Shown: piece by piece, positions 1 through 64,000 of the stretch
Numbering within the stretch: position 1 is the stretch's first letter
How the letters are laid out: every line of letters starts with the position of its first letter
DNA from: Mustelus asterias
Lineage: Eukaryota
Direction of reading: 5' to 3'
NCBI RefSeq assembly: GCF_964213995.1
Contig: NC_135808.1
Location: 558,001 to 622,000 of the forward strand
DNA length: 64,000 bases
Position numbers and translations under genes: made by a program
The notes under the pieces: model-generated
Databases searched by the model: none
What the model was told of the DNA's origin: nothing
What the model saw: the letters and a program-made list of their open reading frames with translations, nothing else

Positions 1-570
1 TGGAAATGAGGTTGGGCCAAGTAGATCAAGTGTCAGTGGGGGAACATTTAAGAGACCATGAAAGAAAAGGAAAATAGGCAATCCAGAGTAAAAATAATTA
101 ACTGGAGAAGAGCTGACTTCAATGGGGCAAGAACGGAGTTGGGCTGGTTACACTGGAGTGAAAGGTTGGTGGGAACATCTGCAGCTGAACAATGGGCTAC
201 CTTCAAAACAGAAAAGGTCCAGACACAGTCAAGCTATATTCCCTTAAAAGGGAAAGGTAGGGCAAACATATCGAGAACTCCCTGGAAAAGGAAGATAGAA
301 ATTAAGATCACGAAGAAAAAGTGTGTTTATGACAGGCATCAGGTATAAATACAAAAGGAATAGAGAAGGTTCAGATGGGAGGTGAAAAAGCACATTAGAG
401 AAGTGAAGAAGGATTCTGAGAAGAATGGCAGCCAAAATAAAGGGAAATCCCAAAGTCTTCGATAGGCAGACAGATAGTAAAAGAGTGGGAAAAGGAAGAA
501 TGGAATTGATGAGGGAAATATTGGAGATTTACACATGGAGGCAGGGGGCATGGCTGCAGCATTAAACATT
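1..570 (+). mobile_element. Degraded CR1-like LINE ORF2 fragment (region after the endonuclease)
   Basis: ORF 58-348 (INWRRADFNGARTEL...WATFK) resembles the CR1 ORF2 segment seen at 5894-6478; frameshifted. Confidence 0.75.
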
Positions 571-599
571 CTTCATCTTTTTAAAAATTGATTTATTAT

Positions 600-878
600 T
601 GTCACAAGTAGGTTTACATTAATGCTGCAATGAAGTTACTGTGAAAATCCCCTAGTTGCCACACTCTGGCTCCTGTTCGGGTACACCGAGGGAGAATTTA
701 GCACGGCCAATGTACCTAACCAGCATGTCTTTCAGACTGTGGGAGGAAACCGGAGCACCCGGAGGAAACCCACGCAGACACGGGAAGAACGTGCAGACTC
801 CACACAGACAGTGACCCGAGCCGGGAATCGAACCCGGGTCCCTGGCGCTGCGAGGCAGCAATGCTAACCACTGTGCCT
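600..878 (-). mobile_element. HE1-type tRNA-derived SINE. Representative of >20 copies, approx.: 3395-3720+, 4010-4295-, 6755-7012-, 10310-10610+, 15270-15560+, 16985-17310-, 18050-18300-, 26080-26393-, 28310-28618-, 33725-34052-, 35825-36020-, 51440-51775-, 55540-55813-, 56730-57032-, 58388-58730+, 58955-59210+, 60630-60885+, 63770-63995+
   Basis: Pol III A/B-box head (GGCACAGTGGTTAGCA...GGTTCGATTCCCGG) followed by the conserved core GTCACTGTCTGTGTGGAGTCTGCACGTTCT...GGGTTTCCTCCGGGTGCTCCGGTTTCCTCCCACAGTC, repeated throughout the window. Confidence 0.85.
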
Positions 879-1650
879 TATCAAGGAGGTAGATGCTATC
901 CAGGACATGGTGACAGACGAGGAAACACTGTCACTGGAAGGGTTTAAAATTGATAAGGAGAAAGTGCTGGAAGTTGACAAGGCACCGGGACTGGATGAGA
1001 TGCATCCAAGGATATTGAAGGAAGGGACAATGGAAATTGCAGGGGCGCTGGACATAATCTTCCAGTCTTGTCTAGGCTCAGGGGAGGTTCCAGAGGATTT
1101 GACAACTGTAAATGCCCTTGTTCCAAACAATGTTGTAAGGATAGTTTCAGCAATTACAGGCCAATAAGTCTACCATCACTATTGGACAAGCTGCTAGATA
1201 ATTCGGGATAGAATTTGTAGTCACACCAGCAGTAGAAAAATGTGGGTTGATTATGAAGAGCCAGCGTGGATTTATAAAAGGGAAATCATGTTTAACTTAA
1301 CTTGCTCTAGCTTTTTGAGAAGGTAACTGAAAGGGTCAATGAGGGTGATGCTGTTGATGTGGTGTACATGGACTTTCAGAAGGCATTTGATACAGTGCCA
1401 TGCAACAAACCTTTTGATTTGATTTGATTTACCAGTGATGAGGATAAATTGGAGAGGTCGGGGCTGTTCTCCTTGGAGCGAAGAAGACTGAGAGAAGATC
1501 TGTTAGAGATGTCCAAAATCATGAGGGGGCTGGACAGAGTAGGCAGAGAGAAAATGTTTCCCTTCATAAAATGTTTGAGAATGACAGGGGACAGATTTTA
1601 GGTTGTTTGCAAAAGAAGCAAATGCGATGTGAGAGAAACCTTTTTCACAC
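879..1650 (+). mobile_element. Degraded CR1-like LINE ORF2 (RT) fragment; continues at 2315-2830 after an LTR insertion
   Basis: VDKAPGLDEMHPRILKE...GEVPED and VDVVYMDFQKAFD-like motifs; C-terminal TQRVVRIWNAL...EAGSIEAFQRALD at 2616-2813. Confidence 0.85.
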
Positions 1651-2314
1651 TGAAGTCGGGAATGGGTTAATGAACTTTGTCACACTTAAGCATTAAGACC
1701 CGAACTCTGTGATTTTGTTGAGAACACTGCAGAGTTCATGTTTTTGTCAGAGTTCGGTGTTTTTCATGTCTGTACCAGATAAGAGGAACAGCTATTCTTG
1801 TTATTAAGAAATGCGATTAACCCAGCTCGAAATAAGCTAAACAGTCTCCATTTTTATGTACCTTTGTTTAACACGATGGAGTTGACATGTGTGCCTTCTG
1901 TCTTTGTATAACCATAGATTCATATATATATATTCATCATACGTTATTCATCTTATCCTGATATAAAGTATTATACAAACTTGTATGTATATTAGTTAAC
2001 TTGTTTGTGCAAAACCTGTGATGTTGTTTCAAGGATATAAATGACGAACAATCGTGGCCTTGGAGATCGAACAAACTACGCAGAGGATGATACTGCTAAT
2101 ACAACACGAATCTCACCATGAACAATGACAGACATCTTAGAGAATTGCAATGTAATGAGGGCAGGGCCCAGGACATATATAAACTCTGTTCTTACTTGTG
2201 TTCGATGAGAAGGCTGGGGGTCCACTGTTAGGAACCTCACTTCTCCCAAAATTGTGAAAATAAACCTGCATTTTGATCCACTAATAGTGTCAGAGGTTTT
2301 TTTTACCTACAACA
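1651..2314 (+). mobile_element. Solo LTR, 664 bp
   Basis: Starts TG, ends CA; 5-bp TSD CACAC at 1646-1650 and 2315-2319; splits the CR1 sequence TTTTTCACAC|AGTGAGTGGTT; internal TATA-like element (~2177) and AATAAA (~2259). Confidence 0.8.
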
Positions 2315-2660
2315 CACACAGTGAGTGGTTAGGATCTGGAATGCACTGTCTGAGAGTGTGGTTGAGACAGATTCACACAGCGAGTGGTTAGGATTGGGAA
2401 TGTGCTGTCTGAGAGTGTGATGGAGGCAGATTCACACAGCGAGTGGTTAGGATCTGGAATGCACTGTCTGAGAGTGTGGTGGAGACATTCACACAGCGAG
2501 TGGTTAGGATCTGGAATGCACTGTCTGAGAGTGTGGTGGAGACATTCACACAGCGAGTGGTTAGGATCTGGAATGCACTGTCTGAGAGTGTGATGGAGGC
2601 AGATTCACACAGCGAGTGGTTAGGATCTGGAATGCACTGTCTGAGAGTGTGGTGGAGGCA
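2315..2660 (+). repeat. Minisatellite, 6 units of 57-59 bp, derived from the CR1 ORF2 3' end
   Basis: GAGTGGTTAGGA recurs at 2323, 2382, 2441, 2498, 2555 and 2614; unit translates as TQRVVRIWNALSESVVE. Confidence 0.9.
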
Positions 2661-2994
2661 GGTTCAATTGAGGCATTCCAGAGGGCATTAGATGATTATT
2701 TAAATAGAAACAATGTACAGGGGTATGGGGGAAAAGGCAGGGGAATGGCACTAAATCATGATGTTCATTTGGAGGGCCAGTGTGGACATGGTGGGATGAG
2801 TGGGCTCCTTTAGCACTGTAACAATTCTGGAAAAAGGTAATGCATGTCCAGGTAGCCGATTTCAGTAACAGCTGTTGAGGGGAAATTGAGGGTCAGAACA
2901 CAAGGAGGAGTCCTTTACTCTTCATGGAACCATGGCTTGGGATAGTTCATCTATGGCTAAGAGTGCTCAATTTAATGTTTCATCTGAAAAAAGG

Positions 2995-3352
2995 TCATGG
3001 GATAATAGTGTTGTCACTGGATTAGTAATCCAGAGGCCCATCTTAATCCTCTGGGAGCCGGGTTCAAATCCTACCAGGGCAGATGGTGAAATTTGAATTA
3101 GTAAATAAAATCTAGAATTAAAAGTCTGGGATTTAAAGTCTAATGTTGACCGTGAAACCATTGTTAATTGTTGTCAAAACTCATCTGGCTCACTAATGCC
3201 CCTTTAAGGAAGGAAATCTGCCATCCTCACCCGGTCTGGCCTACATGTGATTCCAGACAGCAAATGCGGTTGACTCTTAAATGCGCACAGGGATGGGCAA
3301 TAAATGTTGGCCCAGCCAGTGGCGTCCATGTCTCATGGATAAATCAAAAAAA
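2995..3352 (+). mobile_element. Second tRNA-derived SINE family (further copies/fragments ~15570-16135-, 16630-16895+, 17850-18480-, 43540-43805-, 63390-63560+)
   Basis: B-box-like GGTTCAAATCC head, conserved core GGAAGGAAATCTGCC...GGTCTGGCCTACATGTGA, tail GGGATGGGCAATAAATG. Confidence 0.7.
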
Positions 3353-4439
3353 CATTCCTTTAGTACTGGAGTGGTGCCTGTGCCCACAACACCGGGGCAG
3401 CACAGTGTCACAGTGGTTGGCATTGCTGCCTCACAGCTCCAGAGACCTGGGTTCAGTTCTGACCTTGGGTCACTGTCTGTGCGGAGTTTGCACATTCTCC
3501 CCGTGTCTGCGTGGGTTTCCTCCGAGTACTCTGGTTTCCTCCCACACTCCAAAGATGTGCAGGTTAGGTTTGTTAGCCATGCTAATTGCCCCTTAGTGTC
3601 AGGAGGTTAGTAGGCTAAATAAGTAGGGCTATGGGGATAGGGTCTGGGTGGGATTGTGGTCAGTGCAGACTCGATGGACCGAATAGCCTCCTTCTGCACT
3701 GTCGGGATTCTATGGATTCTGTGAACATCTTAACTGAAGTCTTGAAGTGTCTCCACTGACCTCTAAGTTTCATAAACAGAAGCAACTTCTTTCTTGAGCA
3801 TTTCCCTGTTATTCAGAGCTCACTGTGGAGAAGTTCAAATTGTCAGGGCAGATGTATTGAGCTGCATTGTTCTGGGCTGAATGATGAATGTTAGACAGTA
3901 AATCACAATATGTTCAAAACTTGAAATTGAGAGATTTGACATTTCTAACTGGTCCACCCAAAAAACACTTAAGTTACGGGTTTTCTCTTTCCATTCAAAG
4001 TTTACTCATTAGTCACATTAGTAGGCTTACATTCACCCTGTAATGAAGTTACTGTGAAAGTCCCCTAGTTGCCACACTCCAGCACCTGTTCAGGTACAGA
4101 GGGAGAATTTTGCATTGCCGATGCATCCAAGCAGCACGTCTTAAGGACTCTGGGAGGAAACCGGAGCACCCAGAAGAAATCCATGCAGTCACAGGGAGAA
4201 CGTGCAAACTCCACACAGACAGTGACCCAAGCTGGGAATCGAACCCAGGTCCCTGGCGCTGTGAGGCAGCAGTGCTAACCACTGTGCCACCATGCCACCC
4301 CTGCCACTGTGCTGCCCTATTCTGATATGCTTAGTTTATTTTAACCAGTTAGAAAATCTGAGGATCTGAGAATCCCATTTTATAAACATATATTTTTGGA
4401 GTGAAAAACAGTAAAGATTTTTGAAGAGTGGATGAAGAT

Positions 4440-5150
4440 AACGCTTACCTGAAGATCAGAGGCTGAATGCCCGTGACTGCTGAAGTGCTCCCCCACAGGA
4501 AGAGAACAGTCTTGCCTGGTGATTGTCGAGCGATGTTCATTCATCTGTTGTCGTAGCGTCGGCATGGTTTCCCCAAGACGCTACGACAACGGATGAATGA
4601 ACACCGCTCGACAATCACCAGGCAAGACTGTTCTCTTCCTGTGGGGAAGCACTTCAGCAGTCACGGGCATTCAGCCTCTGATCTTCAGGTAAGTGTTCTC
4701 CAAGGCGGCCTTCTCGACACACGACAGTGCAGAGTCGCTGAGCAGGAACTGATAGCCAAGTTCCGCACACTTGAGGACGGCCTAAACCGGGATGTTGGAT
4801 TTATGTCACATTATCAGTAACCCCCACAGCTTGCCTCCTGGACTTGCAGGCTGTCCTGTCTGGAGACAATACACATCCCTTTAACCTGTGCTTAATGCTC
4901 CCTCCACCCACATTGTCTGTATCTTTAAGATCTGACTGGTTGTAGGGATTCACATTCTAATCAGTATTCTGTAACTTGTTTTTTGTGTCTCTGTGTCCTG
5001 TTTGAGAGCAGATTTCCACTCCATCTGACGAAGGAGCAGCGCTCCGAAAGCTAATGGTATTTGCTACCAAATAAACCTGTTGGACTTTAACCTGGTGTTG
5101 TTAAAACTCTTACTGTGTTCACCCTAGTCCAACGCCAGCATCTCCACATC
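4440..5150 (+). mobile_element. 5'-truncated Penelope-like element (C-terminal GIY-YIG region plus 3' pseudo-LTR) with an inverted 5' duplication
   Basis: ORF 4593-4820 MNEHRSTITRQDCSLPVGKHFSSHGHS...EQELIAKFRT..GLNRD is typical of the PLE GIY-YIG C-terminus; ~121-bp inverted arms 4440-4560 and 4577-4697; hammerhead in the 3' part. Confidence 0.8.
5021..5057 (+). ncRNA. Minimal type I hammerhead ribozyme in the PLE 3' repeat
   Basis: Stem I CCAT/ATGG; core CTGACGA (5025-5031); stem II GGAGC/GCTCC; GAAA (5046-5049); palindromic minimal stem III AGCT; predicted CUA cleavage triplet (5051-5053). Confidence 0.75.
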
Positions 5151-6750
5151 ACTTCTATGAGATAGCCAGTTACTTATCCAATCGGCCAAATTTCCCTCTA
5201 TCCCACACCTCCTTACTTTCTTCATGAGCCTACCATGAGGAACCTCATCAAACGCCTTACTAAAATCCATGTATATGACATCAACTGCTCTACCTTCATC
5301 TACACACTTAGTTACTTCCTCAAAGAATTCAATCAAATTTGTGAGGCAAGACTTACCCTTCACAAATCTGTGCTGACTATCACGGATTAAGCTGCATTTT
5401 TCCAAATGGTCATGAATCCTATCCCTCAGGACCTTTTCCATTAACTTACCGACCACCGAAGTAAGATTAACCAGCCTATAATTACCAGGGTCATTCCTAT
5501 TTCCTTTCTTGAACAGAGGAACAACATTCACCACTCTCCAGTCCTCTGGCACTATCCCCATGGACAGTGAGGACCCAAAGATCAAAGCCAAAGGCTCTGC
5601 AATCTCATCCCTTGCCTCCCAAAGAATCCTAGGATATATCCCATCTGGCCCAGGGGATTTATCGACCCTCAGGTTTTTCAAAATTGCTAATACACCTTCC
5701 CTCAGGACATCTACCTCCTCCAGCCTATCAGCCTGTATCCCATTCTCATCCTCAAAAACATGGTCCCTCTCCTTGGTGAACACTGAAGAAAAGTATTCAT
5801 TCATCGCCTCTCCTATCTCTTTTGACTCCATGCACAAGTTCCCACTACTATCCTTGACCGGACCTAACCTCACCCTGGTCATTCTTTTATTTCTCACATA
5901 AGAGTAAAAAGCCTTGGGGTTTTCCTTGATCCGACCCTCCAAGGACTTCTCATGCCCCTCCTAGTTCTCCTAAGCCTTTTTTCTAGCTCATTCCTTGCTA
6001 CCTTGTAACCCTCAAGTGACCCAACTGAACCTTGTTTTCTCATCCTTACATACGCTTCCTTTTTCCTCTTGACAAGACATTCAACCTCTTTGGTGAACCA
6101 TGGTTCCCTCACTCGGCCATTTCCTCCCTGCCTGACAGGGACATACCTATCAAGGACACTCAGCATTTGTTCCTTGAACAAGCTCCACTTTTCATTTGTG
6201 CCTTTTCCTGACAGTTTCTGTTCCCATCTTATGCTCCCTAATTCTTGCCTAATCACACCATAATTACCCCTCCCCCAATTATAAACCTTGCCCTGCCGTA
6301 AGGCCCTATCCCTCTCCATTGCAATAACAAAAGACACCGAATTGTGGTCACTATCTCCAAAGTGCTCTCCCACAACCAAATCTAACACTTGGCCCGGCTC
6401 ATTTCCCAGTACCAAGTCCAATGTGGCCCCACCTCTTGTCGGCCTATCCACATATTGTGTCTGGAAACCCTCCTGCACACACTGTACAAAAACTGCCCCA
6501 TCCGAACTATTTGACCTATAAAGGTTCTAATCAATGTTTGGAAAGTTAAAGTTCCCCATGACAACTACCCTGTGACCTCCACACCTATCCATAATCTGCT
6601 TAGCAATTTCTTCCTCCACATCTCTATTACTATTTGGGGGCCTATAGAAAACCCCCAACAACATGACCGCTCCTTTCCTATTTCTAACTTCAGCCCATGT
6701 TACCTCAGTCGGCAGATCCCCCTCGAACTGCCTTTCAGCAGCTGTTAAAC
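5151..6750 (-). mobile_element. CR1-like LINE ORF2 fragment (APE endonuclease to mid-RT), frameshifted
   Basis: PTRGGATLDLVLGNE..GDSDHNSV (APE); DKSPGPDGIYPRIL, GNYRLVNLTSVVGKLMEK, DVIYMDFSKAFD (RT). Confidence 0.95.
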
Positions 6751-7427
6751 TAATAGGCTTACATTAACACTGCAATGAAGTTACTGTCACCACATTCCAA
6801 CACCTGTTTGGGTACACTGAGCAAGAATTTAGCTTGGCCAAATGCACCTAACCAGCATGTCTTCCGGACTGTGGGAGGAAACTGGAGCACCCGGAGAAAA
6901 CCCACGCTGACAAGGGGAGAACGTGCAGACTCCACACAGACAGTGACAAAAGCCAGGAATTGAACCTGAGTCCCTGGCGCTGTGAGGCAGCAGTGCTAAC
7001 CACTGTGCCACCACTCCTGACTTGTGCCTTATAGATGGTGTACAGGCTTTGGGGGGGAGGGGGGGGGGAGTCAGGAGGTGAGTTACTCTGCAGGATTCTC
7101 AGCCTCAGTATATATATATATATATATATAGTTAATCCAGTCCAGTTTCTGGTCAATGAAAACCCCCAGGATGTTGACTTACCACTTTGGACCAGCGTGT
7201 TGAGGGAGAATGGTCAGCCCGTGTGGGATGGAGACAGGAGGGGAGTTGGCTGGCTGGGGGAAGGAGATGGAACCTCGAATTGTCAGGGAGGGAGGCACGC
7301 GGGCAGGGGGCGGAGTCAAGGTGGCGGCTTGATTGCGGCTGCGCGGTGGGTTGTCTCCACCGCGTCCTCTTTACACCTACATAAGGGGCCGCCGCCGCTG
7401 CTCCCGCTCATTGTTGCGCTGCCGCTG

Positions 7428-8066
7428 ATGGATGAGGCTGTTGAATTTGAGCAGGTGGGTTTGTCCATGACCACGACGGCACCGCTGCCGCCGCCCGTTA
7501 CGGACGGTGGCGCCCCCGCCCTTGTCGTTGCACCTCTCTCTGCCTCCCCCGAGCCGGGTCCCCCAGCGCCACCGCCCCCGCAGCTCTCCGCCTCTCTTCC
7601 CACGGTCGTTGCCGCCGCCAAGAAGAAAAGCACGTACCGCTCGGTGGCCGAGCACATCCTGGAGGCGGTGGCCGCCACCAAGGAGCGCCAGGCGACCCCC
7701 ACTGCTGCCAGGCGAAAGACCATCTCGGCCGCCGACTACGAGGTGGACGGCGCCCGGCCTCGCCATTCTTCGGCCGGTAAAAAGTCGTCGGCCCGAGGCG
7801 GTAAACAGGAGGAGGCCGCCAGAGGGGAGACTCAGAAGAAAGCCGCCGTCGCCAACAGGAAACGTTCTCCTAAGAAGTCGTCGTCGGCTGCCGGAGGATC
7901 GCACCGGAGTTTCAAGGTGCCGAAAGCCCTCAAAAAGTCGTCCAAACTGAGAAAAGCCCCCAAGCGGCCGGTGGAGAGGAAGCGAGTGGCGGGAAAGAGG
8001 AGAAAGAGGCACCGGCAGCAGAGAAAACATCTTAAAAAATACCCCACGATAAAAGGGCTCTTTTAA
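7428..8066 (+). CDS. Divergent histone H1-like protein 'H1a' (212 aa): acidic/Pro-rich N-terminus, truncated winged-helix, basic tail
   Basis: ATG 7428 follows a GC box (7307-7318) and TACATAA (~7378); SVAEHILEAVAATKER...ISAADYEV matches H1 helices 1-2; K/R-rich tail; GC-rich intronless ORF ending within a histone stem-loop. Confidence 0.7.
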   Translation: MDEAVEFEQVGLSMTTTAPLPPPVTDGGAPALVVAPLSASPEPGPPAPPPPQLSASLPTVVAAAKKKSTYRSVAEHILEAVAATKERQATPTAARRKTISAADYEVDGARPRHSSAGKKSSARGGKQEEAARGETQKKAAVANRKRSPKKSSSAAGGSHRSFKVPKALKKSSKLRKAPKRPVERKRVAGKRRKRHRQQRKHLKKYPTIKGLF

Positions 8067-8071
8067 GAACC
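8056..8071 (+). promoter_or_regulatory. Degenerate histone 3' stem-loop overlapping the H1a stop codon
   Basis: GGCTCT-TTTA-AGAACC (one C.A mismatch); stop TAA at 8064-8066; AATAAA at 8237-8242. Confidence 0.8.
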
Positions 8072-8759
8072 ATTCACATTTCCATAAAAGAAATAACCGA
8101 AAAAACGACCTCAATTAGAGCAGAGTTTTGTCAAATGAATTGTTATTTATGAACTTCCTGTCACTGCCATTGTGACGGAACTTAGTAAAAAAAGCATGTT
8201 TGTAATACCGATGATTTACTTTTAAATCAGTCACCGAATAAAATAAATGTCAGCTGATGCTCCTAACTGCAGATCTTGTGTTGATTTTGTTTTATTTTGA
8301 TTAACCCGGGGACTCTTACCACAGCGGGAAGTGGAGGATATGAAGACAACAGTGGGTTAAAATAAAGTTTGGTCAAAGAAGAAGCGTCTCTTTATTGCAC
8401 TGAAAACTTTATTTATAAAGAACACATTAAATTGTATAGTAGAAAAGCAAAATAAACGGCTGCGACTCAGTTTTGTTACCTATTTACACACATTTCCAGC
8501 AATCTTTGTTATAGTTACTGACAACACATAGAATTAAAAGATTTAAGAAACATCGTGTAGCGCGGCTAAAATTAAGAGCTAATGCTCCAAATTCGACGGG
8601 TTGAACCTTGTCCTGAGCCACTCTCCGAGTCTGTCTCCCTGACTCAGAGATTTCGATGAGTTTTCTGTGAACAGACCTTTCTTCCCCACGGGAAGATGTG
8701 AAAAGAGGAAACACCCTCGCCGCTCGCGCCTCGCTGCGCCTGCGCCAACCGGAATTGCC

Positions 8760-8890
8760 CTTCTGATTGGTCCAGGCCGCCGAGCGAGGGAACACCACCT
8801 GCTACCCGATTGGTCCAAAGCGCAACCTCGACCAATAAGAAAACGGCACTCCCCAATCCCTCATTAGCATAAGGCCACTATATATATGAG
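8760..8890 (+). promoter_or_regulatory. H2B-type promoter
   Basis: ATTGG boxes (~8766, ~8808), CCAAT 8832-8836, octamer variant ATTAGCAT 8863-8870, TATATATA ~8879-8887. Confidence 0.8.
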
Positions 8891-8947
8891 AGGATGCGGG
8901 AGTTTTTCAATCTGTTTTCCGCCCGAGTCGGACGAAGTGGAGTTGGA

Positions 8948-9328
8948 ATGCCTGAGCTTGCGGCTAAGGGCGGCGCGTCCCGCAAGGCGTCCAAACAGTC
9001 GCTGACCAAGGTCACCAAGAAGCCGCCCAAGAAGCGGAGGAAAGCCCGCAAGCAGAGCTACTCCACTTACGTGTACCGGGTGCTGACCCAGGTCCACCCG
9101 TCCACCCGCATCTCGTCCAAGGCCATGAACGTCATGAATTCTTTCGTGGTCGACATTTTCGAGCGCATCGCGTCTGAGGCATCGCACCTCATCCACTACA
9201 ACAAGCGGCGTACTATCTCGGCACGGGAGATCCAGAGCGCAGTCCGCCTCATGCTACCGGGCGAGTTAGCCAAACACGCCATCTCCGAGGGCACCAAGGC
9301 GGTCACCAAGTACACCAACTCCGCCTAA
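8948..9328 (+). CDS. H2B: Divergent histone H2B 'H2B-1' (126 aa)
   Basis: MPELAAK...[24 protein letters not shown]...[24 protein letters not shown]; stem-loop GGCTCT-TTTA-AGAGCC at 9387-9402. Confidence 0.95.
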
Positions 9329-9529
9329 GTCGACTACACAAAGATTAAAGAGTACATATATAATACATAAAGCAAATCGACACAACGGCTCTTTTAAGAG
9401 CCACACACAAAAACAAAAGGGCTAATTTCAAAGTTTATATCGACTAGTATATACCGGAGTTTAATCAGACTGAACAAGTTGGTAATTCGAATAAATAGTT
9501 ACAAATTACAGAATGAAGTTCAATTGGCA

Positions 9530-10165
9530 AATGTAATGTCATTTATCTCAAGAGGCTTGGAATACAAAAGCAGGGATGTACTTCTGAGGCTTTATAAAGC
9601 ACTGATTAGGCCCCATTTGGAGTACTGTGAGCAATTTTGGGCCCCACACCTCAGGAAGGACATACTGGCACTGGAGCGGGTCCAGCGGAGATTCACACGG
9701 ATGATCCCAGGAATGGTAGGCCTGACATACAATGAACGTCTGAGGATCGTGGGATTATATTCATTGGAGTTTAGGAGGTTGAGGGGAGATCTGATAGAGA
9801 CTTACAAGATAATGAACGGCTTAGATAGGATGGACGTAGGGAAGTTGTTTACATTAGCAGGGGAAACTAGGACGCGGGGGCACAGCCTTAGAATAAAAGG
9901 GAGTCACTTTAGAACAGAGATGAGGAGAAATTTCTTCAGCCAGAGAGTGGTAGGTCTGTGGAATTCATTGCCACAGAGGGCTGTGGAGGCCGAGACGTTG
10001 AGCGTCTTCAAGACAGAAATTGATAAATTCTTGATTTCTCGAGGAATTAAGGGCTATGGGGAGAGAGCGGGTAAATGGAGTTGAGATCAACCATGATTGA
10101 ATGGTGGAGTGGACTCGATGGGCCAAATGGCCTTACTTCCGCTCCTATGTCTTATGGTCTTATGG
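9530..10165 (+). mobile_element. CR1-like LINE 3' end
   Basis: LYKALIRPHLEYCEQFWAP...LERVQRRFTRMIPGM...FFSQRVVGLWNSLP; TCTTATGG tail repeats. Confidence 0.95.
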
Positions 10166-11982
10166 CTTCAGCCCATGAATGTAATTCTCTTAATTGCCTC
10201 TTCCCATCAATACATCCCATTACATTTCCCATTGCATTTAAATTTCTCCAGCCACAAAAGTGCTGCTGAACACAGGAACAGGGTTAGGCCATTGAGCCCA
10301 TCGTAAGAGGTGGCGGCACATTGAATTAGCACTGCTGCCTCACAGCATCAGGGACCTGGATTCAATTCCCGGCTTGGGTCACTGCAGAGACTGCACGTTC
10401 TGTCCGTGTCTGCATGGGTTTCCTCCAGGTGCTCCAGTTTACTCCCACAGTCTGAAAGATAGGCTGGTTAGGCGCAGAGGCCGTGCTATATTCCCCCTCA
10501 GTGTCCCCTAATAGGCGCCGGAGTGTGGCAACTAGGGGACTTTTACAGTAATTTCATTGCAGTGTTCATGTAAGCCTATTTGTGACACTAATCAATAAAC
10601 TTTAAACTTTAGATCATGGATGATGTGTCCTGACTCCATCTACTCATTGGCCCATATCCCACATCTGACTTCATGATTAAAGCGAATAACGGTTTCCCCA
10701 CTGTCACACATTGATTTTCCAGCTGTTTCTTTTTAAATAAGAGGCTCGGAGTATTTTAAATCTTAGTTATGCTCTCTTTAAAGTGGCTGTTCTTTCAAGT
10801 GTAGGATCTTTCTTAAATTGTGCAGGAGATGCTGTGCAGGCTCTCTCTCAGTAAATCAAAGATTTCTCCGATCAATCCTTGGCATTTTTGGCTAAGATCA
10901 ACCGTTAGATCAAGCCCAAGATGGGGTTTAATGCCTTATGTTCTCAACTTGGATCTTGTTTGTCTCGCTTGAGAGGACCCTGAATTAGATTCAATTTTAA
11001 TTTGATATTTGGAGCAAACAATGAGTTAGATTTGGGTTTGCTCGGTCCGCTCTAAGGATGGAGTAAAAAATATATTTCAAAAAACGTGGCAACAGCAACA
11101 AAGAAAATCATGGCTATGGGATTGAATTTTTTTGAAATTATTCCTTTCTCAAAGCCAGTGTGCAGAGTGGACAGGGGAAACCCTTAAATCCCTCATCCAG
11201 ACACAAAACATTAGCTCTATTTTCTCTCTCTCCACAGATGCTGTCAGACCTGCAGAGATTTTCCTGCATTTTCCTGTTTTTGTCGCCTTTAATGCCCCTC
11301 CTCGCTTGTTCTAAAAAAATTCAAAATCATAGTTAGCCCCCTCCCTACCCCCCCACACCCCCATCCCCCCCCCCCAGCCCCCCCCCCCCACACTTCTCCA
11401 CCAGCCCACAGGGGAGACAGACAAGATACAAGCTGGCAAGAACACAAATTATATCTGGTATTGGGCTTGATCTTAGCGGCGGGATTGATCGGATAAATCT
11501 TTTTGTTTATTGTTTTACTCCATCCTTAAAGTTACAAAGCCAATGTTCAAAATAGCATCTCAAATGCACATCTAAATATTTCTCTGCTTCCACCATCCTC
11601 TCAAGCAGCGAGTTCCAGGTTCCCACCGTGCTCAAGGTGATAAAACATTTCCTCACATCCAGTGGTGGATTAACTACTATCTGGATCCCTAGGCTGAGCT
11701 TTAGTAAGGCCCCCTGCCTCACCCTTCGTTGAATAGAATAAAGTGACGTTAAGTGACGTTAGATAACTTATATCGTTGTACTATGTATAATGAACTACAT
11801 GTATAATATCATAAAGTTATATGAATCAATTGCAGCCCTTTTATTCATTTATTTTTCATTTTCTTTACATTTGTACTTTAAAAAGCTTCCGTGTATTTTG
11901 GTTTACAAAAGTGTCGATAACAGCATGTAAATCAACAGATCGAAGCATGTCTGATTCAATGTGCATGAGTGCCAGTGACTAA

Positions 11983-12235
11983 AGGCCTGATTTTACCATT
12001 TTGAGCCTAAGTGCCGAATCTGGGCATCAAATAGATCCGAGCCCGGAATCCTCTTTCCAGCGCGCCCATACCCTTTTTGCCGACTCCGGTCCGAACCGCG
12101 CAGTGGGCGGGGCTTAGCGCTGCCGGAACGATCGGAGCTCTGAACTGCGCATGCGCAGTTTGAAAAAAAATCTGAAGCAGCGCGCCCGGGCGGGAAAGAA
12201 AACAACAGCAGAGAGAGCAGAGAGGGGGGGAGGAT
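11983..12235. mobile_element. Probable DNA-transposon (Harbinger-like MITE) end fragment; related pieces at ~29460-29565 and ~38377-38497
   Basis: Abrupt GC/CpG-rich segment starting GGCCTGATTTTACC, similar to the GGGCAGGATTTTC and GGGGATTTT termini of the other two pieces; family assignment by resemblance only. Confidence 0.35.
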
Positions 12236-12691
12236 GGACTTGGGAGAATCTTACAAACTGAAAATAATGTAGCATCTTCTTTGTGCTGCCTAATTATCTA
12301 TGGGAAAGGTAATTAAACTACAGTGTCCTAGTGAGCAATTAGTGGCCTGTATAATACATTTGTGATCTGTAACTGGATTGTTGATGTCCCTGTAGCCATG
12401 AGCCAGGTGCTCAAATGTTCAGAGTCATGTGGTGGACTTGGAAGAATTGTCCCCGTGGTGGAACTTGGTTGGAAATAAGATTCAAGGAGATTACTAAATC
12501 TGGGAAATCAACCATAGTGAAAAGAAGTTTGTATTGGCAACTCTTCTCTCACATTCCATGGCAGATGTGCCCCTACTTATGAATGTGATTTGCATGGGCA
12601 ATGTTGGGTGCAGCTAATCTGCCTCTGGAGCAGCCTTGAATCCTTTCTTTCATCTTGTTTTCATCTGAACATTGCACAGAATTAGAGGAAT

Positions 12692-12797
12692 TCCCTTTGG
12701 AAGATAATGTCAAAATTATAATCACAGGAACTAAAAACCTGACATGTCAGGTTTTTAGTTCCTACGATTATAATTTTGACATTATCTTCCAAAGGGA
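12692..12797. repeat. 106-bp spacerless palindrome
   Basis: Arms 12692-12744 and 12745-12797 are reverse complements with 2 mismatches; centre CCTGACA|TGTCAGG. Confidence 0.95.
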
Positions 12798-12799
12798 TA

Positions 12800-12960
12800 C
12801 CTTAGAAACCTGAAGCTCTTGACCATTTTTACTTCATCCTCATTGAAGTCAACAGGTTGCTGCGCTTCCTGAAGTCAATGACTATCTCCTTCATTTTGTT
12901 GACATTGAGGGCGAGATTATTGTCATTGCACCAGTGCATGAGGTTCTCTATCTCATCTCA
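12800..12960 (-). mobile_element. Rex1/Babar-like LINE RT fragment
   Basis: Minus strand reads WCNDNNLALNVNKMKEIVIDFRK. Confidence 0.7.
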
Positions 12961-13269
12961 GTGCTTCCCGAGTCTTGCCGTTTATCATGTATACCCTCTT
13001 CCTTGTTTGTCCTACCCAAGTGCATCACCTCACACTTATCTAGATTGAATTTCATTTCCCACTGATCAGCCCATCAGACCAGCCCACCTTTATCCTCCTG
13101 TAATCTAAGGCTATCCTCCTCACTACCCTACCAATTTTCATATCATCCATGAACTTTCTGATCAACGCTCCTACTGTCAACTCTAAATCACTTTGATAAA
13201 CCACAAACAGCAAAGGCCCCAACACTGAAAGAAGAGCAAATTTGGAAAATCAAATAATGGCAGATATTA

Positions 13270-14010
13270 GCAGGAATATTGTGTACAGTTCTAGGCACCA
13301 CACTATAGGAAGGATGTGAAGAAATTGGAGGGCGTGCATAAGAGGTTTACAAGAATGATTCCAGGGATGAGAAACTTCAGTTATGAGGAGAGATTAGAGA
13401 TATTAGAGTCCAAAGATGTGCGGGTTAGGTTGATTGGCCATGCTAAAATTGCCCCTTAGTGTCCTGGGATGTGTAGATTAGAGGGATTAGCGGGTAAAAT
13501 ATGTAGGGATATGGGGGTAGGGCCTGGGTGGGATTGTGGTCGGTGCGGGCTCGATGGGCCGAATGGCCTCTTTCTGTACTGTAGGGTTTCTATGATTCTA
13601 TATTGGGACTGTTCTTCTTTGAGAGCAACAGGCAAAGAGGAGATTTGATAGAGATGTTCAAAATCATGAGGGGGCTGGACAGAGTAGACGGGGAGAAACC
13701 GTTCCCATTTGTAAAAGGATCGAGAATGAGAGGGCACAGATTTAAAGGGATTTCCAAAAGAAACAAATGTGATGTGAGAAAAAACTTTTTCCCACAGCGA
13801 GTTGTTGGGGTTGGAATGCACTGCCTGAAAGTGTGGTGGAGGCAGGTTCAATCGAGGCGTTCATAGGGGTGTTAGATGATTATTTGAATGGAAACAATGT
13901 GCTGGGGTACAGGGAAGATGCAGGGGGATGGCAGTAAGTCATGATGGAGAATCGGTGGAGGCACAATGGGCTGAATGGCCTCCTTCTGCACCATAACAAT
14001 TCTATGACTC
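13270..14010 (+). mobile_element. CR1-like 3' fragment with nested HE1 SINE tail (~13408-13600)
   Basis: RGDLIEMFKIMRGLDRVD...KNFFPQRVV. Confidence 0.85.
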
Positions 14011-14292
14011 CATTATATATTTCAGACTGGAGGGAAGCACACAAACATATTACTCAGGCATTGGTATTGAGACCATGACATTCTTCAAGCATATCAATGA
14101 CCTGGACGTGGGTAAACGGGGCATAATTTCAAAGTGCATAAAACACAGCAAGGTGTTAAAAGCATTGCAAAGTCTAACACCAAATGCCAGGAAAACCTCC
14201 ATCCTGATTAAAGATTACAGACTAGGATTAACTCTGTTTCTCTCTTGACTGTTTATCTCAGACCAGCTGAACAAATGCAGCATTTTCTGTTT

Positions 14293-15102
14293 TGTGATGA
14301 ACTGTGCCTTTAATAAACGTATATATGTCATGTTTCTTGTGAGTGGTATGATTAAAATTCAGCTCGGTTTACACGGTGCCGATTTGTCTGCACCAGGCAG
14401 CTCACATGCTACGAATGCAGGCTAATTATCGATTTTAGCTGCGGATATATTTGTTTTAATGTGAGTTTTTTTTTTCCCTGGAGTTTCGGAGTAGGAATTT
14501 GATAATGTTGATCGACAGAGGCGGAAACATGTGAATGAGCGGGGCTAAGTTTTCAGGGAAAGCACACAGTTCTCTTTTATTTTTAAACAGGTGGTTTCTG
14601 AAAGAAGCAAGAGGTGTCTTACTCTCTCTTAGTCTCTCTCTCTCTCTCTCTCTGTCCCTCGAGGCTGCTGACTCTCTGTCTCTCTCGATCTCTCTCTGCA
14701 GGTTGCTGTTTGGGACTGTTATAAGACAGGTCTCTCTCTCTCTCTCTTTCCAAAGGTGTTCAAAGGCACTTGGACTGTTAACAAGTAAAAACATGTAAGC
14801 CTGTGTTGTTTGCTAACTGGTATTGAAGAGGAGTTTAAGTCTATGAGGAATCTTGCTTAAATTGGAAATAATAGAGATAGATTAGCAGTTAAGAATCGTA
14901 CCCTGTCATGTTAAAGTATTTTAATTGTTAAAAGCTAAACTAGTTCATTTGATATCATTAAATGGTATTGTTAAATAAAGGGTTTTTTTTTAATAAAAGC
15001 TTCCTAATGTGTTGATAAAATCACACATGGAGTGAAACACCTTAAACGGATCTATTCAGGCTTCATAACATACTTTGGGGTTTCTGCTCTGACAACTCCA
15101 CA
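14293..15102. mobile_element. Solo LTR, 810 bp, containing (TC)n tracts
   Basis: TGTG...CACA termini; 4-bp TSD GTTT at 14289-14292 and 15103-15106; interrupts the common repeat CATTTTCTGTTT|TTATTTCA. Confidence 0.75.
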
Positions 15103-18100
15103 GTTTTTATTTCAAATTTGACTCCTCTGCAGTATTTAGATACTAGGAGGACATAAACTGCTGAAATGGACAATTGAGTTTTAACAATGACATTTTGGTC
15201 AGAAGAATGAGTCGAGGCAGTATCTTTTCCCCTTTATTAATCGGGGAATGTGTGCATCTCTGGCAATTGGCCAAGATCAGGTCACTGTCTGTGTGGAGTT
15301 TGCACATTCTCCCCATGTCTGCGTGGGTTTCCTCCGGGTGCTCCGGTTTCCTCCCACAGTCCAAAGATGTGCAGGTTAGGTGGATTGGCTATAATGAATT
15401 GCCCTGTAGTGCCGGGGTCGGGGGTGGGGAGGGGGGGGGGGGGCGGAGGGTGATTAGCAGGATAAATATGTGGGGTTATAGGAATAGAGCCTGGGTGGGA
15501 TTGTGATCGGTGCAGACTCGATGGGCCGAATGGTTTCCTTCTGCACTGTAGGGATCTATGATTCTATTTGATGCCCATCCTTAATTGCATTTGAACTGAG
15601 TGCCTCTCTCGGCCATTTCAGAGGGCAGTTGAAAGTCAACCACATTACTGTGGCTCTGGAGTCACTTTTAGGCCAGACCGGGTAAGGACGGCAGATTAGC
15701 AGAACAAACATTTCCTCTCGGGAAGCAGGTATAGCACAGGTTATATTGGTGCAACATTGGTGGAGTGGTATTGTCACTCCACTAGTAACCCAGAATGTTT
15801 TTTTTATTCTTTCGTGGGAGACGGACACCGCCGGCTGGTCAGCATTTATTGCCCATCCCTAGTTGCCCTTGGAGGGCATTTGAGAGTCAACCACATTGCT
15901 GTGGCTCTGGAGTCACATGTAGGCCAGACCGGGTAAGGACGGTTGATTTCCTTCCCTAAAGGACATCAATGAACCAGATGGTTTTACAACAGCTGATGAT
16001 AGTTTCATGGTCACCGTTAAACAGACTAATTTTCAATTCGAGGTTGAATGATTGAATTTAAATTCCACCAGCTGCCGTGATGACCCCAGAGACTGGACCT
16101 CTGGAATAGACAGCCACTGACATTATCACTATACCACAATTGCCGTATTTTCAAATAAAACCATTCAGTTTTAAAGTTGATGCAGGAACAATGAGAGCTG
16201 GAGGGGGTGATGTGTACATATCTCTGAAGATGGCATGTGAACTCATATTTCTGGGGCACTACCCATCATTATTCTTCAATTACTAAAGTTTAAAGTGTAT
16301 TTATTAGTGTCACAAATAGGCTTACATTAACACTGCAATGAAGTTACTGTGAAAATCCCCGAGTTGCCACACTCCGGCGCTTGTTCGGGTACACTGTGGA
16401 GAATTTAGCAAGTGGCAAGGATGATCAATGAGGTTAGTGCAGCGGGTGTGTCTTTTTCTGCAACATCTCTAACACCTTCACATCCTTCCTAAAGGCTGGT
16501 TCCCAGAATTGCACACATCACATTAGTTGACACCTCATTCTGACAACCTGTCGGAATGTATGGAGGGTGATGTAGCATTTTATTCAATCCTCTTCATTCA
16601 ATGCTTTTTTACTGTTTTTATTTCAGGTTTCTGGAATTAAGAATCTACTGGTGACCATGAAACCATTGTCGATTGTCAGAAAAACCCATCTGGTTCACTA
16701 ACGCCCTTTAGGGAAGGAAATCTGCTGTCCTTACTCAGTCTGGCCGACATGTGACTCCTGAGCCACAGCAATGTGGTTGACTCTTAACCGCCCTCTGAAA
16801 TGACCTAGCATGCCATCCAGGTTCAAGGGAAACTAGGGATGGACAATAAATGCTGGGCAGCCAGCAATGCTCATGTCCCATGAATGAATGAAAAATATAG
16901 CATTTTGCTTTTTTTTGACAAACTAGATTTGGGTTTGGAAGTATCATTTTGCTCACTGGTCTATGGGATTAGCACACCTTTAGAATCATAGAATCATAGA
17001 ATCACAGTAGTGCGGAAAGAGGCCATTCAGCCCATCGAGCCCAGACTGACCACAATCTCATCCAGGTCCTATCCCCATAACCTCATACATTTTCTCTAGC
17101 TAGTCCCCCTGACACTAAGGGTCAATTTTACATGGCCAATCCACCTAACCCGCACATCTTTGGACTGTGGGAGGAAACCGGAGCACCTGGAGGAAACCCA
17201 CGCAGACACGGGGAGAATGTGCAAACTCCACACAGACAATGACCCAAGCCAGGAATTGAACCCGGGTCCCTGGCACTGTGAGGCAGCAGTGCCAACCACT
17301 GTGCCACCGCACCACTCTAATTAGTGGTAGATATTGTCAGTGCAGACTCAATGGACCAAAGGGCCTTTTCTGCATTTGCACAGCTCTATAATCATTTACA
17401 TTCAGACATCAGGACATTCATGTTTTAAAAATGGCACTGCACAGCAAGATCCCAAACGCTGTTCCATAATGGTTGTGGCTACACTTAATACATCGCCTCA
17501 CCCCAACTCAATATTTCCCTCAACATCCTCTCTTTTCCATCTCTCTCTCTCAGTCTGTTTCTCACAGGCCAGAATATGGAGAGACAGCAAGGGAGGGAGG
17601 GAGAGAGAGAGAGAAATCCACATTCAGTCCCTCAACAAACCCAATTCAAAATGCTTCCTGCACATTGCCAGTCCCAGGGAGTGGAGAAAGAATGGGAATG
17701 TGTTACTGTTCATGTGTTACTGATGAATTGTGGATTGATCACATCCATGTGCCAGGATGGTGCCGGAGAGTTGTGACTCTTTGTGAGCTATGATAGCACG
17801 CAAAACAATACTTTTCACTGTATCTCGGTACATGTGACGATAATTTTTCTTTATTCATGGGTGTCGCCAGCTGAGTCAGCATTTATTGCCCATCCCTTAA
17901 TTGCTCTTCAACTGAGTTTCAGAGGCACTTAAGAGTTAACCACATTGCTGTGGGTCTGGAGTCACATGTAGGAATGTCAGGTAAGGACGGCAGATTTCCT
18001 TCCCTAAGTTTTAAAGTTAAAGATTTTTTTTAAAGTTTATTAATATGAGTGTCACAAGCAGGCTTACATTAACACTGCAATGAAGTTACTGTGAAAATCC

Positions 18101-18549
18101 CCCAGTCACCACACTCCAGCACCCTGCTTGGGTACACTGAGGGAGAATCTAACATTGCCAATGCACCTAACCTTTCAGACTGTGGGAGGAAACCGGAGCA
18201 AACCCACGCAGGGGCGGGGAGAACGTGCAGACTCCACACAGACAATAATCCAAGCCAGAAATCCAACTTGGTGCTGTGAGGCAGCAGTGTTAACCACTCT
18301 GCTACTAAAGGACATTAGTGAGCCAGATGGGCTTTTATAGCAATCGACAATAGTTACACGATCATCAGATGTGCATCAGTTTTAAGTGCAGATGTTTATT
18401 AAATTCAAATTTCTGCCTTGGAGGGATTCGAACCCGGGTCTCCAAGAGCATTGCGAGCCCAGTGACAAAACTGCTTCCGCATCCCATCCCCTTAATATTA
18501 AATCAAATCAAATCAAAATGATACCTGGAGAGGGCTGTTGCTGCCACGA

Positions 18550-19168
<619 letters not shown>

Positions 19169-20121
19169 AGGACTATAGATGATTCAAAAACGACAAAAGG
19201 CTCTTTTCAGAGCCATTCACCTCTTTTCTGAAAGAGTTTGATCCAAATGGCCATTGGGGAATTTTAATTCTAAGAGGGACTTACTTTAAATCTTTTAAAC
19301 TTTTTTCCAAACTGGAATCTGCTTTTCGTTTGAACTTTTTCGCACTTCACTTTTTTTGAGGAAAATACTCGAGGAAAAATGACCGACCTGTTGCAAACAA
19401 ACAAAACCAATATCTACATTGGACAATCCTTTTTCAAAGACAATTCGACTGGACAGTGCAGTGTGTCCACTAGTTGCAAAGAACAGGAATGTTTGGCTTT
19501 GTGATCAAGAATATTAAAGATCGATTACTTCAAAAGAATTGTCTCGGTTTCTTGTCCTTTTAAACAAGTTCATTTGAAGAGGTGATGCATGTATTTTCTG
19601 TGTTAATTTTGTTGGGGTTGGTGAGTCTTTGACCCTTTTCTGTCGAAGGGAAGGGAGAGTGTCCACTGTGTCTCCTATCGGTGCATAGCTGTGGGTCCAG
19701 TTGATGAGGGAAAGGCAAGTTCAGCGACTAAAAACAGGAAAGACGAGAAAAATAAGACACTGACGGCACCGCAACACTAAAAAGTTGCGTTTTCTTTATA
19801 ACCAAGAAGTACATGGGAAGGGAAGGAACAAGCGGCTCACTTCCTGCCAAAAACAGTTCTAAAAGGTTATCCATTTCCAAAACGCCAGGGTCACTGGCCA
19901 TCGTCCTCTTTTGATTGGGGTAAGATGTCCTTTCGTGAGAGGAGGAGGGAAGGTTAATAATTTTAAAAGATGAAACTTGAATGCGAGATCTCCGCGGTTT
20001 GTGGCGGCATAATTACTTCGTTCAGGAAAGCGTTCCACCCTTTAATTTCTATACTTTCGAAGCAGTCATTCGTTTTTTTTCCTCTTTAATTATGTATTGT
20101 CCGTGTTCTTAAACGCCCCGA

Positions 20122-20682
20122 GGTCCCCATTTGGAGTATTGTGAGCGGTTTTGGGCCCCGTATCTAAGGAAGGATGTGCTGGCATTGGAAAGGGTCCAGA
20201 GGAGGTTCACAAGAATGATCCCTGGAATGAAGAGCTTGTATGAGGAACGGTTGAAGACTCTGGGTCTGTACTCGTTGGAGTTTAGAAGGATGAGGGGGGA
20301 TCTTATTGAAACTTACAGGATACTGTGAGGTCTGGATAGAGTGAACGTGGAGAGGATGTTTCCACTAGGAGGAAAAACTAGAACCAGAGGGCACAACCTC
20401 AGGCTAAAGGGACGATCCTTTAAAACAGAGATGAGGAGGAATTTCTTCAGCCAGAGAGTGGTGAATCTGTGGAACTCTTTGCCGCAGAAGGCTGTGGAGG
20501 CCAGGTCATTGAGTGTCTTTAAGACAGAGATGGATAGGTTCTTGATTAATAAGGGGATCAGGGGTTATGGGGAAAAGGCAGAAGAATGGGGACGAGAACA
20601 AAATCAGCCATGATTGAATGGCGGAGCAGACTCGATGGGCCGAGTGGCCTAATTCTGCTCCGATGTCTAATGGTCTTATGGT
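20122..20682 (+). mobile_element. CR1-like LINE 3' end
   Basis: EYCERFWAPYLRKDVLALERVQRRFTRMIPGM...FFSQRVVNLWNSLP. Confidence 0.95.
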
Positions 20683-21489
20683 CACTTCGGCGATGTACAA
20701 ATGCACTCAACTGATCCAGAGTTTTGAAGACAATGAAAGGTAAATAGAGGAAAGAAATAAACTTCTACCCGCTTCTGAAGTCTAAAAAAAATTCCACCCA
20801 TTTGAAATCGCCCAGGTACATTTTCATTTCACGACACATTATAAATGTATTGTGATTATGATTCCTTGTGACTAATTCCTATCCAGGAAATTTTTGGGAA
20901 ACGTTTAGCCTAATCTGCATTCGATCCTCTTTTCCTCCGCACTATATATTTCTTTCTCAGTTTCTCTTGAGAAATGGTATCTGACTTAAGATTTTTACAG
21001 CATTGCCCGTTTTATTTTTATTTGCCTGCCGCACAAGGCAGACAAAAGGGCGTTTCCATGTGTCACAAAGTGGGGAAACAGCGGAAAAGGGTTTGAAAGC
21101 ATTTAGTTATTATTTTTAAACTCAGGATACCGGTGGGAGACAAATGGGGCAACTGCAGGGTATAAAAAGCCAAACTGATTTCAAAATGTTGTCACAAAGT
21201 CAAAGGCTAAATTTTTTGAGTAAGACTAATTAAGGCGCATTTTCCAGAAATTTGCAACAACAAAAATCTTATTGTTACGTATGTGGGTTTTTTTGCAGTT
21301 TTGCCCATTTTTGTGCAGATTGCTGAAACAATCCGTCAAGGTGATGTAAACCTGCACTCAGTTTTATTTTGCTCTGTTGATGTGGTTTGAAAGGTCAAAA
21401 TTGCACTTACAAGTTGTTAAACTAATTTCAGCAGGTATTCAAAATGCTAAGATATCCCACCCACTCATAAACTCGTAGAAATCTTGATC

Positions 21490-21850
21490 TGTTGGAGACA
21501 ATGTTGGAGCAGAAGTAGGCCATTCGGCCCATAGAGGCTGCTTTGCCATTTAATGAGATCATGGCTGTTCTGATGTGATAATCCAAAACTCCACTTTCCC
21601 GCCTTATCCCCATAATCGATTTCCTTACTTATTAAAAATCCGTCTATCTCAGCCTCGAACATATTTTATTACCCAGCCTGTACAGCCCTCTGCGGGAAAG
21701 AACTCCAGATTCACTCCCCTCTTAGAGAAGAAATTCCTCCTCATCAGTCTTCAATGGGCGACTCCCTGATGATGCTCTTGTCCTAGACTCTTCCACAAGG
21801 GGAAACAACCTCTCAACATCTCCCCTATCTCGGCCCCCTGAGCATCCTGA
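21490..21850 (-). mobile_element. CR1-like LINE 3' end fragment
   Basis: FEAEIDGFLISK and CR1 3' UTR. Confidence 0.8.
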
Positions 21851-22651
21851 ATAAATAGGATTTCCAACATCAGCAATAAATTGTTTTTTTTAATGTTTTA
21901 TATGTTTAAGAAGGCAGATGGAATCTTTTAATGTATTAGAAATCGAATATAAGAGCAGAGAAGTTATGCTGGAACTATATAAAACATTAGTTAGGTCACA
22001 ACTTTATTATGTGTAGTTCTGGTCACCTCATCACAGAAAGCTTGCCATTGCATTCAAGAGTCAGACACGATGGGCAGTGGCCTCTTCCTCTGCGTATTCG
22101 TTTCCACATTTTCTAAATATCTGAAGAGGAACGTGCAGGGATGTGGATTGAAATGCTGTGTCTGGGATGGGGGTGGGTGTTTGTGGTGGCTATCGGTAAA
22201 TTGCTTCTCAGGGAAGCCATCACAGGTTCGATGGACTGAATGGCCCTGTTCGGTGTTCAGATTAGGTACAAAAAAGCATTTGTCCTCGTTTACGGGAAAA
22301 CACGGGGATTGGAAGGAAAAGCTAATTTTCAGGTGCAATTCCCATGATTTCAGCACTTTAATATTTCACATTTTTCTGTTAACACAAAAGGGGGAAAGCT
22401 GAAAATTCCTGTAGTGCCATGAAACGTTTCATTTTGGGTATTCTGTAAACAATGGCAATTTGGATTAATTTGTTTATTGCAAATACATTCCCGAGAAAGG
22501 TACACCATTTTCCATTTAAGACCTGCTAAATTTGTACCACAGCCGTTCTGTAAACATCAAGTCCTTTCCAGTATAAGCTTCCTTCGACCAGAATTATTTG
22601 GTGGCTCTGAAAAGAGCCTTTGGTTTCGTTATTTCTATGCAGCTATCAGAT

Positions 22652-23068
<417 letters not shown>

Positions 23069-24324
23069 TCACTTTGTCTTTCCACGATTCTGTCGGTGTT
23101 CTGTGAGGAACAGCCGCTGAGCGGCTCCTTTTATAGAGCCGGCGGCCAGTCGACGCCTCCTGATTGGTTGGAAGCTCGAATCTGATCCCTGCGTCCGATT
23201 GGCGCTCCTTTCCATCCGCTCGAAGACTCAACCGTGGAGGCAAAAAAGGCGGGAAAACCAACTGTGGCGGGAAACAAATGCGCTCCTTCACCAGAATGGC
23301 CAGTGGGACCGAGCAATAACCCTTACTACTATCGTTGTGGACCCTGAATCGTGACCGCTGACCGTTGAACCATTACTTCTCGCACAATTCAATTTAAGAA
23401 AACACAAAAGTGCTGGGAAATCTCAACAGGTCTGTCAGCATTTATGAAGAGAGAGAGATTCACATTGGACTCGACACAATAACTCTCTCCCCGCAGTTTT
23501 TTCTGTCTATAATTTTAGATTCCTGCGTTTATTGTGCCAGTTTTATAGTGGTAATCCATGCAAATGTTAGCTGCGTGGGAAGGAAAGTTTTCCACGGGTA
23601 ATGTGCCAGGTTAGGTTTGAGCAAAGGAAACACAAACTCAAATGGAAATGGTGTCAACCAACGCATTGTGGCACAGCAGGAACGTGGCTCCAAAGTACAC
23701 ATACCCGCCAGTGACCTCACTCACTGCCCATGACTGTAAAACTATGTGTAAAGATTAGGAAAGAGATCCAGTATTTTTGTCGGATTTCATTTGGTAACAC
23801 AGAAGACTGCTCTATGGGGTCTTCCCGGGACGCCAAGACAGTGATCAGGGAATCAATTAAACCGCCCCCCTTGCTGAAACATTGAAGCACAAATAAAATG
23901 CCGAAATCATTAAGCAGGCCTGTGTAGTTTATTTCATTTTCGATCTCCCCTTCCCCAATTCTAAACCTTTTTTCTTGTAGAAAACAGTATAGCGACTAAT
24001 GTTGGATATTCAACTGCATTGAATCAGAAACCACAATCTAATTTCAGTGAACGAAGATACCATTAATTACTAAAACATCAGATTTGATTGTTCAGAGACA
24101 AAGCGTTGGTAAAACTAATTTTAAAATTAAGCCAGGGGGTGGGGAGCAAGTCACGCACAGCTGAAGTGGGAAATCATTAAATGTTTTTTAGAGGTACTGT
24201 CCATATTTCAAATTCATTTTCGAACAACGGAGGAATAGGTCCCTTTCTGGATATCTTGAGTGGCTCTGAAAAGAGCCTTTGAGGTTTTTTTTGAGCGCGG
24301 TCTGTCTTCGTCCAGAGGCGCTCG

Positions 24325-24705
24325 TTATTTGCAGCTGGTGTACTTGGTGACCGCCTTGGTGCCCTCGGAGACGGCGTGTTTCGCCAACTCGCCGGGCAGC
24401 AAAAGGCGGACGGTGGTCTGGATCTCCCGAGAGGAGATGGTCTGCCGCTTGCTGTAGCGGATGAGGCGGGAGGCCTCGCAGGCGATCCGATCGAAGATGT
24501 CGTTGACGAACGAGTTGATGACGCTCATGGCAGAGGAAGAGATACCGGTGTCCGGGTGGACCTGCTTCAGCACCTTGTAGATGTAGATGCTGTAGCTCTC
24601 CTTGCGGCTCTTCTTACGCTTCTTCTCGCCCTTGGCGCGCCTCTTGGTGGCTGCTTTCTTCAGCCCCTTCTTGGGAGCCATACCCTTTGCCGCCGCTTCA
24701 GGCAT
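24325..24705 (-). CDS. H2B: Divergent histone H2B 'H2B-2' (126 aa, two Cys)
   Basis: [13 protein letters not shown]...[24 protein letters not shown]...RIACEASR...KYTSCK; octamer ATTTGCAT(-) 24777-24784; stem-loop 24262-24277(-). Confidence 0.95.
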
Positions 24706-27700
24706 CGCCGATTGAGCTGAAGAATAAGCCGTGGTGGACACGCTACCCTTGGGCGCCTGAATTAATAGCTCCTCGTATGCAAATGAGGAATCAGCGAGCG
24801 GCAGATTCCTATTGGACCAGAGCGCCAAATCCGAGAGTATCCTTTCTGTGATGGCAACAATGGGCGCCAATCAGCCAATCAGAGCCGCACACTGCCAGAC
24901 ACCCACCAGCACTGCACGGGAAAAGTACTTCTTGGCGCCACAAAGTGACACAGTCTGCTGGTGAAAACTGAATCATAGAATGCCTGCAGTGCAGAAGCAG
25001 GCCATTTGGCCCATCGAGTCTGCACCGACAACAATCCCACCCTTAACTCCATGTATTTACCCTGCTAATCACCTGATACCAAGGGGCATGACCAATCCAC
25101 CTAACCTGCAGATGGATAAAGGCAAAATACTGCAATTGCTGGAATCTGAAGCAAAAACAGAAACAATGGGAGGCTGCATTTTCTCTCTCCGCAGATGTTG
25201 TCAGCCCCGCTGAGATTTTCCAGCATTTTCCTGTTTTTGTGTCTATCCCACAGCAAGAGACACTTTAGCATGGCCAATCCATCGGCACACTTTTGGACAC
25301 CAAGGGACAATTTAGTATGGCCAATCCCCCTAACCAGCACATGTTTTGGATTTTGGGAGTAAACCGGAGCACCTGGAGAAAACCCATGCAGACACGGGGA
25401 GAATGTGCAATGTTGCTGCCCTTTATCAGGTGAATGGTCATTTATTTGTTTTCTTTTTCCTTCTTTTGCCGGATATGGAAGTCGCTGGCTACCTCAGCAC
25501 TTACTGCCCATCCCTAATTGCCCCTTGAGAAGGTGGCAGTGAGTCACCTTCCTGAACCACTGCAGTCCGTGAGGTGCAGCTACGCCGATGGTGCTGTTAG
25601 GGGGGCAGCATGACTGAGACATCGGCAAAGTATGAAACGTACTTTGATTAGAATCAACCCAATTTCTAATCCCTTCAAATGTCTGAAAAAACCTCAACGT
25701 TCCTATTTGCTGGCTATAGAGTCATAGAGGTTTACAGCATTGAAACAGGCCCTTCAGCCCAACTTGACCATGATGCCCTGTTTTTACCCCTAAGCTAGTC
25801 CCAGTTGCCCGCATTTGGCCCATATCCCTCTATACCCATCTTAACCATGTAACTGACTAAATGCTTTTTAAAAGACAAAATTATAAGGAGCATCAACCCT
25901 GCATGCACATGTTGGAAAATTGAAGCGGTGTGCTTTGGCAATGAGTGAATATTCCTCACTGCCAGCATATCCCTGTAGGATTTCCCTGGATGGGAGGTGT
26001 TGCTATCTCTTACTCCAATAGCTCAGCAAATTTATTTATTGAATAGGAGAATTCTTTTGGTAAGAAGAAGTCAATTTAAGATCATAGAATCCCTACAGTG
26101 CAGAATCGAGCCTGCACCGACAACAATCCCACCTAGGCCCATAACCCCATATCTTTACCCACTAATCCTCTGATCTATGCATCCGAGGACATTAAAGAGC
26201 AATTTAGCATGGCCAATGCACCTAACCTGTACATCTTTGGACTGTGGGAGGAAACAGGAGCACCCAGAGAACACCCACACAGACATGGGGAAAACATGCA
26301 AACTCCACACACACAGTGACCCAAGCCAGGAATTGAACCCAGGTCCCTGGAGCTGTAAGGCAGCAGTGCTAACCACTGTGCTACCGTGCCGCCCAATCTA
26401 TATTGACTTAATGCCTCCAGCTTGATATTGTGGCTCAAATTAGCTACCATAGTGAGGGGTGCTGGGGGCCAGATATCATTGCCAATCACCATCCAGCACT
26501 ATGACTGGAAAGTGTAGATGAGGAGTGCACAGGACTGAGCTCCTCTGTCAGATACTCAATGCTTCCAATCTCACCAGAAAGCCAGCCAATATTTGTTGTC
26601 CAAAGTTGAATGATAAACTGGGTGAGAGAGAACGGGCCTAGCCAGAATGGTCAATGTTGAACTCTAGATGTCAACCTAACACTTCGGATGAAATTGATTG
26701 TTATGAATTCTTGACAACGTAATAAATAGAACTAGCATCTAACATTAGCTGTAGAGTAAGATTAACGTTCTGTTCTAACAACTACATCAAAATCGACCCA
26801 TCTTTCAAATGCCCTCCACATTGCCAGCGAGAAGAGATCTCTGTAGCACAGAGCAAACAACCAAAATGCTGGCATTTTCTTTTCTGGGTGTCACTTTTTA
26901 GAGATTGTTTTGCTCTAGCAAATTCAAACATCTCTGTTAGTCTTGTAGCCTGCATATTAAATTTTAAACACATCCCTTAACATCCACATTCAAAGGCCTC
27001 TATTTTCTTCCTTATTAATAGTGAGGTACATTATTTGCTCGATGGTCCTATTCCCATCATCAGCCTCCAATCACCCTCTCTTCATCGCAACTTCTCTTTA
27101 TTTTGATAAAGGCGTGATGGGCAGCAAAAGACCAGCTGCTCAAAACTGCTCATACCATGACAGAGCAACATGACTCAACTATTTCTCTCTCTCTCTCTCT
27201 CTCTTTATCCTTATCAGAGCCTTGAAACTTTATGAAAACAAGTGTGTCTACCTTTATTTTATGTGATTTTAAATTGAGTGCAAAAAAACGAGAATGTTCT
27301 TTTTTTAAATTAGGTTTCAAAGTGGAAGACGGGAGGAAGTCGCTTTGTGCTTAGATGGCTTTTGTTCAGAAATGAGTTAAGAGGAAGATCATTTCATGTT
27401 GAGTGAAAAATGATTAAAAGTCTTCATGTATGTTACTTAAAGATAGAAGGTACAGGGTGGATCTGCTCTTTCTTGCAGACAAGTCCTAATTGAATCTGCC
27501 CTATTTTCCAAGAATTTGTTTCTAAAGTTGTTAAATGCTCAACACATTAGCAATAAAGTACATGATTGGTTGTTATGTTGTGGTGTTTGTAAAACTTTTG
27601 GTTTCTGTGTCATTTTATATCTGTAAATAAATCTGTTTCAATATTTTAGCCTGGATACCATGGTCGAGTGGGATACTTATAGTCTGCTGAGGTGACAGGT

Positions 27701-27799
27701 GGTGACCTTCCACAGATTCTCCAGTATCTGAATTACTGAAGTTTTGGCCAGTGTTGCACCTGGACTATTGGTAAAATATCAAAGGGTGGAATGTAGATG

Positions 27800-28210
27800 T
27801 AAATTTGATTTGATTTGATTTATTATTGTCGCATGTAATAGTATACAGTGAAAAGTATTGTTTCTTGCGCGCTATACAGACAAAACATACCGTTCGTAGA
27901 GAAGGAAATGAGAGAGTGCAGAATGTAGTGTTACAGTCATAGCTAGGGTGTAGAGAAAGATCAACTTAATGCCAGGTAAATCCAATCAAAAGTCTGACAG
28001 CAGCAGGGGAGAAGCGGTTCTTGAGTCGGTTGGTACGTGTCCTCAGACTTTTGTATTTTTTTCCCGACGGAAGAAGGTGGAAGAGAGAATGTCCGGGGTA
28101 TATGTGGTCCTTAATCATGCTGGCTGTTTTTCCGAGGCAGCTGGAAGTGTAGTCAGTGTTAATGGGTGGGAGGCTGGTTTGAGTGATGAACTGGGCTTCA
28201 TTCACGACTC
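27800..28210 (-). mobile_element. Rex1/Babar-like LINE 3' end (second copy ~38085-38620)
   Basis: PGHSLFHLLPSGKKYKSLRTRTNRLKNRFSPAAVRLL followed by an (ATCAA)n tail. Confidence 0.75.
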
Positions 28211-29854
28211 TTTAGTATTTTAGTTCATTGGATGGCAAGTTCTTTCCCCTGTTCTTTATATGATAAAGATCCTTGATGCCTGTTATAAATTTTTGGGTCG
28301 GCGATAAAGTTAAAGTTTAAAGTTTATTTATTCGTCACAAGTCGGCTTGCATTAACACTGCATTGAAGTTACTGTGAAAATCCCCTAGTCGCCACACTCC
28401 GACGCCTGTTCGGGTACGCTGAGGGAGAATTTAGCACGGCGAATGCACCCTAACCAGCACGTCTTTCAGACTGTGGGAGGAAACCGGAGCACCCGGAGGA
28501 AACCCACGCAGACGTGGAGAGAACGTGCAGACTCCGCATGGACAGTGACGCAAGCTGGGAATTGAACCCGGATCCCTGGCGCTGTGAGGCAGCAGTGCTA
28601 ACCACTGTGCCACCATGTCACCATATGTGCCACCCTAAGTGCCACCATGCCACCCTAGGATTCATTCAGTGACAACAGCCTCTTCTTACACGGATGCCAG
28701 ATCATGTGTGATTACGATTTAAACATAGCTGCCCAATATTGAGTAAAATGACAAAATACCCTACAAGTGATGTGCCGAGTCACAACAATGAAACACCTCA
28801 CTGTAAATACCTGACGCTTCAAATATCCTCGCACACATATCTTCTATCTTCTGGAAGGCCCATTCTCTTCCACTCCCACTCAATCAACATCATGGAGACA
28901 ACCACTGAACTGAAGCTTAAATCGGTATAGTTTGGACAATGTGGTTGCGTGTGTCAAGTACATTTCTAAATTACCCCAGTTCTGATGAAAGGTTAATTTG
29001 TTAATTCTGTTTCTTTCTCCACAGATGCTGCCTAACCTGTAGATTATTTCTTTCTTGCATTTTCTGTTCTTATTCCAGATTTCCAGCATTCACAGTATTT
29101 TGCTTTTCAATGAGTGTTTAATTCACCGTCCCTTCTCTCCTAGGGATGCTTACCTTGAAGAGGTATTGCTTTTCTCTCCCATGGGATTTCTGTTTGTCTC
29201 TTTCACATCTCTAACTTTTCTGGTTTTGATGAAAGGTCACAGACAGAAAGGGCACACTTTCTGATAAGTGGCTCACTTGGCCGTTCCTTCACTGTTGCTC
29301 GGTCAAAATTCTGGAACTCCCTTCCTAACAATGCATAGCCTACAGTGATTTGAGAAGGCATCTTCACAAGAGTAATTAGGAATGGAAACTAATGCTGGCC
29401 CTGCCAGTGATGCCCACATCCCATGGACAAAAATAATCATTTAAAAAAGATTCTCCACTAAGGGCAGGATTTTCTGGCTGCTTTCTCTCCAAAACCGGAA
29501 AATCCTGCCTGAGGTCAATGGTCCGCCCCTTGCCCGCTCTGACTCCACCACGGAAATTCGCCCCAATGTCTCTGCAAGTCACTTGTCGAGGGTGTGATGG
29601 AATACTCACCATTAACATGGGTGGATGCAGCATAAGAAGCTGAAAACTGTCAGGAAAAAGTCAACTCAGTCTGAACAGAGTCCAGGCTCCAAGACTGCTG
29701 CTGCAGGCTGTATTATCGAAGGGATAGACAGCACCTCTCTCCTATCCCTGGGCAATACTATATGATAAAGCAATTATATTATGGGGATATCAGCACTTCC
29801 CTGTTCCCTTCAAAGTTGCACACTTTGTCACTTCGTCAAAGGTGAAAGGCAACC

Positions 29855-31245
29855 ATAAGAAATAGGTGTAGAAGTAGGCCATTCAGTCCATCAAGTCTGC
29901 TCCCCCGTTCAATGAGATCATGACTGAACTGATGTGACAATTCTCAACTCCACTTTCCTGCCTTATATCATAACCCTTGATTCCTTTACTAATTAAAAAT
30001 CTGTCAACCTCAGCCTTGAACAGACTCATTGACCCAACCTCTACACATTCTGCGGCAAAGAATTCCACAGATTCACTCCCCTCTGAGAGAAGAAATTCCT
30101 CCTCATCTCGGTCTTCAATTGGTGATCCCATACTCTGGGATTATGCCCTAGACTCTCCCACAAGGAAGGGGAAACAACCTCTCACCAGCCTGATTGGGTA
30201 AATACCACTGATCTTTCACCATAACTCATTCAAAATTCTGGAATTCCTGAATTCACACTCACAAGGGAACCCCATCATCACAAGAGTCATAGAGGTTTCC
30301 AGCATGGAAACAGGCCCTTCGGCTCAACTTGTCCATGCCACCATTTTTTAAAAACACCTAAGCTAGTCCCATTTGCCCACATTTGGCCCATATCCCTCTG
30401 TACCCATCTTACCCATGTAACTGTCTAATGCTTTCTAAAAGACAAAATAAGAAATCTACTACTACCTCTGGCAGCTTGTTCCAGACACTCACCACCTTCT
30501 GTGTGAAAAAATTGCCCCACTGGACACTTTTGTACCTCTCCCCTCTCACCTTAAACGTATGCCCCCTACCTTTGGGAAAAATGTTGACTATCTAGCTGAT
30601 CTATGCCCCTCATTATTTTATAGACCTCTATAAGGTCACCCCTCAGCCTCCTACACTCCAGAGAAAAAAGTCCCAGTCTATTCAGCCTCTCCTTATAACT
30701 CAAACCATCAAGTCCTGATAGCATCCTCGTAAGTCTCTTCTGCACTCTTTCTAGTTTAATAATATCCTTTCTATAATAGGGTAACCAGAACTGTACACAG
30801 TATTCCAAGTGTGGCCTTACCAATGTCTTGTACAACTTCAGCAAGACGTCCCAACTCCTGTTTTCAATGTTCTGACAAATGAAACCAAGCATGCTGAATG
30901 CCTTCTTCACCACTCTGTCCACCTGTGACTCCACTTTCAAGGAGCTATGAATCTGTATCCCTAGCACTCTTTGTTATGTAACTCTCCTCAACGCCCTACC
31001 ATTAACTGAGTAAGTCCTGCCCTGGTTCAATCTACCAAAATGCATCACCTCCCATTATCTAACTTAACCTCCATCTGCCATTCATCAGCCCACTGGCCCA
31101 ATTGATCAAGATCCCATTGCAATTCGAGATAACTTTCTTCACTGTCCACGATGCCACCAATCCTGGTGTCATCTGCAAACTTACTAACCATGCCTCCTAT
31201 ACTCTCATCCAAATCATTAATATAAATGACAAATAACAGTGGACT
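29855..31245 (-). mobile_element. Two adjacent CR1-like LINE 3' fragments (~29855-30190 and ~30285-31245)
   Basis: LYKTLVRPHLEYCVQFW...LERVQKRLTRML; FKAEVDRFLISKGIKGY. Confidence 0.9.
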
Positions 31246-34059
31246 TAAAGAACTCCACTTAATAACAAAAGATTTGAAGGAAAAAGCCTTTCATCGCACC
31301 CTCAGAGTTAAGAAGGGTGGACAATTACAATGAGGCTGTCCTGGTATCACATGCATTCTGTAAACAAATAAAAATATAATCTTGAGGAAGTCATGATGTA
31401 GTAAGTAAAAAGAAAGAACTTTAATGTACATCACCCCCTTCACATCAACAGAGCTTCGGAATGGATGAAAGTTATTTTTGTGCTTTTTTGGGGTGAGCCA
31501 CACCCACCAAGTTGCACACAGGAAGATTCCACAGATTCACATCATCTGTTTACTGATGATTAATTAGAGATATCTTTGATCGGGGCACCAGGACAAGTCC
31601 CTTGTTTTTGTTTTTCAAATGGAATTACTTGTATTCAGACAAACACCGCAGTTTAATGTTTCATCGACTGTAAATTGCCACTATTGCAGCATTCCCTCAG
31701 TACTGCACAGATATCTTGCTCTACATTGTATGCCTTTGCCATGGTATTGAATTATGTTGCTCCGTCATGCTACTACCAACGAACCAAGTTGGCAAAAATG
31801 TGAAGGGGGATTCCTCTCGACAACGGTAATAAGAAGGCAGGAACTGAAAGAGTAGCAGGAAATTATATAATGGGGTTTAAACTAAGCTCAGATATGAACG
31901 TGACATAGGATTCAGAGTCAACAAACTGCCAGGCTGGGGTGTGTTTGTGGGGCAAATGAGCGATTTGTTCTGGGAGCCAAACAGAATTGGTTTTGAAGTA
32001 AAAGTTGGAGAAAGCTTATGATGGAGGTGACAGAATCGTAGAATCCCGACAGCGCAGAAGGGGGTCATTCATTCCATCGAGCCTGCACCAACAACAATCC
32101 CACTCAGATCCTATCCCCTCAACCCCACCATTTACCCTGCCATTACAGAGACTTAGTTAAGGGAAGGACAGGATTGGCAGCTTAACATTCCAGGATACAG
32201 ATGTTTCAGGCGGGATGGGGGGATGTAAAAAGGGTGGGGGAGTTGCACTACTGATTAAGGAGAACAGCTGTACTGCGAGAGGACACCTCGGAGGGATCAT
32301 ACGGTGAGGCAATATGGGTAGAGCTCAAGAATAGGAAGTGTGTAGTCACAATGTGACTACACGAAGGTGAGTGGGAAAGCGAATTGCGTGGAGGACGCGG
32401 ATATTCTGCAGAGAGATTTGGATAGGTTGAGCGAGTGGGCGAGGATCTGGCAGATGGAATATAACGTTAGCAAATGTGAGGTTATCCACTTTGGAAGAAA
32501 TAATAGTAAATTGGAATATTATTTAAATGGAGAAAAATTACATCGTGCGACTGTGCAGAGGGACCTGGGGGTCCTTGTGCACGAATCGCAAAAACTCAGT
32601 CTGCAGGTGCAGCAGGTGATCAAGAAGGCGAATGGAATGTTGGCCTTTATCGCGAGGGGGATAGAATATAAAAGCAGGGAGGTCTTGCTGCAACTGTACA
32701 AGGCACTGGTGAGGCCGCAACTGGAGTACTGTGTGCAGTTTTGGTCCCCTTATTTGCGAAAGGATATATTGGCCTTGGAGGGAGTGCAGAGAAGGTTCAC
32801 CAGGTTGATACCGGAGATGAGGGGTGTAGCTTATGAGGAGAGATTAAACAGATTGGGTCTGTACTCGTTGGAGTTTAGAAGGATGAGGGGTGATCTTATA
32901 GAGACATATAAGATAATGAAGGGGCTGGATAGGGTAGAGGTGGAGAGATTCTTTCCACTTAGAAGGGAAACCAGAACTAGTGGGCACAGCCTCAAAATAA
33001 GGGGGGGCCGGTTCAGAACAGAGTTGAGGGGGAACTTCTTCTCTCAGAGGGTAGTGAATCTCTGTAATTCTCTGCCCATTGAAGTGGTGGAGGCTTCCTC
33101 GTTGAATATGTTTAAATCACGGGTAGATAGTTTTCTGATCAATAGGGAATTAGGGGTTATGGGGAGCAGGCGGGTAAGTGGAACTGATTCGCTTCAGATC
33201 AGCCATGATCTTATTGAATGGCGGGGCAGGCTCGAAGGGCCAGATGGCCTACTCCTGCTCCTATTTCTTATGTTCTTAATGTTGGGGGTTTATTATAGGC
33301 CACCCAACTGCCAGTGGGAGATAGAGGAACAGGTGTGTAGGCAGATTTTGGCAAAATGTAAAAGTAACAGGGTTGTTGTGTTGGGAGATTTTAACTTCCC
33401 CTATATTGACTGGGACTCACTTAGTGCTCGGGGCATGGATGGGGCAGAGTTTGTAAGGAGCATCCAGGAAAGCTTCTTGAAACAGTTTGTAGATAGTCCA
33501 ACTAGGGAAGGGGACTATCTGGACCTGGTATTGGGGAATGAGCCCGGCCAGGTGGTCGATGTTTCAGTAGGGGAACAGTTCGGAAACAGTGGCCACAATT
33601 CAGTAAGCTTTAAAGTACTAATGGATAAAGATAAGTGTAGTTCTCAAGTTAAGGTGCTAAACTGGGGGAAGGCTAATTACAACAATATTAGGCAGGAACT
33701 GAAGAATGGAGATTGGGGGCAGATAGAATCATAGAATCATAGAAACCCTACAGTGCAGAAAAAGGCCATTTGGCCCATCAAGTCAGCACCAACCACAATC
33801 CCACCCAAGCCCTACCCCCATATCCCTACATATTTCACCCGCTAATCTACGCATCTCAGGACACTAAGGGGCAATTTTAGCATGGCCAATCAACCTAACC
33901 CACACATCTTTGGAAACCGGAGCACCCGGAGGAAACCCACGCAGACATGAGGAGAATGTGCAAACTCCACACAGACAGTGACCCAAGCCGGGAATCGAAC
34001 CCAGGTCCCTGGAGCTGTGAAGCAGCAGTGCTAACCACTGTGCTACCGTGCCCTTCTGC

Positions 34060-34210
34060 AGATATCTGCAGATATCCACTCCATCTGACGAAGGAGCAGG
34101 TCTCCGAAAGCTAATGGCATTTGCTACCAAATAAACCTGTTGGACTTTAACCTGGTGTTGCTAAAACTCTTACTGTGTTTACCCCAGTCCAACGCCGGCA
34201 TCTCCACATA
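34060..34210 (+). mobile_element. PLE 3' tail copy containing a hammerhead ribozyme (34081-34117)
   Basis: CCAT-CTGACGA-A-GGAG/CTCC-GAAA-GCTA-ATGG; near-identical to 5017-5150. Confidence 0.75.
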
Positions 34211-34618
34211 CAGGGGAGGTCCCAGAGGATTGGAGAATAGCCAATGTTGTTCCTTTGTTTAAGAAGGGTAGCAAGAATAATCCAGGTAATTACAGGCTGG
34301 TGAGCCTTACATCAGTGGTAGGGAAATTATTGGAGAGGATTCTTTGAGGCAGAATTTATTCCCACTTAGAAATAAGTGGATGTATTAGTGAGAGGCAACA
34401 TGGTTTTGTGAAGGCAAGGTCCTGTCTCACTAATTTGATCGAGTTTTTCGAGGAAGTGACAAAGATGATTGATGAGTGTAGGGCAGTGGATGTTGTCTAC
34501 ATGGACTTCAGTAAGGCCTTTGACAAGGTCCCTCACGGCAAACTAGTGCAGAAGGTGAAGTCACATGGGATCAGAGGTGAGCTGGCAAGATGGAAACAAA
34601 ATTGGTTCAGTCAAAGAA

Positions 34619-34751
34619 TGATGTGGAGATGCCGGCGTTGGACTGGGGTAAGCACAGTAAGAAGTCTCACAACACCAGGTTAAAGTCCAACAGGTTTATT
34701 TGCTACCAAATAAACCTGTTGGACTTTAACCTGGTGTTGTGAGACTTCTTA
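34619..34751 (-). mobile_element. Short PLE 3' tail insertion with 5' inversion (45-bp hairpin arms)
   Basis: 13-bp TSD TTCAGTCAAAGAA at 34606-34618 and 34752-34764; arms 34658-34702 and 34707-34751. Confidence 0.8.
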
Positions 34752-37074
34752 TTCAGTCAAAGAAGACAGAGGGTAGCAATGGAAGGGTGCGTTTCTGAAT
34801 AGAGGGCTGTGACAAGTGGTGTTCTCAGGGATCAGTGCTGGGACCTTTGCTGTTTGTAATATATATAAATGATTTGGAGGAAAATGTAACTGGTTTGATT
34901 AGTAAGTTTGCGGACGACACAAAGGTTGGTGGATTTGCGGATTGCGATGAGGACCATCAAAGGATACAGCAGGATATAGATTGATTAGAGACTTGGGCGG
35001 AGAGATGGCAGATGGAGTTTAATCCGAACAAATGTGAGGTAATGCATTTTGAAAGGTTTAATACAGATAGGAAATATACAGTAAATGGCAGAACCCTTAA
35101 GAGTATTGATAGGCAAAGGGATCTGGGTGTACAGGTACACAGGTCACTGAAAGTGGCAATGCAGGTGGAGAAGGTAGTCAATGAGGCATACGGCATGCTT
35201 GCCTTCATCAGCCGGGGCATTGAGTTTAAAAATTGGCAAGTCATGTTGCAGTTTTATAGTATCTTAGTCAGGCCGCACTTGAAATATAGTGTTCAATTCT
35301 GATCGCCACATTTCCAGAAGGATGTGGAGGCTTTGGAGAGGGTACGAAAAGATTTACCAGGATGTTGCCTGGTATGGAGGTCATTAGTTATGAGGAGAGG
35401 TTGGCGAAACTTGGTTTGTTCTCACTGGAACGACGGAGGTTGAGGGGCAACCTGATGGAAGTGTACAAGATTATGAGGGGCATGGACAGAGCGGATAGTC
35501 AGAAGCTTTTTCCAAGGGTGGAAGAGTCAATTACTAGGGGGCACAGGTTTAAGGTGCGAGGGGTAAGGTTTAAAGGAGATGTACGAGGCAGATTTTTTAA
35601 ACAGAGGGTGGTGGGTGCCTGGAACTCGTTGCAGGAGGAGATAGTGGAAGCAGATACGGTAGTGACTTTTAAGGGGTGTCTTACAAATACATGAATAGGA
35701 TGGAATAGAGGCATATGGTCCCCGGAAGGGTAGGGGGTTTTAGTTAAGTCGGGCAGCATGGTGGGTGCAGGCTTGGAGGGTCGAAGGGCCTGTTCCTGTG
35801 CTGTAATTTTCTTTGTTCTTTGTAATTCCCCTGACACTAAGGGGCAATTTAGCCTGGCCAATTAACTAACCCACATGTCTCTGGACTGTGGGAGGAAACT
35901 GGGGCACCCAGAGGAAACCCAGACAGACTCGTGAAAATGTGCAGACTCCACACAGGCAGTCACCCAAGGCCAGAATCGAACTCGAGTCCCTGGCACTGTG
36001 AGGCCACTGTGTACCACCAAGACATCCACCCATCAGAGGATGACGCCAATGAAGAAACAACATGTCGCCATGTAGCTTAAATTAGCCACACCTGATAGAA
36101 GAAAATTGGGACGGTGCTGGTCACTTTTGGAGAAGTTGGATTGGAACAGAACTGAATGAGGACAAATCAGTGTCGACAGACTACGAATTATGGAAGAGGA
36201 GAATGGAGATAAGGATGTGGCATCTCGAAAGGTGTCAAGGAGAGACTGTGTGCCGCAGTTAAACAGTTAAAAATATAATTGCCCAGGGTAAGCTCAGTGC
36301 TGTGAGGATTGATTGCTTTTAAATTAGGAAAAGCCCTGATGAGATGGGTGGTGAGGATTCAATTGAAGACCTTAGAGAAGGAAGGGAAGGTAGAGAAAAA
36401 TAATACTTATTTTCCAACCTGATGAGTTTGGAATACCTGTCCAAATTATTAAGGTAAACAACCTCAGGTCATAATTTTAGGGTATGGGGTGGCAGATTTA
36501 AGAAAGAGAAATTACTTCTCTCAAAAGGTCGTGAATCTGTGTAACTCACCACCACATCAGAGTGGGGTGGATGTCAGGACGTAGACAGCTTTTTAATTAA
36601 TAACAGGTTGAAGGGTTATCGTGAATGGGCAGGAAAATGGAGTTGAGGCCGAGGCAAAATCAGTCATGATCATAGAATTCCTACATTGCAGAAGACCATT
36701 TGGCCCATCGAGTCTGTACTGACAACAATCCCACCCAGGCCCTGTCCCGTAACCCCTGCTAATCCCTTTCACACTAAAAGGGTAAATGTAGCTTGGCCAA
36801 TTAATCTAACCTAATAATAATATTGAATGGCGGAGCAGGCTCGAGGGCCTGAATGACCTACTTGTTATTTTGCTCCTTGTTATTTTGGGCAAAGGGCTAA
36901 ACTTTAATACAGTTCACAGGGGAGCGAAAGTCCCTCAATATAAACGAATATATATATAGGTAACACATGGTCCCTCAGAAGTTGCCAGTAATTGACAGGT
37001 TTGAAAGAATATCGTTATTCCAGTTTGAGCTGAGTCAGTTTGAAATTTGAACATCACTGTCGGTTTGTTTTGGC

Positions 37075-37275
37075 GGTTAAACGCAAGCGCGCGCTCCGCT
37101 TTGAAAATGTCCGCCCGCCAACGGCTGACGGGCGCCCGTCTGTGACGTCACCCGATATCTCATTTGCATAAAGCGGATTGAGAATGTACCGCCGGCGGCA
37201 GCCAATCAGAAACCAGCGTTAATCAGCCTCAATGGCGTTGCGGCCGCGCTGACCCCGAGCTGGCGGGTTCAGCCA
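37075..37275. promoter_or_regulatory. Orphan CpG-rich histone H2B/H2A-type promoter, no adjacent histone ORF
   Basis: CCGCCC ~37111, TGACG ~37126, CRE TGACGTCA 37143-37150, octamer ATTTGCAT 37162-37169, CCAAT 37202-37206. Confidence 0.65.
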
Positions 37276-37409
37276 GGCAGTGACAAGACCATTAGCCTGG
37301 AGGTGGATCTAGACCAACTGAAACACTGAAAACTCACCAGAATAAACAAAACAAGGATTTTATTTATGTTTTGTTTAAAGTCCAAGAACATTAAGATCTA
37401 TTGCCACAT

Positions 37410-37755
37410 GAGTCATAGAGCAATACAGCATGGAAACAGGCCCTTCCACCCAACTGGTCCATGGTGCCCTCCCAGCTTGTCCCAATTGTCCGCGTTTGGC
37501 CCAAATCCCTCTAATCCTTTCTCATCCATGTACTTATCCAAATGCATTTTAAATGTACCTGCCTCAACCACTCTCTCTGGCAACTCAATCCATATACGCA
37601 CCAGACTCGGTGTGAAGAAGTTGCCCCTCAGGTTCCTTTTAAATCTTTCCCCTCTCACCTTAAACCTATGCCCTCTAGTTTTCTATTCCCCTTCCACGGG
37701 AAAAAGACAATGTGTGTTCATCCTGTCTATGCCCCTCAGGATTTTATGCACTACA
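37410..37755 (-). mobile_element. CR1-like LINE 3' end
   Basis: RGERFKRNLRGNFFT..VRIWIELPERVVEAGTFK. Confidence 0.85.
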
Positions 37756-39096
37756 ATAGACGTTGACTTCAGTCTACGTTGGACTATGTTGTCAAATGGC
37801 CACTTGTGCTGGATTTAATTCTATATCAAAAAATGAAATTAGCGGGGGGGGGATACGGAGCTCACATTGAGTTGCAACCCCGGTCTTTATTCTCTCTAAT
37901 CACGAATTTCCACCCACAGCTTAAAGAAACCTCACTGCAGGCTTGGTCTGGGCATGGTTCCCACTGGGTAGTTTAAGAATTAAATGACTGGTGAATCTAA
38001 ACTGGAATCCCTTTAAGATCCAGAAACTGTTTTTAAAAACCAGCCAAATCCAAGGATTTCTTCTTCCAATAAAGGACATTTTTTGGATTTGATTTATTAT
38101 TGTCACATGCTTTGGGATACAGTGGAAAGTATTGTTTCTTGCGCGCTATACAGACAAAGCATACAGCCCACATAGTACTTAGGGGAGAAGGAAAGCAACA
38201 GGTGCAGAATGTAGTGTTACAGTCATAGCTAGGGTGTAGAGAAAGATCAGCTTAATGAGAGGTAGGTCCATTCAAAAGTCTCATGGCAACAGGGGAAAAG
38301 TTGTTCTTGAGTCAGTTGGTACGTATTCTAAGACTTCTTGTGTCTTTTTCCCGATGGAAGAAGGTGGGAGAGGGTATGGGGGATTTTATGGCCTTGCGCA
38401 ACCTGAGACTGGAAAATCCCGCCCGAGGTGAATGGACCTTCCCTTTGCCCACCCCTCACCACTCCATTGCCACGACGGACAGGGCGGTAGAATTCCTACG
38501 TCTACTCGGCGTGCATGGGGTCCTGGACTATGTTGGCTGCTTTTCAAAGGCAGCAGGAAGTGTTGCTGGAATCGATGTACGGGAGGTTGCTTTGTGTGAT
38601 GGACTGTGTCATCTATTTACTTATTGAGCCCACGCGGAGAGGTTAACCTAATTTTGCCAGACTCTTCACTAAACTATGGTTGGGAAAATTCTGTAAGCAC
38701 CAGGGTGATTTCCATTGTTGAAACCTCTCCTCTCCGTATGAACTAAATTGCAGCGGTGAGAAACCGAGAATGTTAGGGTCAGATACTTGGCGCTTTCATT
38801 CTCAATCAAATGAGTGCTGAAATAAAAACAGAAAATGCTGGGGAAAAGCCAGCGGGTCTGCCAGCGTCTGTGACTCCTAGGAAGAGTCATACATTAACCC
38901 TGATTCTCTCCTAGATTCACAGAATTGTTACAGTGCAGACAGACGCTGTTTGGCCCATCATGTCTGCACCAGCTCTTCAATCGAACACCATGGCTTAGTG
39001 CCATTCTCCTGCCCTTTTCCCCATACCCTGCACGTTGTTCATATTCAAATAATTATCTCATACCTTCCTGAATGCCTTGATTCAATCTGCTTCCAA

Positions 39097-39770
39097 CACA
39101 TTCTCAGACAGTACATTCCAGATCCTAACCACTCACTGTGTGAATCTGTCTCCACCGCACTCTCAGACAGTACATTCCAGATCCTAACCACTCACTGTGT
39201 GAATCTGTCTCCACCATACTCTCAGACAGTGCGTTCCAGATCCTAGCCACTCACTGTGTGAATCTGTCTCCACCACACTCTCGAACAGTAGATTCTAGAT
39301 CCTAACCACACGCTGTGTGAATCTGTCTCCACCATACTCTCAGACAGTGCGTTCCAGATCCTGTCCAGTTGCTGTGTAAATCTGTCTCCACCACACTTTC
39401 AGACAGTGCATTCCACATCCTATTCACTCACTGTGTGAATCTGTCTCCACCACACTCTCAGACAGTACATTCCAGATCCTAACCACTCACTGTGTGAATC
39501 TGTCTCCACCACACTCTCAGACAGTACATTCCAGATCCTAACCACTCGCTGTGTGGATCTGTCTTCACCACACTCTCAGACAGTACATTCCAGATCCTAA
39601 CCACTCACTGTGTGAATCTGTCTCCACCACACTCTCAGACAGTACATTCCAGATCCTAACCACTCGCTGTGTGAATCTGTCTCCACCACGCTCTCAGACA
39701 GTACATTCCAGATCCTAACCACTCGCTGTGTGAATCTGTCTCCACCACTCTCAGACAGTGCATTCCAGAT
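39097..39770 (-). repeat. Minisatellite, about 11.5 units of 59 bp; same CR1-derived unit as 2315-2660 in inverted orientation
   Basis: GATCCTAACC-like anchor at 39121, 39180, 39239, 39298 ... 39711 with 59-bp period. Confidence 0.95.
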
Positions 39771-40269
39771 GCTGGATTCAGAGACCAGGGGTGCTCACCA
39801 CTACACCACAGAACCCAACACCATGTTGAAGGTGAAAGCATCTGGAGAAGTAAAGGTTGCAAGGCACAAATTTTAAACCAGTTCAGGTTCTTGATGAGAA
39901 TTAAGGATACTAGGAGGCTGCATAATGAATTATGAGTCAATTACTGAAGGATATGGTGCAGGGCAGAAAGGTTCGAGGATGGTCTCCTTTGATACCCAGG
40001 AGTGACAAGGCAGGAATGAATATTACAATAGTTTCAACTATAGAGAGAAACCCCAAAATAGTTATCGCCAAAGAGGAAGCTGTGATGCAATAATGAATAC
40101 CTATACAAGGCCAACATTTTGTTTGAAATTGTAATTGCGTGAGATTTTCATGAAAACAATGAGAATGGAGCAACCAAGGATGAACGCTGGATTGCTCTTT
40201 TCAAGTGCTGTGCAATAAGGCAGGTAAACCATCCACTCTAAAATTCATACAATAACAATGATGTCTTCT

Positions 40270-41540
40270 TTTTATTCATTCAAGGGATTTGGGCATCATT
40301 GGCTAGGATAGCATTCAAAGCCCATTCCTAATTGCTCTTGAAGGTGGTGGTGAGATTCCTTCTGATGCAATCCACATGATGTGGATACAGCCACAGTGCT
40401 GTTAGGATTTTGATCCAGTGACAGTGAAGGAACAGCCGATATATTTCCAAGTCAGGATGGTGAGTAACTTGGAGGGGAATCTCCAAGTGGTGGTGTTCCC
40501 ATGTATCTGCTGCCCTTGTCCTTCCAGAGGTTGTGGTTGTGGGTTTGAAAGTGGCTGCCTTAGGCGCCTTGGTGATTCCCTATGCCTGTTACTGTGCGTC
40601 GGTGGTGGAGGGAGTGAATGTTTGTGGATGGGATCCAATCAAGCGGGGCTGCTTTGTCCTGGATGGTGTTGAGCTTCTTGAATGTTGTTGGAGCTGCACT
40701 CATCCAGGCAAATGGGTAATATTCCATCACACTCCTGACTTGTGCCTTGTAGATGGTGGACAGGCTTTGGGGAATCAGGAGGTGAGTTACTCTCCGCAGC
40801 ATTCCGAGCCTCTGACCTGGTCTAGTAGCAAGGAGTCTAACAACACCAGGTTGTTGTTACCAAACCTGGTGTTGTTAGACTCCTTACTGTGTTTACCCCA
40901 GTCCAACGCCGGCATTTCCACATACTGATCTAGTAGCCACAGTATTGATATGGCTGTGTCCAGTTCAGTTTCTGGTCAATGGTAACCCCCCAGGATGTTG
41001 ACAATAGGGGATTCAGTGATGGTAATGCCATTGAATGTCAAAGGGTGATGGTTAGTGTCATAATTCCTGTTGTTAAATTCTGTCTAGAATAAAGATGGTC
41101 AGTGCTTGACACTTCTGTGGCGCGAATGTTACTTATCACTTGTCAGCCCAAGTCTGGATATTGTCCAGATCTTGCTGCATTTGAACATGAACTGCTTCAG
41201 TATCTGAGGAGTCGCGAATGGTGCTGAACATTGTGCTGTGTTGTGGGAAATTCTTCTAGGTGGCCTGATTAATTTAAAGACTAAATCTTTTCATTAAACA
41301 TTTATTTTCACAAAGGCAAAAAAAATTATTCAGTTCAATGAAATTCTAGTCTTATTAAAACATTGAAATGTTAGATATTGGCCCAATCTTGCTCCATTTG
41401 GACATGGACTGCTTCAGTATCTGAGGAGTCGCGAATGGTGCTGAGCATTGTTTTGTCATTGGCGAATATCCCCACTTGTGACTTTATGATAGAAGGAAGG
41501 TCTGGTTGGGCCGAGGACAGTACCCTGAGGAACTCCTTAT
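40270..41540 (-). mobile_element. Second LINE family (CR1/L2 group) 3' region; related pieces ~42505-43130+, 57690-58360, 63570-63767+
   Basis: LSTIYKAQVRSVMEYYPFAWMSAAPTT..KLNTIQDKAA; 3' tail shared with the second SINE family. Confidence 0.75.
40830..40924 (+). mobile_element. Short PLE 3' tail insertion with 5' inversion
   Basis: Inverted arms 40830-40852 and 40863-40885; near-perfect TSD CTG(G/A)TCTAGTAGC at 40817-40829 and 40925-40937; end CCAGTCCAACGCCGGCATTTCCACAT. Confidence 0.75.
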
Positions 41541-41869
41541 AAATCGTATAACAACATAAGTATCCTGAGTGTGAAGAGAATTCTTGGCCACCAAACAGCA
41601 GTTAAGAGATGTGTGTTAGTTTTGCAGTTAACATTTTTGGCAGTGCCAGTTCTAAAAACTAAATCTCAAATTCCAATCGTTACTAAAGGTGGACCTGAAC
41701 TTCGCTTTAAAATATGGATTTACGTTGTTGATGATGCGTCAGAATTCTTTACAAGAATGATCCGTTTTACTTTCACCTTGTTGTTGTGTTTTTTAACTAT
41801 AAAGCAACAGTTTTTGTTTAACTATAAGCGCTCATTCTGCTCACTCCTAAATTTGGATACATTCAGTTG

Positions 41870-41955
41870 AGGCGGGAAGGCGAGAATCGCGGATGTCACC
41901 TGACTCCGCCCCACTTCTGATCTTCACCGAGGTCCGCTGAGATTATATAAAAGGG
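41870..41955 (+). promoter_or_regulatory. H4 promoter
   Basis: GC box TGACTCCGCCCC 41901-41912, H4 site II-like GGTCCG 41931-41936, TATATAAA ~41944-41951. Confidence 0.8.
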
Positions 41956-41985
41956 CGTCGGCAAGCGTTCTGCTGTCACTGTTGA

Positions 41986-42315
<330 letters not shown>

Positions 42316-45038
42316 AAACTTAAGGGAAAATATTTCACTGGAAAGGCTCTTTTAAGAGCCACTAATCCTTTTTACGAAAGACATGTACCTTTAATAATCC
42401 TTTATCGTGTTGGTTGGAGGACAGCTTCAATCAAACTAACCAGTTTACTTTACAGTTGCGCGTCATTTAGAAAAATTAAAATATAGCGTTTTGCACATGT
42501 GAATTGGGCTGGACAGAATTGTGCTCAACCACAATCTAACCTTACGGCCCAGCATATATCCCACTCTACCATTACCAAGCCAGTGGATTATGCCCTGGTT
42601 CAGTGCAGGAGCAGCACCCAGGCGCAGCTTTAAAAAAACGAGGTGTCAACCTGGTGAAGCTTCAACACAGGACTACTTGCATGCCAAGCAACACAGGCAG
42701 CAAAGTTTAAACGTAGCTAAGCAATTCCACAACTAAAGGATTAGATCTGAGCTCTGCAGTCCTGCCATATCCAGCCATGAATGAGGGTGGAAGACTAAGT
42801 TCACTTTGGGGGGAGGTGCCAAAAATAGCCCCATCCTCAATGATGCTGGAGCCCAATACATCAGTGCCAAACGTAAGGCTGAAGCATTCACAGCAATGTT
42901 CAGCCAGAGGTGCCGAGTGGATGATCCATCTCGGCTTCCTCCGGAGGTCCCGAGCATCTCAATGTCAGCATTCAGCCAATTCAGTTCACTCCATGTGGTA
43001 TCAAGAAATGGCTGAAAGCACTGGATACCGCAGAGGCAATGAACCCTGACAATATTCCAGCAATAGTACTGAAGATGTGTTCCAGAACTTGCCACGCCCC
43101 TAGACAAGCTCTTCCAGTACAACACTGACACCTACCTTTCCGTGCGAGGCCAAGCTGCCTGTGCAGCCTGACAATTCGCTCTGAATTCAGCTGCAAGGAG
43201 CCGAGATGCCCCAAGGTTCAACTGCAGCAGGCAAGGAACATGCAGAGAGTTGAAAGAATGGTATAGAACAATGAAGACAAGAAAGAGACCACGGGTGAAA
43301 GGATTTCCAATATCGGATACGGGCAACTCCTAAAGAGGAACAGAGAAATAGCCGAATATCTTGGGGAAAACAAACCTAGTATCATTGGCAAGTAATCTCG
43401 ATCCAGTTCTAGAATCAAGTCACCAATTGGTTATTTTGTGCCCCATCCAAGTCGGATGTTGTAATTTTTTGGGGGGTTAGTGCCAGTTAACTATGGCTGG
43501 GTTAAATTGATCCTTGAACCATCTCAGCTGATTTTTAAAAATTCTTTACTGGATGTGGGCATTGCTGGCTGGGCCCAGCATTTATTGCCCAGCCCTATCC
43601 CAGACCACCCTCCATTTCAGAGGGAATGTGAGAGTCAACCACATTGTTGTGGCTCTGGATTTACATGTAGGCCAGACTGGGTAAGGACGACAGATTTCCT
43701 TTCCTAAAGGACATTAGTGAACCAGATGGGTTTTTCTGACAATCGACAATGGTTTCATGGTTTAATTCCAGATTTTTATTGAATTCCAATTTCACCATCT
43801 GCCATGATAAAATAAGTAATTGCAGCACAGAAGGTGGCTATTCGGCCCATCAGGTCCATGCCGGCTCCAGTGATTGAGCGATCCAGTCAATCAGTCATGG
43901 TCTCCATTTCCATTGAGCAGTGAGTTCCAAGTCATTCCTATTCTCCACATTCTTCCTCATATTGCCTCTCCCTCTAGCCCAAATCTTTAGCCAAAAATCT
44001 CACAGATGTATTCTCAAATACCATCAGCTGATTAAAACCAGATTTTCTCGTCTAGCTGACCTAAACCTGCCGTAATCTTGTCCATCTCTATCAAATTTCC
44101 CTTTCCATCTCCTTCACTCTGGGGAAAACAACTCCAGATTCTCCAACCCTAATCTTGTAAGTAAAATCCCCTCATCCCTGGAACCGTTCTGGTGAATCTC
44201 CTTCTCCTGGAGCCTCACATCCTCCCTCCAGGCCCTGGCGCAATACTCTAGTTGGCACCTAACCGGTGTCTTTATGAAGATTCAGCATAACTTCTCTCTT
44301 TTTGTCCTCAAAGAAGCCCAATATCCTATCCGCTCTGCCATTAGGTCTGTTCAGAACTGTTGGCAATGAGTCTACATCGTCTCTGCTGATCCTGCATCGC
44401 CTCATTTCTCTCTGTTCAATTCCACCTGTCTACCCAGCCTAAGAGCCTCTCCGAGTTCCTGTTATACACGATTAGTCTCATGGTCAGTGTTTATCTCTCC
44501 TCCGAGTTTGGCAACTTTTACTTTACAATTCATTCAGGAAAAAAAAGAAACCAGTTAGTGGGGAAAATCCCCGCTTTGTTTTGCGCGTTAAGTGGCCACG
44601 GTAGGCAAAGCCCTCCCGTCCATTGACGTCAATCCCCATGTCACAACCCCTCTCTGTAACTCAGCTCACAGACTCAACCGGGACCTTCCAGGTTCCACAG
44701 GACCCTCGGGAAGGCCGAAACCTGGTCGACTTCCTCCTGCGGCCTCCCATCGACTTGCCACCGGTTCGTTCCCGCCAAAAAGAAAATAGCGGGAAGTCGC
44801 GCAATTTGTGGGGGGGGGGGGGAGGGAGAACAACTGAGCATGCGCGGCGGGGTCTATCCGGGGCGGAGTCAGCCTCGTGCCGCTGCCGCCCGGGGCAGAC
44901 GGGGGGGGGGGGCGAGGGGGGCTGCCCCCAGGTCCGCACCGGGGCTTTAAATAGCGCCGAGGCAGGTGGGCCGTCTTCACATTGCAGCTGCGGCTGCCGG
45001 AGGGAGCGGAGGAAGTTTGATTGATTATTAACCCGCAC

Positions 45039-45749
45039 ATGGCGGACGTTGAATCCGTGGACATGGATTTCCCTGCTCCGGCGGTCTCTCCGCCGCCTCC
45101 CCCACCCCGCCCACTACCACCTCCAGACGTGAATGAGGCGGTGGACTTCGCGGTGGCGGTGAAGAAAAAACGGCGGCCGTATCGCCACAAAAAGTTCGGT
45201 TGCACGGTGGCTGAACACATAATGAAGGCGGTGGCAGCCACCAAGGAGCGACGGGGCCTCTCGGTGGCCGCTATGAAGAAGATGTTGTCGGCCAGCGGTT
45301 GTAAACAGCGCCGCAGCAAGTCGCGGGTCACCCAGCCCGTTCGCAGCTTCCTCAAACGGGATTCGCTGGTCAAAGCGCCTGGCAGTCTCGCTGCCTCCAC
45401 CAGGCTGGGCGACGCCACAGGAAAACTGGGCATCGAAGCAAAGAAAGGCGAAGGGTCGACCGTGGTCTCTGTCTTTGAAACCAGGCGGAACCGCAGGAGG
45501 AAGGCGGCCCCCCACCCAAAGAGGGCGGTCAAAAGGCAGCGCAAGCCAGCCAGGAGAAAGTCGCTGAAAAGTAAAAGGTGGGCGGGACGGAGCAACAAAA
45601 GGCCGAACTTCCGAAAGGCCTCCCCGATCAGGAGGTCGGCCAGTGTCAATCCGGTCTGCCGGCCGCAGGAAGAGTCCAATACCCCTAACCCCGTGGCGCG
45701 AAGTGGAGAATCGACCTGTGGAGAAAACTGCTCTTCTCAGAGCCACTAA
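45039..45749 (+). CDS. Divergent histone H1-like protein 'H1b' (236 aa): Pro-rich N-terminus, divergent winged-helix, Arg-rich tail, 5 Cys
   Basis: TVAEHIMKAVAATKERRGLSVAAMKKMLSASG...SRVTQPVRSFLKRDSLVK matches H1 globular helices 1-3; GC box 44860-44871; TTTAAATA 44946-44953. Confidence 0.75.
   Translation: MADVESVDMDFPAPAVSPPPPPPRPLPPPDVNEAVDFAVAVKKKRRPYRHKKFGCTVAEHIMKAVAATKERRGLSVAAMKKMLSASGCKQRRSKSRVTQPVRSFLKRDSLVKAPGSLAASTRLGDATGKLGIEAKKGEGSTVVSVFETRRNRRRKAAPHPKRAVKRQRKPARRKSLKSKRWAGRSNKRPNFRKASPIRRSASVNPVCRPQEESNTPNPVARSGESTCGENCSSQSH
45729..45744 (+). promoter_or_regulatory. Degenerate histone stem-loop inside the H1b CDS
   Basis: TGCTCT-TCTC-AGAGCC followed by ACTAA (stop TAA 45747-45749); AATAAA at 45828-45833 and 45912-45917. 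Confidence 0.8.
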
Positions 45750-46906
45750 ATATCAGTAAAAAGGGGCCAGATCGATTCAGACTAAAAAGATATAGTTAAT
45801 GTAACGTTGAAAGAAAAGTTTTGATTTAATAAAGTGAAAGTTAAGACGTAACTAGTATTATTTATTTGGCTGTTTTGGGTTTTTATATAGTTAACTGGAT
45901 GTAAGTGATTTAATAAAGGATTAAAGACGTACACGTTTTTTATGCAGTAAATATACAAAACCAAATGTCCGACCCTGGAAAATGGGTTAAAATGTTTGAT
46001 AAAGAGCATTAAAATATACAAATCTAGGTTATACAGACCCTCAACAGACGTAAGATGCTGAAAATATTAGGATTCAATAAATTGAGAGAAGTCTTGTAGA
46101 CTGCAAATTACTGACAGTAAATTGGGCCACCAGAAGGGCGGGAACTGGTCCCAGACACTGAGTAACCTGGTGTCAGAATCATGTGTTCAAGGGAAAAAGT
46201 ATTGCTTTGTGGGGTGTTGTATGTAGGACAAGACCCCATTACAAAGCAAATTACTGCAAAATACTTAGCTGAAAAAAGCGGGTCACTGAAAAGGCCAGAT
46301 GACACTTGCTGAACGTTGCATAAAGGGAGAATTAAGATACAAGTATTTTTATTTAAGTCCTTGCACGGGTTGGCGGAAACCCGGTACAAAGCAAATTACC
46401 GCAGCTGCTGGAAACAATGGGTAACAGCGGGAGGGGACCAGGGCGTTACCAAATATCTTTGGATGCACCCGACTAAGGAAGGAGGGGTGGAGTGAGAGGG
46501 GTTTTAAGGTTTGAACTTGCAAACTGACCGGAAGCTTTCATTTTGCTAAGGCAGGGAGGAACAGGGCGCCCAGTGGGCTGCGGCTCCGAGTGGGAGGACT
46601 CGTCCGCTTTGAGTGTTAGGGAGCATGCGCGGGGTGGGTTGGGGAACACGTGCGCTGAATGGGCTCTGGAGCATCCTCCAAGTGGGTTGTGGAGCATGCG
46701 CCGAATAGGTGGGCGAACACGCGCCGGCTCCCAGTGGGAGGACTCGCGTCTATCACGTCGGCCTTGAGAGTTGAAAAAGCGCCGCCGCCGCTGCCCGTGC
46801 TGTCGTTCTGCTCCCGGCGGCAAAGAGCGCGGGAGGGAGGGACGAGGAGACGGCTGCAGTCTGGGAGGGCGGCGAAGGGAAGGTGCTAAAGGCGCCACCG
46901 CCGCAA

Positions 46907-47568
46907 ATGGCTTCGGGCGATCTGCTCGAAGGCCCCTCCCGAGGCAGAAAGCCGAGACGGCGGAGGGGCCCGCCGCCCTCCAGGGTGCGGCAAGCGGCGG
47001 GAGCGCCCACCGTGTCGGGCCACATCGTGGAGGCGGTGGCCTCTTCCCGGGGGAGCCGCAGCCAATCGCTGGCCGGCGTCAAGAAGGCGCTGTCGGCCGC
47101 CGGCTACGACGTGCCGCGGATCAACTCGCGGGTGAACCAAGCGGTGCGGAGCCTGGTCAGCGGCGGCTCGCTGCTCCAGACCGCCGGCACCGGGGCCTCC
47201 GGCTCCTTAAGGATCAACCGGCAGCATCTGGAGGGACAGAGCCGCGCCTCCGCCGCCCCCAAAGCCCAGGGGGGAGAGCGGCCGCTGGGCCCAGAGCCAA
47301 GGTGAAGAGGAGCCGGGCCCGGCTGAAGAAGAAACCGGGAGGAGGCCGGAGGAAAGGAGCCGCTGTCGGCGGCGGGCGGAGGAAAAGAGCCAAAGCCACC
47401 GGCGTCCGGAGGTTGGGCGGGCGGCTCCGGAAAGCGCGCGAGGAGCCGGCGCCTGAAGGGGATCCGGCCGCCGGGCAGGAAGGGGAAGAAGAGGCGGCAG
47501 CAACTGAGAAAGAAACCGAGGAAACAACCGGGCGGCAGGAAAGCAAAACGGTGAAGGAGGAAAAATAA
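46907..47568 (+). CDS. Histone H1 variant 'H1c' with a 1-nt frameshift (assembly error or pseudogene); 220 aa if restored
   Basis: Globular domain PTVSGHIVEAVASSRGSRSQSLAGVKKALSAAGYDV...QTAGTGASGSLRIN in one frame, which stops at 47305. Basic then acidic tail in the -1 frame to 47568. Adding one G to the G6 run at 47269-47274 fuses them. Perfect stem-loop 47591-47606 and HDE AGAAAGAG ~47621. Confidence 0.75.
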
Positions 47569-48146
47569 AGAATAAAAATAAATAACAAAAGGCTCTTTTC
47601 AGAGCCACCGACTCCCTCAGAGAAAGAGGAATAATCAGAAAATAAACCCCCAAATTCATAAAACATCCTCTAAAAATCATTGGTAATCAAACACTGGATG
47701 TTGCAAATGTGAAATAAAAATAGAAAATACTGGAAAAAGCCAACCTCGGGGGAGAAAATCTTTCCGAAAGGGTAGATTTTCCGGTCCCGCCGCAGGAGAG
47801 GGATAATCTGAAATTAAATTAGAAAATGTTGGAAACACCCAGCAAATGTCAGCATCTGGGGGAAGGGAAACTAGGTTTAATTTTTCACCAGGACTCGGGA
47901 AAGTTCATGAAGGTTTTACGCAGAGAAGATTGGGGAGGAGGGAGAGAAGTGTAGAAATGTTACAGAGGGTTTCGTGTATCCGGGAGGAGAAATGTGGAAA
48001 TGTTGCTGTTTCTCAGAGGAGCCAATTAGAAAAGGCCAGTTGCAATCCGACATTAGCATAGGGCTGTTTATATAAGAGGAGGCTGGAGTAGCTGTCTGCA
48101 TTTGGGAAGCGAGTGCACAGGAAGGGGAACATTGGAAGATCTGGCC

Positions 48147-48554
48147 ATGCCGACTGCCGCTGTCTCCACCAGTGCCACCACCGTGGGCTCCAAGGGCTCC
48201 CTGTCCAAAAAAGGCTCCAAGAAGACAGCAATGAAGATGTCCAGGAAGGGGGACAAGAAGCACCGGCGCAGCAGGAAAGAGAGTTACAGCATCTACATCT
48301 ACAAGGTGCTGAAGCAGGTCCACCCGGACACCGGCATCTCCTCCAAGGCCATGAGTGTCATCAACTCGTTCGTTAGCGACATCTTCGAGCGCATCGCCGG
48401 CGAGGCTTCCCGCCTGGTCCACTACACCCGGCGCCAGACCATCTCCTCCCGGGAGATCCAGAGCGCTGTCCGCCTCCTGCTGCCGGGAGAGCTGGCCAAG
48501 CACGCTGTCTCCGAGGGCACTAAGGCGGTCACCAAGTACACCAGCTCAAAGTAG
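48147..48554 (+). CDS. H2B: Histone H2B 'H2B-3' with extended Ser/Thr-rich N-tail (135 aa)
   Basis: [18 protein letters not shown]...[24 protein letters not shown]...KYTSSK; CCAAT 48022, ATTAGCAT 48052-48059, TTTATATAA ~48067; stem-loop GGCTCT-TCTA-AGAGCC at 48593-48608. Confidence 0.95.
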
Positions 48555-48649
48555 AGGGAGAGGGTTAAACAAACTGACAACCAAAACAAAACGGCTCTTC
48601 TAAGAGCCACTTACCAATGTCTGAACAGGGAGAGCTGAATCAAACTGTT

Positions 48650-49680
48650 AACCGAGCAGAACTAAGACAGCTTCAGATTTACCAAAGCAAATCAAACTTG
48701 CAACATACCAGAACATAATATAGATTTAAAAATGCTGGATAAACTCAGCATTCTTAACACACCTTAATATTTTCCAATTTAACACAACCAAAACTTCTAA
48801 CTTAACAAGCAGCACAACTTTAGATTTAACAAAGCGAATCAAACTTGCAATCAGGACAAAATAAAACAAACAAAATTCTGGATAAACTCAGTATTTCTAG
48901 CATAACCAGAACAAATACAACACGGCAATAGAACCCGAACTTCAACTTAATGGAATCAACACAACTTTAGATTGATGAAAGCAAATCAAACTTGCAACAT
49001 AACAGGACAAAACGTAAATAACAAAAACGCTGGATAAATTCAGCATTCCTAACACAACATTCTCCAACTTAACACAACCAAAACTTCCAATTTAACAACA
49101 ACCATAATTACAGATTTAACAAAGCAAATGAAACTTGCAACATACCAGAACAAAACAAAATATAACATAAAAACAGAAAATGCTGTATAAACTCAGCATT
49201 TCTAACATGCCAGAACAATTTCCAATTTAACAATGCAACCAAAACTTCCAACTTAAAAAACCAACACAACTTCAGATTTACCAAAACTTATACAACTTCA
49301 CAACCAACATGCCAGAATAAACAAAGCTTAAAACTCTAGAAGCAACAAGTCTTCAAATTCACCAAAGTAAATGGGCAACACGCCAAGACAAAATTTATAA
49401 ATATAAACAAATGCTGGATAAACTCAGCATTTCTTACATAACCAGAACAATTTCCAACTTATCAAATAACCAAACCTTGTACAACTTAAACAAAACTTCA
49501 GATTTACCAAAGTGAATAAAACTTGCAACATACCAGGACAAAATACCACAAATAAAAACAATGTTGGATAAGTTCAGAATTTGTAACATAGCCAGAACAA
49601 TTTCCAATTTAACAATACAACAAAAACTTCCAACTTAACAGAACCAACACAGCTTCAGATTCACCAAAGCAAATAAAACG
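48650..49680. repeat. Degenerate A/C-rich tandem repeat, about 6-7 units of ~150 bp
   Basis: CTGGATAAACTCAGCATT-like motif at ~48736, 48878, 49030, 49183, 49414, 49564; recurring AGATTT..CAAAGC.AATCAAACTTGCAAC. Confidence 0.8.
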
Positions 49681-50709
49681 TGGAGCTCTCTCCCTAACAG
49701 CACTGTGGGCGTACCTACAAAACATGGACTGCAGCGGTTCAAGAAGGCAGTTCACCCTGTTATGATCCCAGTTGATGTTATAACTGGATGGGAAGATGCC
49801 AGAATGGAATCCTGGCTGAAAACACCGCAATTTCTTTTGAAAATAGAGTCACAGGATCGCTAATTCGTTTTAACAAGGAAAAAACATTTATTGAACATGA
49901 AAAGTTTGATTATGATACAATAATCCTTTACTTCCCCCCCCCCCTCCCCTCTTCCCCCCCCCCCCCCCCCTCGCAGCTTCACAAATATGCACAAAGTTTA
50001 AGGTTAACACAGATGGCAGAGTATATCTATATATAGCTATAGGTCCCAGTAGCACACAATCCCTTTAAACACACAGTTTGGCTGTGGTCAGATACACTCC
50101 GCCCTGAACCCAAGTGAAGTCCATGGATTTTTCCTCAAAATCACCCCTGATGATTCTTGTCTCACTGAACTCTTGCTTCCACACGAGTGATTGTAAATTC
50201 CACTTTCAAAAAGACACACTTTCAATTCTTCTTTTAAACAATGCTTATATGTCCATCAAGAATCATAGAATCCCTCCAGTGCAGAAGGAGGCAAAGTGAT
50301 CACCCAGTTTATGTTTGGTCTCTCCGATATAGAGGAGACCACATTGGGAGCAGGACAAAGCAAAAAAAAATTACAGGTTGGCCCTTTGATGCGAGTGTGC
50401 GGTGGGGAAAGAAATTATATATCAAATTGGAGGACATAGTTCACAATTATTGAACTCGACATTAAGCCCAGAAGTGCCGAATCGGTAGAAGAGGTGTTGT
50501 TCCTCCAGTTTGCGCTGGGCTTTACTGGAACATTGTAGCCGGCTGTGGAAATATGGATGTGAGGGCAAAGTGGTGAATGCAAACAAAATCCAATTGCAGG
50601 AGCCGCTCTACAGGATTACTGCTGAACAGGTAGAATAATTAATCTTTGGAAGTCATTCCTCTTTGAAATGGAGAGTACATTGTTGGCTTTAAGAGCCCGA
50701 ACCAGTCCC

Positions 50710-51357
50710 TCACTTTGTTCTTGGATGGTGAGGTTTCTTCAAGGTATCTCCCACTGTCCTGCGCAGCAATTTCTTCATTGCCTGGAGGTGATCTCGCAGT
50801 CTGATTTTCCATCCCAATTTCCCTGTCTCCTCTTGCCCGAAGAGCACTAACCCTGCAGTCGGCCCTGCTTGGCCGTTGATACCGGGTGCATCACCTGTGG
50901 GCACCGGTGGCACACCCTTTCCTTGCGTGCCATGTAACCCCACCGGCTCCCGCTCCGGGTACGCGTTGTCCTGATCTGCCGCTTCCATTCCGCCCTGGAT
51001 TGACGCACCATCAACAGTCGGTCGCTCATTTTGGAGGCTCTCATCCTTTGCTCTTGGCGCCACTCGGAAGTCGTCCGGGTACTTGATCTGGGCAAAGCTT
51101 GCCGAGGAAATGCGCTCCCAGGCGTCTCCCCCGTTGGCAGGGCCTGCGCCGTCACCCGTTTCATTTCGGTAGTTGTGCTCAGCTCGCTGGCTGGCGCTCT
51201 CCTTCAGGTTATTGAAGACAATCCGCTCCATCTCTTCCAGGTACATCTGCTGATATTCCCACCAGTAGTACGGCTTCCCGCAGCAGCGAGAGACGTGGCA
51301 GCAGCTGATGCAAACCGAGATTGTAACCAGTGTCAGTAACAGGGCCAGGCCAATTAC
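50710..51357 (-). CDS. CALHM/FAM26-like channel, final coding exon (TM4, C-terminal helix and long tail)
   Basis: CAG acceptor at 51358-51360(-), phase 0; VIGLALLLTLVTISVCISCC...YWWEYQQMYLEEMERIVFNNLKESASQRAEHN...WERIS resembles the CALHM TM4/CTH; in frame with ORF 50710-51246. Confidence 0.8.
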   Translation of the reverse strand, partial: VIGLALLLTLVTISVCISCCHVSRCCGKPYYWWEYQQMYLEEMERIVFNNLKESASQRAEHNYRNETGDGAGPANGGDAWERISSASFAQIKYPDDFRVAPRAKDESLQNERPTVDGASIQGGMEAADQDNAYPEREPVGLHGTQGKGVPPVPTGDAPGINGQAGPTAGLVLFGQEETGKLGWKIRLRDHLQAMKKLLRRTVGDTLKKPHHPRTK

Positions 51358-54049
51358 CTGGGGTGAACGGGAGACAAGGAGTTACTCTGATCAATGAAGA
51401 AAATGTGGCTGCTGTTTAATATGCTAAATAATCACAAACAATCATAGAATCTCTACACCGCCAACAACCCAACCCAGATCCTACCCCCGTAATCCCACAT
51501 GTTTACCTTGCTAATCTCCCTGACACTAAAGGATAATTTAGCATGGCCAATCCACCTAACCTGCACATCTTTGGACACTAAGGGGCAATTTATCATGGCC
51601 AATCCACCCAACCTGCACATCTTCGGGCTGTGGGAGGGAACCGGAGCACCCGGAGGAAACCCACGCAGACACGGGGAGAACATGCAGGCTTCACGTGGTC
51701 AACAAGGCTGGAATTGAATCTGGGTCCCTGACGCTATGAGGCAGCAGTGTTACCTGCTCTGCCTCTGTGCTGCCAATTATAAACTATGAAAAGAGCATGG
51801 AGAGTGAAACTGTACCAACATGATCTGAAAAAGTAAACTAGAGAGTGCTACAGAGATAAATCCGCCACATTATTCATTGATATTAATATGATCAATGTAA
51901 GAGATTTTCCCTCAAAGTTTCACTGCATTGTGCCTCTCTGCCTCGGAAATCTCCACCGTAATTTATCTGGTAACTCTTAATTCATTCTTTCACAAGCCTT
52001 GATAGACTCCCTCAGCCACAACTGCCTGACCCTCCCAACAAAATAAACCAGCTGCGTGTGGGAGGGGGTGAAAGTGACAAGCTGTCCATCAGACTCTCAC
52101 TATCGCACACTCTCCTTGATGGGAAAACGTAGAACGATTGAAACTGGGAGCAGGAGGAGGCCATTCAGCCCTTTGATCCTGCTCCGCCATTCAATATGAT
52201 CATGGCTGATCCTCTATCTCACCGACATACTCTTCCCCCAGAACCCTTTTGATGTAAGGGGGCTAAATTAGGCTATACTGACTTAAGAGTGAATGACCAT
52301 AAAATCATAGAATCTACAGGGCAGAAGGAGGCCATTTGGCCCATCGAGCTTGGACCGACAACAATCCACCCAGGGCCCATCCCCTTAACCCCACATATTT
52401 ACCCCGCTAATCCTCACGGGGGAATTTATCATGGCCAATCAACCTAACCCGCATATCTTTGGACTGTGGGAGGAAACCGGAGCACCCAGAGGAAACCCAG
52501 GCAGACATTTCTCATTTAAACATATATTTTGAATTTATAAAATGGATGCAGTTTGCTTTTAGAATACATTTTGTGAAACTTCAGCCAACAGCAAGATGCA
52601 GCAGGGTTTGATGGATGAAGCAGTAGCTAGAGCCTGTAGGACAATGGTTTTACTTAATGGGGCCACATTATCAGCAGTGATTGGGAACAAAATGGCTGCC
52701 AATGCCAGTTTGAGGAAAACTATACAGCTCAAAGCTGATAACACAGGTGCATGGCAGACATAAGGATTTTCTCAGGGTCGGACAAGTGGGTTTGAGTCTG
52801 TGGGAATCATTTCACTGTCCAACGTCCTGTGTTGCTGGAAAACCGAGGGAGGTAAAATCCGTAATTAAGGACAAATAAGATCCCATGAGGTCAGGGTGTA
52901 AATTGTTATTGGCTGGAGTTAGTGAGAGTAATGAATATTGACTGACTTGTATTAACGTTTACTGGATTGTGCCCACTGGAAATGTGGGAAATTTGAATTT
53001 GAAAATGTATAATTGCTCTCGCGGAGGCATTATTTTTCAGAGTGACATGGGGATGCCTGCATTCTCTACCTGGAGTGTTGGGCCTCTTTATATCATTCTC
53101 CCATTTGATCATTTGGTCAATAATGTCACATCTTAGCATCAATACACTGAGTTTCATGAGTCTCTGTATTTAGCTTAAGTTTAGCAATGCACAGCCTCAA
53201 AAGAAAATCTACGTCAACACCCTTGAGACCTTTAGAGTCCAGAAACCTATTTTCTTCTTAAATACATTCAGTGGCTTGGCCTCCACAACCTCCTGTGGTA
53301 GAGAATTCCACAGATTCACCACCCTCTGAGTGAAGACGTTTCTCCTCATCTCAGTCCTAAATAGCTTAACCCCAAATCCTGAGATCGTGCCCCTTGTTCC
53401 AGACTTGAGGAAGGTGAGAAAAAAAGTGAGAACAAACTTTGGCAGAGCTGAGGGTGGGGGGGAGGTGAGGAGAAATGTTTTTGGTACAGTCAGTTGCTAT
53501 GATGTGGGATGCGCTATCCTGAAAAGGTTCGATTTAATGGCAACTTTCCAAATGGAATTGGATAAATACTTGACATGGGCAGGAGGGGAGGGGAGGAGAG
53601 AGGAGGGGCTCTGGGGGCTGATGAGGCAGAAAATCCCAGCACTACGGTGAAAGGACGGGAGGGGGACCATCAGTTGATGGCGCTCTCAGTGAGCCAGCAC
53701 CGACGCAACAGGCAGAATGGCCTTCTTCTGTGCCCTAAGATCCCAAGAACCCAAGCAATCAGTATCCAGAAGAGAACGAGAGGCAAGTAGATAAAAGCAA
53801 TCGCCCTCGGGTAAGTAAGTGGATCATCCCGGGTGCATCTAAAAGGGGAAATCTGGGAGGGAGGGGGATAGGAGATTGTGAGAGGGGGCAGGGAAGAAGG
53901 ATGGGGATGGCGAGTGCACAGCATAAACTCCCCAGCATCGAGCAATTGGACCAAATGACCTGCTGTAAAACCCCACGTAACTCCCTGCAGGCAAAAACCG
54001 AACAAAGGTAAAGATAAAATGACCCAAAAAGAGAGAGCGAGGAACTCAC

Positions 54050-54592
54050 CCGCGATTCGAATTGAAGGGTGCGGATCAGCTCCGAATCATCCTTGGGTGG
54101 GGCTCGGTTTTGGGTGCTCTGGGTGCTGGCCATCGCAGCTGGGCTGGAGGGCAGCCTTAAGAAGTAATGGATACAGGCGTAACAGTCCCCATCCAGAAGG
54201 ACCACTATAATCCAAACCCAGGCGTGGTAGAAGACCTTGAGGAAGGCCAGGAATTTCCAGGAGCCAGAGGGGTGCTGGCGCCGGTCTGCACCCACTGGGC
54301 CGCCGCCAATCTTTGCCCCTTCTTCCCCCGGCGGGCACCTGCAGCACAGCAGACACTCCCGGTGCAGGAAGACACTCAACAGGGTCAGCACCAGAGCTGG
54401 CACCAGCAGGAAGGTCACGCCGTAGATCACGTTGTAGCCAGCCAGCCAGGGGCACTGGAAACCAATCTCCGCCATCTCTTGCAAGCCCCAGAAGATGGTG
54501 GCCACCACCAGGGAGCCCAGCACCTTGAAGACGGGTTTCCCCAATAGGGAGAGCTTGTCCTGCTCTGCAAGCTGCAGTATATGGAAGGGCAT
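54050..54592 (-). CDS. CALHM/FAM26-like channel, first recognisable coding exon (TM1-TM3); start may be the upstream in-frame ATG at 54694 or an unseen exon
   Basis: FQCP..GYNVIYGVTFLLVPALVL and WIIVVLLDGDCYAC are CALHM signatures; ends ESR|GTGAGT donor, phase 0, at the position of the conserved CALHM intron. Confidence 0.82.
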
Positions 54593-54779
54593 AGTGTGTG
54601 TGTGTGTGTGGGTGGCTTCAATCCCTCCCTCTTCTGAGGCTGAGGGCTCCCAACCCTTCCATTTGAATGACAATTGCGAAGTGATTGACAGCATCCCTGT
54701 TTGCTTTGCAATGCGTTCCTGCTCCTCCTCGAGCAAGCCCTGACTCTGCAAAGCAGACCTTGCAGATCTTGATTTAACC

Positions 54780-55500
54780 TATTTATCAATAGAAGCTTTT
54801 TCCCAGGATGGAAGAGTCAATTATTAGGGGCCATAGGTTCAAGGTGCAAGGGGGCAAGGTTTAAAGGAGATGTACGAGGCAAGTTTTTTTACACAGAGGG
54901 TGGTGGGTGCCTGGAACTCGCTGCCGGGGGAGGTAGTGGAAGCAGATACGATAGTGACTTTTAAGGGGCATCTGGACAAATGAATAGGATGGGAATAGAG
55001 GGATACGGTTCCCAGAAGAGAGGGGAATCTCATATTTATAAAATTCTAACAGGACTAGTCAGGATAGATGCAGGAGGGATGTTCCCAATGGTGGGGGAGT
55101 TCAGAACCAGGGGTCACAGTCGGAGGATTCAGGGTAGATCATTTAGGACGGAGGTGAGGAGACATTTCTTCACCCAAAAAGTGGTGAGCCTGTGGAATTC
55201 ACTACCACAGGAAGTAGTTGATGCCAAAACATTGAATGTACTCAAGAGGCGGCTGGATATAGCACTTGGGGCGAATGGGATCAAAGGTTATGGGGGAAAA
55301 GCAGGATTAGGCTATTGAGTTGGAGAATCAGCCATGATGGTGATGAATGGAGGAGCAGGCTCGAAGGGCCAAATGGCCTCCTCTTATCTTCTATGTTTCT
55401 ATGGAAGGGTAGGGATTTTTAGTTCACACGGGCAGCATGGTTGATGCAGGCTTGGAGGGCCGAAGGGCCTGTTCCTGTGCTGCAATTCTCTTTGTTCGTC
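54780..55500 (+). mobile_element. Two nested CR1-like 3' ends
   Basis: YKILTGLVRID...FFTQKVVSLWNSLP inserted into another CR1 3' UTR. Confidence 0.85.
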
Positions 55501-56264
55501 TTCCTGCTCCAACCAAACATCATGTTAATGTTTATTTATTCCTGTCACAAGCAGGCTTACATTAACACTGCAAATGAACTTACTGTGAAAATCCCCTAGT
55601 CGCCACACTCCAGCGCCTGTTCGGATACATTAAGGGAGAATTTAGCACAGCCAATGCACCTAACCAGCACATCTTTCGGACTGTGGGAGGAAACCCATGC
55701 AGACACAGAGAGAATGTGCAGACTCCACACAGACAGTGACCCAAGCTGGGAATCGAACCTGGGTCCCTGGAACTATGAGATTGCAGTGCTAACCACTGTG
55801 CCATCATGCCGCCCATCCCAATGAAAAGAAACAAACAGTTTGTCTGCTGCAGTGGAGTTTATTTTTGACACGATAGCACTGAACGTGAGCCAGGAATAGG
55901 AGGAAGCCATTCAGCCCCTCAAAACTCTTCCATCCTTCAATGAAAGCAGGGATCATACGTATCTTAAGTTCATCTCTCCACCTTACCCCTGTATCCCTGA
56001 ATCAATATATATTCTGCTAGGCATCTGATTTTCGAGCATACTCCAATCAACTACAGATGGTAAATGTTTGCATTTGGATGCAGCACAGATCACAGAATGG
56101 TTACAGCCATTCGGCCCATCCTCCTGGTGCAACCTTCCTGGACCCACTTTTCCCCTGGCTTTTTCCCCCCTTGCCCTGTAATATTTATCCTTCGGATTTG
56201 ATACCCTTTATCTCCATCTCTCAGGCAGTGCATTCCAAATCCGAACCACTCATACTAACATATA

Positions 56265-56645
56265 AATCAGGAGACAGGAATAGGCCACTCGGCCCATCGA
56301 GCCTGCTCTGCCATTCTATAAGATTATGGCTGGTCTGATTGTAACCTCAACCCCTGATAACCTTTCACCCCCTCGTTAATCAAGAATCTATCTCATTCTG
56401 CCTTAGAAATATTCAAAGTCTCTGCTTCCACCGCCTTTTGAGGAAGACAGTTCCAGAGACTCACCACCTTCAGAGAAAGAATTTCTCCTCAACTGTGCCT
56501 TAAATGGGGGGCCCCTTATTTTCAAACTGTGACCCCTGCTTCTAGATTCTCCCACAAGAGGAAACATCTTGTCCACATCCACCCTGTCAATATCCCCCTC
56601 AGGATCTTAAAGGGCTTGATCCTCTTTACTCTTCTAAACTCTATT
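56265..56645 (-). mobile_element. CR1-like LINE 3' end (others at ~59575-59970- and ~62715-62950-)
   Basis: Reverse complement of the CR1 ORF2 end and 3' UTR seen elsewhere in the window. Confidence 0.8.
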
Positions 56646-59600
56646 GTATCTAGAACACATACAAGGTGACTTTAGACCAACCTTATTTTCAATGTAAATG
56701 CAGAAACTATCCCATCAGAAGTCGTTCTTGTCACAGAATCCCTACAATGCAGGAGGCCATTGAGCCCATCGAGTCTGCACCGACCACAACCCCACCCAGC
56801 CCCTATCTCCTTAGCCTCACGCATTTACCTTACTATCCCCCTGACACTAAGTGGCAATTTAGCATGGCCAATCAACCTAACCTGCACATCATTGGCCTGC
56901 GGGAGGAAACCGGAGCACCCGGAGGAAACCCACGCAGACACGGGAAGAACGTGCAAACTCCGCACAGACAGTGACCAAAGCCAGGGATCGGTCCCTGGCG
57001 CTGTGAAACAGCAATGCTAACCACTGTGCCACCCATTCTGATGATGGGTCACTGGTCTGAGACAATAACTCTGTTTCTCTCTCTCCCCACAGACTCTGCT
57101 AAGTATTTCCAACATTTTCTTTGGGTGGGGGAGCATGTTGAGTAAAAAAAACATTTTTAAAAAATTTCATTTCCCCCCCTCCCCTCCCCCCACCCTCCCC
57201 CCACAATATAATTAGAGAAACACGAGGAACGGACACCAGAAAAAGTTGCTTAACTCTACACAAAAAAAGAGAAAAAGTTAATGAGGATGTAACTGAAGAC
57301 AATGCCGTCAAGGTTCAGGGGGGGTGGTCGTGCTGACTCTTGTATACACAGTACATCGAAAACTCAACCCTGGATCACGGGTTAGTTACAGCAATGCATT
57401 TCCTCGCACGATTAAACAAGTTTCAATTCACAGTAACGCGAGTCATCGTTCTCTTGCAATCATGCAGAATTCCTGCAGCAAAAGCCAGTGTGAGGAGGCG
57501 GCTGAATGAATGGTCAATTTGGAAATGTGACGGTAGCCCAGCATGAAGCCAGTTTCAGTGAACTTTAGCGTTAAGATAAGTACGAATGCTGTGATGCTGG
57601 GGAAATACACAGACATTTGTACCAATAGCCATCTTAGCACAGTGAACACGAGCTCATTTGTCATTGTATGTTACTAAAATCTGGATAGAACACACTGCTG
57701 ATGGAACACTCTCCACTTGCCTGGATGCTGCAGCTCCAACAACACTCAAGAAGCTCGACACCATCCAGGACAAAGCAGCCCTGCTTGATTGCGACCCCAT
57801 CCACAGACATTCACTCCCTCCACCAGCGACACACAGTGACAGCCGTGTGTACCACCTACAAGAACTCACCAAGGCTCCTTGGACAGCATCTGTCCACAGA
57901 CCTCCACCACTTAGGACAAGGACAGCAGGTGCCTGCAAATGCCACCACTTGCAAGTTCCCCTCCAAGGCACACACTATCCTGATTTGGAAATATATTACA
58001 TGTGGATCACGTGTGTATAACTACATGGCCTGCAGCAGTTCAAGAAACAGCTGTGAGTGTTGTTGGAGCCGCACTCATCCATTCAAGTGGGGGAGTATTC
58101 CATCCTGAATTGTGCCTTGTAGATGGTGGACAGGCTTTGGGGAAGTCAGGAGGTGAGTTACTCACCACAGGATTCCCAGCCTCTGACCTGCTCTTGTAGA
58201 TACAGTATTTATATGACTGGACCAGCTCAATGGTAACCCTCAGGATGTTGTTGGTGAGGGATTCAGCGTAATGCCATTAACAGGCAAGGGGCGATGGTTA
58301 GATCCATTTTTCTTGGGGATCATTAGCATCATGTGTGACATGAGCGCAACTTGCTACATGTATCTGCTTTCAGGTACACTGTCCTTAGGGCGGCACGGTA
58401 GCACAGTGGTTAGCACTGCTGCTTCACAGCTCCAGGGACCTGGGTTCGATCCCGGCTTGGGTCACTGTCTGTGTGGAGTTTGCACATTCTCCTCGTGTCT
58501 GCGTGGGTTTCCTCCAGGTGCTCCGGTTTCCTCCCACAGTCCAAAGATGTGCGGGTTAGGTTGATTGGCCGTGCTAAAATTGCCCTTAGTGTCCTGGGAT
58601 GCGTAGGTTAGAGGGATTAATGGGTAAATATGTAGGGATATGGGGGTAGGGCCTAGGTGGGATTGTGGTCGGTGCAGACTCGATGGGCTGAATGGCCTCT
58701 TTCTGTGCTGTAGGGTTTCTAAGTTTCTAAGTCATTCCATTGATTGCTGTGGCCGTCTGCCGTTGCCTTCTGTAGTGTAGCCAACCAGGAAACTTTCCTG
58801 CTTTTACCGCTTGCCACAGCATGTTGGATTTGCAGGCTCAATCAACCTTCCGTGGCCACCATTTCGTAAAGTGGAACTTGAACATGGAGTTTCTGGTCCA
58901 GAGGGAGGGTCATTACCCCTCATCAGGAGACCTCCTGCTACAAGTACGACAACTTGGGTAGCACAGTGGTTGGCACTGCTGCCTCACAGTGCCAGGGACC
59001 CAGGTAACTGCCTGCGTGGAGTCTGCATGTCCTCCCCGTGTCTGCACCAGTTTCCTCCCACACTCCAAAGATGTGCAGGTTAGGGTGGATTGGCCATGCT
59101 AAATTGCCTCTTAGTGTCAGGGAGATTGGTAGGGTAAATACGTGGAATAGGGGTTGGGTGAGATATGTTGGTGCAGGTTCGATGAGCCGAATGCACATTA
59201 GGGATTCTAGGAACTGGCACTTCAGGTGCAGCATATCAGCTTCAAATCCCTGACAGCTGGAAAATGAAGGAAGCTACGTCTACTGGAGTCTCTCTTTCCA
59301 GAAAAAAAAATGCGGATATCAAAACTTCACTGGTTTGTTTTAAGATTTAAAAATAACAACTGCAGAGTGGCTGACTTATTTATAAAATCTGTATAACCCC
59401 TTCTTAATTTTGTTCAGTGACCAGACAAGGCACAAATCATTAGGTTTTGAATTGGAAAGCAGTAATGGTACAAGATTTGCAGCATCAGAAGAGATGCACA
59501 GGACAATAAAGCCATCCTGAAGCAGGTTCTCAAAGGCTTCAGAAGCAACATAGCACGGTGATATTGACCTTCATGAACCATAGAAAAATTACAGCACAGA

Positions 59601-62327
59601 AAGAGGCCATTCAGCCCATTGTCTTTCCGTCCACTAAAAAAGAACTAACCCCCTCCCCCATTTCTAATCTTCCTGCACCCAGTCTGTAGCCCTGACACTT
59701 ACAGCACTTCAGGTGCAGATCCAGGTACCGACCTCTCAAATGAGTTGAGGGTTCAACAAACCAGGCAACGAATTCCAAACACCCACCACCCATGAGCAAA
59801 GAGGCTTTTCCCTCCTGTCCCCTCTAACGTTTTTACCATTCACCTTCAATCTATGCCCCTTGGCAATTGACCTCCCCGCTAAGGGGCATCAGAGCATTCC
59901 GTCTACTCTATCTAGGTCCCTCAGAACCTTGAGCACCTCACTTGGGTCAGCCCTCAGCCTATGCTTTCAGACTGGTGACATCTGACCCGGAAACAGTACA
60001 GCAAGGACAATTTGTAACTTTCTTCTGTGCAATTTGTATTTCCTTTTGAATGTTTAGAAACGACTTTTAAAAGTTTGCATTAAATGTAAAGGGATCAATT
60101 GTAATTTTCCAGGATAATAACGATTCCTGGTCACATGACTGGGTGACACTTGACCTGCCAGTAGGAAGATAATAGTGGCTGTCTGACACAAAGACCTACA
60201 AGCGGAGGAGCTGCAGGGCGAATATAACCAATGCACAGATGAAGACAAAGAAAACAGAAAGAGCAACATACAATTCTTGTGAGAAGTAGCAAATCACTCC
60301 CATAAATAGGTCAGTTCTTCTCTTTGGCGGAAAAGGAGACAGGAGCTCTTGAAGGTACAGTGCAAGCTGGGTAAAAAGGTACAAAACATGGAAAGTCATG
60401 TAAATATCTTGGAAACACTAAAAAGCTGTTTTTTTACCGCCAGAAGTGACCAAACCATGAACCAGGGTGCTGTTGAAAAGAAACTCTGGAAAGCTAAACG
60501 ATCAGGTCTGACCAGAGAGGATGAGGATTTATTGAGGTATCCTATGTTGATGACAATCATACCCGATTAAACTCGAGGTGAAAGCTGTTGATAGGATTCC
60601 TGACCTATATTGTGAGATTAAAGTTTAGGGATGGCATGGCTGTTAACACCACTGCCTCACAGTGCCAGGGACCCGTGTTCAATTCCCTGCTTAGGTCAGT
60701 GTGTGGAGTCTGCACGTTCTCCCCATGTTTGCATGGGTTTCCTCCGGGTGCTCCAGTTTCTTCCCACAGTCCGAAAGACGTGCTGGTTGGGTGCATTGGC
60801 CGTGCTAAATTCTCCCTCAGTGTCCCCGAACAGGCGCCGGAGTGTGACAACTTCATTGCAGTGTTAATGTAAGCACAATAAATAAACTTGTGAAACTGTG
60901 AATTCAGTAATTAGGCAATGATGCAAATGATGTTATGAGGGATGCAAATGTTTGGGATTGCTAAGACGTTATCTTCGTTTTACTGACTATTTGAAGTGAG
61001 ATGCACCTTTTCATTGGAAGTATTATTTGTCTGTTAATTCACATGGACTGACTTTTATTCACGGATTTGACTCGTGTTGAAGTAAAAATGACAGAAAAGT
61101 GGAATCTTGGTGGTAACTTCTTCATTTGAGGGGGCGGGGGGGGCATTTGAATAAATTTGATTAGTTTGGTTTTCAGTTCTCCCACGGGAGATTGTAACAA
61201 ACTTGATGCAGATGAAAGGGATAAGTAGTAAAATAACGGGGAGAGAAATCTAGTCAATCACCTTCTGAAATGTTATCTTTAATTCCACCGTGATGGTACA
61301 TCACAATATTTCAGAACACACTGGATGCCCAGCTGTACAATAGAGTCAAAGCTGAGTCTACTTTCCTTGTAACAAAAATACCAGTTTAGTAATATTCCTT
61401 TTTTTAAAAAAAAATTTGCAAGCTGCGTACCTCCAGTCAGCTGTGTGCTTGACTCATCTCCAAATCAGCGTGTAAAGAACAAACAAGGAAAGCAAGTTCA
61501 AGGTGAACTTTCCAATGCGTCAACAGAATATTAAATCACATCGTATGAGAAACTTGCCTCAGAATTTGAACCTGGGCCAAATGCAACCCATCAGCCTGAG
61601 GATTTCTCCCCCCCTCCTCCAATTCTGCTAACTGGTTGAGTTTGTCCGGCGTTTTTCTCCATTCTGGGAGCTCCGGGGACCAGATAAGTCTCGGCACAAG
61701 CAACCCGCTCACACCTACAAATGGAGAATACTTAGCCACACTGGGAAGCCATCCAACTCAGTCTCTGAGCATGATTTTGCCGTTCCTCTAACTTAACGCA
61801 ACTCTGAAAGGGTCGAGAGTGCGTCTTTTCGACAAGATTGTGAGAAAATAAATTCCAAACGGTTTTAAGAAATGTAAAAAAAAATACAAAAATAATTACG
61901 TCGGACGCAGGTCATCGGGGCAGTAAGTTGGTGATGACACGCAGGGGATGACGCACTGCCCTGCTGAAACGAGAGTGCTCAACACCACGGATATCCGAAT
62001 TCAGCTGTGCCACTGTACAATGGGGCTGGGGGAGAGGGGAAGTGAGAGAGACCGAGACACAATCTGCTGTCCATTTTTGTGGCAGCGTACAGTGGTCGAG
62101 ACAGGGTCTACTCTGACTATCACTTCAGATACAACTGTCTCAGTGCAGGGGATAGTAAAAAACAAAAAAATCACAACCAATTTATAAGTCACGATATTTG
62201 AAAAGCAATTTGGTGAAATTCAGATTTCCGTGTTGGTGTTTGGCAGCCGGGATCTCGGTGCAAATTCCCCAACCCGTGTCTTTCGCCCCCTCCGCTTGCC
62301 GTCAAGTGTCCGCACTACGGTCTAATC

Positions 62328-62453
62328 TCACTGCTTCTGCTGCATTGCTTCTTTCCTTGCTGCGTCCTGTAACAACTGCGTATCCACCTCATCGGCGGGC
62401 AGCTGTACATAACGCACCACCGAGCCACGGATAAAGCAGTTCTTCACGGAGAG
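62328..62453 (-). CDS. LSM2: LSM2 (U6 snRNA-associated Sm-like protein 2), last coding exon; upstream exons not seen in the window
   Basis: After the TTCCTCCCTCAG acceptor the minus strand reads LSVKNCFIRGSVVRYVQLPADEVDTQLLQDAARKEAMQQKQ*, essentially the vertebrate LSM2 C-terminus; not in the ORF track. Confidence 0.95.
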   Translation of the reverse strand, partial: LSVKNCFIRGSVVRYVQLPADEVDTQLLQDAARKEAMQQKQ

Positions 62454-64000
62454 CTGAGGGAGGAAGCATACCCGGGATTAATCGGCAAGCAAGCGTTGTA
62501 CCGACAATCAAAAGGATCACGAAAGCCAAACAGGAACCATTTCAATGGTAGGGCACCAGCTGGAGTCTTTGTGCACGTGGAAAATCCTCACCTGCTTCAT
62601 ACCCACGACCATTTAACGGCTTGGCCAGCAAGGAGCAGAGAACCCCTGTACCCCCGAGCCACAAAGCTCCCCAGGGAGGGGAATCAGTCACTCCCCACAC
62701 AGACTGTTCTACATAAAGAACAAAGAAAATTACAGCACAAGAACAGGCTCTTCGGCCCTCCAAGCCTGCACTGACCATGCTGCCTATCTGAACTAAAACC
62801 CCCTACCCTTCCAGGGACCATATCCCTCTATTCCAATCCTATTCATGTATTTGTCCAGACGCCCCTTAAAAGTCACTATCGTATCTGCTTCCACTACTTC
62901 CCCCGGCAGCGAGTTCCAGACACCCACCATCCTCTGTGTAAAAAAACTTTAAAAAACTATAGCTCCAGTTCCATGTTGTGTGGAAGTCCGCTCAGACAGT
63001 CAGACTGCCACAGAGCGGAGGAAATGGCAGCAATTTCCCCACCTGTCGAGAAAAGGTTTCACGTGGCTTGAACAATACCCAATGATTAAGTTACCACAAC
63101 TCTCTGGGGTAGAGAATTCCAAGAAGAAATTCCTCCTTATTTCAGTTCTAAATGATCTCCCTCCTATTCCAAGACTGTCCCCCCCCTGGTTCCAGAACAA
63201 GTCACCCACCTCCCCTATGTAATTTCCTCTGCTTAGATTTAAGACCCTAGTTTAGGATTGAATAAACAGTTTCAAACTTAAAACTCTATCATACTCTGGT
63301 GACTTCTCTTTGAACACTGCACAATGTTCTATTCCATTTGCAATGATGATACTGAAGTAGTCCATAATCTATGCAGCAAGAATATCGTCGATTGTCGGAA
63401 AAACCCATCTAATATCCTTTAGCGAAGGAAATCTGCTGCCCTTACTTAGTCTGGCCTACATGTACATGTGACTCCTAAGTAACATGGTTAACTCTTGACT
63501 GCCCTACCAAATGGCCTAGCAAGTCACTCACTTCAAGGCAACAAACCTGGCCTTTGCATGAAAGAACAAAATCAAATCTGGACAATATCCAGGCTTGGGC
63601 TGATAAATAACAAGTAACACACACACCACACAAGGACAAAGCAAATGACCATCTCCAACAAGAGAGAATTAACCATCCCTCCTTGACATTCAATGGCATG
63701 ATCATCCCCCACAGGCAACATCCTGCGGGCTACCATTGACCAGAAACTGAACCAGACTAGCCATATTTGGGGGTAGCACAGTGGTTAGCACTGTTGCCTC
63801 ACAGTGCCAGGGACCTGGGTTCAATTCTGGCCTTGGGTCACTGTGTGGAGTTTGCACATTCTCCCCAGCACTGCGTGGGTTTCCTCCAGGTGCTCCGGTT
63901 TCCTCCCACACGCTAAAGATGTGCGGGTTAGGTTGATTGGCCATGGTATATTGCCCCATAGTGTCAGAGGGATTAGCAGGGTAAATACGTGAAGTCAAGG

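Follow-up and report, generated by a model that had tools for sequence, protein, structure and literature searches.

A stop loss particular to one shark lineage carries an H1-derived reading frame into an older, likely obsolete histone stem-loop

By comparison of sequences, H1a, an H1-like gene in the 64,000-nucleotide stretch of Mustelus asterias DNA analysed here (the window), has undergone a lineage-specific stop loss, and its reading frame now runs into a histone hairpin that is older than the loss and likely obsolete. The reading that we favour, and hold to be somewhat better than an even bet, is that polyadenylation came first in this fast-evolving, H1-derived gene and a passive stop loss was tolerated afterwards, the overlap of frame and hairpin being a harmless leftover. 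The locus would then offer a datable snapshot of a clustered histone gene leaving the stem-loop pathway, in which hairpin damage and a poly(A) site came first and the frame swallowed the relic later, and sister species with and without the stop would form a natural pair for asking if stop-hairpin spacing matters once a poly(A) site is available. The impact of the stop loss is modest, given that it is a point change confined to one lineage, in a gene that is redundant and evolves fast.

Like replication-dependent histone genes, H1a is an uninterrupted open reading frame (ORF) within a histone cluster; the window holds nine stem-loops and, besides H1a, an H2A gene, three H2B genes, an H3, an H4 and two further H1-like genes (H1b and H1c). 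The ORF (7428-8066, forward strand, as are all H1a features below) encodes a protein of 212 residues, the ancestral form having had 192. Its start is placed at the first ATG past a putative TATA-like promoter element (7378-7384) that aligns with the TATATAA of two paralogues, and the protein of a related shark (relative B, in which one contig spans the region) begins Met-Ala, as does the family. At its 3' end the ORF enters a worn histone stem-loop (8056-8071, GGCTCT-TTTA-AGAACC) in which C8058 stands opposite A8069, a mismatch common to relative B. The codons across the hairpin read GGG (8055), CTC (8058), TTT (8061) and TAA (8064-8066), the present stop thus taking the last two loop bases (3 and 4) and the base that opens the 3' stem. 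A sequence-only reading of the locus had described both the stop codon in the loop and the C·A mismatch in the stem, and both are seen in the sequence.

The codon at 8004-8006 is AAG (Lys) in the window and TAG in relative B and the paralogues. Relative B carries T at 8004, and with it the in-frame TAG, in all three runs (two samples). The same TAG ends two intact paralogues that lie on the contig of the window (C8:528k and C8:285k); their hairpins are perfect, and AATAAA is absent within 300 nt. At the protein level, the old stop position is the protein end in 13 of 16 database family members, the exceptions being P0003, P0009 and P0016. These comparisons bear out two earlier claims, that the original stop was lost and that the 3' UTR was absorbed into the protein: 60 nt (8004-8063), comprising the old stop and former 3' UTR, became 20 codons, eight of them for Lys or Arg and none for Asp or Glu. 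On the same evidence the loop TAA is also new and occurs in the window lineage only; it needs A8065, which is C in both intact paralogues and in relative B (3/3 runs, 2 samples), where it yields the common TTTC loop. Whether orthologues keep the stop-in-loop arrangement had been named as a check, and relative B instead stops at the TAG, 49 nt (window spacing) before the hairpin. Because relative B has TAG at 8004, C at 8065 and five extra bases within 8037-8051, the stop-in-loop arrangement appears particular to the window lineage. The former distance of 49 nt falls inside the span of 29-58 nt seen at the six core-histone genes in the window and inside the published stop-to-hairpin range of 20-75 nt (PMC7407380); human histone genes have 22-67 nt (10.1101/720235), and the median for core histones in a survey covering 2,281 metazoan species is 30 nt (bioRxiv 10.64898/2026.10.14.759114). 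The present stop lies inside the hairpin rather than 20-75 nt before it.

An assembly or base-calling error at 8004, or an upstream indel, is scarcely credible as the source of this arrangement. Contigs of run X1 (7700-8270) and of run X2 (7200-8560, in two overlapping pieces) show 0 differing letters and 0 gaps, and the frame agrees with relative B and the paralogues up to 8003; what leaves an error some room is that X1 and X2 represent one same-species sample, possibly the assembly's source, and that contigs drop second alleles. As far as these contigs tell, the ORF arrangement is not the assembly indel that the sequence-only reading had itself considered. Position 8004 is covered in one individual of the species, so the stop loss may be a private allele; X3 and X9, same-species runs from other samples, hold only parts of 7233-7764 (8/30 and 10/30 bins), with 8004 outside. 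Run X9 starts upstream of the TATA-like element, and its loose ends resemble what we take to be a transposase adapter. An upstream frameshift was also considered as a separate candidate (the other frame has an acidic tail and TAA at 8033) and was ruled out, as relative B and the paralogues share the frame and the stop at 8004.

The order of events is indicated by relative B, which has none of its listed differences at 8069, 8201-8204 or 8237-8247 (26 of the 29 other letters in run X4 are listed, and a comparison of X4 with the two X5 pieces places the remaining three, by inference, at stretch ends). The C·A mismatch, two AATAAA motifs and a TGTA element are unchanged in this species with a normal TAG, and are therefore older than the stop loss. 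The sequence-only reading had the gene lose its stop and then switch to polyadenylation, an order that these older signals do not support. It is accordingly very improbable that the stop loss itself disabled the hairpin and that the gene is now switching to poly(A), even though the gene did lose its stop recently, its poly(A) site appears complete and older sequence signals need not have been in use before.

Under the favoured course of events, this copy, as the comparison shows, already carried the mismatch, both AATAAA motifs and TGTA before the split from relative B. The poly(A) route then likely took over 3' end formation, which would have freed the hairpin and the stop-to-hairpin spacing from selection. 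C8065A and T8004A then occurred, in either order and, as relative B and the paralogues show, in the window lineage only. A ribosome translating the present ORF would unwind the hairpin in each round, and SLBP could not remain on the translated mRNA. Histone decay intermediates accumulate 15-17 nt past the stop, the position of the terminating ribosome (PMC9745837), and from this footprint a ribosome at 8064 would cover the remaining hairpin; in human cells, forced read-through into histone hairpins reduced translation and stabilised the mRNA (PMC7089771). The earlier claim that translation into the hairpin conflicts with SLBP binding is thus sound. On its simplest resolution this conflict has no cost, the end of the mRNA having probably been at the poly(A) site beforehand: a polyadenylated mRNA ending near 8271, with a 3' UTR of ~200 nt, would not need SLBP. 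For a basic protein that is mostly disordered, the extra basic tail is probably neutral.

The AATAAA motifs reported at 8237 and 8242 are present and overlap (8237-8247). Bare AATAAA is unremarkable: one occurs in 31% and two in 5% of 2000 shuffles of the 200 nt past the hairpin, and 7 of 19 distinct hairpin contexts have AATAAA within 200 nt. A poly(A) site consists of an upstream UGUA, an AAUAAA 10-30 nt before CA and a U/GU-rich downstream element (PMC4421977), and the 3' flank of H1a has every part of this putative site, namely TGTA at 8201-8204, the AATAAA pair, and a CA (predicted cleavage at 8270-8271) followed by a U/GU-rich element, the last two spanning 8270-8302, with 83% T+G in the 30 nt after CA 8270. 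Among 107 AATAAA motifs in the window (both strands), the one at 8242 ties with one at 45828 for the highest T+G in the downstream 30 nt, and the combination of TGTA, CA and T+G of at least 0.8 occurs only at 8237 and 8242. The tied site lies behind H1b and was not used in choosing the score; across 32 hairpin contexts, such a poly(A)-like site is found behind H1a and H1b only and is absent at five other weak hairpins. The first downstream-element scoring window was picked after the sequence had been seen; over eight such windows, the better of 8237 and 8242 ranks 1-9 in seven and 19 in one. Mere chance as an account of the AATAAA pair was dropped once its context (TGTA, CA and rank of the downstream element) had been scored. 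Of the proposed switch to polyadenylation, what stands is the complete architecture of a poly(A) site, read from sequence only; what is not supported is a single ongoing switch, since the signals predate the stop loss.

The hairpin itself is damaged in part. The G-C pair at position 2 of the stem and the U at loop position 3, diagnostic for the histone stem-loop (bioRxiv 10.64898/2026.10.14.759114), are intact, and five of the six pairs of the canonical 6-bp stem with its 4-nt loop are present. Its energy is -2.6 kcal/mol, with 55 of 200 shuffles equally stable, against -9.3 or -9.4 kcal/mol for seven of the eight other window hairpins and -5.3 kcal/mol for that of H1b; it falls under the Rfam Histone3 gathering score and is not among the three Histone3 matches in the window. 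An exact-pattern search of the 3.68-Gb genome places the C·A mismatched hairpin at six sites: H1a, two cases of a second hairpin following H2A genes, one hairpin after an intact H3, and two places that lack an upstream histone frame. The H3 in question is canonical; its normal stop lies 28 nt upstream of the mismatched hairpin, AATAAA is absent within 250 nt, and the mismatch alone is therefore no proof of a poly(A) switch. A purine run 15 nt after the stem (8086-8093) is a candidate histone downstream element by its position, compared with 10.1101/720235; a U7 search of the genome found no match.

What remains of the hairpin bears on a further reading, which we regard as unlikely: that U7 still cuts after the hairpin and that the loop TAA was selected as a last, backup stop against a non-stop short mRNA. 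H1a would then produce a natural tail-less histone mRNA whose translation ends in its own hairpin and which, with SLBP evicted, escapes S-phase decay; ribosomes stripping SLBP would leave it poorly translated and decay-resistant, as forced read-through in human cells lowered translation and stabilised mRNA (PMC7089771). Before the predicted cut at ~8076 the frame has no stop other than the TAA at 8064, which appeared in the lineage that lost the old stop; stem pair 2 and loop U3 are intact, and the purine run follows the stem. Yet the hairpin barely folds at its -2.6 kcal/mol and a complete poly(A) site lies downstream, and TAA occupies the same loop/stem junction in four of the nine window hairpins, which gives ~15% chance of an in-frame one. 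Were it true, the shark cluster would, with H1b, contain a pair of such genes from an H1-derived family not yet described.

The protein encoded by H1a retains a remnant of the linker-histone globular domain, from helix 1 to DYEVD (7641-7745), whose later part is diverged and shortened. The window copy is without eight motif-region codons just before helix 1, which relative B and the family keep. H1a has no Pfam linker-histone match up to E 1, and the linker-histone match is weak in 2 of 12 aligned family members (best E 0.017); it is only with the profile of the whole family that the GH1 structure is matched, at E 1.5e-9. The AlphaFold model is weak (pLDDT 53, pTM 0.16) and has one helix (residues 70-84). 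A Lys/Arg-rich C-terminal tail is present and a complete winged-helix domain is not. On these searches the protein is H1-derived but has no recognisable linker-histone domain, and the description of H1a as a linker histone has to be given up to that extent. A homologue search with the H1a protein itself returned 0 of 2916 candidates at E 0.01, and family members P0001-P0016 were reached by a search from a paralogue; the best relatives of the window H1-like genes are in sharks and rays. As far as these alignments go, the family is H1-like and elasmobranch-wide, conserves its helix-1 motif but has a strongly diverged second globular half, and falls below the Pfam cut-off; it is possibly of more interest than the stop loss itself. 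Its members comprise window 7428-8066, L033 1560-2135 (-), L035 1362-1919 (+) and P0001-P0016, and its intact paralogues keep perfect stem-loops. Dispersed broken copies (L036, L040 and L041), perhaps retrocopies, lose their likeness just before the stem-loop. A literature search judged on titles and abstract starts found no paper on the family. Elasmobranch predicted proteins named 'histone H1-like', all by automatic annotation, share the helix-1 motif and basic tail, and most end at the position of the lost TAG; compared with them, H1a has a reduced middle part and 20 extra residues at its end.

The main rival of the favoured reading, possible but doubtful, is that H1a is a decaying copy, a young or incipient pseudogene in which selection has gone in the window lineage, drift accounting for the stop loss, the altered loop and the deletion of eight codons. 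Between H1a and relative B, dN/dS is 0.91 (9 synonymous and 22 non-synonymous changes; Fisher p 0.84), calculated over 155 of 192 codons with 33 unlisted and 4 deleted codons excluded, and no purifying selection on amino acids is visible. Disordered basic proteins often change fast, and a dN/dS near 1 therefore does not settle whether the gene is alive or dead. Decay is also favoured by the globular fold not being predicted, by the existence of two intact paralogues, by a 16-nt frameshift in the neighbouring H1c and by change of the old TAG in two of three dispersed family remnants (TGG and TTG). Against it, each of the six indel events that separate the two species within the ORF leaves the frame intact (-6, +3, -6, +24, +3, +3), in contrast to those of the 3' flank (+1, +1, +2, +1, -17, -8, -2), and none of the 30 changed codons is a stop; the +24 event is +19 and +5 at 7640-7641 counted as one, and record coordinates exclude hidden indels in 7200-8270. 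GC-rich triplet repeats favour in-frame indels anyway, which counts against the favoured reading. Nor is there an excess of changes on the window lineage, to which four of nine polarised changes fall against five on relative B (three unclear), with polarising having worked at 12 of 53 sites. The CpG island is intact (observed/expected 0.99), and similar proteins are found in bamboo shark, sawshark and sawfish, both of which also speak against decay.

If the favoured reading of an earlier move to polyadenylation is right, H1a would join an already known kind, that of clustered histone genes with poly(A) forms and of H2AJ and H2AX (PMC5100578, PMC9526256). Human HIST1H1C is likewise a cluster member with a single ORF in which a poly(A) signal follows a kept stem-loop (Lyons et al. 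2016, PMC5100578), but there the 3' UTR contains the hairpin and use is made of both ends, whereas that of H1a is mismatched, inside the ORF and known from DNA alone. H2AJ, of replication-dependent lineage and with polyadenylated mRNA only (Seal et al. 2022, PMC9526256), represents a plausible end state for H1a, although it is a core histone with shown expression and no stem-loop left. The bimorphic mRNA of H2AX combines, as H1a does, a stem-loop and a poly(A) signal in one gene, but its intact hairpin is used in S phase (PMC9526256), and a ribosome would not cross it. In drug-forced read-through (Wangen and Green 2020, PMC7089771), ribosomes enter the hairpin as they would in H1a; there the effect is pharmacological, partial and on tail-less mRNAs, while in H1a it is genetic and complete, with the stop in the loop. 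A search of titles and abstract starts, with subscription papers mostly outside its reach, found no title dealing with a stop that naturally falls within a histone hairpin, and the available parts of PMC4604434, PMC10388802 and 10.64898/2026.06.11.731563 mention neither a mismatch at stem position 3 nor a naturally lost stop.

Several further observations concern the neighbouring genes. H1b (window 45039-45749) reads through its own worn hairpin (45729-45744, -5.3 kcal/mol) and stops just past it; a TGTA/AATAAA/U-rich site follows 83 nt further on, with AATAAA at 45828. The deletion in H1c (window 46907-47606) appears to be a frameshifting loss of 16 nt near 47272, seen against an intact, 97% identical paralogue at C8:321k. 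Three dissimilar H2B genes (8894-9328, 24325-24705 and 48147-48554) and slightly unusual H3 (22652-23062) and H4 (42004-42315) genes, all with intact stem-loops, give the appearance of a divergent-variant cluster. Tandem stem-loop pairs in which the second is worn occur at L058 (1187 and 1501) and L045 (1892 and 2023, minus strand). Finally, C8:280-322 kb and C8:528-606 kb carry near-identical H1 and H2B genes in opposite orientation, which suggests a segmental duplication.

Follow-up and report, generated by a model that had tools for sequence, protein, structure and literature searches.

A linker histone gene of the shark Mustelus asterias, H1b, raises the question of whether a histone 3′-end processing signal lying inside a coding region is still used, or persists mainly as codons. 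The H1b reading frame runs through a histone stem-loop and stops at the predicted U7 cleavage site, and the first-pass annotation proposed that the choice between U7 cleavage and polyadenylation could act as an expression switch. We analysed the gene within the 64,000-nucleotide stretch of DNA that contains it (the window), where the gene itself comprises the following features.

44946–44953, forward strand: TATA-like box TTTAAATA upstream of H1b, recognised by sequence and of putative function
45039–45749, forward strand: H1b ORF of 236 aa, encoding an Arg/Lys-rich divergent linker histone conserved across cartilaginous fishes
45162–45410, forward strand: basic motif KKKRRPYRHKKF and globular H15 domain (residues 42–124), with divergent helix 3 and wing

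The predicted protein has an H15 winged-helix domain above the Pfam cut-off (PF00538, 25 bits against 22.4, profile positions 4–64 of 74), which would place it among the H1/H5 linker histones. It has the H15 domain and basic tail in common with that family and with the shark and ray predictions named 'histone H1-like' or 'H1.11R-like' by NCBI, and differs from H1/H5 proteins in its Arg-rich tail (19% R over residues 125–215), in a helix 3 and wing that are divergent in galeomorph sharks, and in an acidic C-terminal extension; the ORF translation ends in SGESTCGENCSSQSH followed by the stop. There are 14 relatives, all in cartilaginous fishes (six sharks, seven rays and skates, and one chimaera), with 45–62 of the 83 H15 domain residues identical to those of H1b, and the KKKRRPYRHKKFGCTVAE motif is common to H1b and most of them. 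In a domain tree H1b lies closest to a protein of Scyliorhinus torazame (support 96/85), but the tree of 33 globular domains does not resolve all of the relatives as one supported clade; past S. torazame, the case for orthology is made by best hits together with the shared motif. A role in germ cells is plausible given the arginine-rich tail; we found no functional study of the 'histone H1-like'/'H1.11R-like' family of sharks and rays in the literature searched.

H1b is a single intronless ORF within a histone cluster, and a poly(A)-ended contig from a related species (organism C, below) has no joints. The window's cluster comprises three H2B genes, H2A, H3, H4 and three H1-like genes, amid retroelement remains that include PF00078 reverse transcriptase and PF14529 endonuclease fragments (5124–5882, reverse strand, and 32454–33734, forward strand). 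The core histone genes (8894–9328, 24325–24705, 48147–48554, 18779–19168, 22652–23062 and 42004–42315) all have intact stem-loops. The three H2B genes differ strongly from one another in their N-terminal tails, and the core histones of the window appear to be variants rather than canonical copies. In the third H1-like gene, H1c (46907–47568, forward strand), the reading frame shifts past the globular domain; translation in the first frame would end at a stop at 47305, and a tail matching S. canicula P0023 runs in another frame to a TAA at 47566–47568, 22 nt before a perfect stem-loop. This frameshift is either a real lesion or an assembly error. An ORF with a calcium homeostasis modulator domain (PF14798, 57.4 bits; 53759–54694, reverse strand) is probably a single CALHM exon located beside the cluster.

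The 3′ end of H1b is arranged as follows.

45702–45728, forward strand: nine codons (SGESTCGEN) leading up to the stem, in common with Chiloscyllium and S. torazame
45729–45744, forward strand: histone stem-loop homologue TGCTCT-TCTC-AGAGCC, covering the last six H1b codons
45747–45749, forward strand: H1b stop codon TAA, at +3 to +5 after the stem, within an ACTAA flank
45760–45767, forward strand: predicted purine-rich HDE-like site AAAGGGGC

The coordinates in the first-pass annotation for the stem-loop, the TAA and the AATAAA motifs at 45828 and 45912 are all right, and the ORF does translate through the stem-loop to a stop whose last base lies 5 nt after the stem. This hairpin is genuinely homologous to histone stem-loops, since 14 of its 16 letters match the cluster consensus, all nine sites in the window with two or fewer mismatches sit at the 3′ ends of histone genes, and none is present in 20 mononucleotide shuffles of the window. 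Its stem begins 21 nt ahead of the last base of the stop codon; in the seven ordinary neighbours of the cluster the stem lies 22–58 nt past the stop, and in the available text of a recent survey (bioRxiv 2026.10.14.759114) histone stem-loops usually lie 25–60 nt past the stop. H1b therefore lacks the positional hallmark of a replication-dependent stem-loop/U7 histone gene. The SGESTCGEN codons are probably former 3′ UTR captured into the ORF, judging from their spacing. The position of the stop is less special than it appears because the ACTAA flank also follows an ordinary H4 stem-loop (42345–42360), being carried by two of the nine flanks in the cluster, whose five bases past the stem differ among the genes. 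A stop at +5 requires this variant to fall in frame, an uncommon though hardly remote circumstance.

The hairpin combines worn and preserved elements. It has five pairs, the basal G–C pair being broken (G1 to T), and a C at loop position 2 that is also present in one ordinary H2B hairpin of the cluster. Its RF00032 score of 23.0 bits is the lowest of the nine (H1a 26.9, the seven ordinary hairpins 30.2–41.9), although four ordinary neighbours (30.2–33.8) are also below the gathering score of 34; a six-pair stem with a four-base loop at the RF00032 cut-off is not found in H1b. The second-pair G and loop U1/U3 are kept, so H1b does have the second-pair G and the U at loop position 3 that mark a stem-loop histone gene, and in the available text of PMC10388802 this G makes the only base-specific contacts of SLBP, and the minimal SLBP site includes one 3′ flanking A. 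The stem energy is −5.3 kcal/mol, compared with −9.3 to −9.4 kcal/mol for the seven ordinary hairpins, and falls outside the −7 to −10 kcal/mol given for metazoan stem-loops in the accessible part of the same survey, the methods of which may differ. The survey also gives 14/16 as the average metazoan match, using sequence downstream of stops with linker histones excluded. In four sequence contexts the pairing probability of the H1b stem is 0.01, 0.18, 0.01 and 0.88, and that of the seven ordinary hairpins is at least 0.87 in 26 of 28 tests. The HDE-like site forms an 8-bp duplex with nt 3–18 of human U7, used as a stand-in for shark U7, at −8.2 kcal/mol, which is mid-range among the nine sites (−3.8 to −13.3) and not better than its own shuffles (0.30). 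Compared with RF00032 as a whole, H1b is alike in its 14 core letters, second-pair G, loop U1/U3, A-rich 5′ flank, A at +1 and purine-rich downstream site, and unlike in its sub-threshold score, broken basal pair and location inside an ORF.

An assembly error behind the overlap appears unlikely, because all 105 sampled words are present in two sequencing runs (possibly from the source sample) and a contig from another species (organism B) covers 45541–45774 with no listed change at a T or in the stop, and with one unplaced gap. None of the runs listed for the stretch is recorded as RNA, which has no bearing on expression.

Three elements downstream of the stop bear on how the transcript ends.

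45828–45833, forward strand: proximal AATAAA, read through in the single poly(A)-ended contig
45912–45931, forward strand: distal AATAAA (45912–45917) and, in the related species, the poly(A) addition site after 45931
45920, forward strand: ATTAAA

A lack of transcripts would have told against the first-pass account, and organism C provides a poly(A)-ended contig at the 45912 signal. One 1059-nt contig in run X7 extends over 44905–45931 and continues into 23 non-templated A; this is one contig from one run, of a library kind not on record and of a species other than M. asterias, and it differs from the window by 87 other letters and 25 gap letters. The differences listed for organism C leave out 73 substitution rows and 17 indel rows, so that the listing does not cover the letters of its hairpin, its stop or its frame. 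The A-tail starts 14 nt after the distal AATAAA, and between 45920 and 46000 the window contains no run of more than 4 A. A DNA run of organism C (X8) has the same listed substitutions and is continuous to 46150, with none of its seven records ending at 45931. We read the X7 contig as a polyadenylated mRNA passing through both the hairpin and the proximal AATAAA, and because of where its non-templated A tail begins, it is very likely that transcription of H1b proceeds across the hairpin and that the RNA is polyadenylated. A tail 10–30 nt after an AATAAA is thus observed in organism C only, in one contig; a poly(A)-selected library is unable to reveal a U7 product. The presence of AATAAA was itself rejected as evidence of polyadenylation, as the motif occurs within 300 nt of five of the eight other stem-loops.

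At the first H1b ATG (45039) both runs of organism C show T instead of A, and the second in-frame ATG (45063) is absent from its listed differences. The poly(A)-ended contig begins at 44905, ~40 nt ahead of the TATA-like box. This hints that transcription starts further upstream in this organism, with the proviso that contigs cannot fix a start. The listed indels in the coding part of organism C sum to +6 (the listing leaves out 8 gap letters), and a second sample of the window's own species has no gaps over 45109–45358 and 45411–45689.

Comparison with relatives indicates that the overlap is shared among sharks. We scored the last six residues of the 14 relatives, all predicted proteins, by their best back-translation match to the 16-nt core. 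In the register of the window (which scores 14), Chiloscyllium plagiosum (GSSQSL), C. punctatum and Pristiophorus japonicus (GSFQGR) each score 15, and Heterodontus francisci (GSSLSH) equals the window at 14. Lower scores are those of Mobula (13), S. torazame (10) and the remaining eight relatives (5–9). None of 143 other H1-like proteins is above 11/16 at this register. The C-terminal hairpin layout is therefore predicted in four of the six shark relatives, and spans galeomorph and squalomorph sharks, which separated more than 200 million years ago. A second observation that would have undermined the first-pass account, orthologues stopping before the acidic extension, describes the Heptranchias relative but not these four, which end across the hairpin. 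S. torazame, the nearest named relative, keeps the ESTCGEN peptide and ends two residues short, sharing 1/6 residues of the hairpin peptide and 9/15 of the preceding residues with the window. The hairpin peptide is not recognisably kept in six of the seven rays and skates.

A private mutation or error, or a dead gene, is a barely credible explanation of the overlap and is largely refuted. The PF00538 match of only 25 bits with a divergent wing, the frameshifted neighbour H1c, and the altered first ATG of organism C would fit it, but it is countered by the C-terminal register in four other sharks and the 14 full or near-full relatives, as well as by the ungapped segments in the second sample, the +6 sum of the listed organism C indels, and the poly(A)-ended contig.

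Two further ideas are leads at most. One is that TGG at 45704–45706 is an old stop matching that of Heptranchias, and the other that rays and skates read a dead hairpin in another frame (best case 12/16 in Pristis and 13/16 in Mobula); neither is significant in frame-aware alignments (p 0.06–0.99). Unrelated predicted H1-like proteins (P0020, P0026, P0079, P0080 and P0088) contain the stem-loop-encoded peptides ALFRA, ALLRA and GSFQSH, located 16–35 residues before the protein ends, and so read-through of histone stem-loops recurs in annotations.

The departures from the stem-loop consensus that are forced by the peptides differ by lineage. The window departs at position 1, Heterodontus at position 11, Chiloscyllium at the +1 flank (or 16), and Pristiophorus at position 13 together with the +1 flank (or 16). 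Synonymous freedom permits a full six-pair stem in the latter three sharks, and for this reason erosion of the hairpin in lineages beyond this window is suggested only. Over the tail (residues 125–215) the same sharks are identical to H1b at just 15–21 of 91 positions, with best-case hairpins of 14–15/16. In Heterodontus 4/6 residues of the hairpin peptide are kept compared with 16/91 in the tail, and the hairpin and the 15 residues preceding it are equally well kept in Chiloscyllium (4/6 and 10/15).

The history may not be a single one. Capture of the hairpin more than once, separately in galeomorphs and in Pristiophorus rather than once in a shark ancestor, is a tentative possibility that concerns history only and is compatible with the hairpin being a relic. 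The Heptranchias stop before the extension fits it, as does the Pristiophorus extension EELVDH, which is closer to DLVDQ of the rays than to the galeomorph ESTC peptide; over residues 216–230 Pristiophorus has 0/15 residues identical to the window (alignment A1). However, the nine-codon spacing (S...N/T) before the hairpin is common to the window, Chiloscyllium and Pristiophorus, and the frame-aware alignments for Heptranchias, rays and Pristiophorus are not significant (p 0.06–0.99).

The first-pass annotation also proposed that a paralogue in the window, H1a, reached the same architecture of a stem-loop within the coding sequence.

8004–8071, forward strand: H1a read-through, 20 extra codons past the stop of its relatives, with a damaged stem-loop at 8056–8071
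8064–8066, forward strand: H1a TAA inside the damaged stem-loop

The H1a hairpin, at 26.9 bits, has a pairing probability of 0.00 in all four contexts. A direct homologue search with H1a gave no match at E values up to 0.001, and its family was reached through the Heptranchias protein P0140. Thirteen of 15 relatives terminate with a short basic motif, two carry unrelated extensions, and none ends in the peptide that closes with GLF at the stop. Both Scyliorhinus relatives terminate after ...AGKRR; at that point the window instead carries AAG, followed by 20 further codons. The AAG is 49 nt ahead of the stem, which is an ordinary length for a UTR. Because none of the relatives shares the read-through, we interpret the H1a overlap as a recent stop loss. 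The H1a family (H1a at 7428–8066, forward strand; P0140 and P0159–P0172) is conserved across sharks and rays, and its 15 members are without a precomputed Pfam domain; a rescan of three members gave one match of 14.8 bits, below the cut-off, and two without a match. H1a looks like an H1 derivative that has kept helix 1–2 motifs and lost the rest of the winged helix.

Simulations address how readily such an overlap arises. When the stop was removed or the frame shifted in the seven ordinary cluster genes (21 trials), reaching the stem-loop was the commonest outcome (11/21); two trials stopped at a TAA in the loop, as in H1a, and none at +5. The shared architecture is thus not supported as a sign of function, and H1a is no independent confirmation of H1b, being a recent stop loss and an outcome that the null model produces.

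A switch of the kind first proposed also encounters a difficulty at the stop codon. In the available text of PMC10388802 the U7-cleaved end is trimmed by 3′hExo, usually by 2 nt, and both there and in that of PMC12775136 cytoplasmic trimming takes the processed histone mRNA back to 3 nt past the stem. A trimmed U7 product of H1b would retain ACU and lose its UAA, and the resulting stop-less mRNA would presumably be sent to non-stop decay; any switch would thus be an off-switch, and the idea of a translatable mRNA without a 3′ UTR does not survive the trimming rule as that text gives it. We consider it very improbable that both 3′ ends are used and that the U7 product is a stable UTR-less mRNA translated at a different rate. 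The stop does end exactly at the canonical cleavage position, and dual-mode histone genes exist (available text of PMC5100578, PMC9526256 and PMC8857922), but trimming to 3 nt past the stem removes the AA of UAA, ribosomes would be expected to unwind the stem and displace SLBP, and the +5 position comes from a common flank variant that also follows H4. With no evidence of U7 use found, and the weakest of the nine hairpins by Rfam score, the switch as originally described is not supported.

An off-switch is a different matter, and unlikely rather than negligible. SLBP/U7 cutting and trimming would remove the UAA in dividing cells, leaving the mRNA destroyed or untranslatable, and the poly(A) form would be translated where SLBP/U7 are low, so that a hairpin within the reading frame would serve to exclude a specialised H1 from chromatin during S phase. 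Such a role agrees with the preserved SLBP contact and loop U's, the mid-range HDE duplex, a stop register common to four of six sharks from both galeomorphs and squalomorphs (with none of the 143 other H1-like proteins above 11/16 at it), the better-kept hairpin peptide of Heterodontus (4/6 against 16/91), the observed poly(A) branch, and the trimming rule itself. It is hard to reconcile with the weakest hairpin of the nine by Rfam score, mostly unpaired in three of four contexts, or with its shortening in S. torazame and its not being kept in Heptranchias or, recognisably, in six of seven rays and skates; no U7 product has been observed, and the preceding 15 residues are kept just as well in Chiloscyllium. 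The fuller proposal, that an old shark H1 variant keeps a working in-codon stem-loop, with U7 as a kill switch in dividing cells and polyadenylation licensing expression elsewhere, is slightly more doubtful still.

A simpler explanation, and the one we think probable, is that H1b is a poly(A) H1 variant whose ORF captured a hairpin that is now decaying. The gene would descend from a replication-dependent histone gene, as a divergent arginine-rich H1 variant of cartilaginous fishes. A stop loss or tail frameshift in shark evolution would have extended the ORF by ~15 codons, across the formerly short 3′ UTR and then the stem-loop, as far as the next stop in frame, supplied by chance from the ACTAA flank. 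This capture would be tolerable because the H1b mRNA would be made by ordinary cleavage and polyadenylation ~180 nt downstream, and the hairpin would now mainly code for the last six residues, eroding separately in each lineage. We infer the capture event, the loss of SLBP/U7 use, expression of the protein and any germ-cell role. A leftover is more likely than a switch because organism C gives a contig with an ordinary poly(A) tail beyond the hairpin, its DNA continuing past that point, and because the hairpin has the marks of wear: the Rfam score is the lowest, stem energy weak and pairing poor, and the departures are lineage-specific. The stem also lies outside the usual spacing after the stop, trimming would destroy the stop, and 11/21 simulated stop losses or frameshifts arrive at a stem-loop. 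Against a relic are the intact second-pair SLBP-contact G, loop U1/U3 and plausible HDE, the 14/16 match and the best-case 14–15/16 matches in Chiloscyllium, Heterodontus and Pristiophorus, and the failure of all 21 simulations to stop at +5.

Read as a captured and decaying hairpin, the H1b element preserves in nature the departure of a histone gene from the stem-loop pathway, in which the old 3′ signal is fossilised in protein and is readable from C-terminal peptides across sharks. It also offers a test of how SLBP and U7 behave on a translated hairpin. If the hairpin is still cut, U7 processing would destroy rather than mature the mRNA, inverting the usual role of the stem-loop; if not, it is an evolutionary curiosity and a warning that a stop at a U7 site can be a by-product of flank sequence.

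The literature searched, which did not extend to subscription journals, contains no report of a histone stem-loop inside an ORF, or of this shark gene. The closest known systems are clustered histone genes that also yield polyadenylated mRNAs, such as human HIST1H1C and HIST2H2AA3 (Lyons et al. 2016, PMC5100578, available text). These are like H1b in being intronless and clustered, with a poly(A) signal lying 3′ to the stem-loop, the hairpin being inside the poly(A) mRNA; however, as far as that text describes them, their stem-loops are canonical, lie in the 3′ UTR and are used in S phase, whereas that of H1b is damaged and forms the last six codons, and its use is hypothetical. A second group is formed by variant histone genes with dual signals, including H2AX, whose mRNA has two 3′ ends (PMC9526256, available text), and germline H2B variants that carry both 3′ signals (PMC8857922, available text). 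H1b likewise has both kinds of 3′ signal, but in the dual-signal genes, by these accounts, the hairpin is in the UTR and both mRNA forms keep the stop and a 3′ UTR, whereas the stem-loop form of H1b would lose its stop. On its sequence features H1b works like a poly(A) histone variant, and departs from a canonical stem-loop gene in both the integrity and the position of its stem.
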